Shown here: positions 1 to 64,000 of the stretch, one piece after another | Layout of the letters: each line of letters opens with the position of its first letter | Position numbering within the stretch: position 1 is the first letter of the stretch | NCBI GenBank assembly: GCA_025594325.1 | Contig: JANHCV010000001.1 | Span: forward strand, 3,720,001-3,784,000 | Length of the DNA: 64,000 bases | Source: Blastocladiella emersonii ATCC 22665 | Lineage: Eukaryota; Fungi; Blastocladiomycota | Direction: 5' to 3' | Program-made: the position numbers and the translations under genes | Notes under the pieces: model-generated | What the model was told of the DNA's origin: nothing | Databases searched by the model: none | Seen by the model: only the letters and a program-made list of their open reading frames with translations

Positions 1-204
1 ATCCATAAAATGTATTTTTTTTTCTTGCGAAATAGATATATTGTGCGCGGAAGAGGAGCTTTGAGGGGAGAAATACGCTCGGAAGGCACGAGTGAGCCGA
101 TGGCACATTTGATCCGGACACGAGTTTTGGATATATTATACATGGGGAGCAGCGTCAGCCGAGCAAACGCCGGGGTGCTGGCGCATCACGAAATTCGTTT
201 CAGG

Positions 205-296
205 CTTGCAGGCGCTCACCCCGTTTTGCAGGCAGCTCCCCACAGCTTTGCAGGCACCCCCGCCGCTTTGCAGGCACCCCCGCCGCTTTGCAGGCC
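205..296 (+). repeat. Imperfect ~20-bp tandem repeat (GCTTTGCAGGCACCCCCGCC)
   Basis: TTGCAGGC recurs five times at roughly 20-nt spacing, with two exact 20-mers near 245-284. Confidence 0.85.
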
Positions 297-1780
297 GCCG
301 CGCTCCTTTGAGAGCTTCCCCGCCGCTTCGCAGCCAAGGGCCGCCGGCTGCAGACCACCTCCCCACCACCCTGCCCCTCGAACCCCCGCTCCCCGATCCC
401 TCCGCATCACACACAGCGCCCTAACGCGAATTTATCGTCATGTAACCACTGCAACAACTTGAAGCTTTGACTGAGCGCGCTCCCGAGAGGCTCCGACCCG
501 TCACGCCTCGCCTCATCGTGTCGCACTGAGCAGGACGGCGGCGGCGTCGAGCCAGGCGCCAACACTGGCCCTGCCCTGCGTCCTACCCGCGCGCGAGCAG
601 TCCTTCGCGACCCGCTCAGCCGCGCAGCCCGGCGCGCAGCCCCGCGCGAGACCGCCGCCCTGGCCAACGCGGGCGCCCCGTGCGGCGTGCGGCACGGCCT
701 TGAGCACGCTGTTCGCGGCGGCACCGCATGCAACGTTGCCGTGGCCCTGGCGGGCGCCGCCAACCTCGCCCCGAACAGCGTCCGATCGCTCACGATCGAC
801 GCTCTCGGCCCCGGGCTCCCCGCGCTCAGCGTGCGAGCCCGACGGCTTGCCCGATCAAGGAGCGGCGCATCGCGGGCCGAGACGGCGCGCAGTTGGGGCG
901 CGGCTGTTCGCGACCCGCGCTCGCTCGCCACCGCGACGGTGAGCAGCTGAGAGGAGCGCCGGGCGCACGGCTGGAACGTGACGGAGCGGAGGCGGCGCGT
1001 AGCGCAGGGCGAGGTCAGCTCGAGCGGACCGACACAGAGAGGAGCGGCCGGGCCGGGCTTGCAGCAGCAGTGCGGGCGCGCACTCGCGCCGACGCCAAGT
1101 CCCGAAAAGCACAGGGAGCGGGCGTGCTCGAAGTGACAGGCGCGTCACGTTTTGTGGCCTCCGCCCTTCGGCGATCACCGCGGCTTGGCGGCGGGCAAGC
1201 CACCCAGCCGCCAAACAAAGGGCGAGCGCCACCGCCCGCCCCGGCTCTCTCCCCCGCCCGCCGCCCCCTCCTCACCACAACCACACGCACCAACGACATG
1301 CTTGGCAACACCGACGCCGCCGCGCGGCCCACGCTGCACCGGCGCGCGCCGTGAACCTCAGCCTGCCTCTGGTCCGCCGCCGCCGCCGCCTCGCTCGCTT
1401 CTCGCTCGCCCCTTACCCGCCTCCCTCCACCATCATGTTTGCAACCTCCCAGCCACCGCAGTACCCTCGCTCCCTTCGCCAAACCGTCGCTCCCCGAATC
1501 CTCACGGCCGCCGCCGCTCCCCTTCGCCGCGACACTCTCGCTCTGCGCTACCCGTTCCACTCGTCACGGCTCGATCTCCCTCGACTACGCTGTCTGCGCA
1601 CCTACTTGGTGCTCCGCTGACGCTGGTTGATGCCGCCCTCGCCGTCGCCCTCGCCGTCGCCAACTCGTTCGTCGCCCCGTCCCAACGAGCGGCGATCCTG
1701 ACCCGTCTCGCATCGTCTCGCTGTGTAGTGCCCGCACGAACCTCGCTCACCAAGCTCAGCCACCGTCATCGCGCCCACCC

Positions 1781-1814
1781 GTCGGCCTCCTTCAAGTCGG
1801 CCTCCTTCAAGTCG
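1781..1814 (+). repeat. 15-bp tandem duplication GTCGGCCTCCTTCAA x2 + GTCG
   Basis: Read directly from the sequence. Confidence 0.85.
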
Positions 1815-2005
1815 ACTAGTTGGGCTCGCACGCGGCCGCCGTCCGGTCCTCCTCGCCGCCGCCGCCCGCCGCCGAGTCCCGGCCCGACCACCGTGTCCCG
1901 GTCGATCCCTCTCACGCCAACGGTCTGCACACCACTCACCAAGTCTCCCACGCGGCTCGTCACTGACTCGTCGCGCCCCGCCTGCACCGTGTAGTCGGCT
2001 TCCGC

Positions 2006-2400
2006 GTGAACTCGCTCGCGCGCGCAAGGTCAACCGCGACAAGTACATGCATCTTCAAGCAGGCGACGGCCATGGCCACGGTACGCGCCCCGCGGCTTTT
2101 GCTTACCCGCGACAAGTCACTCACTCGCCTATTCCTCGTAGCGCTGATGATGCTGTACCCAAGCGCGCATCTCCCAAGCGCTGCAACTGTATGCCCAAGC
2201 TTATCTCCAAGAATTCCCATGGTCACGGCCGCGTGCACGCGCCGGCTCGCTGGTCGATGGCGGCCAAGCACGGTGTACTTCGGCCCTCTCGAATCGGCCG
2301 CGACATGACGCGGTCGTCGCCCTCCTACCATCTCCCGCCCTCGATGTGCCTGATGATCAATACATTTTGTTCCTCCCTATATCTTTCTCGTGGACCCTAA
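2006..2400 (+). pseudogene. Intron-containing gene fragment with no single intact frame
   Basis: Canonical-looking intron 2081-2141 (GTACGC...CTCAC...CGTAG). Upstream codons are gene-like (KVNRDKYMHLQAGDGHGH) but no long spliced ORF results. Confidence 0.3.
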
Positions 2401-2448
2401 GCGAAGCTGGAGCGTGAGCTGGCGAACCTATATTGAATTTTTCCTGGG

Positions 2449-2624
2449 CGTTTTGAAGGCGATAACAGCGTTTATAGCCTTTAAAAGCGTGCACAGCCTT
2501 CAAAGGCGGGGGAGTGCTTTTGAAGGCGGGGGAGTGCTTTTGAAAGCTGGTGGGTGCCTTCAACGGCTGGACATGGCTTTTGAAAGCACCGCTTGCCTGC
2601 GGTGCCTTAATCGCCTTCAAAACG
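2449..2624. repeat. Inverted-repeat-bounded array with internal 20-bp tandem repeat
   Basis: CGTTTTGAAGGCGAT (2449-2463) and ATCGCCTTCAAAACG (2610-2624) are perfect 15-bp inverted repeats. Internal AGGCGGGGGAGTGCTTTTGA x2, plus a GCACCGC/GCGGTGC hairpin near 2586-2605. Confidence 0.85.
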
Positions 2625-2902
2625 ACCAAAAAAAATCGTGATGCTGGCGAGGTGATCAGGGCGACGTCGCGAACGTCGCAACGGCGCGCATGGCGAGCCC
2701 AGTAGCGGCAAGGTCTCCTGCGACGGCGAGGACGCGACGCCGTCGAGCTCGCTAAGGGTTCAATCGATGGTGTGACGTCGTTAGTGGAGTCGCCTGGGCG
2801 TGAGTGGATGGAGAAGAACGGCACTTGATGCATGTCCACAAGCGCATGGTCCTGACCCATCTGGACGGCGACACCCTGAACGTCCGGAGGCACCGGTAAG
2901 AG

Positions 2903-3229
2903 TCAAGTTACCAGAACCGGCCGCCGACACGAGGAGTGACGTGCATCATTTGCGCCCGCAACCAGCTCCGATTCCTCGCGGAACCTCGCCGACAGGGCCA
3001 GATAGGCGCGGTAATCCATTTCGCGGAAGATAATCGGGACCACAAACCGACAGAAGATGTGGAATAGACACCCATCCCCGATGACGAAGATCACGTCGAG
3101 GGACTCGGTAAGTTTCCGTAGGATCGTCAGGCTGAAGAAAGTCCCGATCCAGGCCAAGGTGACAAGCATCCATGTTACAAAGCCTGCGATCGTGACCTTG
3201 CCCGAGGTCGTTGTGGTGTCGAAGGACAT
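2903..3229 (-). CDS. Possible small membrane protein (108 aa ORF; may continue by splicing)
   Basis: ATG start and hydrophobic stretches (IAGFVTWMLVTLAWIGTFFSLTIL; VIFVIGDGCLFHIFCRFVVPIIF). No family recognised. Confidence 0.3.
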   Translation of the reverse strand: MSFDTTTTSGKVTIAGFVTWMLVTLAWIGTFFSLTILRKLTESLDVIFVIGDGCLFHIFCRFVVPIIFREMDYRAYLALSARFREESELVAGANDARHSSCRRPVLVT

Positions 3230-3500
3230 TGCTTCATGTGTGCAAGGTGTGCGGGGAGCGGAGGTGGATCAATGAGCGCTAAGCGTGAGAGACGGTCCGG
3301 GTGGGCAGGAGCGAGCAGCAGCGGCAACGAGATGGACGGACGGCGCCTTTTTGTGCGACGCGCCGCGACCAAGCGAGCTGAACTTGCGTCAAGTCACCGC
3401 CCGCTCGCCCGCCGCACTCCGAGAGCTAACAACGCTTGCCTCGGCTTAATTTGTTCACTTTCCGCACTCAGTTCACTCCTCGATATCCAAGCAGTCCGAA

Positions 3501-3566
3501 AACGCGTGAAAACGCGTCGAAACGCGTCCTAAAACTCCATGGCGTCGGGTCATATGGCATCACGTG
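3501..3566. promoter_or_regulatory. Three phased ACGCGT (MCB-like) sites plus a CACGTG E-box
   Basis: ACGCGT at 3502, 3512 and 3522; CACGTG at 3561-3566, about 130 nt upstream of the ATG at 3699. Confidence 0.5.
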
Positions 3567-3698
3567 ACTGAGACGCACTCCCTCGCAAAGCAGCTGCGCC
3601 TCGTTTCCACCCTCGTACCCGAGCATGATAATTGCAAAATCACGAGCCAAGCGTGCCCGTGACGACTCACTACCCCCTGCAACGTAACTACCGCCGCC

Positions 3699-4481
3699 AT
3701 GGCCGACGTCGAGCTGACCTCCGTGGTCCCCATCCCCGCCGGCTTCGTGTCCGTGGAGCCCGCGCATGCCGTTGATGAGCACGACGATGTCGAGACGATC
3801 CTCGTCCGCATCCCCGCCGGCGTGACCCCCGAGTCCCTCGCCGGCGCTGAGCTGCCATGGACGCTCGAGGCCGGCGCCTCGGTCACCCTGACGCGCCCCG
3901 CCGCTTCCTCGTCGAAGCGCAGCAAGAAGGCCGCGCCCGTCGACCCCGCCGCGCCGCGCCTCGTCTTCGACGCCAAGCTCGTCCCCGAGGCCGCCAACAT
4001 GGTCGCCCTCGTGTCGCACGGCACCGGCGACTCGTTCCGCGGTATGCGATGCCCGCCGATCCCGCGCTTTTTTGGGGGGATTCCGTAGGCTGAGCCTCCC
4101 TCCCTCCCTATTTTCGTAGCGCACCCGATCAAGCACGTCGCCGCGCTCGTCACCCCCTTCAACATCCCCACCGAGACCATCGAGTCGACGGGCGCCGCCG
4201 TCAAGGCCGCCCCGTACGTGCCGCGCGCGCAGCCCGATATGCCGCACCGGCCAGCGTTCGAGATCTTCGCCGCCAAGGGCAGCAGTGCCGCCGCTGCGCC
4301 GGCTGCGCCCGCGAAGAAGGCGAAAAAGTCGAAGCGCGCCGCCGCTGCCGAGTCGCCAGCATCATCCGAGGCTGCGCCCGCTGCCAAGCGCGCCGCCGAG
4401 GAGGACGCCGAGGCCGAGTCGGCCAAGCCCGCCAAGAAGAAGAAGTCGAGCAGCAGCAAGAAGTCCAAGGCCGATGCCTAA
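3699..4481 (+). CDS. RPA34: RNA polymerase I subunit A34.5/RPA34-like protein (intron 4042-4119)
   Basis: Spliced ORF with ETILVRIPAGVTPESL, PRAQPDMPHRPAF and a Lys/Ser/Ala-rich basic tail, resembling RPA34/PAF49. Intron GTATGC...TAG keeps the frame. Confidence 0.5.
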
Positions 4482-4583
4482 CTCTCCTCTCACCCGCCCG
4501 CCTGTCGCTTACGATTTGTTTGATATAGCATAGTTACCGCCATCGTGTATTTGCTCGCCACAACTCCGTCAACGCCACCCGAC

Positions 4584-7500
4584 TCATTCGTCGTCGCCGC
4601 GCGCCAGCTCCTCGTCCGAGTCCTCGATGATCTCGGACGAGATGCGCTCGGACCGCTTCTTGAGCCGGCGCCGCTTGGGCTGCGCCTCGCTGCCGCCGGC
4701 GGCCGCCTCGCCGTCCTCGGCAGCGCCCTTGGACGACTTCTTGCGCCGCTTGCGCTCGGGCGCGTCGCCGTCCTCGCCCGCGTCCTCCTGCGCCTTGCGG
4801 CGGCGGCGGCGGAGCTCGCCCGTCTTGCTGCTCTTCTTCTTGGACCGCTTGGGCTTGGCCGCCGACGACGAGCCCTCGTCGCCCTCGGCTGCGTCGTCCT
4901 CGACGTTGCTGGCGCCGGCCTCGCTCTCGCTGGACCCACCCGACGCCGAGGCCTCGTCGTCCGACACGACAAAGTCGTCGCGTTCGGCGGCACGACCGCC
5001 GCCGCGCCCACCGCGCGAGGAGCGGGACGCGGCCGAGGCGGCGGCGGCGGCGCGGCGGGTGCGCTCGGCGGCCTTGATATCGTCGAAGGCGCGCATCATG
5101 TTCATGTGCTTGTTGTTGCGGGCCTCGAACTCGCGCATGTACTGCTCGAGCTCGCGCTGCTTGTCGGCCTTGGCCGCGGCCTGCTCCTGGAGCCGCTGCA
5201 ACTCGAGCTCGTGCTTGCGCTGGATCATCTCGTTGAGGCGCTTTTCGCGGTCCATGGTGGTCTGGATCAGCTCGTCGATGCGCTTCTCGAGGCGCTCCTT
5301 GAGCGACTTGGTGTACCCGTTACGCTGGTTGATGATGAGCGGGTCGAACGTGTCGGCGTGCTCGTGCTCGAGCCACTGCAGGTTGCGGATCGCCAGGTCC
5401 GCGAGCGTCGCCGCCTCGCGCATCTCGTCGACCGTCACCTTGTCCATGCGCTCCGACGACATGGCCGCCGTGTGGTCCTGCAGCACGATGGTCAGATTGA
5501 ACCACACTCCCGGGTCCTTGGGGAAGATGTGCAGCGCGCGCTGCAGCAGCTTGGCCGCGGCGCGCAGCAGGTCGGCTGACTTGGTCACCTTGTTCTGCTG
5601 GAAGTAGGCGCGCGCCGTGGCCACCAGGAGGTCCGCGTCGCGGCCCTCGAAGAAGCGCTCCTGCGCCTTCTCGTACTGTAGTGGCGAGCGCGTTGAGTCA
5701 GTATCGCGCCGCGAAGAGGTCCCGCGGCGAAGGAGAGAAAAGCCGTACCAGCGGGATCGCGCGCTTGTACTCGCCGACCTCAGCGAGCATGTGGGCGTAG
5801 TTGATGGCGAAGCACGCGACCTGGTCGTCGGCCTCGCGGACCTGCTCGAAAGCGCGAAGTGCGTCGTCGCTGAACCCCTTTTCGCGGAGCGCGATGGCGA
5901 GCCCCGTGGCGGCGTACGGGTTGCGCGGGTCGAGCTGGAGCACCTTCTCGTACAGCTTGTAGGCCTCGGCGAGGGCCTTGTTGCGCTCGTCCTGCGACGC
6001 GCGGCGGGGCTCGAACAGCCAGATGTTGCCGAGCTGGAGCAGCGACACCACGTCGAACTTGTCAATGGTGCCGAGGATCGTGCCGAAGGTGCGTTTCGCG
6101 CCGCGCGTGTTGCTCTGGGCGAGCTGCAGGCTGCCGAGCATGAGGAGCGCCTCGACGCTGCGCGGCGCCGACTCGAGCGCGCGCGCGCAGTGGCGCGCGG
6201 CCTCCTCGAGGTGGCCGCGCTGGTGCTCGATGTGCGCGAGCCGCAGGTGCGCGTCGACGTAGCTCGGGTGCTTCTTGATGACGGCCGCGTACAGCTTCTC
6301 GGCCTCGTTGATCTCGCCCGCGTCCTCGCACGCGCGGCCGACGTTATACCGCAGCGTGGTCTCGAGGGCAAACTTGGTGTTGTCCGAGAGGTCGATGCGC
6401 TCGCGCACCTCGTTGAAGGCGCGCATGTACCGCTGCTTGGCCTCGTCGAACTGGCCCATGGTGTGCAGCAGGACGCCCATGTTGTTGGTGAGCTCGGGCG
6501 GAATCGGCTGGTCGGCGCGCGACCGCAGCAGGACCGCCTCGGCGCGCTGGTACAGCTCGAGCGCCGACTTGTACGAGTCGGGCGTGGCGAGCGGCGACGT
6601 CTCGAGCAGGCGTGCGTACGGGATCAGCGCCTCGAGGTCGCGCGCGCCGGCCTCGCCGGGCTCCGACGACCGGTACGTGTAGAGCAGGCGGAACAGCTCA
6701 AGCGCGCGCGAGTAGAGCTGGCGCGACCGCTCGCGCGCCTCCTGGTACTCGCGCGTCGGCATGGTGGCCGACGCCTGCACCGGGTTGTCGGCGAGCCGCG
6801 CGTGCAGCTGCGCGAGCAGCTTGAGCGTGTCGTAGTCGTCGCCGAGACTCGACCCGACGCCGCCCAGCGTGCCGTCAGCGCCCTTGGCCTTGTGGCCGAG
6901 ATGCGCGCGGATGCGCTCGCGGATCTGGTCGAGGTGCTCAATGGCCTGCGACAGTTCGGCGCGGTGGGCGTGGATCTGGGCGAGCGGGAACCGCGGCAGG
7001 AGGAACTCGGGGTGCAGCTTGAGGGCGTGGATGTACTGCTCGAAGGCGGCGTCGTAGTCGCCGGCGCGGTGGCGGTTGCGCGCCTTGTAGTAGTAGAGCT
7101 CGGCGAGGAGGACCGGGTCGCGGGTGAGCGGGAGCGCGCGGTCGAGCAGCGCGGCGGCCTTGTCGTAGGCGCCCTGCAGGAACAAAATGTCGGCGAGGCG
7201 GATCAGGACCATGGGGTCGTTGCGGCGCAGCTTGGTCATGGTCTCGTAGGCGCGCTTGGCGTAGGCGATGCCGTTGGCGTGCATGGCGCGGCGGTCGCTC
7301 GGTGCGCAGTCGGGGCGGCGCATCTCGTTGATGTAGAGAGACGAGATGTACGAGTAGGCCTGGACGTGGTCGGGGTCGAGGTCGATGACGCGCAGGAAGG
7401 CCTTGATGGCCTCCTGGACGAGGCCGAGGTGGGCAAAGCACAGGCCGATGCCGACGCGGACCTGGCACTGGATGTCGAGCGGGATCTCGCGGTCGGTTGA

Positions 7501-8134
7501 GATGAGGCGCAGCGAGCGCTGCCAGAAGCGGAGCCCCTTCTTCCAGTCCTTGCGCTTGGAGTAGACCATGGCCATGCCCATGAGCGCGGGCAGGTACTCG
7601 CGGCGGCGGCTCAGGACCTGGGTGAAGTTGCGCTCGGCCACGTCGAGCTCGCCGCGCTCCATGGCGTGGGTGCCGCGCGTGACCCACAGGACGAGGTAGC
7701 CGGGCTCGAGGCGCTCGGCCTCGGTGAGGCGGGCGTGGGCGTCCTCGAGCTGCGACTGGCGCTCGGCCTCGGTCAGGTTCTCGTCGTGGATGTCGACGAG
7801 GCTGCGCGCGGCGACCACGGCGTTGTAGGCCTGGAACGACTGCTCGCGGTCGTAGCGGCGCAGGTGGCACGCGTGGATGAGGAGGTCATAGTCGGGGATG
7901 CGGCCCTGCTTGTAGTAGATGATCTGTAGATAGCCGAGGTTAGCGGGTGTGCGCTGCGGCAGCAGCGCAGTGGACACGCACGGCGAGACGCAGAATGTGC
8001 TTGAGGTCGACCTCGTCGTTGATGACCTCGAGAATCTCCTCGGCGGGCGGCAGCTGCTGCAGGTTGATGTCCACCCAGTCCTCGCCGCCGATGTGGACCT
8101 CGTAGACGGCCTTGGACGGATCGACGGCCGCCAT
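4584..8134 (-). CDS. CTR9: PAF1 complex TPR subunit CTR9 (introns near 7925-7983 and 5680-5750)
   Basis: N-terminal EDWVDINLQQLP, many TPRs (YEKVLQLDPRNPYAATGLAIAL; NYAHMLAEVGEYKRAI), then a coiled-coil and an acidic/basic low-complexity C-terminus. Confidence 0.9.
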
Positions 8135-8435
8135 GGTGGGATCGCAACAAGCTGGCTACGCGGGGAGGGCTTGATCCGTTGCAGGGAGTGGTGCGGCGCG
8201 GCGGTGCGCTACGAGGGCCGTATGGTTTGCCGAGGGGGAGGGAGAGTGGGCATCGCGACGTTCGAGCATCCGCCGGCGGCGCGCGCTTTGGTCACGCGGC
8301 CCGTCGCGGTGATCAAATCGCCTTCGCCCTTTCGCGTCGCTCTCGGCCCGCACGCTCTCGCTCTCCACCGATGCCGGCTTCCATGTAACCTAGTCCGAGA
8401 ACGCCACTGAGAGAACACCCAAACACACCGCATCG

Positions 8436-10520
8436 ATGACCGTCACGCTGGCCGACTCCGTCCTGCAAGACGCGCGCCACCAGCTTCATGTCGCGCTGGA
8501 CATGGTGCGCCTGCTGCCGTTGCCGCCGCCGCCGAGTTGGTCTGACCCATGCGGGTAAGCGTAGGGCATCGGCAAGAAGGGCCTCGTCATCGCCAAGTCC
8601 GTGTCGGGGATCGTGTCGCGCCTCGCCGACTCGACCTTCCTCAAGGAGCACGGCTTTGAGCGCATGGGCTACCTCGCCCCGCAGGGCGCCGACATGGCCG
8701 AGTGCCCAAGTGTCACCTACCTCGCGCGGCCAGACCCCGAGACGATCCGCCAGATCGCTGGTGTGTACGCATGCTGTGAGCTTGGACTGCGAGTTCAGCG
8801 AGTAACCGCCTTCGGGTAGACCACGTCACGTCCATGGAGGCCGGCTCGGGCTCGGCAACGCACTCCGAGGTCAGCGATAAGCGCTTCTACCTATTCTGCA
8901 TCCCCGCCGCGACGCTGCTCTGCCGCCAGATCCTCGAGGACCGCGGCATCCTCGCCAACGTCGAGGTCCACGACCTCGAGATCGACTTTGTCCCGCTCGA
9001 GTCGGACCTGCTCAGCATGGAGATCCCGTCGCTCTCGCGGCTGCTCGTGGTGCGTTTCGTGGTCACCCCGACGGGACCGATCCACACTAATCGATTTCTC
9101 CCGACTAGTCCCGCGACGTGACCCCGCTCCGCCAGCTCGCGCACGGCCTCATCGCCCTCGAGTCCTCGCTCGGCGCCGTGGCCTCGGTCCGCGGCCGCGG
9201 TCCGCTCGCCCAGGCCTTTGTCGACGTCTACTCGCAGGTCGCCGCCAACCACAACCAGCCCCGCCCCGCTTCCTCGAGCACCTCGCTGATCCTGCTCGAC
9301 CGCACCGTCGACCTCGTGACGCCACTCATGACCCCGATGACCTACGCCAGCCTCATCGAGACGTTCCGCGACGTGCAGTGCGGCTTTGTCGACGTCGAGG
9401 CGCAGGGCACCGGCACCGCCGGCGGTGGCCGCACCCGCAAGTTCAAGCTGTCGCGCGACGAGGATGCTGTCTACGCCCAGCTCGCCGACCTCAACTTTGC
9501 CACCGTCGGGCCCACGCTGCAAAAACTCGCCGTCTCGCTCAAGGCCCAGGCCGACGAGCGCCACACGGCCGACACCATCTCCGCCATCAACAAGTTTGTC
9601 GACAAGCTCCCCGAGATCCAGAAGATGCAGGAGGCGCTGCCCATACGTATGTCCGGCGACTCTCGTGCCGATAAGGTCCACTAACACGTGCAGCGACGTA
9701 GACATTGGTCTCGCCGAGTCGATTTCAGCGAGCGTTGACGAGGACTTCAACCGCGTGCTTGAGGCCGAGCAGAGCCTGGTCTCGGACGGCTCGCTCGATC
9801 CCGACTTTATCGAGGAGCTGATCCTGCGCAGCTACGACCTCCACGTCGTGTTCGCCCTCATCTGCCTCGCGTGCCTGACTGGTTCCGTCAAGGAGAAGCA
9901 GCTCGAGGGGTGGCAGCGCGAAATGATCCTGGTACGCTATGCCGCAACAATTCTGGCATACCGAGCTCACCATCGCCCGCCCGTAGTCATACGGCAACCA
10001 CGCATACCTCGTGTGGACGCGCCTTGAGGCTGCGGGCATCCTCCGTGCCGCTGCCCGCCCTCGCGGATCCTGGGCCGCTGTGCGCGAGTCGCTTCACCTC
10101 GTCGTCCCAGAAGTGCCCGTCGTCGACCCGACCGACGCCGCGTACACGTTCTCGGGCTACGCGCCGCTCAGCGTCCGCGTCGTCGAAGAGTACCTCGGCG
10201 CCGGCCGCGCGTCTTCCGCCGCGGCGGGCGGGGCCGGGTCCAACGTCAGCAACATGGCCGCGGCCATGCTCCCCGGGTTCGGCGCCTCGCCCAAGTCGAG
10301 CACCGACGACCCGCTGCTCCGCCTCCTCCCCGGCCCGTTGATCGAGCTCGGCCCACAGCCGCCAGCTGGGGCGCCCGTTCTCGTCGCGTTCCTCGGCGGC
10401 GTCACCATGGCTGAGGTCAGCGCGCTCCGCCTCCTCGCCAAGCAGACGCGGCGGTCCATCACGGTGCTCGCCACGGACGTGGTCAGCGCGAAGCGGCTTG
10501 TGAACAGTTTTGCGCCATGA
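8436..10520 (+). CDS. VPS33: Sec1/Munc18-family HOPS/CORVET subunit Vps33 (multi-exon)
   Basis: Motifs IDFVPLESDLLSME, LILLDRTVDLVTPLMTPMTYASLI, AYTFSGYAPLSVRVVE and VAFLGGVTMAEVSALR. Confidence 0.88.
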
Positions 10521-11594
10521 GTAGAGAATGATTGTACATGAATTAAATTAAGTTTCGCCGTGCCGAAAGCAAATCAGCTAAAAGTGGTTCACTCAAAGCT
10601 TATGGAGAAGGCTTCTCCTTCCGTCTGGGTCGCTTTCTCGCCCAGCTTGCGTTTGGAGTGTGCGTTTCCGTCGTCTTGACAGCGGCCATGGTCTACGCCG
10701 CACCAGCGGATGCGCCTGCATTTACCTCTCCAGATCTGGCCTTGCTGGGCCTGTATGGTATTTTTTACGTGGCCGTGTTCACTTCCCTCGCATCCGTTGT
10801 ATGGAAATGAATGACATTGTTCGAGTTGTTTGGGATGCGTGGTGCAACTTAACGCTGAGTGCACCCCGCCGTGGCCATCAACTTGGCCATCACGGCGAAG
10901 CGAATTCACCTCGTTTCTACTCAAAGCACTCGTTTGCCACATGATTGATACAACTTGTGATATTGAATACATGTTGCTCTCCGCGCTACGGACGCGCTGC
11001 CGCACGGCCAGCGACGGTGGGAGCTGGGTGCGCTGGCGCTCGTGGTCTTGGCGAACACCGAATCGCGGTACTTGGAAAAGTAACAACGGGATGCCCGTTG
11101 CGTGGACAATATACCGAACGCGGGATGGAGTGCCCGTGTGCGTTCTTTTCGGGTAGTCCGGTCAGGGGGTGGCAACATACTGCACTTGCCCAAGACCAGC
11201 TACTCGAGCGTGCGAGTGCGCGAGCGCGAGAGAAGGAAAGCAAGCACGGGGCATAGCTCTCGCAAAGGGTAGGAAGTTCGTCGCAAACTCGCGTTGGTCA
11301 TATCACGTGCTGACCGCCATGCGCCACACTCGATGGCCGCTGCGTCGACTCGGACGGAGTCGGACACACCACTTAATCCCACTCGCGTTCTGGACAACTC
11401 ATGACAATCTTTAAGCCGGGCTTGGTGCATCGCTGTCCGGTACTCAGTCGTATTGCGTTGATCGAGACGCACTCGCGCTTGCGCTGATTTGGGATCCTGG
11501 AGCTCGGTGGGTGAGAAAAATGTACATTTAAGTTACCAAGTGCTCTCGTTGCCATGTTCGCAGCTCGTTCGCTCTCTCTCGGGTTTCGGCTCGC

Positions 11595-14500
11595 TCAGTC
11601 GAGCGACGGCGCGGGCGCGCGGAACGTCTGGAACGTGCGCGCGCGCCGCTCGCTCTTTTTGATGGGCGCCAGCGGCGGCGTGTGCCACGCGGTGCTCTTG
11701 GACGGCTTGGCGACGTGGAGCGCCGTCTAGACAAGCTCAGCGGTTCAGCAATCTCCCACATAGCATCAAACTCAAACCGCAAGCAAACCAAACGTACCTT
11801 GTTGGCCGGAATCGGCGGCGGCCGCGCGAGTAGTGGGTCGAGCGCGACGTAGACCGAGGGCTCGACGGCGTTGGTCAGCACGCTTAAGTCGCCGTGCGTC
11901 ACGCGCGGGACCGGGAAGTGCAGGATCCGGTCGAGGTAGTAGTCCTCGAAGCGCTCGAACCGCCACAGCTCGCCCTGCGGCTCGGGGCGGCGGTCCTCGA
12001 TCAGCTTTGTGGCGGCGTCGGGCTCGGCCGCGAGGATCGTGTCGAGCGACTTGGGCAGCTCGGTCTGGATCCGGTGCATCATCACGTCGAGCAGGTCCTT
12101 TTCTACGACAATCTCGGTTGGCTGCTTTGCCTGGATGTGAGAGCGGAGGAGAAGTGAAGGTGAGTCACGCGACGCGATCAGGGAGGCGATCAGATGTGGC
12201 GCAGCCACAGCCGACGCGTACCTCTTGCACCACGTCGAGCTCGAGCAGCTCCATGATGCTCTCCTTGAGCGTGATCTTGACACCGTGCCCGCGCAGCGCG
12301 ATCGTGTACTTTTTCTCGCGCGTCGACATGACCAGGCTCGTCTCGATCTGGCCGACCTGGAACGCCTTGACCGAAAAGTGCAGCGTCGCGCTCTTGCCCG
12401 GGCGGATCGAGTGCGCTACCGGAAGGGAGCTGATCACGAACGCCGGATTGTCGGCCGAAGCTGCTGCTGCAGCCGTCGCGGCGGGCGGCGCGTCAAAGGT
12501 GGCGTGGATCGGCACGTCGCCGCGGTTGAACACGACAAACGACTTGGTAATCGGGTGGTCGCACGGGCACTGGCCGAGGTCGACCATGGCGGGCACGTCG
12601 ACGAGCATCGCGCCGCCGACGCCAATGAGGGCCACCTCCTTGAAGTTGAGCCCCTTGGACTCGATGATGAAGCTGCTACCGTACCGGCCAACGGCCGTCG
12701 GCCGGAAAGCGATCTGCACGTCCTTGGTGTCCTTGGCGCCGAGCGTGCCCTGCTGGCAGCTCACTGTGTAGCAGTCGCGCACGTTCGGGATCGACCAGTG
12801 CAGCGGCACCTTGCCCTTGTTGTGCAGCTCGAGCGTCTCGTAGTACGTGTGCCCGATGGCGCACACGCCAAAGTCAAAGTAGTTGTTCTTGAGAACGAGC
12901 TCGGGGAATGCGGCCTTGCCGCGGACCACGACCTGGAACGTGCCGACGTTGGTCACGACGTGCAGCTGCGTGCGCAGCTCGTAGCCGCCCGACGGGTTCC
13001 AGATTACGGCCAGGTTCTCGGTCGTCTCGCCGGCGATCTCGCCCGCCGTCTTGTTGACCTTGATCGGGTACGTGTTCTTGATCTGGAACTTGAGCGGGAA
13101 CTTGCCGTAGTTGGTGATGGACAGCGTCTTGGACGTGGCCTCGAGGACGGGACAGGTGCCGAGGTTGAGCAGCTGGAACTCCTCGTGCCGCACGAGCGCC
13201 TCCTCGCACTCGCCGCGCACGGTGACCGTGTACTGCGCGCTCTGCAGCTCCGTCTTGATGACCAGCGTCTCGGAAAAGTGGCCGACCGTCGACTGGATGT
13301 AGCTGACGCCGATCTGCACCTCCTTGCCGCACGGCACCATGCCCTTGCCGTTGGTGATGTGGAACAGGTGCGGCCGCGACGACTGACGCACCGCGTACAC
13401 GATGTTGACCGAGCCCGTGTTGCGCAGCACGAAGTTGCGCACGGGCCGCGTCGACTTCTCGAACATGCCGAAATCGAGCACGCTGGAGCTGAGCGTCAGG
13501 TTCGCGTAGCCCGAGTGCAGCACGACGGGCAGCGTGTTGACCGAGTAGGGCGAGTTGATGGTCAGCGTCGTGTGCAACTTCATCTCCTTGGTCGGCTTGT
13601 AGATGACCTGGACCATGTTCTCGGAGAAGGGCAGGATCGTCATCTTGGGCGGGACAAACTCGAGCAGGCTCGCGTGCGCGCCCTCGAGCTCGAACGTCAC
13701 CGGGTAGTTGACGTCGCCGACGTTCTTGATCCCTATCTTCTGCGTGTACGTGTTGCCGATGAGGCAGTCGGCGAACTCGAGCATCACCTTGGTCACAATG
13801 AGCACGGCCTCGCGCCCGATGCCCGTGAGCTGGATGTCGTAGCTCTCCGAGTCGTTGCCGACCAGCAGCTTGCCCGGGTTCGGCGCCTCGGTGTGCGGGT
13901 TGAACACGAGCGGGAGCTGGTACGTCTCGCCCGGCTGCACGCTGACGCGGGTCGCCGGCCACCCGGGACCCTTGAAGAACGAGTCGCTCGGGATCAGGTC
14001 GAACTTGGTCAGGTGCAGGATCGCGTTGCCCTCGTTGGCGATGGGCAGGTACGACAGCGTGTCCTTGCCAATCATGCAGTGGCCGAAGTCGAATCGCTTG
14101 TACTTGAACAGCGACATGCGCGACCGGCCGCCCGACCCGCTGATCTTGATGCGGATCGGTTGCGAGCAGTCGGGGATGAACATGCCCGGCAGACTCTGCA
14201 GCGACTCGTCTGTCGGCTCAAACGCAAACTGGATCATGACCGACTGCCCGACCTCGAGGTATCCGCGGTTCGGGAACACGGTCACCGAGCGGTTGCCCTG
14301 CTCGACCACGAACGCAAACGGCTTGCGCCCGACGTTGGTGAAGATGCGGTTGATGACCTCGCGGTGGCCGAGCTGCTGACACCCGAAATCCACGGGTCGG
14401 CTGTCGTTCATGACCACGGACACGAGCTTGGGCGTCGCCGACATGGCGATCTCGTACGGCGGCGTGTTGGGCACGTTCGGGATGCACAGCAGCGTCGCGA

Positions 14501-17500
14501 GGAACGTCTCCTCGGTCGGCAGGTTGGCCTCGACGGTCAGCTCGGCCTCCCCAAAGCCTGGCAGCACGCACGAAGCCGGGTGTACGCGAATGAACGACGG
14601 CTGCTGGTTGAGCATCTGCGACGTCATGGGCGTGTGCGCGACGTTGGCGAGGAAGATCTGGCGCCGCTTCGAGTGGATGCGATAGTTGTTCTTGCGCTCG
14701 TTGGCCGCCTTGCTGTTCGCGCCGCCGCCGCCCGCACCGGCACCGCCGCCCCCACCGCCGGTCTTGAACAGGCCGAACGTGCTCTTGCCCGTGTTTCCAC
14801 CACCACCGCCGCCGCCTCCATTGGCGCCGAGCTCCATGGACGTGTTCATGGACAGGCCAAACGTCGAGCCGGCGCGCGAGCTCGGCCGCGTGCGCTCCTC
14901 GGCCTCCTCGTTCGGGTCAACCGAGCTCACGATGCGGCGCAGCATCCACCAGTAGTCCTTGGCGGTCATCTTGTAGTCGGCGGGCGGCGCGAGCTCCTTG
15001 TTGAACTGGAGCCGGGCCCAGCCGTTGCGCGGGTCAAGCGCGCCAACCGTCTCGTTGAGCTCGACGTACGGGCCCGAGTTGTCGCCGCCGCGGATCAGCG
15101 ACCACCCGAACGTGAGCAGCGCCGGTATCGACCCGCTGTTGGTGATGGCCAGCTTGCGCGTCGCCGTGTGGTGCACGGCCACGTCGTCGAGGACCAGCGA
15201 GCCCTTGTGGCTGATGTTGATGGTGCCGCCCTTGCCGCGGACCTCCATGTTGACCTGCAGCGTGTCGGACGAGATGCACATGTTGCACTTGCTCGCAACC
15301 TGCGTCTTGGCCGTGTACCGGACCGCGATCTCGAGCCCGTGCTTGGGCTTGAGCCGCGCCTTGAAGTTGCTCGACATCTGCCACACGGGCTTCTTGCTCG
15401 GCGGCAGGATGATGGCGAGGAGCTCCTTGACCGAGCACAGGAACGGCTCGCCGACGCCGCCGATGAGGAAGTCGGGGCTCGTTACAAACGCGTCGAAGAC
15501 CACGTCGACGAGGCCGTCGTTGGTCAGGTAAAAGCGCTTTTCGAGCGTCGACTGGACGGGGACCATGCCAAAGTCGATGCAGTGCTGGTCGAGGTCGAGC
15601 TGTGAAGAGAACTTGACGTCGAGCTTGCCCACGCCGCCCGCCGCCTTGACGCTGACGGCGATCGGGCCGTTCTCCCACAGGATGTTGAGCAGGCCCGTGT
15701 ACGAGCTCTCGGACTGCGGCGAAAACGTGAGGATGAGGACGGCGCTGCTGAGCGGCTCAACGTAGCCGCGCTGCGGGGTGATGAGCAGCTCGGGCACGCG
15801 GAACGGCTCGATGAAGAAGTCAATGCCGAACGGGCCCTCGTTGACGAGCTTGAACGAGACCTGGTGCTGCGAGCCGAGCGGGTGGATCCCGAGGTCGATG
15901 AGCGGCGGCTTCTCGGGCGCCTCGGGGAGCAGCTGCGCGCCGAGCGAGTCGAGCAGCACGAGTTTGGACTCGGCGCCGCACCCCGCGAGCTCGATCTCGC
16001 GCACCTCGGTCCCGCACTCGATGCGCATCATGCACCGGACGCGCTCGAGGTCGCGCGGCACAAACTCGATGAAGATGCTCGTCTTGTCGCCCGGCCGGCA
16101 GAAGCCATTCGGGTTGACGACGCGGAACCCGCTCGCGTCGTTGACAATATACGCCTGGAACGGCATGCCGTAGTTGCCCTTGTTGTCGAGCGCGATCTCC
16201 TTCTTCATGACGCGGTTGAGACGGCACAGGCCAAAGTCGAACACCTTGGACGACGGCAGCAGCGTGATGAGCATCTGGCCGCCGATCCCCGTCACCTGGG
16301 TCGTGAGCAGGTGGTGGTCGTAGTTGATCTCGAGCTTGGCCGAGTACGATCGCATGTGCTTGGGCTTGAACATGACGTGCAGCTCAAACTCTTCATCGAC
16401 CTTGGCGCTGCCGCTCACGAGGTTGACCAAGAACGGGTTCAGCTCGTCGGACGGCGCGTCGAACGAGATGTTGAAGGCGAGCGGGATGTTGCCCGTATTC
16501 TTGAGCGTGAACTTCTTGGTGTAGGTGCCCTGCGTCAGGCACGTCCCAAAGTCGAGCGCGGCAAACTGGTCGGCCGGCGTCACGGCGAGCCGCGACACGC
16601 CAACCTTGCCCTTGACCTTGACGAGGAACACGTCGGACCGGCTGTCGGCCGACTTGAGGAACAGCTTGGTGTTGAGCGTCTCGACGAAGATGGGCCGGAA
16701 GATGACCGACAGGTGGTGCGACGATTTCGGCGGGATCACCGGGTCCTTGGTGTTGAGGAAGATGGCCGGGTGGTACGACAGCAGCGAGACCTGGGCCTCG
16801 GCGTCGCCCTTGTTCTCGACGTGGATCAGCTGCACGTTGTCGTTGCCGAAGATGGCCGTGCCGAAGTCGATCTCCTTGGTGTGCACGTAGAGGTCCGGGT
16901 ACCCGCCGATCCCGCACAGCGCGACGTTGATGGACGGGTAGAAGTAGCCCTCGGTCGACGAGTACCGGATCTCGAGCCCCGCGTCGAACGGGCCCGACGT
17001 GCGCGGGCTGAAGGCCACGTCGAGCGTCATGCTGCCGTTCTCGCTGTCAATGACGCCCTGCTCGGGCTCGCAAAAGTAGACGGGGTGGCTGCAGTGCGTC
17101 ATGAACGTGCACGGAATCCCGCCCGAGTTGGTGAGCGTGAGCCGCAGCAGCTTGACCTTGCCGACGCCGAGCACGCTGAAGTCGAGCCGCGTCGCCGACG
17201 CGCTCAGGTGCGCCGTGGCCGCGATCGCGTGGACGTGGAACGGGATCGAGCAGATGCCGGGCGAGGTGAGGACGCACGCCGCGCTGATCTCGCTGTAGTT
17301 GAGGTTCGAGTAGACGACCACGTCAACCGACTCGGAGCGGCCGGGCATGAGGAAGCCGTGGTCGGGGACGAACTGGACGGGGAAGTGGTGGTTGACGTGC
17401 AGGCTCTGCTCCTCCATGGTCTTCGGGTGGTGCAGCGTCAGCTCCTGCACCGCGATGCGCCACTGCATCGGGACCGTCGACGGGTTCGCGACGCGTGTCT

Positions 17501-20500
17501 TGCGCGTGTGGCGGTGCAGCGCGTCGCAAATCCCAAAGTCGATCTTCTTCTCGCTGATCGAGAGCGGGCGGATGCACTCGCCGACGACCTGCACGACCTT
17601 CTCCTCAATGTCTCCGTTGAGCCGCAGCAGCTTGGTACGGATCCGGCCGGCGATTGGCTTGAGCTCGTTGCACTGGACGTGCAGGACGATGATGCACGAC
17701 TGGTTAGGCCGGAGCAGAACCGGGAACACGGACGAGATGGCGGCCACGGTCACGGTGCCGCGGCCGAACACGGACTTGCGGTCGCGGCGGCGCGACATGC
17801 GGCCGGCGATGAGCCGCGTCCCGTTGACCGACGACCCGGGCTGGTCGACCTGGCGCACGTCGACCTCGTCCCAGTCGACCTCCTGCTCGTACGGCGCAAA
17901 CTCGCAGTAGTCGGGGCGGACCATGTCCGCGTCCTGCACGACGTCGAGCGAGAAGATGGTGACGGGGTCGATCTGCATGCTCATGATGGTCACGTCGAGC
18001 GTGCCCGCGTTGACGATGCGGAACTGGACCTCCTTGCGCCGCGACAGCAGCACGCGGCCAATGTCGAGGACGGGCCGGTCGCCGAGCAGGTTGAGCCCGG
18101 TGTCCGTGTGCAGCGCGTAGTGGCCGCCGCGGCCGGCGAGCGGGATCAGCGTGCTCCACAGGTACGCGGCGACGTGGATGAACCCGCTCGTGTACCCGGG
18201 CTTGTTGGGCGCATACGACACGACCTGGAACTCGGCGCGGCCGGGCGGGATGGTGAGGCTCGACTCGGCGAACGAGATGGACGGAATCGGCGAGTAGAAC
18301 TGGATCGGCGCCACGAGCATCTGCAGGTTCTCGACGTGCAGCGGGCGCTCGGTCGGCTGCGACAGGCACGTGTCGGGGAAGATGACCGCGTCCGAGTGCA
18401 CAATGGGCTCGACCTTGCCGACGTCGCACTCGAAGCCGAGCGTGAACGAGAACTTGGGCACCGACGTCGAGTACTTCTGCGTCGAGAACAGCTCGTACTC
18501 GAGCTGGCTGCTGAACCGCCCGGTGCCCGTGGCCTGCAGGTTGATCTCGACCATGACCACCGCGAAGGGTTTCAGGATGAACTTGGAGACGAGCAGCGAG
18601 AAGGGGTTGCGGACCTCGTCGTCGCCCGCGCCCGCGCCGGGCATGTCGCTGGCGCCGCCGATCAGCTTGACCTTACCCGTGGTCGTGGGCGCGTCGTCGG
18701 CGCGCGGGCTGATAACACGGTTGTGGCTCTTGGTCAGGTAGATGCGGCCCTCCCACACGCTCTCGACGGGCAGGCAGTTGCGCAGCGGGATGCGGCGGTT
18801 GACCTTGGACAGGACCTTGGTCGCGGGGAACTGGATCGTCGGCATGTCCTTGCGGACCTCGAGCTGCACCGGGTGCATGGCGACGGCCTGGATCGAGCAC
18901 TGGCTGATCCCGCGCGGCGACTTATCGTCGACGACCGCGAAGAAGCCGAGGAACAGGTCGAACATGCGGTCCTGCGTCGAGTACCGCGGCGGGACCTCGA
19001 CCGTGATGGGAATGTCGAGCGCGCTCAGCGCCGGAATCGAGCCGTCGAGCGGGACCGTGAACTTGATCCACGGCGGCGCGATGATGTGGTAGTTCTGGCG
19101 CTGGCTCGTGACGTTGGAGATGGAGATGGTGCCCTGGCACTGGAACTTGCCGAGCTTGTGGTTGCCGTGCAGGACCAGCGAGCTCGGGTCGATCTCGAAG
19201 CACGCCGCGGGCACGCTGGCCGACCCGTCGTCCTCGATCTCGCCGTTGGGCGCGGGCGCCTTGACGGCGGCCTGCGACGCGAGCAGCGACCGCGCGTCGG
19301 CGAGGAAGCTCTCGCCCGCGACGAACCCGGGCGTCGTGGCCATGGCGTAGATGAGGTGCCGCGAGATGAAGCTGCGCTTGGTCGGCGGCTTGAACGCCGA
19401 CAGCGTGAGCTCGAACACCCACCGACCGGCGCCGATCGGATTGAAGGCGATCTCAACGGGCGCCGTGCCCATGCCCGAGAAGGTGAGCACGTAGCCGCCG
19501 TCGCTCGAGTACGGCTGCAGGTCGATGGTCACAGCCTCGTTGTTGTACGAGCGCACGTCGAGCAGGCGCATGGTGAGCTCGGGCGGCGCCTCGATGAGGA
19601 CCTGCGACTGGCCGGCGACCATGGACACGACGGGGACCACGAGGACGCCGGGCTGGCCGACGAGCGGCGCCATGAAGGCCTCCTCGTGCAGCGGCGTGTA
19701 CAGCGTGCGGCCGGCGGTCGCGCTGACCTCGACGGCCGTGTTGATCCCGAACGGCGCCGTCACCGTGAGCCTCTCGCTCCGCGCGCCGTGGTACGCTGCG
19801 TGGAACTCGATGGGCACCTTGCGGCGCTCGAACGGGTCGAGCGTGAGCGGGGTCGGGACGATGAGTTCGCGCGTCGACGTCACGAACGAGATGGGCAGCG
19901 ACGTGTCGGACAGGTTCTCGAGCAGCAGCGACCGCGACATGGGGCCCCACGTCATGTCGATCAGGCCGAAATCGAGCTTGGCCGTGTGCACGGCGAAACT
20001 CGCGCGCGCGGTGCCGCGCAGCTTGATGCGGTACTCCTCGCCGCTGTCCGTGGACAGGATGAGCGTCTCCTCGTATACGGCGAGCGGGCTGTTGTGCGAC
20101 GGGATGAACTTGATCTTCATCAGCTTCTGCTCCTTGGGCTGGAGAATGAAGTGCGGCGGAACGGCCTAGGTTCGAGCGCGAAGGTCAGCTCGCGTTGCCA
20201 CCGGTGCAGCGGGCGGAAAGCGTACCAGGAAGACGCTGCCTTGAGCGACCGCGAGCGAGCAGTTACACTCGGTGTTGGTCATGTTGTGGACGGGCAAGAC
20301 GAGCGCGCGGACCTCGCCGGGCGTGCACAGGCCAAAGTCGAGCTCGCGCGTCGGACAGTGGATCGCGGGCAGGATAGTGCCGCGGAGCGGGAAGCGGCAC
20401 ACGGGGAACCCGAACCGGTCGCGCACGCGGATGAACCCGTCGACCTCCTGCAGCGACCGCGTCGCGTTCGGTTTCGCGTTGAACGTGAGGACGAGCGGGA

Positions 20501-22261
20501 CGTGGCCCTCGGGCGGCACGATGCCGGCGGCCGGGTGGACGGAGAAGAAGGCCTTGGGCCACACCTGGACGTGGAACGGTGCGGCGTGGTCGGGGCTGCG
20601 GTTGCTGATGAACACGAGCCGCGTGAACGGCGGGCGCAGGAACTGCACCGTCTGGCCGTGCGGGATCGACAGCGCGAGCACGTCGGCCTCCCACACGGGA
20701 TCCTTGGTGTACAGTCGCATCGACATGGGGATCGGGACCGGGTTGAGCTCGGCGTCGGAGTCGGACATGGCCTGCGCGCTCGGCGGCGAGCCGACCGCGG
20801 ACGGCGGCGCGAGGCTGTTGGGTCCGCTGGCGGTCCCCGGGGATGACTGCCGAGTCGCGGTCTCGCGAGACGGAGGCGCGAGCTGGCTAGGCGTGGCGGG
20901 GGCGGACTGCGCCGAGGGTGTCGCGGGCGTGGCCGGCGTCGACGGTGTGCCGGGGAGCAGGCGCGTGAGTCGGATCGCGGGTCCCGGCGGCTCGGGCGGC
21001 GTAGACGCGGTCGCGAGCGTCCGCACGACATCCCACAGCGACGCGAGGTCGTAGGATAGCATGTAGTCGGCAAAGGGGACCGACCTGAGGTCGCGATTTG
21101 GCGGGCGCGTGACCGAGTAGAGGAGCAGCGGCGTAGTCGGGGCGGGGCGGAACCGCTGCAGGACGGTGAGCCACGTTCGCCGGCGGAACACGTAGCCCTC
21201 CTTGTTGGCCGTGTCGAAGAGGTGGTCGGGCAGGGCGCGGATCGTCGCGTCGGCGGGTCGCGGGTACCAGTCGGAGAGGAAGCGCGACAGCGTCACCTTG
21301 CCGCGTGCCGAGTAGGTGGGCGCCGGGATCGCGGCGGAGCTGACGCGGCTCGAGTGGCCCGGCACGGGCTCGAGCTTTTCGGGCAGCTCGTACAGGGTCA
21401 TGATGAGAGGCCGGTACACGGCCTCGACGAGCGCGCGCGTGTGGTTGGTCCGCGGCAGGTGCTCGGTGAGCTGCGCCACGGCGACGGAGGTGACGAGCTC
21501 GTGGATTTCGGGGCGGAGCAGGAGGGCGAAGACCAGCTGGAGCAGCTCCTCGGCGCTCGGCTCGGCAAGGTGCGTGACGGACAGGAAACTCCCGAGCAGC
21601 GAGACGAGGGCGAGCCCGGACTGGACCACGTCGGCCTCGATGAGCGGGCTGCGGTCGTACATGCGCAGCAGTACGTGTGGCAGTTGTTCGAGCGAGGGCA
21701 TGCCGAGCAGACGGTGCATGTGCTCCTTGGCCACCTCGAACGCGAACACGACCCAGCCGTGCGGCACGCACAGGGTGTTGACGAGCGGGTTGATGATCCG
21801 CGCGAGAGCGAGCGCAGCGTAGTCTCGATGAAGCGTGACCTGGGGTGCGGGTGTTGGTGTTAGTGCTTGTGCGGCTCGGGTGCAAGGACGAAGCGCACCT
21901 CGTCACCAGCGAGTACATCAGTCAGCGCGCCGCTCACGTCGAGAAAGTGCTCAACGCGAGTGATCCAGCGCGGTGCAGACGCAGCACATGCGATCATGGC
22001 CTTGAGCGCAGCGGCTCGTGTTGTTGGTTCGGGGGAGGCGATGGTGCGGACGGCAGCCGCAACAGCTGGCTCGTATTCGTCGACAAACATGGATCCCTAG
22101 ACGGAGTTTAGGGGTGAGCATCCTGGTCGGCATCAGCACGCCTCCAGCTTGACACGCACATGGTCATCGTGCAGCGTGGTAATCCATGACCAGTCGATTG
22201 CCTCCTCGGCCACATCGTCAACGGTCCTCTCGAGAGCGCCCAGTTCATGTGTTTCGTCCAT
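11595..22261 (-). CDS. Giant (~3400 aa) ASH/MSP/Ig-like repeat protein of the HYDIN/CFAP47/CFAP65/CFAP74-type ciliary class
   Basis: A 2651-codon exon (12165-20120) plus flanking exons joined by canonical introns. More than 20 repeats of the ASH-type pattern DFG-x-hxhxN(K/T/E)G-x-P-hxF (e.g. LDFGTCLTQGTYTKKFTLKNTGNIPLAF; FDFGVCAIGHTYYETLELHNKGKVPLHW). Inferred start MDETHELG at 22261. Confidence 0.75.
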
Positions 22262-22495
22262 GATGCATGGTGTGTTCGAGATGGTGCGGCAGAGGAGAGG
22301 GCTGCCGAGGCACCTTGCGCGACGACAGCGGGAAAAGGGCGCGCGAAGATCGCGACGCGTTTATCACGTGGCACGGGGAGCGGTGACAGAAGTGGCAGGA
22401 TGCGAGACACTCTCGCGTCGCGACGCGTCTCGCGAACCCCCTCCTATTTTCACGCGCATCCACACGTGGAGGCTTCCCAGCCGAACTGGGCAAGC

Positions 22496-23971
22496 ATGAA
22501 CCTGGACGGCAGCGACCCGCTTCTCCCCCGCAATGATCTACGCGACGATCTCACCCGTTCACCACTGACTGCAATGCCAGGCATCGTGTCCACCAACCCG
22601 CCGAGGGCGCGCAACGAGCAGGGGCTCAAGGGGATCGTGCCGGCCGGCGCTGATCCGAGCGCCATCCCGCTCCCGCCGTCGCCCGACAAGCAGCAGCAGC
22701 AGCAGCAGCAGGCGAGCCCGTCCAAGCATGTTGGCGGCGATGTGAACATCTCGCCGAGCATCAAGGCCGCGTTCCGCACGGGCGCCGTCACGCCCACGTT
22801 CGGCGCCTCGTTCCGCACCGCGACCCGCGACAGCCTCGAGTCCAACAACTCGTCGTACGCCGACGGCGACGGGCACCTTGGGATCGCGCTCAACATGATG
22901 GACGCAACGGCGTTCTCGGTGTTTTCGGCGACCACTGCGATCGTACGAAATCTTCTCGACTTGGCGATGGACTCGTCACTGAATTTCGGTCGCCATGTAG
23001 CGCCGGTCCTCCGAATCCTCACCAACCAAGAGTCCCAGCTCGAGATCGCCTACGCGACCCATCTCGCGCAGCAGCGTCGCCGGTCCTGGTACGTGATCTC
23101 GGCGCTCCTGACCCTCTCGCAACGCGCCGTTGATCATTCGACTCACGCAGTCGTGGGTGTCGTTTCATGAACCTGTCCAGTCCACGAGCAGCCCGAGCTC
23201 GGCCTGCAGCAGCTCGCCACGCACCGCTCTGAGTCTGCGGCGCCGTCCGGGCGCGCGAGTCCCGCAGTGCCAACACCCGCGCCCGCAGCGCAACCGGCAC
23301 CCGCCGCTGCGCCGTCCCAGACGGCCAAGAACGCCAATCCCGCTGCGGCACCGTCCGCGTCCGGCTCGCTCAACGGCAGCGGCGAGCTCAAGCCGCTGGG
23401 CCCGCGTCGCAGCCGCGCGGCGTCGATGCAATCGGAACTCAACCTCGCCGGCCTCGACCTGGCGGCCATGGTCGACACGGCGGCGGCGGACGCAGTCGGC
23501 GACACGGCGGGCGACGACACGGAGCAGGCGTTCCTGGCGCGCGTGATCGGCTGGTTCACGCACCCGATTGTGTACGTGCTCGGGTCGGTGGTGCACATCC
23601 AGTGGGACGCGACGCAGATTGCGGCCGAGGTGCTGCTGCGGTTCTCGGTGGTGCGCGAGCTGCTGCGCGCCATCCTGGCGCCGCCGGGCACCCGCGCGTA
23701 CGCGGTCCTGTTCCGCGCCCTCGAGCTGCAGCTCGGCGCGACCATTGGGCTCGTCGCGTTCGCCGCGATCGCCGTCGGGAGTATCCCGCTGTACCTGACG
23801 TTCCTCGCCGTGTTCGCGCTCCCGCGCGGCGTCGTCCGGTCGCTTCTGCGCCGCGGCCGTGGGAACGGGCATCACGGCCATGGACACGGGTGGCAGCAGT
23901 CGCCGCGCCACCACAGCCATCCACAGCGACACGCGGCGCGCGGCACGGTGCGGGCAAAGAAGACGTTGTAG
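22496..23971 (+). CDS. Hypothetical protein with C-terminal hydrophobic segments; gene model unresolved
   Basis: Two same-frame, codon-biased ORFs separated by TGA 23168-23170 inside an intron-like region. C-terminal part has TM-like segments (LGATIGLVAFAAIAVGSIPLYLTFLAVFAL). Confidence 0.45.
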
Positions 23972-24094
23972 CGATATATGTTCCCCTCACCTCCCACTTG
24001 ACTCGAAACAACGATCCATTTCTTGGCACGCGCAAAGTGATAGCTTATATACAGTTGGTGATGTGATCCAGAGCGAGGGGTGCGAGAGGAAATA

Positions 24095-25010
24095 CTAATT
24101 CAGGGTCGCCGTAACAGGCTTGAGGATGCGGCGGCGCGCGCGGCCGCCGGCCTTGGTCTCGGACGCGGTCGGGCGCGACTTGGCCGTGACCTCGGCGATC
24201 ATCTGGTCGAATGCGTCGCGCGGCTGCGGTGGCGCGGTGGATTCCACGCGCCGCTTCTTGGAGTCGGAGACGAACGAGATGGCCGCCGAGGCGGGTCCCT
24301 GCGACGCGCGCACCGAGGATGACGCCGAAGAGGAGCCCGAGCCCGCGTGCGACGATCGCTGCGTCGACTCGGACAGGGCGTGCCGCTGGGCGAGCTTCTT
24401 CTGCAGGCCGCGGTACATGAGATTTCGCGCGGGCCCGACGGGCTGGTTGTCGAGCCCCTCCTGCCCCGCCATGGCACGCGTCGCGCCGGCCGTCTTGGGG
24501 AACGCCGTGATCTTGGACAGCTCCGACAGCATGTCCTCGGGCACGGCCTCAGGCTCGTCGTCGTCGACCTCCTCGAACTGGTCTGGCGGGTACAGGATCG
24601 CGCGCACGGCCTTGACCTGCTCGATGGACAGCGGGCCGGGGTGCTCGCCCACCATGCGCAGGAGCGCGGCGCGGGCGTCGGCCGTCTCTTTCGGGTCGGC
24701 GCGGGCGTGGCGTGGCCGCGGTGTCGCGGCATCGGACTCGTCGCCGTCCTCGTCCTCGCGCACGCGGCTGCGGATGGGCGAGTCGACGCTGCTCGCGGCC
24801 GGGCGGTAGCCGGACGCTGCGACCGAGGTCACGGCCCGCCGCGCGATAAACGATCCGGGACCACCTGGTTTCGGGGTGCCAGAGCGTGCCGGGGTCGCCC
24901 CAAACTACACCGCACGCGCTCGTGAGTCAGCGCGCGCCGCGATGGACTCGGTCGGTCGGCGACGAGACGGAGGCACTCACCAGATTATTGCTTTGGCGAG
25001 GCTGATACAT
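24095..25010 (-). CDS. Hypothetical protein (2 exons; MYQPRQSNNL start)
   Basis: ATG 25010, GTGAGT...CTGAC...TGTAG intron, then in-frame join to the codon-biased ORF ending at 24095. Confidence 0.6.
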
Positions 25011-25495
25011 GGGATTGCATGGAGTGGTGGGTGCAGCGATAGGGTTGAGGAGATGTGCGAGGGACGGGAAGACGACGGCGAGCAGCGCGGGGAGACGATT
25101 CGAGCCTGATCAGCCCATCACCTGACAGACGCGTGGCCGCTGCTTGTTCGCGAGACGCGTCTCCCGCCGCGCGCGCGCTCGACCGCTCTCACACGCCCGC
25201 CCGCCTTGTCGCGACGCGTCGTTCTTGCCACCGCCGCACGAGCGCGACGCGTGCCTGCGAGCGCCTCCCCGTGCCCCTTCTCTCCCCGACCCCCCTGCTG
25301 GATCGACAGGCAAGCAGGCAAGTCGTGGCCACGCACTCGCACGCGAGGCCCCTCCTCCTCCTTCCATCCCAACGCCGGTGGCTCGGCCATCCACCACCCT
25401 CACTCATTGCACTGGTCGCCCCCACTCCATTCAAGTCTGTGTCGCCGCTGGACCGCGCCTGACTGCCCGCAACGACCACGACGACCACCACCACC

Positions 25496-28400
25496 ATGGC
25501 GGCACCCAACGATGCCGGCGCCTACCTGCGCACCACGGCGCAGCGGCTGACGGTCGACGCCGTCGCCATGGCCGCCTTCAACGAGAAGAAGTGGCTGTGG
25601 GTCCCCGACGCGGCCGAGGGCTACGTCCCCGCCCACGTCGTCAAGGAGAATGGCGACGACAATGTCACCATCAAGACGAGCGACGAGAAGGTACGCTCTT
25701 CCGACCGTGTGCCGCCGTGCCGCCGCGTATCACTCACACCTACACCTGTCCGTGGGTCCGTAGGAGCGCGTCGTCAACATCAACGACACGCAAAAGATGA
25801 ACCCGCCCAAGTTCGACAAGGTCGAGGACATGGCCGAGCTCGCCTACCTCAACGAGGCCTCGGTCGTGCACAACCTGCGGCTCCGCTACCACTCGAACCT
25901 GATCTACGTACGTTTTGCGTGGTAACCCGCCCCGACGACCACTAACCCCTCTCGCTCCGCTCCGGACAGACCTACTCGGGCCTCTTCCTCGTCGCAGTCA
26001 ACCCGTACCACCGCCTGCCCATCTACACGGAGCAGGTCATCATGTCGTACCGGAACAAGAAACGCGCCGAGATGCCGCCGCACGTCTTTGCCGTCACCGA
26101 CTCGGCCTACCGCGACATGCTCCAGGACCGCGAGAACCAGTCGATCCTCATCACGTACGTGCGCTGCACTCTCTCCGCTCGAACTCAGGTCACTGACACG
26201 CCACTGCTGATCCGAATAGCGGCGAGTCGGGCGCCGGGAAGACCGAGAACACGAAAAAGGTGATCCAGTACCTGGCCTACATTGCCGGCGACAAGTCGGC
26301 CAGCAACAAGGGCATGGGCAAGCTCGAGCAGCAGATCCTGCAGGCCAACCCGATCCTCGAGTCGTTCGGCAACGCCCAGACCATCCGCAACAACAACTCG
26401 TCGCGGTTCGGCAAGTTTGTCCGCATCGAGTTCAACTCGGCCGGCCAGATCTCGGGCGCCAACATTGAAAAGTACCTGCTCGAGAAGTCGCGCGTCACCC
26501 ACCAGACGGCCAAGGAGCGCAACTACCACATCTTCTACCAGATGCTCAAGGGGTCGAGCCCCGAGCTCAAGCGTACGCGTTTTTCATCATCGCGCGCGAC
26601 GAGGTGAGCGGCCGACTGACCTCGCTCATGACGTGTAGGCCAGCTGCTCCTTGACGGCAACCTCAACAGCTACCAGTTCACCAAGGCGTCCAACAAGAAC
26701 ATTGACGGCGTCGACGACGTGGCCGACTTCAAGTCGCTGCAGGAGTCCATGGACATCATGGGGTTCTCGCCCGAGGAGCAGACCGACTTCTTCCGCGCCG
26801 TGGCCGCGGTGCTCCTGCTCGGCAACATCACGTCGACGCCCGACCGCGAGCAGCAGGCACAGATCAACGACACGCTGCCGTGCGAGAAGGTGTGCCACGT
26901 GCTCGGGATCCCGGTGCAGGACTTCATCAAGGGCCTGACCAAGCCCAAGATCAAGGCGGGCCGCGACTGGGTCACGCAGTCGCGCACGCCCGAGCAGGTG
27001 ACGAGCTCGGTCGAGGCCCTGGCGCGCGCCCTGTACGAGCGCATGTTCTCGCGGCTCGTCGACCGCATCAACAGCGCGCTCGACCAGCCGTCGAGCCGGT
27101 CCACGTTCATCGGCGTGCTCGATATCGCCGGGTTCGAGATCTTCGAGATCAACTCGTTCGAGCAGCTGTGCATCAACTACACCAACGAGCGCCTCCAGCA
27201 GTTCTTCAACCACCACATGTTTATTCTCGAGCAAGAAGAGTACAAGCGCGAGGGCATCGAGTGGAAGTTCATCGACTTTGGTCTCGACCTGCAGCCGACC
27301 ATCGACCTGATCGAGAAGACCAACCCGATCGGCATCCTGTCGTGCCTCGACGAGGAGTGCGTGATGCCCAAGGCCACGGACAAGACGTTTGCCGAGAAGC
27401 TGCACGGGCTGTGGAAGGGCAAGTCGAACAAGTACGAGGTGCCGCGGTTCCAGGCCGGGTTCATCATCCACCACTACGCCGGCAAGGTCGAGTACAACGT
27501 GACGGGCTGGCTCGACCGCAACAAGGACCCGCTCAACGAGAACGTGACGCGGCTCCTGGCCACGTCGTCGGAGCGGTTTGTGGCGTCGCTGTTCAGCGAC
27601 TTCCTCGGCGACGGCGAGGACGCGCCGGCGCGCGCCCCGACCACGGCGTCGGGCGCGCCCAAGGCCATGATCGTCAAGAAGGGCGCGTTCCGCACCGTCG
27701 CGCAGCGCCACAAGGAGCAGCTCGTGTCGCTCATGGGCCAGCTGTACTCGACGCAGCCGCACTTCGTGCGGTGCATCATCCCGAACGAGGAAAAGCGGCC
27801 CGGCAAGCTCACGGTGCCGCTGGTCCTCGAGCAGCTGCGGTGCAACGGCGTGCTCGAGGGCATCCGCATCTGCCGCGCCGGGTTCCCGAACCGGCTGCCG
27901 TTTGCCGAGTTCCGCCAGCGGTACGAGATCCTGTGCCCGGGCCTGATCCCCAAGGGGTTCATGGACGGGCGCAAGGCGACGCAGACGATCCTCGAGTCGC
28001 TCGCGCTCGACGTGAACCAGTACCGGATCGGCAGCTCGAAAGTCTTCTTCCGCGCGGGCGTGCTGGCCGAGCTCGAGGAGATCCGCGATGTGAAGCTCGG
28101 CAAGATCATCTCCGGGTTCCAGGCGCAGTGCCGCGGGTTCCTCGCGCGCAAGATGCACCGGCGCAAGCTCGACCAGGTCAAGGCCATCAAGCTCGTGCAG
28201 CGCAACGCGCGCATCTACGTGCAGCTGCGCGAGTGGGCGTGGTGGAAGCTGTACGCCAAAGTCAAGCCGCTGCTCAACGTCGGCCGCATGGACGACGAGC
28301 TGCGCCGCAAGGAGGAGAACATTCTCGAGCTCAAGGACCAGATGACCCGCACCAAGGAGGAGCGCGACCAGCTCGACGCCCTGCGCGCTCAGCTCGAGAC

Positions 28401-31400
28401 CGAGAAGCGCCAGTACGAGGACCTGCTCAAGTCGGAGCAGTCGGCCGCCGCCGACCAGGCTGTGATCCTGTCGCGCGCGCAGGAGCGCCTCGCCGCGCTG
28501 CAGGACGAGCTCGACGCCTTCAACAAGGAGTACGCCGAGCTCGAGCGCGCGCACGACGAGGCCACGGTCAAGCGCATGAAGCTCGAGGTCGAGCACAAGG
28601 AGGTGTCCGAGATGCTCGCCGAGGAGAAGCAGCTCGTCGAGCGGCTCGAAAAGGAGCGCGCCGCCAAGGAGGCCCGCGTCAAGCAGCTCGAGCAGGACCT
28701 GGCCGGCAGCTCGGCGTCGGTGGCCAAGCTCGAGGCCGACAAGAAGTCGCTCGAGCAGGCCGTGGCCGACTACGAGCGCCAGCTGTCGAGCGGGTCCGAG
28801 AAGGAGGTGGAGCTCGTTAAGGCCAAGAAGCGGCTCGAGGCGCAGCTGCAGGAGGCCGAGGAGCGCTCGCTGCGCCAGGAGTCGGAGCTCGCGTCGCTCC
28901 ACGGCAAGCGCCAGGCCCTCGAGAACGAGCTGACCACGGTCAAGACGTCCCTCCTCGACGTGCAGCGCGCCAAGACGGACCTCGAGAACCTCGTCAAACG
29001 CAAGGAGTCGGAGATCGAGTCCATGTCGTCGCAGCTCAAGACGGAGTCGTCGGAGCGCGAGGCCGCCGAGAAGGCGCGCCGCGACCTGCAGTCCAAGATC
29101 GCGGTGCTCGAGGAGCAGCTGCAGAGCGAGACGGCCGAGAAGGAGCGGCTCGCCAAGCAGCGCAAGAAGCTCGAGGCCGAGTTCGACGACCTCAAGCACG
29201 TGGTCGACGACAAGAACGACCAGGAGTCCAAGAACCAGGAGCTGCGGCGCCTGCGCGAGTCGGAGCTCACGGACCTCAAGACGCAGCTGCAGATGCTCCA
29301 GCAGGAGCAGGAGGAGGCCAAGCGCAAGAACCTGGCCGCGTACGAGACGCTGCGCAAGGACTCGGAGTCGGTGCTCGCCGAGCGCAACAACATCAACAAG
29401 CAGCGGCTCGCGCTCGAGAAGAAGACCATCGACCTGCAGAACGAGCTGGACGAGCTCATGGACACCAAGAACAAGCTCGAGAAGGCCAAGCGCCAGCTCG
29501 ACGTGGACCTGAGCGCGTCCAAGGCCCGCACGCTCGAGCTCGAGGACAAGGTCTCGGAGCTGTCGGCCAGCAAGGAGACGCTCGAGAAGCAGCTCGCCGC
29601 GTCCAACGCGCGCGTCGAGGAGGAGGACGGCAAGGCCGAGCGCCTCGAGAAGGAGCGCGCCCAGCTCATCAAGCAGCTCGAGGCGGTCCGCGAGGAGCTC
29701 GAGGACGAGGCGCGCAAGCGCACCTCGGCCGAGTCACAGCGCAAGAAGTTGCAGTCGGAGCTCGCCGACCTGCAGTCCAAGGTGGCCGCCGACGAGGTTA
29801 CTGCGGCCGACCTCCAGCGCCGTCTCGCGGCCAAGACGCAGGAGGTGGACGCGCTCAAGGAAAAGTACACGCGCGACGCGACCGAGCGCGGCGCCGAGCT
29901 CGAGGAGGGCCGCAAGAAGCTCGAGCGCGAGATGCAGGACCTCAAGGGCAAGCTGGGCGAGTCCGAGTCGGCCGTGGCCAACCTCGAGAAGGCCAAGGCG
30001 CGGCTGACGACCGAGGTCGAGGACCTGCGGCTCGAGATTGAGCGCGAGCACACGTTTGCGCGGCAGGCCGAGAAGCTGCAGAAGCAGACCGAGAGCGACA
30101 TGCTGGCGCTCAACGCGGTTGTCGACAACGAGCGCCGCCAGCGCGAGCTCGCCGAGGCCAAGTGCCGCACGCTGCAGTCGAGCCTCGACTCGGTCCAGAT
30201 GCAGCTCGAGGACAAGCAGCAGGCGTTCCTGTCGCTGCAGCGCAGCAAGAACGACCTCGAGTCGGAGCTCAAGTCGCTCATCAACGAGATTGGCGACGGC
30301 GGCAAGAACGTGCACGACCTCGAAAAGGCCAAGAAGAAGCTCGAGGCGCGGATCGAGGAGCTGACGGCGCAGCTCGAGGAGGAGGAGGCGGCGCGCAAGA
30401 AGGCCGAGGACGCGCGGCGCCGGTCCGAGGAGCAGTTTGCCGAGTACCGCCAGTCGACGGAGCAGGACTCGCTCGCCAAGGAGGCGCTGCACGAGGAGAC
30501 GCGCAAGATGTTCCAGCGCGAGATCAACGAGCTCGGCATGCGCCTCGACGACGAGATCGCGGCCAAGAGCGAGCTCGTCAAGAACAAGAAGAAGCTCGAG
30601 GCCGACCTGCTCGAGCTCACGTCCAAGGAGGACAACTCGAACAAGTCCAAGACGGACCTCGAGAAGCTCAAGCGCAAGGCCGAGACGCAGCTGCGCGAGG
30701 TGCAGGCGCGGCTCGAGGCCGAGGAGCGCGCGCGCAAGAACTTCGAGGAGCTCGCGCAGCGCCACGAGAAGAAGGCCGGCACGCTGTCGAGCGAGGTCGA
30801 GCGGCTCGAGCAGGCCGTGGAGGCGACAGAGCGCGAGCGCAAGAAGCTCGAGAAGCGCGTCGAGGAGCTCGCCAGCGAGCTCGAGGGCGGCGAGGGCGGC
30901 AGCAAGGCGCAGCTGCTCGAGGCCAAGAAAAAGCTCGACCGCGACCTCGCCCGCATGCGCGAGGAGCTCGAGCAGGAGCAGGAGCTGCGCCAGCACCTCG
31001 AGTCGCAGCGCCGCGAGGGCCTCTCGGACGTGGAGTCGGCGCGCGGTCGGTTCAAGGAGGAGTACGAGGAGAAGATCGAGAAGCTCGAGGAGTCGCGCCG
31101 CGCCCTGCTCGCGTCGCAGCGCCTGTCGCAGCAGGAGCTCGAGCACAAGCAGCGCGACATGGAGTCGCTCGAGAAGCAGCGGCGCCTGCAGCAGGCCGAG
31201 CTCGACCAGCTCAAGGAGCGGCTCGAGCAGGAGATTGCGGCCAAGAACGACGAGCTCGCGATGCGCCGCAAGCTCACGACCGAGGCCAAGGACCTGCAGA
31301 CCAAGCTCGAGATGGAGATGGCCAAGACGCTCGAGCTCTCGGACAGCCTCGCCCTGTTCAAGTCGCGCGCGGACCAGGCCATCTCGCGGCTCGAGGTCAG

Positions 31401-32706
31401 CGAGATGGCGCGCCTCAAGGCCGAGAAGTCGGAGGGCTCGCTCAAGCTGCAGCTCAAGGAGGCCGAGGAGACGCTGGCCGAGGTGAGCAAGGACAAGAAG
31501 ATTGCCGAGGACCGCATCAAGGCGTTCGAGGTGGAGCTGCGCGAGCTGTCGGCGCGCGCCGAGGAGGAGTCGGCCGATCTCGGCGAGGCGCAGGTCGCGC
31601 GGCGCAAGCTCGCGCACGAGATGGAGGAGGAGCGCGAGCGCCACAAGCGCGAGATAGAGGAGCGCGAGCAGCAGCTCGACCAGTTCAAGCGCCGGTACCA
31701 GGCGCAGCTCAAGGAGCTGTCGAGCGAGGTCGAGATGGAGCGCCGCAACAACCTGCGCATCAAGGAGGAGCTCAAGGGCTTCGAGTCCGAGAACACGGAC
31801 CTCGCGGCGCGCCTCGACGAGGAGCACCGCGCCAAGATCGCGCTGCTCAAGGAGCGCGAGCGGCTCGAGACCAAGGCTGCCGACATTGCGCGCCAGTACG
31901 CGGACGCGCTCACGGCCAACGACGACTACCAGAACCAGATCACCAAGCACATTGCGCAGATCCGCGAGGTGCGCGCGCAGCTGCTCGAGGTCGAGGCGCA
32001 GAAGGCCGTGCTCGAGAAGACCAAGAAGAACCTAGACGCGCGCATCGAGGAGCTGACGGATCAGTACTGCGAGGCGACCAAGGCCCGCAACACGGCGCAG
32101 GGCAGCCTGTCGGCGCTCGAGCAGGAGGTGCTCGGCCTCCGGCTGACGGCAGAGGAGAGCGAGGAGCGCGCGCAGGTCGCGCAGGAGAAGCTGTCCAAGG
32201 CCGAGCTCGCGCTGCAGCAGTCGCAGGCCGAGGTGATCCGGTGTAAGGACCTGGTCGACGACGCGGAGCGGGCGCGGCTCAGCCTCGAGAAGCAGACCAA
32301 AGAGCTCACGCTGCGCGTCATGGAGCTCGAGAGCGCGACGCTCGGCGAGGGCGGCAAGGCCGTGGGTCGGCTGCAGGCGCGCATCGACGAGCTCGTGGCC
32401 GCGCTCGAGAAGGAGACGCGCGACAAGGAGGAGGCGACGCGCAACTCGCGCAAGGCCGACCGCACCGTCAAGGACCTGCAGCTGCAGCTCGCGGACCGCG
32501 ACAAGCAGAAGCAGCGCATGGACGAGGAGCTCGAGAAGGCCGAGGCCAAGGTGAAGCGGCTCAAGTCCCAGGTCGACGAGATGGAGGCCAACGACTCGAA
32601 CCTGCAGCTCGCCAAGCGGCGACTCGAGCGCGAGCTCCAGGACTCGCTCGAGCGCGCAAACCGGCTGGAAGCCGAGTCCAAGCGGCTCAAGGCGCGTGCT
32701 GTCTGA
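25496..32706 (+). CDS. Myosin II heavy chain (conventional, non-muscle type)
   Basis: SH3-like N-terminus (KKWLWVPD), [23 protein letters not shown]-loop [37 protein letters not shown] motifs and a ~1100-aa heptad coiled-coil tail. Confidence 0.97.
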
Positions 32707-32966
32707 TTTTACTATTCAATCCACTCTGCCGTTATTTTTCATCGCAATCAATCAACTATTTCTGTTCTCCAATGAAGTCTCTCTCGAGCAAGGGGAACGA
32801 GAATGTGCAAGTATGGCTGGACCGACAGTCCGAAGACGCGTTGCGCCACATCGCGCCCCGTTTCAGCCCGAGCTTCGCGCCATCAGCACGAATGGAGGTC
32901 AAGTGAATGGATGCAGTGTATGAAAATGATTTGCCATGATGAGAGAGTGTCGATAAGGACGGGAGC

Positions 32967-35900
32967 TCAATCAAAGTCGCTGTCGCGCAAGAGCAAGTGT
33001 TCGAGCGCCGCGTCCTCAAGGAGCTGCTCGAGCAGCTCATCGACCGCGAGCTCAAGCTTCTCCTTCTGAAACTCCTCGACCGTCGGGACCGGCGGTTTCG
33101 GCGCGACCGATGGGGCAGGAGAACTCGTCGCCGCGGGACCAGGTCGACCAGCCGCTGCCCTGCGGTACTCGTCGCGCAGGTCCTGCAGGATCCAGACGTC
33201 GACGGCGTCGTTGTGCTTGGCCGCGAGCTCGAGGTCGTGCTTGACCGAGGCGACCAGCTCGCGGTACAGATACACAGCGGGGATGGACGTGCACGCGTCG
33301 CCGAGCCGGGCAAAGAAGGCGTCGCGGAAGTCGGACGCGAGGTCGGCGAGGATCTGGTTGGCGCCACCGTTGCGGTAGATGGGGTGGGCAACGGGGCCGA
33401 GAGCCGAGGTGCGCGTGATGGTATCGTGGTGGTGGAGCAGCAGGAACGAGAGGTACCGCTCAGCGTAGTCGGCCTTGACGATGCCGTCGGGGGCGGCGGT
33501 GGCGACCGTCTGCGTCTCGAGCTGGATCGAGTCGAGGCCTACCGTGTCGGCCGCAGCGCCCGTCATGAGCTGGTCGAGGAACTCGTCGACGGCCGTATCG
33601 AGGAGTGGGAGCAGGTCCTCGTCGACGGCAAGGCTGGCCGGCGCGGGAGGGGAAACTGGTGCGGCGGGCGCTGGCGAAGCGGGTTCCGCGCCAGCAACCT
33701 CGACGTCGGCGGCCGTCGAAACGAGCACCGGGGCACTCGTCTCGTCAAACGAGTCCATGCTGTACTCCTTGGCCGACTCGGACTCGCCCTCGGCAGACTC
33801 GGCGACCTGGCTGGCCGAGGAGGCGGTCGACGACGACTCGACCGACTCGATGGTCGTGTCGTTGGACGGCCCACTGGGCGACAGGTCGAGACCGCTTGCC
33901 GTTGCGGAAGCCGGCGGGAGCGGCTACACCTTGGGCGCGACAGGGTCCATCGCGATGGATGATGGCGAGGACTGGAGCGCAGGCGCAGCGTACGACGGCG
34001 AAGCCACGGTCGAAGCGGGGCCCGCTTCGCTCGCGGTCGCGTCGTTGCCGTGATCCGCGGCGCCGGCGGCGTGAGCGACCGATGCGGGTGTCGGGGTCGC
34101 ACCATCCAGTTCCGCGCGCTCAGCAGCCGCGACAGGCGCGGCGAGCTCGGACGCAGAAGCCGACGCGTCAAAGTCGTTCGAGTAGTCGAGTTCCGAGGCG
34201 GACGGGGCCGAGAGGTTGGTCGCGTCGTCAATCTCGTCTGCGACTGAGGGCATGCTCGACTGGCCGATGGACGTGTCTGCGCGGTCATGGTGCGACGAAA
34301 TGGTGGCCGAGTCGAGCTCGAGTTTCGGCACCGCGGAAGCGGGTTCTGCGTGATCGGCGAGCGAAGCGTGGGACACGGTGGCAGCGGCGAGTTGCTCGGC
34401 GAGCCGGCGCAGCGCGTCGACGTGTGGTAGAGGCGTCGTGGCAGCCGATGTCGAAGCTGGCGCGGAATCGACGCCGGCACGATCCAGGAGAAGTGCCGAG
34501 GGAAGCACAGAAGTCGAAGCCGCGCTCGACTGGTCGACGGGCGAGGCGGAGCCATTCGAGGCCACAACGTCGTCAGCAATCTCGCTTTCGACCGAGTCAG
34601 CCGAGACGGAGCGGTCGAGCCCGAGCGAAGCAGCAGGATCGGCGCGCGACAGCGGATCGCGTGTTAGCGCCGACCCCATATCCTCGTCGGCAGGCGCGTC
34701 GAACGAGTCCATGAGGTATTGGTCGGCCGCGGCGACGCTCGGCTGGGCCTGCCCCGCTTCGACCGGCGGCGGGGATACGCCCCGAGCGGGATTCGCAGCG
34801 GGAACAGTAATCGGCGCGGCGACGGGCTCGGGCTCAGCGCCGACGCGCACGCGAGAGTCGACTACGCTCACCTCCTCGGCCGTGGCCAGCGACTCGGCGA
34901 TCAAGGTCGACACGTCCGAAGCGTCGTCGATCTGCGAATTCTTCGCGCTGGGCGATTTGGCTGACGACCGAGCCGATGAGCGGTGGGACGAGGCCGATGA
35001 AGACGACGCGGAAGGCGGCTGCGCGACCTCAGCAGCCGAACGCGCGGAAGTGAGGGCCGCAGCCGAGCTGGCATCGGCGTGGCTCGCGTCGAGCTCGGGC
35101 AGCGACTCGGCAATGGACGACGAGGCGGAGGCAGCATCAACTGGTGACGCTGGCAAGCTCGACGTCTTGGACGACGTTCGAGTCGACGAACGGCGAGACG
35201 AGGTCGATGAGGAGCGCGAGAGCGAGTGCTGCGAGGGCGCGAGTGCTGCATCAGGTCCAGCCGGCGCAGCGGCCAGCGAGCTCGCCACGGCGACCGACGC
35301 ACCGCTCGCCGCGAGAATCGACGAGAATTCGGCGATAGACGTCGACGCGTTGGACGCCTCGTCAGCGGGCGACGATGGCGCAGTGGACGACGCGGCCGAC
35401 GAGGGAGGCGTGGAGCGGCGCGACGAGCTTGAGGATGCGCGCGAGCTGGACCGCTGCAGGAACGCGGCGACCGAGTGCGGAGCTGCCGAGGTAGAAAAAT
35501 CGTCCGAGACGTCCGCAATCGACTCGGTTACTGACCGCGAAGCTGTCGCAGCCGCATCGTCGGGAACCGAGCCGCTCGCAGCGGAACGGGGCGCCGATGA
35601 CCGAGCCGACGACGAGGCCGACTTGATTCGCCGCTTCGACAAGGAAGTAGCCGACCGCAATGAGGTCGACGAGGCGGACGAGCGGCGCGATCCCGCCGAC
35701 GCGATGGATTCCGCGACCGAGCTGGTCGGCGACGAGGAACCCGTACGCAACGCGCTTGCGGACGGCGCTCCATCCGCCATTTCCGAGCGCGGAGCGGATG
35801 CGACCGATGCGATGGAGCCATAGGCGACGGACGCGGCAGTCGCGTCGACCACCGAGTGGATTGAGGCTGAGGACTTGGCGTCGACGGCGGAAACCGCCTC

Positions 35901-38900
35901 CTGCTCAGCACAGCTGGCGTTCGACGCGACGTAGCTCGCGAACGAGCCGGACACGTCGAGGTCGTCGGGAAGCAGGTTCGCGGACGCGCCGGCGGATGAA
36001 GCAGGCGCATGCTCGCTCGCGATCTGCTCGGCGACGCTGCCGGTCGTGACCGAGGCCAAGGACCGCTCACCGGACCGGGACGACGACGAGGCCGAGTGCG
36101 AGGAGCGCGCGAGCGAGGGCACGGGCGACGCCGAGGCCGAGTGCGAGGAGCGCGCGAGCGAGGGCACGGGCGACGCCGACTTGCTCGAGCGTGACGACAG
36201 CCTCGCGGCGCTCGCGGAAGCCACGCTCGACGGCCGCGTGGACGGGGCGGACCCGAAGACGCTGGCGGCGATCGAGCCGGTGGAGAGCCCGTGCTTGGAC
36301 CCGGAATGGGTGCTCGAGCTGCTAGCGAGCTGCTCCTTGTCGACGACGCTTGACGCGACCGACTCGGGGATCGACGCGTGGCTGACGTCAAAGGCGGTAG
36401 GCGGGGCCAACGACGCGGCTGAGATCGAGGCCGAGCAATGGCCGACCGCGCCATCGCTGCCGCGGACGGACCGGGACGCGGCGATCGAGTGGACCGACTC
36501 GACGGCGCTCGCGACGGACGAGACGGCGCTCGCGTCAAGGCCGGCGACGGTGCTGGCCTCGTCGTGGATCTCGGACGCAATGGACGACGCCGAAAACTGG
36601 TCCCGAGACGCGATGCGGGACGCGGTGTGCGGTGTACTTGCAGCGCTGCCCGACGACGCCGAGATCGGCAATGCGGCCGTGACGGTGGCGAGAGCCTCGG
36701 ACTCGTCGGCGATGCTCTCGGCAAACTCGTCGTCGGCGTAGCGCGAGTCGGCTGTTTCCTCGTCGACGCTGTCCGCAATCGACTGAGACCGCTCGGACAC
36801 GATCGACTCGGTGACCGCGGCGCTGCCCGAGCGCGAAGCAGCGTATGAGGACACCGCAGACACGGTGAACGAGGCGCCCTTGGACGCGTCGCCCGCGAGG
36901 CCGTCATCGATCAGCGAGTCAGCCGTGAGCGACGCGTGCCAGTCGACGGGCACGTTGGTTTCGAGGAACCCGTGGTGCGGGTTGATGGCGTCGAGGAGGC
37001 TCTGCGACGGGAAGAAGGTGTTGTCGGCTGCGGCGGCGTGCGCAGGGGTGGTCGGCGACACGGAGCCGTGGTCGTCGTAGTCGTTGGCGAGGTAGCTGTT
37101 GGGCTGCTGCGCGGGAAGCGTCACAGCCTGCGGTAGCGGCGCCTCGGCGACATGTGCTGGCGGCGGGACAAACGCGACGGCAGCCTCGGACGCGGAGGGC
37201 GCAGCAGGTGGCGGCGCGGCACTCGCTGGGCGGGACAGTTCCTCGAGAGCAACCGGCTCTACAAGGTTTGCAATGTGAGCCAAAGCCGCGGTTACACCAA
37301 AAGCACTCGAGACGCACCATGCGGTTCGAACCGGTACGTCGGGACCGGCCGCGGCGTTGCGCTGCCGTAGTAGCGGCGGACGAGCGACGAGTTGGACGTG
37401 GTGGAGACCGTTGACGAGTCGGCGCTGCTCGCGAGCGACTCGCGGCTCGACGCCGTGTACCCAGGCCGGCGGCGGAGTGTCGAGCGCTTCTCGCGCGGCT
37501 GCGGCGGGGCGTGGTGGAGGTGGTCGTAGCGTCCACCGTACGCGGCTGCGGCGGGACCTGGCGTCATAAAGACTGGCGGTGGCGGCGGGACCGGCGCGGC
37601 CGCCTGCTGCGGCGGGAGAACAAAGTCCTGCGGCGGCTGGCGCGCCTGCGCCTGGAGCAGCTCGACCTTGGCCTCGAGTTCGAGGACCTGCTGCTGCAGC
37701 TTGCTGGCCATGAGCTCGCGGACGAGGTGCTGGTTCTCGGCGAACATGTGCGCGACGACCTGCACGAGCTGCTGGCTGTGGAACGCGCCGCCGTCAGCAG
37801 GGTGCTGGGCGGGTGCGGGGTCAACGCGCTGCAGCGAGCTGCTGGGTTCGGACGACCGCGGCGGCGCCGAATCGTCGAGGAAGTCGGTCTGGACGGCCTT
37901 GTGCGCCGTGACCCACCCGGCCTGCGTCGCCGAGTGTGCGAGCGGGGCCACGGTGCACTGCGCGGCCGTGTGGACGAGGGCTGGTTTCGATGCGGCCGCG
38001 GGCAGCGAGTTGGCAGCGGGCAGCGGGGGCGCCTCCTTCTGGACCACCGGCGTAGCCTGCACCTCGGGAAGCCGCGCGGGCGCAGGCTCAGGACCAGCCG
38101 CCGGGCCGGCCTCGGCGTCCAGCGGCGGAACTACCACGGGCGTGATAGGCGACCAGAACCCAGGCGCGGTACGCGTAGCCGGGATCTCAGTCGCCGGATG
38201 CGGTGCCGCGGCGCGGGGTCCAACCGACCCCGAGAGCGACACGGCGGGGAGGTACTGGTGGTGCGGGAACGCGCCGGGTCCGAGGGTGCGGCCAAAGTGG
38301 GCGATCGAGTCGAGCAGGACGTTGGCGAGGTGGATCGACTCGGCGGCGAACGCGGACCGGTCAAAGGCCGCCGGTTGAGGCGCAGGCGGGGAGCCGGGCG
38401 GCGCGATGGACTCGTACGTGAGCTCGCACGGCGGGAGGATTGGGGCGTAGTCGTGGTGGTGGTAGCCGGGCGTCGGCGTCACATCGTCGCCGCTGTCGAC
38501 GGTGCCGTGGTCGTGCAGGAGCGACGAGCCGTCCGCGGCCGGGAGGACCTTTCGGCCGTGGTGGCGCGCCGGCTCGGTGGCGACCGCGTCCTCGGGCACG
38601 TCCTCGACGACACCGCCGTCGGACAGGTGCGAGGACCCGCCGACGGCGAACTGGATGCTCGAGAAGTCGAGGACACGGTCGACTGCCGGTTGAGCAGGTT
38701 GGCGCGGGACGTGCTCGGTGATCGGGTGGTAGTGGCCGCCGGTCCACTTGGCCGTGGAGGCGGCGCGCGAGGCGGCGTTGACGGCGGCGAGGCGCGAGAA
38801 GACGTTGAGCGGGCTGAAGTAGTCGAGCGTCTCCTTGGGGCGCGGCTGCGAGGGGACCGCTGCGGACGGTTCCGGCAGTACGGTAGCGCAGAGCTTGGGC

Positions 38901-40431
38901 GTGGCCTCGCCATCGTCGCTCCCACTCCCGCCGTCAGAGAGGACCTGCGGCTCGGTGGTGGTGACGAAGAGCGCGACGTCATTGACGCCGAGCCCGTCGT
39001 CCTGGTCCGACGACAGGACGCGCGACGACTCGCCCTCGGCCGAGTAGTTCATGGACAGGGACTCGCGCGAGAGGCCGTGGAGGAGCGAGTGGTGCGACGC
39101 AGACGCGGCGAGCGACATCGTGAGGTGGCCGGGCGTCGGTAGCTGGACGTCATGCTGCTGGTGATGCTGGTGGAGCAGCTGCTGCGCCGTGACCTCGGGC
39201 GAGTGCGGGGCGTAGACGTGCAGCGTCGAGTCGATGGTCGGCGTCGAGTTGAACTTGAGGAGCTCCTCGTCGAGGATGGCCTGTAGCTCGCGCTGCAGCT
39301 GGCCCATGGGCGACGAGGTCGCGTAGGAGCCGCGGCGAGCAGTTGGCGCGGGAGCGGGAGCGACGGCGGCCGAGGGTGGGGGTACGGGCGTCGGTTCGCG
39401 CTCGTTGACGGGCGACAGCGTCGGGATGAAGGGCGCTCCGGCCGGCGGCAGCCCAGCGTCCATGACTGGAGGTTGCGTCGGTGCGAACGTGGTTGGGACC
39501 GCGGACTCGACTGGCGGTCGAGCAGTTGGCGGCGCGACCTGCTGCTGCTGTTGTTGCGGGGCCGACGTCGGGGACACGTTACGCGCCTCCTGTGCAGCCG
39601 CCGCCCCCGGCGACACCGCCCCCGCCGGGCGCTTCTGCGTCTCGTTGCGCTGTCGGCGGAACATATCGAGGGCCTTGAGCTTCTCCTCGCGGAGCCTGCG
39701 TCGCTCGGCCTGCATCTTACGCTCGCGCGCGGCCTGGGTGCGTTCGAGGGTACGCTTCCGCTCAATGTAGTTGATGATCTCGGCGCGCTTATCCTCGTCG
39801 ACAGCGTGCGCGGCGGCGTTGGCCTGCGGCGGCGGGGAGGGCACTGAGTGCAGCGGGCGGCTGAGGTCCTTGATGGCGTCGAGCGGGTCGTACTTGGCGG
39901 CGTTGGCACGCTTCTTGCGCATGTACTCGCGCACGGCGGCCTCGTCGTACGGCTTCTTGGCGGGTTTGCGCGGTTTCTCGGCCTGCACCTCGCGCATGGC
40001 CGATGAAGCGGCGGTGGTGCGCGGTGGTGGTGGTGGCGGCGAGCGGGCGCGCTTCTCGGGTTGCTGCGCAGCGGGCGGCGGGCGCGCCGGGATGGGCAGC
40101 GGGGTGGGGATCCCGGACCGCAGGGTGCTCGCGGGGATCACGACGTGCGCCGTCTTGCGGACCTTGGTCCGGGTGAGCGGGAGCACGCGGTCGTTGGTGG
40201 TGGCGAATGGGCCTAATCGAGACAGGGGAGCGATCAGCAATGGTCCCCGCTGCGCATCGCACGGCGGTCGGGCGGACCCCCTGGCGGCGGCTCGAACCGG
40301 TCGGCTCCCTCAAGACCCGGATAGTGCTCGTAGGCCGCATCGTCGAGGTAGCGCCCGACGGTCGGCGGCGGCGGGTGCACCCACGCGAGCGTGGTGTGGA
40401 TGCGCTTGCGCGGGCGTTCGACGGCGTCCAT
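32967..40431 (-). CDS. Large centrosomal-type protein, CEP350/CCDC187-like; in-frame TAG at 33926-33924
   Basis: Exons joined by canonical introns near 40215-40260 and 37260-37320. PYDEAAVREYMRKKR...EEKLKALDMFRRQR resembles the CEP350 N-terminal charged helix. Long Ser/Ala-rich disordered middle and helical C-terminus (LELAVDELLEQLLED). Confidence 0.5.
36088..36179 (-). repeat. Exact 45-bp in-frame tandem duplication encoding ASPVPSLARSSHSAS x2
   Basis: Units 36088-36132 and 36133-36177 are identical. Confidence 0.9.
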
Positions 40432-40732
40432 GGCGGCGGCGGCGTCAAAGTCGAGTGCGGGCAGTCTGGCCGGCGCTCACGCAAGATTCATGGAGACTGA
40501 GAGGTGCATTGGGTCGGTCGGGAGCGCACGCACTCGAGAGGACGACGACGGCGGCTCAGGGGCCACGGTGCGACGCGCCGCGCGGTCACGTTGCGTGCCG
40601 CCACGCCGAAGCGCTTTCCGCCCTCTCTTCTCCCCTTTGCTCTTGCAACCAGCACCCCTGCCCATGTATCGCCGCGCCCGCCGAGGCGCCTGAGCACCCA
40701 CTCCTTGCAACCACTTTATCCACTTTGACGGA

Positions 40733-41916
40733 ATGTCGTCCGCCAACATCGCGGGCTACTTCAAGCCCGCCGCGGCCGTCGAGGACGTGCTGGTCGTCAA
40801 GTGCCAGCTGTGCCAGAAGCCCGTCCTCGAGACCGCCTTCAAGCGCCATCTCGGTGCGTTGCGCTGCTGCGCTGCGTTGCGTGGATCAGATCGCTGGTGT
40901 TGACTGCCCACCCTGTGATGGACTGATCCAGACTCGTGCATGTCGCGCCACCCGCACGCGTACTTGCAGCTCGCGCCCGAGGGCACGCCCATGCCGAGCC
41001 CGCTCGCTTCACCCGTCGCGCCGCTGGTTCCGGCCCTCCCGAAGCCGCCGACGACTGCGTCGACGGCTGCGGCGCCGGCTCGCCCGCTCAAGGGCGGCGA
41101 CGCCAAGGGTAAGTCGGGTCCCGCTGACGGAGCGGATGAGAGTGCCGCTGCTGCTGCTGCTGCAACGGCGGCTAGCATGCCTCCGCCCGCCATCGACTTG
41201 ACGGGTCCCGACGCAGACGGGTCGGGCGACGTTCTGGATCCGCCTTCCTCAAGCGCCTTCTCGACGCTGGCCGGTCCCGACGGCGTGGCGGCAGCCCCCG
41301 CCAAGCCAGCGCCCAAGAAACGCAAGGCGCCCGCGACCAAGGGTACGCGCGTCCCGGCACCGCGCCTGTCCCTCCAACTCACCCCCGATTGTAGCCGACG
41401 CGGCCGACAAGCCGACGAAAAAGGCCAAGACGGCGGCCGACTCGGCGGCATCGACGCCCAAGACCAAGAAAAAGGACGGGCCCATGGATTTCGACAAGCA
41501 GTGCGGCGTGCTGATGCCCAACGGCGAGCCGTGCCGCCGGTCCATTACGTGCAAGAACCACTCGGTCGGCAGCAAGCGCCTGGTCCCCGGCCGCTCGCAG
41601 CCGTACGACACGCTGTACGAGCTGTTCCAGGGCAGCAAACGTACGCTCTTTCGGGTTTTGTCTCGAGCTGTCGCTAACCTCTTGTACGTACTCAGGCGTC
41701 CTCGCGCAATCGACCAAGCAGCCCGGCCTGCCCGAAGCCGACGACCAGGTGCCATTACCGGACCTGTCACCCGACGACGAGGGCGCCGTGATGCTCGAGG
41801 GCATCAAGAAGATTGCCCCGACCCCGCTCGCGACGCGCGGGCCCGTGTGGTGCTCGGCCCGCCCGCTCGTCGGCATGCTCGAGACGTTGCTTGACGCCAT
41901 CAAGGCCGCCCGCTAA
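40733..41916 (+). CDS. SGF73: SAGA deubiquitination-module subunit Sgf73/ataxin-7 homolog (multi-exon)
   Basis: N-terminal zinc finger VKCQLCQKPVLETAFKRHL|DSC; SCA7 domain DFDKQCGVLMPNGEPCRRSITCKNHSVGSKRLVPGRSQPYD. Confidence 0.9.
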
Positions 41917-41984
41917 ACCCTCTCAACCCTTGTACAGACCCCGACTCTCTAATACCGACTAGTTCTAGCACATCCCTCATTCAT

Positions 41985-43393
41985 TCATTCATCCACCAAC
42001 CCCGCGGCCGCGCGCACCTTGAGCGACTCGTACACGACCATCGACACAACGACGTTGGGGATCGCCCACAGGCACCGGGATCCGATCCCGCACGTGGCCG
42101 CGCGCCACCACCCCTCCTCGCGTGCGAGCCGCCGGATCACCTGCAGCATGCGCGACGACCGGTCGTACAGCCGCCCGTCGCTCACTTGCACGATGGTCTT
42201 GACGCGGTCGAGCGGGTTCGAGACGGCTGCGGCCAGCGCGCCGCTCGTTGCCGCGCATACGAGGTAGCCGTGCAGCGGCAGGGGTGGTGGGGCGGGCGCA
42301 CCCGTGGCGGGAGAGGAGGTGAGGGCGGGGCTCAGGCCGAGCCACGACGCGTACATGGCCTTTGTCTGCTCGTACACCATGAAATAGACGACTACGGCCG
42401 GACGTGTGCGTTAGTGAGGCGACACAGCAGGCGTCGGGAGGGTAAACGCACTCGAGTACGGAATGAAGACGGTCAGCGACAGCCAGTACCCCTTGAAAAA
42501 GCCCGCGAGCCCGTCGGCCTTGTAGATCTTGCGCGCGATGGCGCTGACCGAGGCATGCGACGCCGGTCCCGCTCCTGGCGCCGCGCTCGTACTGCTGAAC
42601 GCGGCGGCGTGGATGTTGGACGCTGACGGACTGCGCGGCAGGTCGATGACGGACTCGGGGACAGGCGACGCGGGCGTGATCCCCGCCGCGAGCGAAGTGA
42701 ACGACGCGCGCGGGTGGTGGTGCTTGGCCGACGAGTTGGTGCGTGAGTGCGCGTGCTGCGCGATGGCGCTCGACTCGGACACGGAGCGCGACATGGCCGG
42801 CGTCGATGCCAGGCTGGTGGAGCCGCTCTCGAGGATCGTGTACCCGGCGCCCTGCTGCGAGCACATACACTGCTGCTTGTTCTTGATGAGCTCGAGCGGG
42901 GTCCAGAACAGGCCCGAGCACAGTTCGGCGACGATCGCCGACACGAAGTGCGTCGCGGGCGACTGCGCCGTCAGCGCCGTCGACGCCGAGGTCCCGATGG
43001 CCGCCTTGGTCGCGTCGTACACGTACAGGTATGTCGACACGGCCGGCATCGAGAAGGCGAGCGCGATCGGGAGACCGCTACACACACAGGACCGCGTCAG
43101 AGTCGAACGCAGGCAACGGCGGGAGGGGAGACGGACCGGTACAGCCCCGCGACGCCCTCATGTGCGTAGATGCGGCGGAGGACGGGCGTGAAATGCTTGG
43201 TCGTGATGCGCGGGTCGGCCTGGATCCGCGTCTAGACGTAGGCGCACGTCCTGGACAGTCAGCGGGTCGTGTCGAGAAGGGACGGGTGGGCAAGCAGAGG
43301 GCCAACCTTCACGGTATCGAAGGGATGGGAGATCAAGCGGCCCGCGAGCGCCGCAACGCTCGAGGCGCCGACGTTGTGGAGGAACGCGTCCAT
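41985..43393 (-). CDS. Mitochondrial carrier (SLC25 family), substrate unassigned
   Basis: Three PxD/ExxK signatures (HPFDTVK, TPLELIK, NPLDRVK) and EG-x-x-G-L/F-Y/F-R/K-G motifs. Confidence 0.9.
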
Positions 43394-43880
43394 GATGGTG
43401 TCGCGTGGATGTGTATCAATCGTCGTGGTCGGTCTAGGGCGCAGTTGGGCGCGGAAGATGCATGGGGTGGTGGTTGGCAGCTGATGTATCGTGGTGAGGG
43501 GCGGGGGAAGAAGGGAGAGGAGAGCCCGCGTCGACCGTCGAGCGTCGACCAGAGCGTCGTCGGACGGCCAGTCAGCCCGGCGGCAGAAAGACACCTCGAG
43601 GGCCGGGAGCGGATTGCACACGGTCCGAATCCGATGGCGAGCGGCGGAATCCGAGAGCGAGAGTATGGAGGAGGGCCGCGGGCCGGCTCGGGGGACGACA
43701 TGAACAAGACGCGTCTCGATCGTGGCCCGGCCGTGTGGCGCAGTGCCTCGGCTTACCCTCGAGCTACGCGATCCCTGCCTGTCCTGCCCGCCGCGCTCTC
43801 ACGGACAGTCTCCCGGGTGGATGTGGGCATGGAACGATTTTTATATACACGTGTGGCACACTGGGAGAGCATCGAGGCGA

Positions 43881-44286
43881 TCACCGTGGCGGGAGCGAGC
43901 TCGACGTGTTGTTGGCGACCATGCTCGCGGATCCCGCGCCCTGCGCCGACTACACGATGCGTCTCATGTCAGCAACCGTACAGAACACGTCCAAGGGTAA
44001 GAAGAGCCGTACCTGCGCAACCGCGCGCGCCTCGAGGCGGAGCTCCTTGATGACGGCGGCCAGCGCCTCGGGGTTGACGCCCGCCTCGCACAGGCTCACG
44101 CAGATCGAGAGCGTCTCGCGGTCGAGCCCCGTGTTGAGCAGCGTCGAGATCTCATGGAGGACTAGAAGTCGTCCGTCGTCAGCCTTCGTGCATACATGCA
44201 CGGATCCGCGCCCTTAGCGCGAGAAACTTGCCATCCATGGTCTCGCGCGCCTCGTTGGCGTGCGCGTCGCGGTTCGAAGAGTCCAT
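43881..44286 (-). CDS. MZT1: Gamma-tubulin complex activator MOZART1 (3 exons)
   Basis: [46 protein letters not shown] is the MZT1 core. Exon 1-2 join needs a GC-AG intron. Confidence 0.92.
44162..44231 (-). other. GC-AG spliceosomal intron (70 nt) in MZT1
   Basis: GCAAGT donor, GCTGAC branch site, TTCTAG acceptor. Removal gives M-D-V-L-H-E in frame. Confidence 0.85.
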
Positions 44287-44517
44287 TGCAGGTACAGGCG
44301 GGGTCGCTGAGAGAGCGAGGACGTCTGAGAGCGAAGCGGCCGGCTCTGAGAAGTCGGAGGGCGCCACGTGAGAAAGACCGGCCGCCGCCACCACCGCCGC
44401 GACGCGCTCCAAAGTCGCCACGAAGGCGGCGCTTCCGCCCTCCCTCCCTCTCTTCGCAACGGAAGCGACAACGAAGCACACTCACTGCCACGTATCGACA
44501 CCGCCCGCAACTACACC

Positions 44518-45606
44518 ATGGCAACAGGTTAGCTGCCCTCGATCCGCTCGCCCACCCCGACGCGGCGACTGACGCCGCCATGCCGCCGCACAGAGAACTA
44601 CCAGGCGCGCGCCCTGTACGCCGTGGGCCACTTTGACAAGCTCAAGGCCATGTGGACCGCGTCGCCCGACGACGCCGAGCTGTACTTCCTGCACGCGCGC
44701 GCCGTCGTGTCGCAGGGCCACGCGCAGCTCGCGACCAGCCACCCGGCGACCGCCCCGCTTGAGCTGCTGACGGCGCGCGGCGCTCCGAGCTCCGAGTTTG
44801 CCGCCCTCCGCGTCGTCGCCGACTTCCTTGCCGCCGGCGGCAGCAAGAACCCCGATGCCTTGAACGCCGCCAACGAGGCTATCCAGGCGCTCATCGCCGA
44901 CCCCGTGCGCGGCGCTAACCCGCGCGTTCGCGTCGTCGTCGGCGAGTACTTGCTCGCCACCAACCAGCTCGACGCCGTCGTCGCGACCGTCGGCTTGCTC
45001 GCCAAGGAGCACAACGTCGACGCGTACGTCACGCCCGCACAACGGCTTGAACCCGCAGTTCACTCACCCCCTATCCATGTGTAGTGCCTCGATCCTGCTG
45101 CAGACCTTCCTCGAGATCGACCGCGTGGACCTGGCCGAGTTGCTCGCGGCCGACGTCGGCCGGTGGGCCGAAGACGCGATCCAGGCGCAGGTGCTCGAGG
45201 CGCGCGCGGGCATGGCCGCGGGTAACAAGGTGCAGGACGCGCTGTGGGCGTGGGAGGAGCTCGTGCAGACGTACGCCGCGTCGCCATTCCTGCTGTGCAT
45301 GATGGGCACCTGCCACCTGCTGCAGAACAACTTGGTCGAGGCCGCGCGTCTGCTGAACGAAGCTATCGCCATGGACCCGGCCTACGCCGACGCCCACGTC
45401 AACCTCGTTGTTGCCGCCGCGGCTGCGGGGAAGGCAGATCTTAACCAGGTTTCGTACGTAGCGTTGCTGCTTGGGCTCGTGGTGGTGCCGATTGCTGACT
45501 GCGATTGTGTAGCGCCCTGTGGGCATCCTTCCCTTCGCACCCCTTCACCGAGAACCTCGCGCTCAAGGCTGGCGCCTTTGACCGCGCCGCCGCCAAGTTC
45601 TCGTGA
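44518..45606 (+). CDS. COPE: Coatomer epsilon subunit (multi-exon)
   Basis: QTFLEIDRVDLA...EDAIQAQVLEA...QDALWAWEEL...LLCMMGTCHLLQNNLVEAARLLNEAIAMDPAYADAHVNLVV matches the COPE/Sec28 TPR pattern. Confidence 0.88.
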
Positions 45607-45904
45607 TAGTTCCGCATCCGCACGCAAATTTGACTCTGTTTACGATCACTCGTGGTTTTCGCGGTCCGTACGCGGCGATTTGAGCGGATCGAGAAATGTC
45701 TCAGCGATCACATGATATCCAAACGCGTCTCGCACCGCGCCTTGTCGCCCAACCCGTCGAGGGACAAACCATCGACAGATCGTGAACCTGGAGACAGTAG
45801 GTATCAGGCTCCTCGCACCCCGCCCCATATACCCTTCATCTTACGAACGCCAAGATTGTACGGTGCACGGTTGAGCAGAACGAAATGAGCGCAACACGGG
45901 CTTT

Positions 45905-46438
45905 TTATTCAGTGTATCTGTGACGAACACCTCGAATGCCCAACTCGGAATAGACGAACTTGTCCTGAGCCACCGTGTAAGCCATGATTGCAATCATGCC
46001 GTCCGAAAGCTTGTCAGGTCGAGCCGTGCGAAACATGTCAAGCGAGGATGCGGTGGGAGCGACGAGGCCGTTGTAAAGGTAGTCGATGGGCGTCACCTCG
46101 GAACCAGCGTAAGGCACAACCACCTCAAGCGCCATCGCCAGCGAGTCGGGAGAAACGGCTGACACGACGCCATTGTGGAAGAGGCTCGCGGCAGGTCCTG
46201 TGAAGACCTTCTTGGAATGATGTTCGAGAGTCCGCAGCATGACATCGAAACGGACCGTGTTGAAGAAGTCGTCCGAGATGTTGTCAGGGTCAACGGACTC
46301 TCCCTTGGAGCGCAGGATCGCTCTCATCTCCTCGTCCTCGATAAGAATGCGTCGTGCCAAGGCGAAGACGTCATCCTTGGTGGGAGCAACAACGACGTTT
46401 CCTGCCGCGATCGCTGCGCGAATCTGGTCTTCGACCAT
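45905..46438 (-). CDS. Orphan intronless protein (177 aa), lower GC
   Basis: ATG 46438 (MVEDQIRAAIAAG) to stop 45905. More A/T-ending codons than neighbouring genes. No family recognised. Confidence 0.55.
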   Translation of the reverse strand: MVEDQIRAAIAAGNVVVAPTKDDVFALARRILIEDEEMRAILRSKGESVDPDNISDDFFNTVRFDVMLRTLEHHSKKVFTGPAASLFHNGVVSAVSPDSLAMALEVVVPYAGSEVTPIDYLYNGLVAPTASSLDMFRTARPDKLSDGMIAIMAYTVAQDKFVYSELGIRGVRHRYTE

Positions 46439-46837
46439 AGTCTGGCTTGGGCGCAGCGCGACGTCAGCGGGGAGTTCATTCGAGTTCGTGGCGGGGAACG
46501 GCGACTTGCGTGCACAGTGCGGGTTTCTTCGCGCTGGACGCGTTCGATCGTCTCGGAGAGAGCGTCGACACGAGGGCAGGCGAGGACGCCACCCGTCACA
46601 CAACGATGGTCGCGCTGATCATGCGGCAACGCATCAGCTGCCATCACCTGACCGGGCCGCAGATCTCAGTCAGCGCGGTGACGCCACTGCGCCACTACGC
46701 TTGGTCAGCGCCGCCGACCTCCGTTGAGTCGACCGCCGTGTTCCTGAACCTTCTCCACTCGAGCGAGCCGGACCTTTAAAGTCGCTCCCGCCGCGTTCTC
46801 GCTCGATCGCCCACCAAACACCCCCTCACTATCTGCA

Positions 46838-48178
46838 ATGGACGCCAACCGCCAGCCCAAGAGCTCCCTGAACTCGCGTGAGGAGGCCGAGGACGACGCG
46901 CAGTTTGCCGAGGGCGACGAGGTCGCCGAGATGATTGACGTGCCCGACATGGGCGGCGCTGACGAGCCCATGGACGACGACGATGACATGGACGCCGACG
47001 AGGACGAGGCCGAGCAGGCCGGCGGCGACGAGCTGGTGGAGATCAAGGATGACTCGGTCCAGGGGTTCTTTGCCCACCAGAGTATGTCCCGCGTCCTACG
47101 CTACCCGGATCCTATCGTGTGCTGATCAACCTTCGCTGTGCGTGTGTGTGTAGAGCCCGTCTACTGTGTCGCCATGCACCCGACGAGCTACGACATCATC
47201 CTGTCGGGCGGCGAGGACGAGAAGGCGTACCTGTGGTCGGCGCACACGGGCGAGACGCTGCACCAGTTTGACGGGCACACGGACAGCGTGGTGGCGTGCG
47301 GGTTCAACCACGACGGCACGCTGTGCGCGACGGCCGGCATGGACGCCGTGGTCCAGGTGTACGTGACGGCCACGGGCCAGTGCGTGTCGCGCGTCGAGGC
47401 CTCGGACGAGATCGTGTGCCTCGACTGGCACCCGAAGGGCAACGCCCTGCTCGCCGGCACCAACGACGGCCAGGTGTGGATGCTCAGCATGCCCAAGGGC
47501 AACATCATGGGTATCTTCGCCGGCGTCCACACGGGCCCCGTCACCATGGCCAAGTTCACGCCCGACGGCAAGCGCGTCGTGTCGGGCGCCGAGGACGGCA
47601 CGTTTGCCGTGTGGGACCCCAAGTCGTTCACGCCCGTGCTCAAGTGGACGCCCGAGGACGGCCGGTGGTTCCAGGAGGAGGCGGTCACGTCGCTCGCCGT
47701 GAACCCGGCGTCGACGCTGTGCCTCGTGGGCGGCAGCGAGGGCACCGCGCGCGTCGTCAGTCTGACGGACGGCACGCTGTTCGCGACCTTCAACACGCAC
47801 ACGTCGTCGATCGAGTCGATTGCCTTCTCGCCCAAGCTCCCGCTCGCGACGCTCGCGTCGACCGACAACAAGGTGACGGTGATCGACGTGACGCGGTGGA
47901 TCGTGCGGTCGACGCTGGTGCACGACGACGCGGCCATCAAGGCCGAGTTCACCGACGACGGCCTGCACATTGTGACGTGCTCGGCCGACAAGTCGGTCCG
48001 CGTGTGGGACGCGCGCACCGCGACGCTCGTCGTCAAGTGGGTCGGCCACCACGACCCCATCTTGTGCATGGCCATCTCGCCGCTCGCCGACCTCGTCGTG
48101 GCCGGCGGCGACGAGGGCGTCGTGCTCGTCTTCAGCCCGCCCCAGCAGCAGCAGCAGGAGCAGCCGATGGAGGTCTAA
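46838..48178 (+). CDS. SQT1: WD40 ribosome-assembly chaperone Sqt1/AAMP (1 intron)
   Basis: Acidic N-terminus ending DDSVQGFFAH, then WD repeats (LSGGEDEKAYLW, GHTDSVVACGFNHDG, WLSWHP-like CLDWHPKGNALLAG). Confidence 0.88.
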
Positions 48179-48224
48179 GGCGATCCCCTCCCTCTCTCTC
48201 CCCACGCGTGTACAAAATATAAAC

Positions 48225-49574
48225 CTAGTAGTCTTTCTCATCCACCACGACACTCACCGCCGCGTCCCGAGATCGCGCCGCGGACCAAACAGGACCGCGC
48301 CGCCCGACTTGATGAGCCGCGCGTGCTTGACGAGCAGCTGGTCGCACGCCTTGTCGGTGCCTTCGAGCGTCAGGTCGCGCACCAGCGGCAGAATGTCGGC
48401 GCGCGGCCACGGGTCGCGCAGGCCGAACAGCTGGCGCAGGCGTTCTGGGATCGAGCCGGGCAGCTCGGACGGCGGGAGGTAGTAGATGGTGGCCGGTGTC
48501 GCGGTGGCCGGGTTCGCGTCGATGATGAGGGCAAACGAGTTGAGCGCTTCGCGGCGGCAGGTGAAGGGCTCCAGGACTTGTTCTGCCCACGTCCGCTCGA
48601 ATTGCGCGAGTGGCATGGATCCGCCGAGCTATGCGGGGGCGAGGGTCAGCGACGCGGGTGCAGGGACAGGCGGTAAACCGTACCGCGAGCTTGCTCAGGA
48701 TGGTCAGCGCGTAGTGGGCGGGCACCTTGTCCTCGTCTAGCCGGCAGATGAGGTCTGTACGGAGCGAGACATCAGTGAGCGCACCATCTCAGCGATCCCA
48801 GCAGTTGCGCGTACCGTCTCCCTCGTGCTTGATCTCTGCGGCAAAGTAGGTCATGACGTGCCGGGTGATGGCATAGTCGACGCCGTCCTCGACCAGGGTC
48901 GCCGCGATCGCATTGTACGAGAGCGCGGCGAGGTCCAAGTCCGAGGCGATAGCGGTCGCAATCAGGAGCGTGAGCACGTCCTTGATGTAGTCGAGCTCGA
49001 GCACGCGAATGTACCCGCCGAGGGTGACGGCGTGCATGTCCGAGAGCTCCCTGAGCAGCTCGGCCTCGCTCGCCTGGACGCGGTCGAGAAGCAGTGCGAA
49101 GGTGACGCGCTTGAACTTGCCATCATCGTTGCTAGCGGCGGCCCCGTCGTCCCACTCGGTGCCGACGAGGATCGCGCGGAGCAGCTCGCGCAGGCGCGGC
49201 GGCGGGACCTGGTGCAGCTCCCAGTAGTCGCCCGTCGCGTACGCGGCGCGCCAGACGTCGTTCCCCGCGCCGTCCGTGAGGTGCTCCTTGGCGCACACGA
49301 GCAGCGTGTTGGACGTCTGCACCTCGCGCAGCAGGTACGTGGTGTCGGGCGTGTGCAGCGTCACGTTCACGCCGCCCGTCGCGGTCGCGGTGCTGTCGGC
49401 GGGCCCGCGGAAGACGAGCGGCGGGGCGTCGAGAGGGGCCGACTCGACCAGCGCCAGCAGCTCGTCGGGCAGCTCGACCAGCCGGAAGTCGCGGCTGTCC
49501 GAGCCCTGGTAGTCAATGGCGAACTTGAGGGTCCGCTCGACGTTGCCCGCCGAGTATTGTTCATTTGCGTTCAT
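48225..49574 (-). CDS. DCC1: Ctf18-RFC subunit Dcc1 (3 exons)
   Basis: FRLVELPDELL, VFRG, TPDTTYLLREVQTSNTLLV, LLDRVQASEAELLREL, RLRQLFGLRDPW. Confidence 0.9.
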
Positions 49575-49731
49575 GATTGCGTGGCAGTGTGGGAGGGGAG
49601 GGAGGGAGGGAGGACAGCGTGGCCGCGGACTCTGACGTGGCGACGCGACGCTGCCCTGGGCCTTCAAAGGGCCGGCCCTCCCCTCCCTCCCCCTTCATCT
49701 CAACCATCGTATCAGCCTGCACAGACTCGCA

Positions 49732-50884
49732 ATGAAGCTCCATGCAACCCGCCTAGCGCGGCCGCTCCTCCTCGCCGCCGCGCTCCTCGTCGCGCTCGCT
49801 GCGACCACGCCGGTCCCCGCCGCCGCCATCGCCGAGCCGGATCCGTTCGCCATCCCGCCATCCCACATGCGCGCCGCGTCGCAGCAACATTCGGTTGCTG
49901 CCGCCGGCGCCGACGACGTGATCTGCAGCTTCGCCGACCCGTCCGACTGCTACCCGCGCGACTTTGTCGCCGGGCTCGAGTACGCGCCGATCCGCGAGGG
50001 CCAGGTGCTCCCGCCGGGGCTCGATATCCGCATGGACTTTCAGTCGGGCGAGAAGTGGGCCAAGCTGCCGTCGGGCGACGCTGCCGCTGCGCCACCGGCC
50101 GCGGAAGCCGAGGTCGCTGTCGTGCCCGTCGACGCAGACGACGCGCCATCATCAGCGCCGTCCGGCTCGCCCGCCCCCGCCGCCGCGCCGGCCGCGCCCG
50201 AGGCGACGGGCCCCGTCGTCATCCCGCGCAACAAGGCCAAGCCGTCGCGGCAGACGGGCGGCGTGTCGTCGGCGCACGCCAGCGTGGTGACGTTGCTGGT
50301 GCAGAAGCTGGTGGCGAGCGAGCGGCTGGATGCCGGCGAGTGGGACGTGCTCGAGGACGCGTCGCACCACGGCGACACGGGTCTGCGGATCCTCGAGCAG
50401 CTCGGCGTCGCGCTCGAGGCGACCGCGTCGCACCTCATGTTCCAGTCGGCCGCTGAGGCGGTCATGTTTTACCGCGTCATTGGGAACATTCACCAGGTAC
50501 GGCAGTTGTCTCGCTCGCGCCGCTGGGAGTGATGCTAACCCGTTCTCTCGCTGTACGGCGTAGAACAACGAGAAGGCGCTCAAGTACACGGCCGCGCACC
50601 ACCCGGGCCTGCTGTCGCACCTCGTCGACTGCGCCGACAAGCCCGCGCGGCCCTACGACCCGGCCGCCGCGTCCCCGGGCACCGCGCGCGTCGCCAAGTC
50701 GTGCCTGTACGCGCTCGGCGCGCTGGTCCGCGGCCACCCGGAGCTGCGCACCCAGTTCCTGCAAGACCACCACGGCGCCGCCGCGCTGGCCCGGTGGACG
50801 GGCGTCCCCGCCCTCGAGCAGAAGAGCATGAACCTCATCGAGGATCTCGCCGCCGAGTCCTCAGCTTCGCACGAGGCGCTGTAA
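49732..50884 (+). CDS. SIL1: ER BiP nucleotide-exchange factor Sil1 (1 intron)
   Basis: Signal peptide; CYPRDFVAGLEYAPIREGQVLPPGLDIRMDFQSGEKWAKL; ARM-like LYALGALVRG; ends SASHEAL-stop. Confidence 0.85.
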
Positions 50885-50965
50885 CTGTAGTAGCGTGTTT
50901 GCGGCATACATTTTGCTTTAGACTCAACAACAACTCTCAAAGTGACTGACTGGCGGAGCTGGTGG

Positions 50966-53900
50966 TCAGGCCACGCTCTGCATGCTCTTCTTGACCATGG
51001 CCGCGTTCGACCCCGCGATAGTGGACCCGTCGGACGCGTGGATGTTGGTGCTCCCCGCCCGCCCGCGGCCCTCGTCGCCCTCAAAAACGGCGCCCGAGAC
51101 GGCCACGGCATCTATACACACCGTTCGAGTCAGCTCTGCACACATCCTTCGTTCTCTCGCCTTTACGTACCCTCATGGTCGACGGCGGCCTCGTTCTGGC
51201 GGCAGATGCCAAGGAGCCACCCATACCACTGCGCAAACACCTTGTCCTGGCGCGTGCGCACCCAGTAGCTCTGCCCGTGCATCTCGAGCTCGAAGCAGTT
51301 GCGCAGCAGGTGCGACAGGTTGCGCACCCGGCAGTGCGTCAGGAACAGCAGCTCGGCCTCGACCGGCTACAGCGCGATGGCCACGGTCAGTCGAACACTC
51401 GCGATCGTGACTGCGACCTCAAACGTACCACGGGCGCCTTGGAAATCGCCAAATGCCCCGTGAGCGGGTACAGGTGCAGCCACTGCTGCTTGAACGCGGT
51501 GCGCATCGCGCGCGGCGACCGCACGTAGAAGAGCTCGCGCTGCGGCTCGCTCGGCACGTAGACCCCGCCAATGATGGCCGCCGGCGACTCCTCGTCCACC
51601 TCCATGAGCGCATCGGGCCGCCGCGACGTCGTCACGTCGCCCGTCGTCGGGAGGACCGTCAGCCCCGGCGCGTCGGGCGACGGCTCGTTGCTGCCCTGCC
51701 GCACGCGCGAGACGGCCGAGGCTACGAGCGAGCGCATCGTCGTGGCGACGGTCGCCGCTGCGGGGGACTCGGAGGAGTCGGAGGCCGTCGCGGCGGCCGT
51801 GAGCCGCGTGGTCGAGGTCGGCGATGCGATCGAGGTCGGCGACGACGGCACTGAGACGTAGTCCGCGGAGGCGGCCAGCGCGGGACGGCTCCCGCCGGCC
51901 TGGGCCGCGGCGAGGGCTGAGCTCATGTTGCCGCCGTGGCGCGTTGACGACATGGACGTGGTGCGGATCTTGCCGGTACTGCCTCCGACCATGGTCCCGC
52001 GGCTCATGGACACGGACCCGGCGCTGGACCCGATCTCGGTGAACGACTCGCCCTGGCGGGTCAGGCGGCGCGACATCATGACCTGTTTCGTCATGAGGCT
52101 CTGGGACTCGCGGCGTGAGGACTCGTGGTTCCTGGACGACCGCGAGTGGCGCGAGAAGCCCGTGCCGCGGTTGTTGAGCGCCTCCATGTTGTTGAGGTCG
52201 GGCCGGAAGATCGCAATGTACGCCTTGGAGTAGAAGAGCAGGAACGTGACGGCGAGGTTGATGGTGCACACGGCGGCGACCTTGATCGCGTACGCGAGCA
52301 CGGGGCCCGTCGTCGGCATCATGAGCAGCGGGATCGCCACGCCCGCGACCAGCGTCATCGTGTACACGGCGATCCCGATCGTCTTGCTCTCGCGGTACGC
52401 GCTCTGCGCGCCGCGCGTGCGGATCGCGAGGTACACGGACAGCAGCAGGAGCGCCGCGTTGTACGCGACCAGCAGGATCATGAACACGCCGCCGCTCCCG
52501 CCTGACCGCGCCGCACTGCCGCACGTCCAGTACCGGTAAGTTGGCGTGTCGATGATGACGGGGACCGCCGCGTCCATGACCGTCCACAGCACGAGCAGGA
52601 CCACCTCGCCGAGGAGCGCCGCCAGCGAGTACTTGACCATGTCGCGGTCCGCGAGCCCGATCAGCCGGCCCTTGCGCGACCCGCCGAAGATGAACATGAT
52701 CCGCAGGTTCTTGGTCATCAGGTTGCCGAGCACCATGGCGACCGACAGCCCAATCACCCACGACTGCGCCGAGCACGTTGCGCTCGTCGGGATCCCCGTC
52801 GACAGCGGCAGGATCAGGTAGCCGAGCAGCAGACCCGAGCTGATTAGCATGCCGAAAAAGTAGGACGAGGACCGGACGACGGGCGTTGCGCGGTAGTGCG
52901 TCAGCACGGCCATGATCAGGACCTAAAGCAGCTGCGCGTAAGAACATGGGCCTGGTACGACGCTCGCATCGACCGTACCGTCGTGAGCACGCAGATGGCA
53001 AAGATGACCTGGACCGCAATCCCGAGCGGCGAGTCGAACGTGACGACGAGCTTGGGCGCGTTGACGACCACGGACGTGGCCCACTGCAGCGCCGCCGACG
53101 AGCGGATGACCTGCGTCGTGTTAGCCATGTTGAACGAGGTCGCGGACGCGGACAGCGCCGAGTTGGCCGCAAAGTACTCGGCCACCTTGCGCGCGACCGG
53201 GTCGAGCGCCGCGAGCTCGAGGTACTGGCCCTTGGCGTCCTGGATCGAGACGCTGGCGCGCACCGACATTGCGTCCGTGTCGGCGACCAGGCGGCGGAGT
53301 ACCGGCGTCCCGAGGCCCAGCGAGGCGACGGCGGCCATGACCTGGTCGCCGATCGCGCGCATCAGGTCAGCGCTCACACCACCGCTGCTGCCCGTCGATG
53401 CCACCGCCGCCACCGCGGCCGTGTCGCCCTCCATGTGGATGTGGCCGGGCGCGAGGATCGGGATATCGAACTCGGTCGGGTCTTCGCCGAGCGACGCGGT
53501 AGCGGTGCGCGGGGCGGGGATCTCGCCACGCGCAGCCGCGACCAGGGCTCCCGTCGCGCCAAAGCTCGACGCGACCGTCGACTCAGTCCCGACGATCCGG
53601 AAATGCATCTCGATAGCGTCATTGAACCCCTCGCGGAGCGCGCAGTCGACGCCCTCGAATCCGGCGGCGCACGTACACTGGTCGTTGGCGACGCACGTGC
53701 CCTGGCCCTCGATGCAACCCTTGCTGCACACGGGGAGCTGGCACACGCTGAGGTTGGTTGGGCCGGCGGCGAGCGCAGCCGCGGTGTCGCCCGTCGCGAC
53801 GGCGCCAGCTCCAGTCGCGGCAACAGTGGACCCCGCGACGTACGGCTGCTCGATGCGTGGCGCCGTGCACCGCGACACGACGACGGTCGTCGTCACGTTG

Positions 53901-56670
53901 AAGACGGAGCTCGGGTACAGGTCGGTCAGCGACATGATGCCGAGCGTGTAGGTCCCGGGCGCGCCGACGAAGCGCAGGCCCTGGAACGGGACCGAGGCCC
54001 CGAGGATGGCCTTGGACGCCTCGCCGGTCACGACGGCGGGGACCACCGCAGAGTCACTCGCTGCGCCGCCCGCAACTCCCAAAACCTGCGCCTGCAGGAG
54101 GAACGTCTCGTCGGCGGTCGTCCGCGCGACCTGGTCGTACTGGTCGAGCGCCGCGACCTGGACGCTCGGCAGGGCGTCGCCCGAGTACAGACTGACGGAC
54201 TGGGGCATCTCGGCCGCCGAACCCTCGTCCTGCGTGACGAGCGCGCGGAGCCGGCGCGGCTGCGACGCGTAGTTGTCGCCCTGGCCCAGCGCCGCGCGGT
54301 TGTCGGCGAACGTGTTGGTGGCCATGTCGATGCGCTGCGTCGCCGAATACACGTACACGGCGCCGCCGCGCTGCGCGACGTTGCCCGTGAACCGGTTTCC
54401 GGCGATGGTCGCGGACAGGCTCGTCGCCGGCGACAGGTAGATGGCACCGCCGTCAGTCCCTGCCGTGTTGTTGCTGAACGTCGACTTGGCCACGTTGATC
54501 GCGCTCCCCGAGTTGGCGAGCGGCGAGTACAGGATCGACCCGCCGCGCGTCGCGCCCGAGTTGCCCGTGAACTCGGTGTCGGTGATGCTCGCGTTACCCT
54601 TGAGCCAGAGCACGGACGCCGTCGCGGGCGCCTTGCTGCCCTCGACGACCGAGCCGGCCATGGTCAGCGCGGTGCCGTCCATGGCGTGGACCGCGACGCC
54701 CTCGTTGCCGGTGAGCCGCGACCGCGTGATGGTGTTAGTCGCGGCCGTGTTGGCAAACGCGATCAGGTTGGCCACCTTGTTCTTGACAAACTGCGAGCCG
54801 TCGATGACGAAGGCCGCGTTGGCCACGGTGCCCATGGTGTAGACGAGGCGGTCGGTCGAGGCCATGGTCGGCATCGCGTTGTTGGCGAACACCGAGTCGG
54901 TGATCCGCAGCGACTGGCCGTACGTCTGGACGAGGCCGCCGGCGGCCGGCACGTTTCCTGAAAACGAGGAAAGAGTGAGATGGATCGGCGCGAGAGAGGT
55001 GCGAGGCTCGTACCGTCAAAGGTGACGCGCGTGAGGTTCAGGAACGAATTGCGGTCGGCGACGACCATGTAGCTGCCTGCGCGGTTGTTGAAGAAGGTGA
55101 CGTTGCTGAGCTCGCTCTGCAGGCCCTGGCCGATGTAGAAGGCACTCGAGGTACCGAACGCGTTGTCTACATCGTGACGCGCACTGTCAGTGGGAGCGCT
55201 CGCGATGCTGGTTGGGCGGGAGGGTGGTGTACCGCGGACGATAGTGTTGCTCAGCCGCAGCGACGACGATACGTAGGAACCGACGATCCATCCGAGCGCA
55301 TTGTCTACGCCGAGTTGTTCGTCAGCATCGACGCTCGATCGCGCTGCAAACAGGGCAACGTACTCGAGAAGACCGAATAGTCGAACGAGAGCTTGGCCGT
55401 CTCGCTGAGCTGGAACAGGCGTGGTGTGCCGCGGTGGTTCCGGATCGCGCACCGGGTGAAGTTGGCCGTGGACGATCCCGCGACACGGAACGACATGATC
55501 GAGGTGCCGTTGTTGTTGGAGAAGACCGAGTCGGTGAAGGTGCCCTGCGCGTTAAGCAGGGTCATGATCCCCGTCTGGCCGCCGTAGTTACCTGTGACCG
55601 CGAGTTAGCCTGAGCGTGCTGAAGCGAGCGCAGGGACGTACCGTTCACGTTGCAGCGGACCATGTTCACCGACGCGCCCGACACGAGGAAGAGGTTGGCG
55701 AGCCCCGAGACGACGGGCGACGTGTTGCCGACAAAGTTGGTGTCCATGAACGTCGCGGTCGCCTGGTCCTGCACGACAAACGGCATATTGCGGTTGCCTG
55801 CGCGAGCATTAAGGTCAGATACATCCGGTGCTCGTCAAAGACGGTGCGCAACGTACTCGAGACGATACAGTTGGTCATGAGCGTGGTCGAGGTGCCCGCG
55901 AGCGTAAAGTGGAACGAGCGCCACGGCCGGAGACTCGATATGAGCGAGTCGGACACGCGCAGCGTCGCCGACTCAGTGATACCGAGCTCCAGACTCATGG
56001 CGAGCGGCTGGTCCGACACGATGGCGGTTTGGGCGAGCCGGACGGTCGAGGTCCCTCGGGCGGACACCGTAAACGTGGCGCCGGTCACACCGCCGTCGCG
56101 CACAACGGCCTCACTGAGCGTCAGCCCAGACCCGCCGTTCAGGTCAAACACGGCCCACGAGGACGCGGACGTCGGCGCGGCAAAGCCCTGCAGCGTCATG
56201 CCCTGGAACTGCAGCGTGACGGGACCGAGCAGCTGCACGAGCGGCGCCGACACGACATCGGCGAGCGCCGTGGACGAGGGCGAGATGGTGACGGCCGAGA
56301 ACGCGGTCGCGGTGCTTGGCGGTGCGCCTGCGGGAGCCGCCGTGTAGCCGCTGCGAGGGACATGCGTGATAGTGAACGGCTGCGTCGCAGCGGTCGCGTT
56401 CAGCCGCGCCGGGCGCGTGACGTCCAGGAGGTGGACGCCGTCGAGCAGCTGCAGCGTCGCATTCTGGCCGAGCGGGACGAGCGAGGCCCACGCATCGGAG
56501 AGGGTGGCGAAGTTGGCGGTTCGGTCGTTGCCGACAGTATACGTCGTCGCAGCGAGTGCCTGGGCGACCAGCGTGAGCGTGAGGACAAACAGAAGCGCCG
56601 CGAAGGACGCCGTTCCCGGGCTGCTTGGTCGGCGGCCGAGGTTGCGGCTACCCGCCATGTTCAGATGCAT
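50966..56670 (-). CDS. Class C (GABA-B-like) GPCR with beta-helix (Pmp/pectin-lyase-like) and EGF-like ectodomain and a C-terminal PH-like domain
   Basis: Signal/TM N-terminus; FxxN...GGAIY repeats; EGF-like CSKGCIEGQGTCVANDQCTCAAGFEGVDC; 7TM with YRATPVVRSSS, TKNLRIMFIF, AYRESKTIGIAVY; two further exons at about 51370-51170 and 51115-50966. Confidence 0.8.
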
Positions 56671-56897
56671 GATTCGTCGGCCCTGCCAAGGGGAGGGACT
56701 TTTGCACCGAGTCGCGATCCGTGGCAGCCAGCCGCGGCAAGCAAAAGTGGCGCGACGCGACCACGCGTCGCAGATGCAAGCCGCACGTGAGCCGTGCAGG
56801 AGGCGATCCGACGCGTTTCACGACGCGCGCGGGACGGAGACATCTCTTCTCGCGCTCATCTTGCACGCAAACACGTCAATCAAACGAGATCAACAAC

Positions 56898-57823
56898 ATG
56901 CTGCACACGGCGAGCACGCGCCTCGGAATCGAGCCGTTCACGGCCAAGGGCATCTCCCTCAGCAACGAGGACCGCGCCACCTTGAGCATGTCGCTGCTCT
57001 CGCTGCAGGGGTCGCAGAGCTTCGACTGGGTCCGGTTCTGGGGCAAGCTCGTCACCCTCGAGAACAGCCGCGACTACTACGTCGCCACGGCCGGCCACGA
57101 TGCGGATCCGTTCGCGCAGACCATTTTCATCTGGTACCCGCTGCCATCGCCTTGGGAGACGACTGCAAGTGCTAATGTGTGGCCGCGGATGTAGCCAGGA
57201 CGCCATGAGCTGGCTTCAGGCGCCCACCGTCACGGACGAGGAGGTCGGCATCGCCGTCGAGCTCCGGTCCAACTTCATGGGCGACCCGGCGTTCGAGCAC
57301 CCCGTTCCTCCCGCGCGCGACGGCACCGTACGGTTCTCTCGCACTCCAACGCTGAGCGAGCACTCACAGCTTCACCTCCGTGTAGCCGCGCCCGACCCTG
57401 TCCGAGGCCAAGCGCGTGGCGGCGATCGTGCAGGCCGTGCAGCGCGAGGTGACGGTCGTCCCGCGCGGCGCCTACTACCAGGACGCGCTGGGCAAGCTCC
57501 GCCCGAATCAGACGTTTGTCGGCGTGCGGGCGCACGAGCTGACGCACCTGACGTCGTACGTGCACTTCCGGCCGCCAAGCGCGCCGCCGACCGACAAGCA
57601 GCTGGCGCGCGCCGACTACGAGGAGTCGCTCGACGTGCTCGACACGATCGAGGGCGACGCGCCTAAGGGGTGCTGGACCGTCGAGGCGCGGCCCATGATG
57701 GTGCTCCTCAGCAGCCTCGTGTGGCCCGGCTACCACCACTACGCGAGCGCCGTCGGCGGCGGGTTCGGGTCTATCTACGTCGGGTCTGGCCGCAAGAACC
57801 ACGATCTCGGGTTCATGATCTGA
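56898..57823 (+). CDS. RSPH9: Flagellar radial spoke head protein 9 (2 introns)
   Basis: VRFWGKL...DYYVA, FMGDPAFEH, VVPRGAY, DTIEGDAPKGCW, LLSSLVWPGY, FGSIYVGSGRKNHDLGFMI. Confidence 0.92.
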
Positions 57824-57870
57824 TGTGAATGCGGATGTGTTTGCACAACAAGACTCTCTTCGTTTTCTAT

Positions 57871-60800
57871 TCACTCGTTATACCGAACAGTGTTGGCCGT
57901 GAACCCATGCTTCGTCCAATGCTCATCACCCGCAATGAAATCGGTGCGCACGTACTTGGCGCGGTCCACCAGCACCCCGCGCGCATCGTCGTCGCGCCGC
58001 ACCACGATCCCCTCGGGCACCTCGGCGCCGTACGCGCTCGGCATCCCGCGCACCCACGCCTCGGCCGCCTCGAGACTCTCGAGCCCCGCGGGCCACTCGG
58101 TCCCGCTCCACACGGCGCGGACGCGCGCGAGCGGCGGTTCCGGAACTGTCCCCGCTGCCGCGGAGTCTGCCCGCATCGCCGCATCCGCTGCGTCGAGGGC
58201 AGCGTGGAACGCGCCGCGGGACAGGAACGCGCCGCGCGCCACGTCGTACAGGTCGAAGGCGACAAACTGGTCGGGGAGCCCGTGGTAGTGCACCGAGTGC
58301 CGCGCGACCGCCCACTCGCCAAACAGGACGCGCCGGCCGTGGTCGGCGCCGGGGAGCAGGAGGTGCGCCAGCGTGCGCGTGTGCGCGGCGAGCCAGCCGC
58401 GGAGCGGCGCGAACTGCGGGTGCTGCGGCGGGCCGCGCTCGAGGACTGACGAAGCCGAAGACTCGGTGTGCGACGCAACGAAATGCGACCGGTTCTGCGC
58501 GAGGATCTGGAGCCCGTCCAGCGACGCCGCGCGTTCCGCCAAATCGAGCGGCGCGAGCGGAATCGCGTGCAGGCCGAGGTTGGCGCCGTCGATCTTCTCC
58601 TCGACCGTCCACGTCGACGGCGCACCGCCGCCACCCGCTGCGCGCTGCTGGAGTGCCGCGAGGTCGGGCACCACGACGTCGTCGTCAGCGATACTCGCGG
58701 CGCCCGGGAACAGGTGCGCGGTGCGCGGGAACTTGACCATGAGCGAGTCGGGCCGCGTCAGCGAGTCGAGCAGCGCCTGCGTCTGCTGGAACGTGTGGAC
58801 CGTGTACCACGCGCCGTACCGCGCGGCCTCGGGGTCGGCGGGCACCGCCGCAGCGGACGACGACGATGCGGCAGACGACTGCTGCGGGGCCGGCCGGCGA
58901 GCGCCACGCGAGCGGTGACGCGCCTGGCCCGCGTCCGGGAACCGCGGCGGCTTCATCTGCGCGGCAAACTGCGCGACGACGGCGCCCGCGCGGTGCGGCT
59001 CGAGCGTCGGGTGGTCGTGGCGGTTCGCCGCGCGGGCCGCGCAGATCCGCGCGGGCGCGGCAAAGTGGACGCCCATGACCTCGCGCGCGGGCGGGTCGAA
59101 GCAGTTGGCGAACGTGGCGACGCGGTGCGCGGCTGTCGGGTGGCACGCGTCGACGATGAGGCGGAGGTCGGGCGACCGCGCGTAGTTGCTGACGGCGGCC
59201 GCGAGGTCTGCGCCGTCGTCGCTGTCGACTACGACGAACAGCGCGTCCGGCAGCTGCGCCTGCAGGGCGCGGGCGAAATGCGACTTGCCGCTCCCCGGCA
59301 GACCCATGAGGAGCACGATCCGCGGGAGGTTGCCGAGCGAAAACACCTCGGGTCCGCACCGCGCCGGCTCGCGCGGGTACTCGGCGTCCCACCGCGCGAG
59401 CGCGTGCTGCGGCGACCCAGCGTGCCGCTTCCAGCACACGTCGGCGTACGCGCGCACGAAGGCTTCCTGCTCGCTCGTCTCGATACTACCCGGGCGCACC
59501 GCGCGGAGCTGCGCGACCGCCTCGCTCGCGGGCATCTGCGGCGCGGCGCGCAGCGCGCACGCCGGGTCGGGGCACCGGTCTTCGGGCGCGAGCCCCTCGT
59601 CGCCGTCGATCGCGTCGAAGTTGAACTGCGCCGCGATCCGCTGCCGCTCGAGGTCCCACGACACGGTCGCGGTGCAGTGCGTGCACAGCGCGGGCGGGGC
59701 GCGCGAGCCGAAGCGCACGAGGTACGCGGCGATGAAGCTGCCGGTGCGGCCCTTGCCGCCGGCACAGTGGATCAGCGAGCCGAACCCGCCGCGCGCCCCG
59801 TCAAACGTGTGGTACGCGTGCACGACCAGGCGGAGCCAGCAGTCGACCTGCGCCGCGGTCGGCGCGCGGCCGTCGAGGACGGGCAGGTGGACATGCTCGA
59901 TGCGCGGGTTCGCGGCGGCGAACCACTCGGGCGGCCGCGGGTGCTCGGCGGTCGTGGTGGTCACGAAGCCAACACCGAGCTGCGCGAGCGCCTGCACGTC
60001 CTCGGCGCACGTCGGCTGCGCGATCCCGGACACGACGTGCGGGACCTGTCAGCTGAAGAAACGCGGCAGCGCGTGCGGCGTGCGCCCGGTGCGCACCGCG
60101 ATCCGTGCGCCGGGCTCAGTTGGCGCAAGCCAGTCGGTCTCGCGCGTCACGTCGTAGAGCACGCGTGAGTGTACGGCGTGCAGATCAGCCGGTGGCCACG
60201 CGTGGGTGCCGAGAGCGGCGGAACCGGCCTCGATGGCTCGCTGCACTTCGGGCTGAGCGTCGGACTCGAAGATCTGGCCGACGCAGATGGACGTGTCGTG
60301 GGCAACGCGAAGGTCGCGCAGTTTCGGCGTGCAGTACCCGCGGACGCGCGACTCGGCCGGGTCCGTGCGAGCGGCGACGAAGATGGCGGTCCAGAAGCGG
60401 AACACGGCGGCGCGGTAGTGGCCGAGCTTGAAGCAGCAGTCGGCGGCGCGGACGTGGGTGTTGGGCGAGAGCGGGTCGAGCGCGGTGTCGCAGGTCTCGA
60501 GGCAGCCCGCCCAGTCTGCTGCGAGGAACTCGATCGTCGAGCGGGCGTTGGCGAGCGCGGCCGAGGTGGATGGCGGGAGAAGTCGCGACATGGGAAGCAG
60601 CTCGGTCGCTTGGTCGCGGCGTGACGCGGCCGACTTGACCTTGCCCAGCCGGGCGACCTCGGCGGCAAGAAGAGAAGTGTACGCCTCGATCCAGCCCGGG
60701 TCGGAGCGGAGCACTGCGGCCGTTGCCGACACAGATCGGGTGGCGAAGCGGGGTTGCGCGAAAGGAAGGCCAGCCGCACGGCACGCGCGGGCGAGCGCGG

Positions 60801-61017
60801 GGAACCAGACCATCCAGGCGCCCGAGGCCGAGTCCACGTCGTAAGGAAGGTTGGCGTCCCGCGGACCGAGCTCTGCGAGGAAACGATCACGGGCCCGAGC
60901 GTCGAGCTTGGCCCACGCAGCGGGGTAGACGAGCTGAAGCGAGCACGAGTCGAGGCCGAGCAAAGGGACCCACGGCAGGTCGCCAATAGTCACGGTGGGG
61001 GTATCAGTTGATGACAT
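57871..61017 (-). CDS. TPR + dual-specificity Cys phosphatase + P-loop kinase + ATP-dependent RNA ligase fusion, interrupted by in-frame TGA 60051-60049
   Basis: TPR-like HVRAADCCFKLGHYRAAV; HCAGGKGRTG; GLPGSGKS; ligase motifs EEKIDGANLG, LFGEW, FVAFDLYD, EGIVVR, AKYVRTDF. ORFs 60049-61056 and 57871-60033 share one frame. Confidence 0.85.
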
Positions 61018-61341
61018 GGTATGCGCAAGAGTCGAGTTCAGCGAGTTACATTGCAAGAAGAGCGGAAGCGGCCGTGTAGGCCTTTTAGGGGCGGAGAGCG
61101 TCGAGCGAGCGCGTTGGCGAGCGACTCAACCGAGCAGCTCTGACTCGAAGGGCGATCACTCGTTTGATCAGACGGCTATCATGCACATCCCTTGTTCTAT
61201 ACGGAAGAGCGTGATGGACACTGCACGGCCTCAGCCACAGCGGAGGCGCACCACCTCCGCCGCCGCCGGCGCCCCCACCTCTTCGTGGAGGCCACCGCAA
61301 ACTCTCCGCTGTTAGACGTCAAGGAAACAAATGTAAGCGAC

Positions 61342-62874
61342 ATGGAACCGTCCGAGACACTTAGCGCACCGAGCCCGCCCTCGGCCGTCGCGGCCCCATT
61401 CGAGGACGGCGACCTTCCGTCCATCGCGACCATCGGCCATGGCCGCCCGCGCTCCGGCTCGGACCCGGGAGGCTTCAGCTTCTCTGGATCATCTTCGGCG
61501 CTCATTATCAAGTCCATCCGTCCCTCATCATCCACGCCATCATCGCCGCGCACCCCCGACTTTGCCGTCGCGGCGGAGGAGCTGCTCCGCGAGGCGAGTT
61601 CATCGCCACCGCTCCCGCAGCTCGTGGCCGTCGACGACGACAAGGAGCCACTTATCAGCAGCTCAAAGGACGAATCCCTACGCCGTCGCGTTGCCTCATG
61701 GCTCGACCTCCTGCGCGGCCGGCGCCAGCAGCTCGGCGACCTCGCATCGGGCACGTCGAGCGTGGCGCGCGATCTCGGGCGCGTCCTCGTCGTCCTCGTC
61801 AGCGCGTACACGCTCCCCGGGTCGCTGTGGAAGCTCATCACGTACGTGCACCTGCGCAAACGGCGCGCGTACCCGCTCGCGTCGTGGCGCGCGGCCGTGG
61901 TCCACTGGCTCCTGTCGTCAAGCGTGTTTGGCATACGTGGGATGAAGGCGAGACTGCTCGAGCCGGCTGCGGTTCGCGGTGAGACAAGTCTCGAATCGCT
62001 ACCCGACGAGCTCCTTGTCAACGTGATGCAGCACCTTTCGGCCGAGGCGCTCGCCGAGCTCGGGCAGTGCAACCGGCGGCTGCACCGGCTCAGTGAGAGC
62101 GAGGAGGTGTGGCGGCACTTGTTGGAACGCGACTTTGGTTCGCGGATCGGCAAGGCGTTCCCGATGACGCCGCTTGACTTTCGGCGTTCAACCAAGTCGG
62201 GTGGCCGGCTCGGCAAGGCCTCGGCACCGCGGCGCAAGTGGCAGTACCGCGTTCTCGCTGAGACGGCGGCGCTATGCGGGCCGTGCGACTGCCCTCCGCC
62301 AGCGCCGCTCCCGACAGGCTGGCGCCGGTGGCTCTTGCTCACGTCCGGCAACCACCCCAACTGCTGCTACACGCGGTTCGCGCGGCTGCGGTCGCGGTGG
62401 CTTGGGCGGCACCGCGCCAAGTGGTCCGAGGCGAGCGACCCGCCGCGCGTGCTGCTGGCGCGCCTGGCGCTGCACGCGCGGGCGAACCTGTACCATCTGC
62501 CGCTGACGCCGGTCAAGCTGCTCGGGCTCGCCATCAGTCCGCTGTGCGTCGGTCTACTGCACGTGCGGCTGTCGCACATGGTCGTGCACGGTGTGTTCGG
62601 GTCGATCGCGCGCGACCTGCACCAGACAACGCTCAGCATCCTTCGCGACGCGCCGGTCGAGGACGGACACTGGCTCGCGGTGACGGGCCCGCTCGCGGTC
62701 GCGGCGCTGTGCCTGCGCGACGTGGACTGGGCGCTGTCCAGGATCGTGCGGTCGCCGCACCTCGCCATGGTGTGCCGCGTCGTCCTCGCGGTCGCGGCGC
62801 TGGGGTCCGCGGGTGTGTCGCTGTTCGTCCTGTGGCAGATCTATTGCCGCGGCGCGTCGCCGTACGCGTTCTGA
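61342..62874 (+). CDS. F-box protein with flanking hydrophobic (TM-like) segments; start uncertain
   Basis: LESLPDELLVNVMQHLSAEALAELGQCNRRLHRLSESEEVWRHLLERDF is an F-box. Hydrophobic helices lie before it and at the C-terminus. Confidence 0.75.
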   Translation: MEPSETLSAPSPPSAVAAPFEDGDLPSIATIGHGRPRSGSDPGGFSFSGSSSALIIKSIRPSSSTPSSPRTPDFAVAAEELLREASSSPPLPQLVAVDDDKEPLISSSKDESLRRRVASWLDLLRGRRQQLGDLASGTSSVARDLGRVLVVLVSAYTLPGSLWKLITYVHLRKRRAYPLASWRAAVVHWLLSSSVFGIRGMKARLLEPAAVRGETSLESLPDELLVNVMQHLSAEALAELGQCNRRLHRLSESEEVWRHLLERDFGSRIGKAFPMTPLDFRRSTKSGGRLGKASAPRRKWQYRVLAETAALCGPCDCPPPAPLPTGWRRWLLLTSGNHPNCCYTRFARLRSRWLGRHRAKWSEASDPPRVLLARLALHARANLYHLPLTPVKLLGLAISPLCVGLLHVRLSHMVVHGVFGSIARDLHQTTLSILRDAPVEDGHWLAVTGPLAVAALCLRDVDWALSRIVRSPHLAMVCRVVLAVAALGSAGVSLFVLWQIYCRGASPYAF

Positions 62875-63616
62875 GCACCCGAGGAGCAATGTATTCGTGA
62901 TTTAGTGTCTGATTGGGATCTGATTGCCCGCGTTTCATTCATGCAGCCCGCACGTGATGGTCTTGCAACGGCAAACGTCTCCCTCTCGTCGAGCAGGCCG
63001 CAGCAGCCTTCCCTCGGCGTTCTGGAAGTCGGTGCATTAATCGCCCACGCATTTCACGAATCAGTCGCCGCAACGTCGCGGCCCATCGCGCACACACTCG
63101 AGGTCGGCGCCATCCAACGCGAGCGAGCGAGTGCTTGAGCTTGAGAGTGTGGCTGAGCCGCTGCGGCGTCCCTGCGTTGCCAACGGCCAAGCCACGGATG
63201 TAGGTAGGGCTCGGGAACGGCAGCAGCGGGGGGTGGGCGCGGGAGGGCTCGCTGTGCGCATCCGCGGGAGGAGGCGGCGGGGGGCGGGCTGGGCTTGACG
63301 CTTGCGCCCTCGGAACACCACTTCCGCCCGCCTCCGACCTAGGTCCGCTCACCGCGGACTTGACGTTCGCGCTGGGCCCGACCGGCGACACATAAATACC
63401 GGCAGGTCCCCCGCACACCCTCGCAAGCTCCCGCAACGGAGCGTGCGCGCTCTCTGTTCGCCCGCGTCCCCTCCTCCTCACGATGATCACTTCACGCATC
63501 AATTCGCTGGCGCGGGAGCGAACATGTATCGCACCCGTCGCCCGCCGCACCGCAACAACGAATTAATAACAAGACTAGACTTACTTGTATTCAAACCTTG
63601 ACGTTAAAGGAGAAAA

Positions 63617-64000
63617 CTAGTGCAGGGGGGAGCTCGATCCCCAACCTACATTCAGGTCGAGGCCAGGCCCGCCTGCTGGGTTGTAGCGCGGCACCTTGGG
63701 GTCGGACCCGGCGGTGAGTGCGCTCGGAGAAGCGATGGAAGCCCACGTCCGCTTCTCGCCAAACGCGAGTTGCTGGAACTGCGACGGGTCAGTCATCGCC
63801 GAAGCGTTCCACATGACGCCCAAAGGCGGCATCGGAGAGGAGTTTGAGCCACCGAGCGGAGTGGAGCTCGAAACGACGGGTCGAGGAGCGGCGGCCATCG
63901 CGGCCATCGCGGCCATCGCGTGGTGAAGCGGGTTGGCGGCCGCGGGACTCGATGCGACAGGTTGAGGAGCGGCGGCCATCGCAGCCATCGAGCCTGACAC
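63617..64000 (-). CDS. 3-prime end of a low-complexity protein extending beyond the window
   Basis: Open frame to the window edge with a duplicated MAAMAAAP(Q/R)PV segment. No family recognisable. Confidence 0.45.
   Translation of the reverse strand: MSGSMAAMAAAPQPVASSPAAANPLHHAMAAMAAMAAAPRPVVSSSTPLGGSNSSPMPPLGVMWNASAMTDPSQFQQLAFGEKRTWASIASPSALTAGSDPKVPRYNPAGGPGLDLNVGWGSSSPLH

What the first reader, a model, noticed from the sequence alone, without database searches (positions are those of the whole stretch)
50966..51560. PH-like domain spliced onto the cytoplasmic tail of a class C GPCR
Seen: the 7TM ORF does not end at 51387. A GTACGT donor near 51428 and a TGTAG acceptor near 51370 join GVYVPSEPQRELFYVRSPRAMRTAFKQQWLHLYPLTGHLAISKAPV to PVEAELLFLTHCRVRNLSHLLRNCFELEMHGQSYWVRTRQDKVFAQWYGWLLGICRQ, followed by a final exon. 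The strand pattern and terminal helix with a Trp match a PH fold. The supplied ORF track does not show this join. Inference: a receptor with a built-in phosphoinositide- or G-beta-gamma-binding module, which canonical class C GPCRs do not carry.
Basis: partly seen in the sequence, partly recalled or inferred. Interest (0 to 1): 0.75.

Follow-up and report, generated by a model that had tools for sequence, protein, structure and literature searches.

The report
PH domain on fungal GPCR tail
A taste-receptor-type (class C) cell-surface receptor of the water mould-like fungus Blastocladiella emersonii really does end in a spliced, pleckstrin-homology (PH) domain, and the same tail module turns out to be common in class C receptors of early-diverging fungi although it is almost never annotated.

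Summary
On the minus strand, two short introns continue the 7tm_3 reading frame: 51428..51367 (62 nt) and 51170..51112 (59 nt). Both have GTACGT donors, a CTGAC branch site and a YAG acceptor. The frame runs to a stop at 50966. GC3 is 0.94 in both downstream exons against 0.53-0.60 in the introns.

The joins are already in the public model KAI9189991.1 (H9P43_001424, Blastocladiella emersonii, 1717 aa, 'hypothetical protein').

Intron 1 sits at the same phase-0 position in orthologues from Allomyces, Sorochytrium and Paraphysoderma. It lies inside the domain (β3-β4 loop), not at its edge.

An AlphaFold2 model of the Paraphysoderma orthologue gives the tail domain pLDDT 82-93, with seven strands and a C-terminal helix. 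Its best PDB matches are all PH domains (VIA Z 13.4; Foldseek TM 0.75).

New here: the tail is not unique. At least 28 of the 150 closest 7tm_3 proteins carry a related C-terminal PH-like domain. They come from Blastocladiomycota (including two B. emersonii paralogues), Chytridiomycota, Rozella, Mortierellomycota and Endogonales. The papers I searched describe only N-terminal domains.

Ligand is untested. The canonical phosphoinositide motif K-Xn-(K/R)-X-R is incomplete.

The joined B. emersonii exons were not folded.

The parts
52976..56658 (-). Exons 1-5 of H9P43_001424: signal peptide, right-handed beta-helix / PMP repeats, EGF-like module and TM1 start. This is the ectodomain and is covered by another finding.
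   Evidence: Mapping of P0001 onto the window. Pfam Beta_helix 1.7e-17, Chlam_PMP and EGF_PEAR1L on P0001. Exon borders from the greedy mapping are approximate.
52923..52975 (-). Short intron within TM1 (GTACGG...CTTAC...TTTAG).
   Evidence: Sequence read. Frame change between ORFs 52916..54952 and 51387..52913.
52224..52922 (-). Class C (7tm_3) seven-helix domain. It is most similar to the GABA-B, mGlu and CaSR transmembrane domains.
   Evidence: Pfam PF00003: 1.2e-35 on the exon and 1e-39 on P0001 residues 1086-1339. The 7TM of a relative models onto GABA-B/mGlu structures with Z 28.
51537..52223 (-). Ser/Thr/Ala-rich cytoplasmic linker of ~190-230 aa, unstructured in the orthologue's model.
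   Evidence: pLDDT below 50 for the equivalent stretch in the P0005 model. Linker lengths 182-194 aa in the three full-length orthologues.
51684..51707 (-). Conserved RxRxGSN[DE] motif (RVRQGSNE), a basophilic AGC-kinase-type consensus site, 57 aa before the PH domain.
   Evidence: Present in all four orthologues, 41-57 aa upstream of the domain. Kinase and phosphorylation are inferred only.
51429..51536 (-). N-terminal third of the PH domain (β1-β3; ELFYVRS...HLAISKAPV), at the end of the 7TM exon.
   Evidence: Homologous to P0005 355-392, which is modelled as β1-β3.
51367..51428 (-). Intron 1: 62 nt, phase 0, GTACGT...CTGAC...TAG. It lies in the β3-β4 loop of the PH domain. Its position is conserved in four Blastocladiomycota.
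51196..51366 (-). C-terminal two thirds of the PH domain: β4-β7 and the C-terminal helix carrying the invariant F..W (FAQW).
   Evidence: Invariant residues across orthologues: C, R.R (β5), C, RT (β7), F..W, C.
51171..51195 (-). Start of the acidic post-PH extension (end of exon 2).
51112..51170 (-). Intron 2: 59 nt, phase 1, GTACGT...CTGAC...TATAG. It was not present in the one orthologue checked (Sorochytrium). If retained, the protein ends three codons later with the PH domain intact.
50966..51111 (-). Exon 3: a 47-aa non-conserved C-terminal extension plus the TGA stop.
   Evidence: GC3 0.94 in this frame. Present in P0001.

Best explanation
The gene at about 56658..50966 (minus strand) encodes a 1717-aa class C GPCR of Blastocladiella emersonii. 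It has an extracellular beta-helix/EGF domain, a 7tm_3 core, a disordered Ser/Thr-rich linker of about 190 aa and a genuine 93-105-aa PH domain.

Shown:
- A conserved phase-0 intron splits the PH domain, and splicing is needed to make it.
- The domain is conserved as a unit in the Blastocladiomycota orthologues.
- It belongs to a wider set of PH-like tails found on many class C GPCRs of early-diverging fungi. It is therefore most likely an old, functional part of these receptors and not a recent fusion.

Inferred mechanism. The domain is basic (net +4 to +7). I propose it acts in cis as a docking module that holds the receptor tail at the inner leaflet, or on a membrane-associated signalling partner.
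- The canonical 3-phosphoinositide motif is incomplete. I therefore expect low-specificity binding of anionic lipid, or binding at a non-canonical site. The invariant Arg-x-Arg of β5 and the Arg of β7 may contribute.
- The acidic stretch that follows the domain and the conserved RxRxGS site in the linker may modulate this.
- The expected effect is on localisation, desensitisation or effector access of the receptor.
For: - Splice: canonical signals, and GC3 of 0.94 in the exons against 0.53-0.60 in the introns.
- Splice: exact identity with the public model.
- Splice: the intron position and the junction peptide are conserved in four species.
- Fold: the AF2 model of orthologue P0005 has block-mean pLDDT 82-93 over residues 351-450, with seven strands plus a helix.
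- Fold: the listed top Foldseek matches are all PH domains (2p0d, E 3.8e-6, TMt 0.75), and 160 matches have E <= 1e-3.
- Fold: VIA-align against 48,161 chains gives Z 13.4 (2p0d, 100 residues, 2.8 A), followed by Osh3, ARAP3, DAPP1 and Akt PH domains.
- Fold: ESM-Atlas neighbours are PH families (0.92 and 0.89).
- Fold: Pfam PF00169 hits lie at the same place in P0003, P0020 (25.8 bits, above the gathering score), P0015, P0142, P0149, P0058, P0065 and P0148.
- Breadth: a locally iterated HMM finds 28 proteins at E < 1e-20, with no hit on reversed decoys.
- Breadth: independently aligned groups connect at 95-97% hhalign probability, and the orthologue group connects at 76% to the Blastocladiomycota paralogue group.
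- Breadth: in a plain full-length MAFFT alignment the helix Trp is nearly invariant.
- Breadth: a Mortierellomycota member models with the same 7-strand-plus-helix tail at pLDDT ~78-88.
- Charge and motifs.
Against: - There are no transcript data for B. emersonii, so splicing rests on sequence signals and comparison.
- The B. emersonii domain itself was not folded. The joined exons have no foldable reference and P0001 exceeds the 1200-aa limit. The fold is therefore inferred from an orthologue.
- Pfam does not detect PH in P0001, P0002 or P0005.
- The orthologue group links only moderately to the other fungal PH tails (hhalign 76% at best, 0.2-20% to the other groups). Independent acquisition is not excluded.
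- The tail of the Mortierellomycota model could not be fold-searched alone, because the 7TM filled both lists.
- The lipid-docking mechanism is pure inference, and most PH domains do not bind lipids specifically.
Confidence: 0.85

Rival explanations
1. The PH domain is a protein-protein module, not a lipid binder. It would bind free Gβγ (as the GRK2 PH domain does), a small GTPase, or a phosphorylated segment of the receptor's own linker. The receptor would then carry its own transducer- or feedback-docking site.
For: - The canonical phosphoinositide motif is incomplete in all four orthologues (with strand assignment).
- GRK2-Gβγ structures are among the Foldseek and VIA matches (2bcj rank 9; 7pwd Z 11.1).
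- PH domains that bind Ral, Arf and Rac are also in the list (1zc4, 2j59).
- The residues most conserved in the orthologue group (LxPxTxH in β2-β3, CRxR in β5, three Cys) are not the usual lipid-contact positions.
Against: - A shared fold says nothing about the ligand.
- GRK2 scores no better than dozens of lipid-binding PH domains.
- The domain is strongly basic (+4 to +7), which favours membrane contact.
- No partner was identified.
Confidence: 0.3
2. The PH-like tail is a structural spacer or relic with no ligand of its own, kept only for folding, trafficking or dimer packing of the receptor.
For: - Sequence conservation between groups is low (mean column identity 19% in A3).
- Most members fall below Pfam's threshold.
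Against: - The domain has been retained in at least five fungal lineages, and across about 40% identity orthologues, with 17 invariant residues including surface Arg residues.
- A conserved kinase-type site and an acidic tail accompany it.
Confidence: 0.1
3. Gene-model artefact: the receptor ends at the stop at 51387, and the downstream exons are chance ORFs or part of another transcript.
For: - No transcript evidence was examined.
- Pfam sees nothing in exon 2 or exon 3 alone.
Against: - GC3 of 0.94 in both downstream exons, in exactly the frames that the splice predicts.
- Conserved intron position and junction peptide in four species.
- Only the spliced product gives a complete, confidently modelled PH domain.
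Confidence: 0.03

Closest known systems
Canonical PH domains (Pfam PF00169), e.g. ArhGAP9, ARAP3, DAPP1, Akt1, Osh3 and pleckstrin
   Same: Seven-strand β-sandwich capped by a C-terminal helix with the signature Trp, and a basic β1-β2 region. Best structural matches have Z 12-13.4 and TM about 0.7.
   Different: - Sequence identity to the matched chains is only 6-21% in the VIA list.
- Pfam does not detect PH in the B. emersonii protein, and scores are below its gathering score in all but one relative.
- The third basic residue of K-Xn-(K/R)-X-R is Q, M, T or Y.
- The domain is attached to a 7TM receptor instead of a soluble signalling protein.
Metazoan class C GPCRs (GABA-B, mGlu, CaSR, TAS1R, GPR156/158)
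   Same: 7tm_3 core (Pfam 1e-39). A relative's 7TM superposes on GABA-B/mGlu1 structures with Z about 28.
   Different: - There is no Venus-flytrap domain; the ectodomain is beta-helix plus EGF.
- The cytoplasmic tail carries a folded PH domain. From my own knowledge, animal class C tails have coiled-coil or short linear motifs, and mGlu1/5 recruit a PH-superfamily EVH1 domain (Homer) in trans. Homer3 EVH1 appears at Z 11.2, but below about 30 true PH domains.
Class C GPCRs of anaerobic gut fungi with pectin-lyase/beta-helix and EGF ectodomains (Seppälä et al. 2016, PMC5168858)
   Same: The same unusual ectodomain design on a class C core in zoosporic fungi.
   Different: That paper describes only N-terminal domains and calls the 7TM 'carboxy-terminal'. 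It reports no tail domain.
GPCR-bigrams of oomycetes and other protists (GPCR-PIPK, -INPP, -AC, -PDE, -TKL; PMC6033456, PMC5784254)
   Same: A 7TM receptor with a folded cytoplasmic accessory domain linked to phosphoinositide or G-protein signalling.
   Different: - Bigrams are defined by catalytic C-terminal domains. The PH domain is a non-catalytic binding module.
- The receptor class differs.
GRK2/3 C-terminal PH domain
   Same: A PH domain that operates next to activated GPCRs at the membrane. It is structurally matched here (2bcj, 7pwd).
   Different: - In GRK2 the PH domain belongs to the kinase and binds Gβγ and PIP2. Here it is part of the receptor.
- No Gβγ-contact residues were tested.

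Membership tests
PH domain fold (PH-like superfamily, PH proper) | Seven-stranded antiparallel β-sandwich closed by a C-terminal α-helix | tested here: met
   Tested on the orthologue P0005, not on the window's own protein. DSSP gives 7 strands plus helix 434-454, with block-mean pLDDT 82-93. Top PDB matches are PH domains in two independent aligners.
PH domain fold (PH-like superfamily, PH proper) | Conserved Trp in the C-terminal helix | tested here: met
   F..W is invariant in the four orthologues (FAQW in the window). The Trp is at least 90% conserved in the 27-sequence full-length alignment.
PH domain fold (PH-like superfamily, PH proper) | Match to Pfam PF00169 above the gathering score (25.1 bits) | tested here: not met
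   P0001, the window exons and P0002 were scanned and gave no hit; P0005's precomputed Pfam lists 7tm_3 only. P0003 scores 15.5 bits. Only the distant relative P0020 reaches 25.8 bits.
High-affinity phosphoinositide-binding PH domains | K-Xn-(K/R)-X-R motif across β1/β2 | tested here: not met
   The basic residues at the end of β1 and at the start of β2 are present. The final Arg position is Q (B. emersonii), M, T or Y (with strands). Non-canonical lipid sites are not excluded.
High-affinity phosphoinositide-binding PH domains | Measured binding to phosphoinositides | not testable with these tools
   Needs lipid overlay, liposome flotation or SPR.
Class C GPCR (7tm_3) | 7tm_3 transmembrane domain above the Pfam threshold | tested here: met
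   137.2 bits against a cut-off of 33.5, profile positions 2-251.
Class C GPCR (7tm_3) | Venus-flytrap (ANF_receptor) ligand-binding domain and NCD3G cysteine-rich domain | tested here: not met
   Beta_helix, Chlam_PMP and EGF-like are found instead. Several fungal relatives that carry the PH tail do have ANF_receptor.
Class C GPCR (7tm_3) | G-protein coupling | not testable with these tools
GPCR-bigram | C-terminal catalytic accessory domain | tested here: not met
   The tail domain is a PH fold with no catalytic family match. Definition taken from PMC6033456.

The most novel reading that the evidence does not exclude
A C-terminal PH domain is an ancestral, so far undescribed standard module of fungal class C GPCRs. 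It was retained from Rozella and chytrids to Mortierellomycota and is absent from the animal class C receptors I know. It would let the receptor read phosphoinositide state or free Gβγ in cis. That would be a built-in feedback or desensitisation device in lineages that, as far as I recall, lack GRK-type kinases.
Probability: 0.15. Interest if true: 0.8.

Novelty: new variant of a known kind. Interest (0 to 1): 0.55.

Why it matters
Surveys of class C GPCRs in non-animal eukaryotes have catalogued only extracellular domains: Krishnan 2012, de Mendoza 2014, Seppälä 2016 and the 2025 eLife survey of close relatives of animals.

A folded PH domain on the cytoplasmic tail points to a direct physical link between receptor and inner-leaflet lipid or G-protein subunits that is not known from animal class C receptors. 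It recurs in at least five early-diverging fungal lineages and in at least three B. emersonii receptors.

It also gives a concrete handle for studying chemosensing in zoosporic fungi, which include amphibian and algal pathogens. Useful experiments are tail deletion, a GFP-tagged PH domain as a localisation probe, and lipid and Gβγ binding.

There is a practical annotation point. Pfam's thresholds miss nearly all of these domains, so the architecture is hidden from Pfam-threshold domain scans.

Tried and rejected
- Pfam on single exons found nothing for exon 2 or exon 3.
- PDB sequence search with exon 2 gave no hit at E <= 10.
- Own-genome search with exon 2 found only itself. The paralogues are too divergent for that search and appeared only through the profile work.
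- Word-index searches restricted to the tail of P0001 and of P0005 returned only the queries. They did supply the public names.
- A word-index search with P0020, meant to place the two unnamed Logan proteins, gave as nearest named relative a chytrid at 29% identity. Their taxon stays open.
- Fold searches with the 625-aa Mortierellomycota model were filled by 7TM matches and did not test its tail.
- Literature searches for 7tm_3 plus PH, class C plus PH-like, and GPCR plus pleckstrin in fungi found no description of this architecture.
- Exon-shuffling origin was rejected, because the conserved intron lies inside the domain.
- Joined step left out. The three B. emersonii exons were never joined or typed. 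The spliced product was handled only through the database protein P0001, which is too long to fold, and through orthologue P0005.
Full report
**Source and gene**

The window is G000:C1:3720001-3784000 of a 32.7-Mb, 21-contig, ~67% GC eukaryotic assembly. I confirmed this: the 7TM exon is 100% identical to KAI9189991.1, 'hypothetical protein H9P43_001424 [Blastocladiella emersonii ATCC 22665]', 1717 aa (P0001). It is a fungal contig, not human.

**Observation**

On the minus strand the 508-aa ORF 52913..51387 matches Pfam 7tm_3 (1.2e-35). It stops at 51387 only if the sequence from 51428 is read through.

- Intron 1 begins with GTACGT at 51428, contains CTGAC and ends ...GCTGTAG at 51367. It is 62 nt and phase 0.
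- Exon 2 (51366..51171) reads PVEAELLF...CRQNEAAVDHE.
- Intron 2 (51170..51112, 59 nt, phase 1) has the same GTACGT/CTGAC/YAG signals.
- Exon 3 runs to the TGA at 50966.
- A third intron of the same style interrupts TM1.

Third-position GC separates coding from non-coding sequence sharply:

| Segment | GC3 |
|---|---|
| 7TM exon | 0.94-0.96 |
| Exon 2 | 0.94 |
| Exon 3 | 0.94 |
| Intron 1 | 0.60 |
| Intron 2 | 0.53 |
| 3' flank | 0.47 |

(All.)

P0001 contains the three translations contiguously, at residues 1110-1604, 1605-1669 and 1671-1717. My mapping of P0001 on the window gives eight exons from about 56658 to 50966.

**Comparative support for the splice**

A full-library HMMER search with the 7TM exon found three proteins that align through the tail:

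| Protein | Accession | Species | Length |
|---|---|---|---|
| P0002 | KNE56728.1 | Allomyces macrogynus | 1616 aa |
| P0003 | KAL7754353.1 | Sorochytrium milnesiophthora | 3017 aa |
| P0005 | not retrieved | Paraphysoderma sedebokerense | 542-aa fragment model |

I fetched their loci (L002, L003, L004). Each has an intron at the same codon boundary: after SPQ/TPV/DPN and before PVEAD/PSNAQ/PTTAP. The introns are 72, 58 and about 99 nt long. The peptide is conserved across the junction. Intron 2 is absent in the one orthologue checked for it (Sorochytrium). If it were retained in B. emersonii, the protein would end three codons later with the domain intact.

**Fold**

The B. emersonii protein is too long for the structure tool, and the joined exons have no reference.

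- The 7TM fragment and the linker are poorly modelled.
- Residues 351-450 have block-mean pLDDT 82-93.
- They form strands 355-363, 372-379, 384-388, 398-400, 405-408, 416-420 and 426-430, followed by helix 434-454. This is the PH topology.
- The splice junction falls in the β3-β4 loop.

Structure searches agree:

- Foldseek against the PDB returned only PH domains in the listed top matches. The best is 2p0d (ArhGAP9): E 3.8e-6, TM 0.75, rmsd 2.6 A over 106 columns. There are 160 matches at E <= 1e-3.
- VIA-align against 48,161 representative chains gave Z 13.4 for 2p0d (100 residues, 2.8 A). Osh3, ARAP3, Tiam2, DAPP1, centaurin and Akt1 follow at Z 12.6-13.1.
- EVH1 and Ran-binding domains appear only at Z 11.2.

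Independent leads agree as well:

- ESM-Atlas neighbours of exon 2 (0.92), and of residues 1556-1672 of P0001 (0.89), are PH families.
- Pfam PF00169 hits P0003 at 2889-2966 (E 0.026, below threshold).

**Residues**

Across the four orthologues the invariant positions are L.P.T.H (β2-β3), P.P..A....L..CR.R (β4-β5), C (β6), RT (β7), F..W (helix) and a C eight residues after the Trp.

The domain is 93-97 aa long with net charge +4 to +7. In three of the four orthologues an acidic stretch follows it (net -5, -13 and -8 over 35 residues). An invariant RxRxGSN[DE] motif lies 41-57 residues upstream.

For the canonical phosphoinositide signature K-Xn-(K/R)-X-R, the first two basic positions are kept. 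The last is Q, M, T or Y. A canonical 3-phosphoinositide pocket is therefore not predicted. Electrostatic or non-canonical binding remains possible.

**The tail is not unique**

Scanning 30 other long-tailed 7tm_3 hits with Pfam gave PH matches in three tails:

- P0020: 25.8 bits, above the gathering score.
- P0015.
- P0142 (Thoreauomyces, a chytrid).

Profiles built locally from the tails and iterated over the 150 retrieved proteins converged on 28 proteins with E < 1e-20. There were no hits at E <= 10 on reversed decoys. In these proteins the domain normally starts 15-60 residues after TM7 and ends at the C-terminus. Only the orthologue group has the ~190-aa linker.

Named members:

- Mortierellomycota: Mortierella alpina, Haplosporangium, Modicella.
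- Endogonales: Jimgerdemannia.
- Chytridiomycota: Borealophlyctis, Polychytrium, Fimicolochytrium, Dinochytrium, two Phlyctochytrium species, Thoreauomyces.
- Rozellomycota: Rozella allomycis.
- Blastocladiomycota: Allomyces javanicus, Catenaria, and two further B. emersonii receptors, H9P43_006661 and H9P43_006426.

Further checks on this wider set:

- More weak PF00169 hits lie at the same place in P0149 (21.1 bits), P0058, P0065 and P0148.
- Independently aligned groups connect by hhalign at 95-97% probability through the mixed group.
- The orthologue group of the window gene connects best to the Blastocladiomycota paralogue group (76%, E 2.3e-5) and weakly to the others. A common origin is likely but not proven for this particular lineage.
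- A plain full-length MAFFT alignment of 27 receptors keeps the helix Trp in at least 90% of rows.
- An AF2 model of the Modicella receptor gives a well-modelled class C 7TM and a tail domain (about 441-546, pLDDT ~78-88) with strands followed by helix 526-548.
- Fold searches of that model were taken up by the 7TM (Z 28 to GABA-B/mGlu), so its tail was not tested on its own.

**Literature**

The fungal, eukaryotic and holozoan GPCR surveys I could read describe N-terminal domains only and do not mention a PH tail (PMC3251606, PMC3971589, PMC12716839).

The beta-helix/EGF class C ectodomain is already described for anaerobic gut fungi, with the 7TM called carboxy-terminal (PMC5168858).

GPCR-bigrams are defined by catalytic tails (PMC6033456).

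Full-text searches for the combination found nothing. Absence from this library is not proof of novelty.

**Verdict**

- The intron is inside the domain, not at its border.
- The join is already in the public model.
- The architecture is widespread in early-diverging fungi and not special to this receptor.

Function is inferred. I favour a cis-acting membrane or effector docking module, regulated by the acidic tail and a conserved basophilic kinase site. Protein (Gβγ or GTPase) binding is the main rival.

B. emersonii has a large class C repertoire, with 77 exon-level 7tm_3 matches. At least three of these receptors carry the tail.

Noticed in passing
window 51684-51707 (-): An invariant RxRxGSN[DE] motif (RVRQGSNE here) lies in the disordered linker, 41-57 aa before the PH domain, in all four orthologues. 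It fits a basophilic AGC-kinase (PKA/Akt-type) consensus.
   Followed up: partly
window 51040-51195 (-); P0002 and P0003 C-termini: An acidic stretch directly follows the PH helix in three of the four orthologues (net -5, -13, -8 over 35 aa), next to a domain of net +4 to +7. It may act as an autoinhibitory tail.
   Followed up: partly
P0046 (1860 aa): A class C GPCR with ANF_receptor plus 7tm_3 and a C-terminal Lipase_3 domain (E 3.5e-22). This would be a receptor-lipase fusion. The source organism was not looked up.
   Followed up: no
P0055 (1792 aa): Glycos_transf_2 plus Laminin_G_3 plus Ephrin_rec_like ahead of a 7tm_3 domain. This is either a fused gene model or an odd architecture.
   Followed up: no
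L004:1-5936: The Paraphysoderma orthologue is split into three adjacent public gene models (Beta_helix; EGF plus 7tm_3; 7tm_3 plus PH tail). The end of the last model looks like intron read-through.
   Followed up: partly
window 55165-55364 (-): The public model removes about 200 nt here. An ORF with beta-helix-like sequence runs through part of this region, so the ectodomain exon borders may need revision.
   Followed up: no
G000, whole genome: There are 77 exon-level matches to 7tm_3, which indicates a very large class C GPCR repertoire in B. emersonii.
   Followed up: partly
window 52916-56670 (-): The beta-helix/PMP plus EGF ectodomain on a class C core, the subject of another finding on this window, was already described for anaerobic gut fungi (PMC5168858).
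   Followed up: partly

Follow-up and report, generated by a model that had tools for sequence, protein, structure and literature searches.

The gene H9P43_001426 of Blastocladiella emersonii ATCC 22665, a water-mould-like fungus, is interrupted by an in-frame TGA at the position of a conserved Trp, and this stop is most likely an ordinary and recent TGG-to-TGA nonsense mutation, which would make it a knock-out allele. The gene lies in a 64 kb stretch of the genome, here called the window, and the features described are on its minus strand, with window positions given throughout. It is a member by descent of the 'Swiss Army Knife' (SAK) family of RNA-repair proteins and is disrupted as it stands in the DNA. 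A G-to-A transition would have changed TGG to TGA at a structural Trp in the first core strand of the DUSP23-like phosphatase, in what appears to be a single-copy SAK gene. Translation would then normally end after 322 residues, and the strain, or this allele, would therefore be without the phosphatase-kinase-ligase enzyme apart from basal leak at UGA-C. The long protein in GenBank would be restored only by an invented 51 nt in-frame intron, which deletes the conserved LPRFFSW strand.

As annotated in GenBank, the whole gene covers 57871..61017, and against its ortholog in B. britannica it reads as one collinear frame with the TGA as the single break. The modules are, in order, a TPR-like N-terminus, a DUSP23-like PTP-SAK phosphatase, a P-loop kinase, and an RNA ligase. 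From the ATG at 61017 there are 322 open codons to the stop (60052..61017), which encode the TPR-like region and end in ...ALPRFFS. Past the stop the frame stays open for a further 725 codons, up to the terminal TGA. The codons CTG CCG CGT TTC TTC AGC TGA CAG GTC CCG reported in an earlier note on this DNA are present as claimed, with the TGA at 60051..60049 and a C as its +4 base (UGA-C). The LPRFFS codons (60052..60069) form a conserved motif, LPRFFxW across the 36 aligned homologues, after which the first core strand of the phosphatase begins. The PTP-SAK phosphatase domain (59455..60045) is 3' of the stop and has an intact HCAGGKGRTGS active site. The P-loop GLPGSGKS of the polynucleotide-kinase-like module is at 59215..59316, and the RNA ligase nucleotidyltransferase domain (57949..58614) has KIDGAN as its motif I. 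About 725 intact codons with all of the catalytic motifs had been claimed for this part of the gene, and that description is accurate. The first in-frame ATG past the stop (59533..59535) is also where it had been placed, 3' of the phosphatase active site, and it precedes the kinase P-loop. The gene's own terminator (57871..57873) is a TGA followed by A, and the C-terminus matches the end of the B. britannica protein. Outside the TGA there is no frameshift and no second stop. The GC content of the region is 70-75%.

The phosphatase is matched by PF22784 (E 7.8e-32) over residues 2-198 of the downstream piece, beginning at profile position 8. Its HCxxGxxR active site is at residue 94 and its PDB matches are the DUSP23 structures 2IMG and 4ERC. 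AAA_33 (E 3.8e-08) matches residues 245-278, with the P-loop at residue 249, and PF09414 (E 4.8e-22) matches residues 479-700, with KIDG at residue 485. The phosphatase with its HCxxGxxR loop and the combination of kinase and RNA_ligase in one polypeptide are therefore both present, as in the SAK family, while the frame through LPRFFxW is broken by the TGA on the W column. Thirty-eight homologues, found in Basidiomycota, Ascomycota, Phytophthora, and Andalucia, largely have the same Pfam combination, and the homologue search returned no second SAK paralog from B. emersonii. A literature search on the 'Swiss Army Knife' family found nothing relevant. To our knowledge no member has been characterised biochemically, and the function of the enzyme is thus deduced from its domains.

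Upstream of the stop, the TPR hint is a single ANAPC3 match (E 0.0028), which is below the Pfam cut-off. This match is the sole basis for the TPR-only default product that had been envisaged. The 322-aa N-terminal piece alone, used as the query of a protein search, found nothing. That search thus gives no evidence that the TPR-like part exists as a protein by itself, or that ORFs derived from transcripts end at the stop.

In the homologues that cover the site, the stop column of LPRFFxW is W in 32 out of 36 and F in the other 4. H9P43_001426 is the only one of the 37 aligned sequences with a stop there. In B. britannica the codons at the site are TCG TGG CTC, with no intron, and the motif PRFFSWLIPG aligns to PPNFSWVLPG of human DUSP23 (2IMG), so the stop does occupy the Trp of DUSP23-type phosphatases as had been proposed. 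The B. britannica locus is syntenic, with the SAK ortholog adjoining the same divergent F-box gene. The ortholog (P0002) is collinear, being 52% identical across the 725 aa that follow the stop and 36% identical across the 165 aa just before it, where the homology reaches ALPRFFS. An AlphaFold model of the domain from B. britannica (pLDDT 88.9) places the Trp within strand E23-26. The stop is not conserved, because B. britannica has TGG and 32 of the 36 homologues have Trp. Its position on a Trp codon is no more than the chance expectation for a nonsense allele, as 26 transitions could make a TGA in this gene and 23 of them are TGG-to-TGA changes at Trp codons.

The earlier note had looked to TGG orthologs, coupled with relaxed selection on this allele, as the sign of a plain loss. 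The TGG is found in B. britannica, and Trp in 32 of the 36 homologues, but relaxation is not seen. The B. emersonii copy keeps 85% of the well-conserved family columns and the intact B. britannica copy 79%, a comparison that was used as the gauge of relaxation with synonymous sites saturated against B. britannica at 52% protein identity. Some features stand against a simple nonsense allele. The gene is otherwise undamaged, which fits a very young mutation but would equally fit a gene that is still in use. In addition, the +4 base of the stop is C, the leakiest context, whereas the gene's own terminator is UGA-A. The lack of a second SAK paralog of this species among the homologues found also counts against it.

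It is unlikely, though conceivable, that the stop is tolerated or used, through a trickle of product at UGA-C gated by termination efficiency (in stress, for example) or through splicing of 81 nt by way of a branch site made by the mutation. The first of these routes, a functional leaky readthrough, is doubtful. In such a case a near-cognate tRNA (Trp, Cys, or Arg) would decode UGA-C often enough for some full-length enzyme to be made, at a low and possibly regulated level, while most of the product would be the N-terminal fragment. The residues inserted at UGA include Trp, which would restore the ancestral protein, the 725 downstream codons are undamaged, and the true terminator is the tighter UGA-A. 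However, a stop with 725 codons after it would normally trigger nonsense-mediated decay, and this stop is unconserved, being TGG in B. britannica and W or F across the family. UGA-C is indeed the leakiest tetranucleotide in yeast, as had been stated, but it favours Cys-tRNA over Trp-tRNA there (PMC4748822), and no other readthrough signal was found. The context CAG GUC, read by eye against motifs from the literature, fits neither UGA-CUA(G) nor the full CARYYA motif. The small hairpin suggested 3' of the stop does form in the minimum-energy fold, but the structure is unexceptional: the 111 nt fold has z = 0.18 against shuffles, and the 39 nt hairpin window (-12.5 kcal/mol) falls at the 46th percentile when set against windows of its size from across H9P43_001426. 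The programmed recoding that headed the earlier note is not supported. The stop is unconserved, the structure after it is ordinary, and no SECIS element was found.

The second route, nonsense-associated cryptic splicing or 'intronization', is improbable. The piece cut out in frame would be of 81 nt (60096..60016) or, as annotated, of 51 nt (60096..60046), and the G-to-A change, from GCTGGC to GCTGAC, would have made the commonest branch hexamer of B. emersonii. The product would have a damaged phosphatase with an intact kinase and ligase. The 81 nt candidate (60016..60096) keeps the frame and has all three signals, with G|GTGCGC at the donor and GCTGAC 33 nt before CGCAG|, such that the branch point would fall on the A of the TGA itself. 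In the EST introns of B. emersonii G|GTGCG is a frequent donor, GCTGAC is the commonest branch hexamer, and cgcag is an observed acceptor (PMC2773782). However, such triplets occur about 0.7 times per kb in the confident coding stretches of the window, and there are 3 of them in H9P43_001426. Because of this frequency in the coding control, the signal set of the 81 nt candidate was rejected as evidence of splicing. The segment also has a coding-like GC of 0.73 and a motif that is conserved family-wide, the B. britannica ortholog has no intron at the site, and loss of either 51 or 81 nt would remove core strands of the phosphatase in the AlphaFold model.

The 51 nt version is the one that was picked by the GenBank predictors. 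Mapping of the GenBank protein (P0001) on the window places it at 60046..60096, where it runs GTGCGC...GCTGACAG and takes out the stop plus RTGRTPHALPRFFS*Q. This 'intron' is probably an artefact of ab initio prediction. The gene models come from funannotate, run with ab initio predictors, and neither RNA-seq nor transcriptome data are named in the paper (PMC9730499). Its ends, G|GTGCGC and ACAG|, are GT-AG with a species-typical donor. The branch A is just 3 nt from the acceptor, a distance that is 10-28 nt in some 15 likely introns of the window, and the GC is 0.73, as against 0.57-0.67 in 13 likely introns. At 51 nt it is shorter than the published B. emersonii range of 55-333 nt (PMC2773782), yet there is one 50 nt intron candidate in the window. 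The segment encodes the conserved ALPRFFS(W), and its deletion would take part of the strand that bears the Trp in a confident AlphaFold model. The first intron predicted in the GenBank model (60714..60779) is 66 nt, GTGCGG...CCGCAG, in frame and without an internal stop, with a GC of 0.70 and no CTRAY branch motif when read by eye. The 1009-aa GenBank protein lacks the conserved LPRFFSW strand because the predictor stepped over the stop codon, and it is probably not what the cell makes.

There is very little likelihood that A-to-I editing of the mRNA restores UGA to UGG at some stage of the life cycle. Editing would return exactly the ancestral Trp. We know of no mRNA editing in the Blastocladiomycota, the known cases being from filamentous ascomycetes. 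In Fusarium and Neurospora it is established that such editing restores premature stops in 'pseudogenes' which have no other damage (PMC10776026, PMC11156358). [quoted passage not shown] The site in H9P43_001426 has G at -1 and its A is in a predicted stem of the minimum-energy fold, so that the editing which the earlier note had offered as one way to gate the enzyme fits poorly with the preference as described there.

An error of sequencing, polishing, or assembly, in which the true genome has TGG, has a smaller chance still. The assembly was polished by Pilon with short 65 nt Illumina reads (PMC9730499), and the region is 70-75% GC. The earlier note had advised a check for a base-call error at 60049, and the contigs of two separate DNA runs both carry the TGA, with depths of about 149 (X1) and about 21 (X2) and zero differences across the site. 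These runs were deposited in different years and were compared as Logan contigs, with 4 runs of one sample taken as DNA. HiFi substitution errors are rare at a depth of about 149. The agreement between the two DNA data sets all but rules out a base-call error. Of the two alternatives that had been set beside recoding as equally possible, the nonsense allele holds and the base-call error does not. A metagenome scan that allowed A or G (R) at the variable position found neither allele. Haplotigs were purged from the B. emersonii assembly (PMC9730499), and for this reason an intact second allele of H9P43_001426 is possible.

The least likely explanations, a changed code or the insertion of selenocysteine, are close to refuted. 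UGA as Trp is the commonest reassignment of a stop, but H9P43_001426, the F-box gene (62872), and the radial-spoke gene (57821) on its two sides all have TGA terminators, and the 64 kb window has no isolated sense-frame stop other than the TGA at 60051..60049. Selenoproteins are widespread in early-diverging fungi (PMC9457484), but there is no match to SECIS or any Rfam element in 57000..61500 at E up to 1, and the position is that of a structural Trp or Phe rather than a redox Cys.

Overall, the interpretation given in the earlier note is partly supported, and the recent nonsense allele is the preferred explanation. On the evidence of the DNA, an unstudied multi-domain RNA-repair enzyme may be naturally knocked out in the standard laboratory strain of B. 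emersonii. If so, this strain would be a ready-made background for complementation tests of the function of the family. For users of annotation, the locus illustrates that short in-frame ab initio introns can conceal nonsense mutations. Should the stop instead be read through or spliced around, this would be a neat rescue of a nonsense mutation, to which the sole pointer here is the C at +4. Splicing of the 81 nt, if it occurs, would be a case, caught in the act, in which a nonsense mutation makes an intron out of coding sequence.

The intronization of nonsense-bearing exon sequence is reportedly a hypothesis in the literature. H9P43_001426 resembles what it describes in having a nonsense mutation amid splice-like signals, with the mutation itself completing a branch-site consensus. 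It differs in that such signal sets are common by chance in GC-rich coding DNA here. With the edited 'pseudogenes' of Fusarium graminearum and Neurospora it shares a lone premature stop at an ancestral Trp codon in a gene that is otherwise intact. Those stops are mostly UAG, with a U before the edited A, and are conserved in related species, whereas the stop in H9P43_001426 is UGA with a G before the A and the sister species has TGG. Genes with programmed UGA readthrough, such as MDH1 with UGA-CUA (PMC5133446) and those of the viral gag-pol type, likewise have UGA followed by C and a long open frame after it. H9P43_001426 does not have their CUA(G) or CARYYA, nor any unusual structure, its stop is unconserved, and this stop is inside a domain rather than between functional modules.

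The combination of a 5'-OH kinase, a 3'-end phosphatase or phosphoesterase, and an ATP-dependent RNA ligase is shared, as a functional analogy, with T4 Pnkp and Rnl and with fungal and plant Trl1. The phosphatase of H9P43_001426 has a Cys-based DUSP23-like fold, in contrast to a DxD acid phosphatase or a 2H cyclic phosphodiesterase, and the domain order is different. A close likeness is to the SAK proteins of fungi and protists (PF22784, AAA_33, and PF09414), with which it shares the domain order, the catalytic motifs, and a helical or TPR-like N-terminal region before LPRFFxW. It differs from them in that it alone, of the 37 aligned, has a stop on the Trp column.

The minus-strand reading frame of H9P43_001426 opens with an ATG at 61017, closes with a TGA at 57873..57871, and is broken once, by a TGA at 60051..60049. 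The upstream piece has 322 codons, ends in ...HALPRFFS, and has a sub-threshold TPR-type match as its sole Pfam hit. The downstream piece, of 725 codons, starts with QVPHVVSGIAQP and contains a PTP-SAK ('Swiss Army Knife', DUSP23-like) phosphatase (Pfam E 7.8e-32, HCAGGKGRTGS), an AAA_33 P-loop kinase (Pfam, GLPGSGKS), and an RNA_ligase domain (Pfam E 4.8e-22, KIDGAN). The earlier note had described just such a stop followed by a long open piece with all catalytic motifs, and had correctly placed the first in-frame ATG past the stop at 59535, beyond the phosphatase active site. Thirty-eight homologues, found in fungi, oomycetes, and other protists, share the phosphatase-kinase-ligase architecture. 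Based on this domain content, the gene product would be an RNA end-healing and sealing enzyme. A protein homologue search found no second copy from B. emersonii, and in the protein collection searched the N-terminal piece had no relatives that stand alone.

The frame was aligned to its homologues with an X in place of the stop. The X falls in the final column of LPRFFxW, where 32 of the 36 homologues covering the site have W and the other 4 have F, so the stop does stand at the conserved Trp. The nearest relative, the B. britannica protein P0002, is 52% identical in the downstream part and 36% identical in the last 165 upstream residues (to ALPRFFS). At the site it reads ...ALPRFFSWLIPG, encoded by TCG TGG CTC. 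Each of the two genes adjoins an F-box-like gene in divergent orientation, which makes them true orthologs. That the stop is exactly at a Trp is unremarkable. Transitions are the commonest kind of mutation, and of the 26 places in this gene where one would create TGA, 23 are TGG codons; a TGA born by transition is therefore expected on Trp. CGA codons are rare in this gene, which has a GC3 of 0.89.

The F-box-like partner is at 61342-62874 (+) in the window and at 1227-2723 of the B. britannica locus L001, the pair being kept across the species despite a repair-protein identity of only 52%. On the other side lies a convergent radial-spoke-like gene. It and the repair gene each end in TGA, and only 47 nt separate the stop codons (57821-57873), so that the 3' untranslated regions of these two genes must either overlap or be very short.

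The GenBank protein is 1009 residues long rather than 1045 or more. Mapped to the window, it skips 60779..60714 (66 nt) and 60096..60046 (51 nt) as in-frame introns, the latter taking out RTGRTPHALPRFFS*Q. Funannotate produced the annotation with ab initio predictors, and neither RNA-seq nor a transcriptome is mentioned in the paper (PMC9730499). The 51-nt piece looks coding-like rather than intron-like, because it encodes a family-wide motif that is also present in the B. britannica ortholog, which has no intron there; because its GC is 0.73, versus 0.57-0.67 in 13 likely introns of the window; because it is shorter than the published B. emersonii EST introns, which span 55-333 nt (PMC2773782); and because the branch A of its sole branch-like motif is 3 nt from the acceptor, versus 10-28 nt in the likely introns. 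The 66-nt intron at 60714-60779 (-), GTGCGG...CCGCAG, is in frame, stop-free, and has a GC of 0.70, with no CTRAY branch motif apparent by eye; possibly it is another ab initio artefact. In the B. britannica ortholog an intron lies elsewhere (L001:3202-3255); it is 54 nt long, AT-rich, and clearly real. Approximately 15 likely introns in the window are very uniform, at 50-73 nt (for example 9647-9701 +, 51428-51367 -, and 20225-20166 -). Their donor is GT[AG][CT]G, their branch site CT[GCA]A[CT] precedes the junction by 10-28 nt, and most of their acceptors are TAG or CAG. Such uniform signals could help to audit ab initio annotation.

Apart from the TGA, the gene is undamaged. Of 133 well-conserved family columns, it agrees with the majority at 113 (85%), versus 79% for the intact B. 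britannica protein, and many of its mismatches are in motifs where the B. britannica protein also departs from the majority. Long open frames persist by chance in DNA so rich in GC, and other frames of the region are open for 566 and 323 codons. Intactness is thus evidence only of a lesion that is young or tolerated. This is probably a recent nonsense allele of a non-essential RNA-repair gene in a strain with a long history of laboratory culture, one that a G-to-A change would have made by turning TGG into TGA, with an artificial GenBank intron concealing the nonsense codon in the public annotation.

Leaky readthrough of the TGA is unlikely. The base after the stop is C, which in yeast made each of the three stops leakiest, although UGA-C there favoured Cys-tRNA and it was UGA-A that favoured Trp-tRNA (PMC4748822). 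The leaky context claimed for UGA-C thus holds in yeast. The downstream GUCCCG/CGGGAU hairpin does fold, at -12.5 kcal/mol, but is ordinary (46th percentile of equal windows in the same gene), and the fold of the 111 nt past the stop is no more stable than those of shuffled sequences (z = 0.18). With the stop also absent from B. britannica, the +4 C alone points to the programmed readthrough that had been proposed.

Cryptic splicing across the stop is improbable. The G-to-A change converts GCTGGC to GCTGAC, the commonest branch hexamer among published B. emersonii EST introns (PMC2773782 supplement), between a consensus donor (G|GTGCGC at 60096) and acceptor (CGCAG| at 60016, both -), which yields a pseudo-intron of 81 nt, in frame and acceptably spaced. 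As a control, the identical signal set was counted in confident coding stretches of the window. Its density there is approximately 0.7 per kb, and this gene has three such sets; being so frequent in coding DNA, such signals alone say nothing about splicing.

A-to-I editing of UGA to UGG, also suggested earlier, is very improbable: the A is preceded by G and is inside a predicted stem, whereas fungal mRNA editing, as described from filamentous ascomycetes, favours an A in a hairpin loop with U at -1, and so acts on UAG and UAA (PMC11156358). A changed genetic code or selenocysteine is close to excluded, as in a six-frame scan for stops with at least 80 open codons on each side this TGA alone in the 64-kb window interrupts a sense frame that carries a coding signature both before and after the stop (the remaining high-GC3 stops are in antisense frames of opposite-strand genes or within introns), TGA terminates the repair, F-box (62872), and radial-spoke (57821) genes, and Rfam finds no SECIS or other element in 57000..61500.

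A sequencing error is likewise close to excluded. The earlier note held a base-call error equally possible, but Logan contigs from two sequencing runs, X1 (2022, depth ~149) and X2 (2021, depth ~21, with a 4.2-kb contig across 59847..61500), span the site with zero differences from the window, making a base-call or polishing error very unlikely. These runs are probably the one PacBio HiFi and one Illumina library of the genome paper (PMC9730499). Since contigs carry no allele fractions, haplotigs were purged from the assembly (PMC9730499), and Blastocladiomycota have diploid as well as haploid genomes (PMC9457484), an intact second allele may exist.

An AlphaFold model of the B. britannica domain (pLDDT 88.9) places the Trp within strand E23-26, with which the N-terminal hairpin of the fold begins. 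The B. britannica sequence here, PRFFSWLIPG, aligns to PPNFSWVLPG of human DUSP23 (structure 2IMG).
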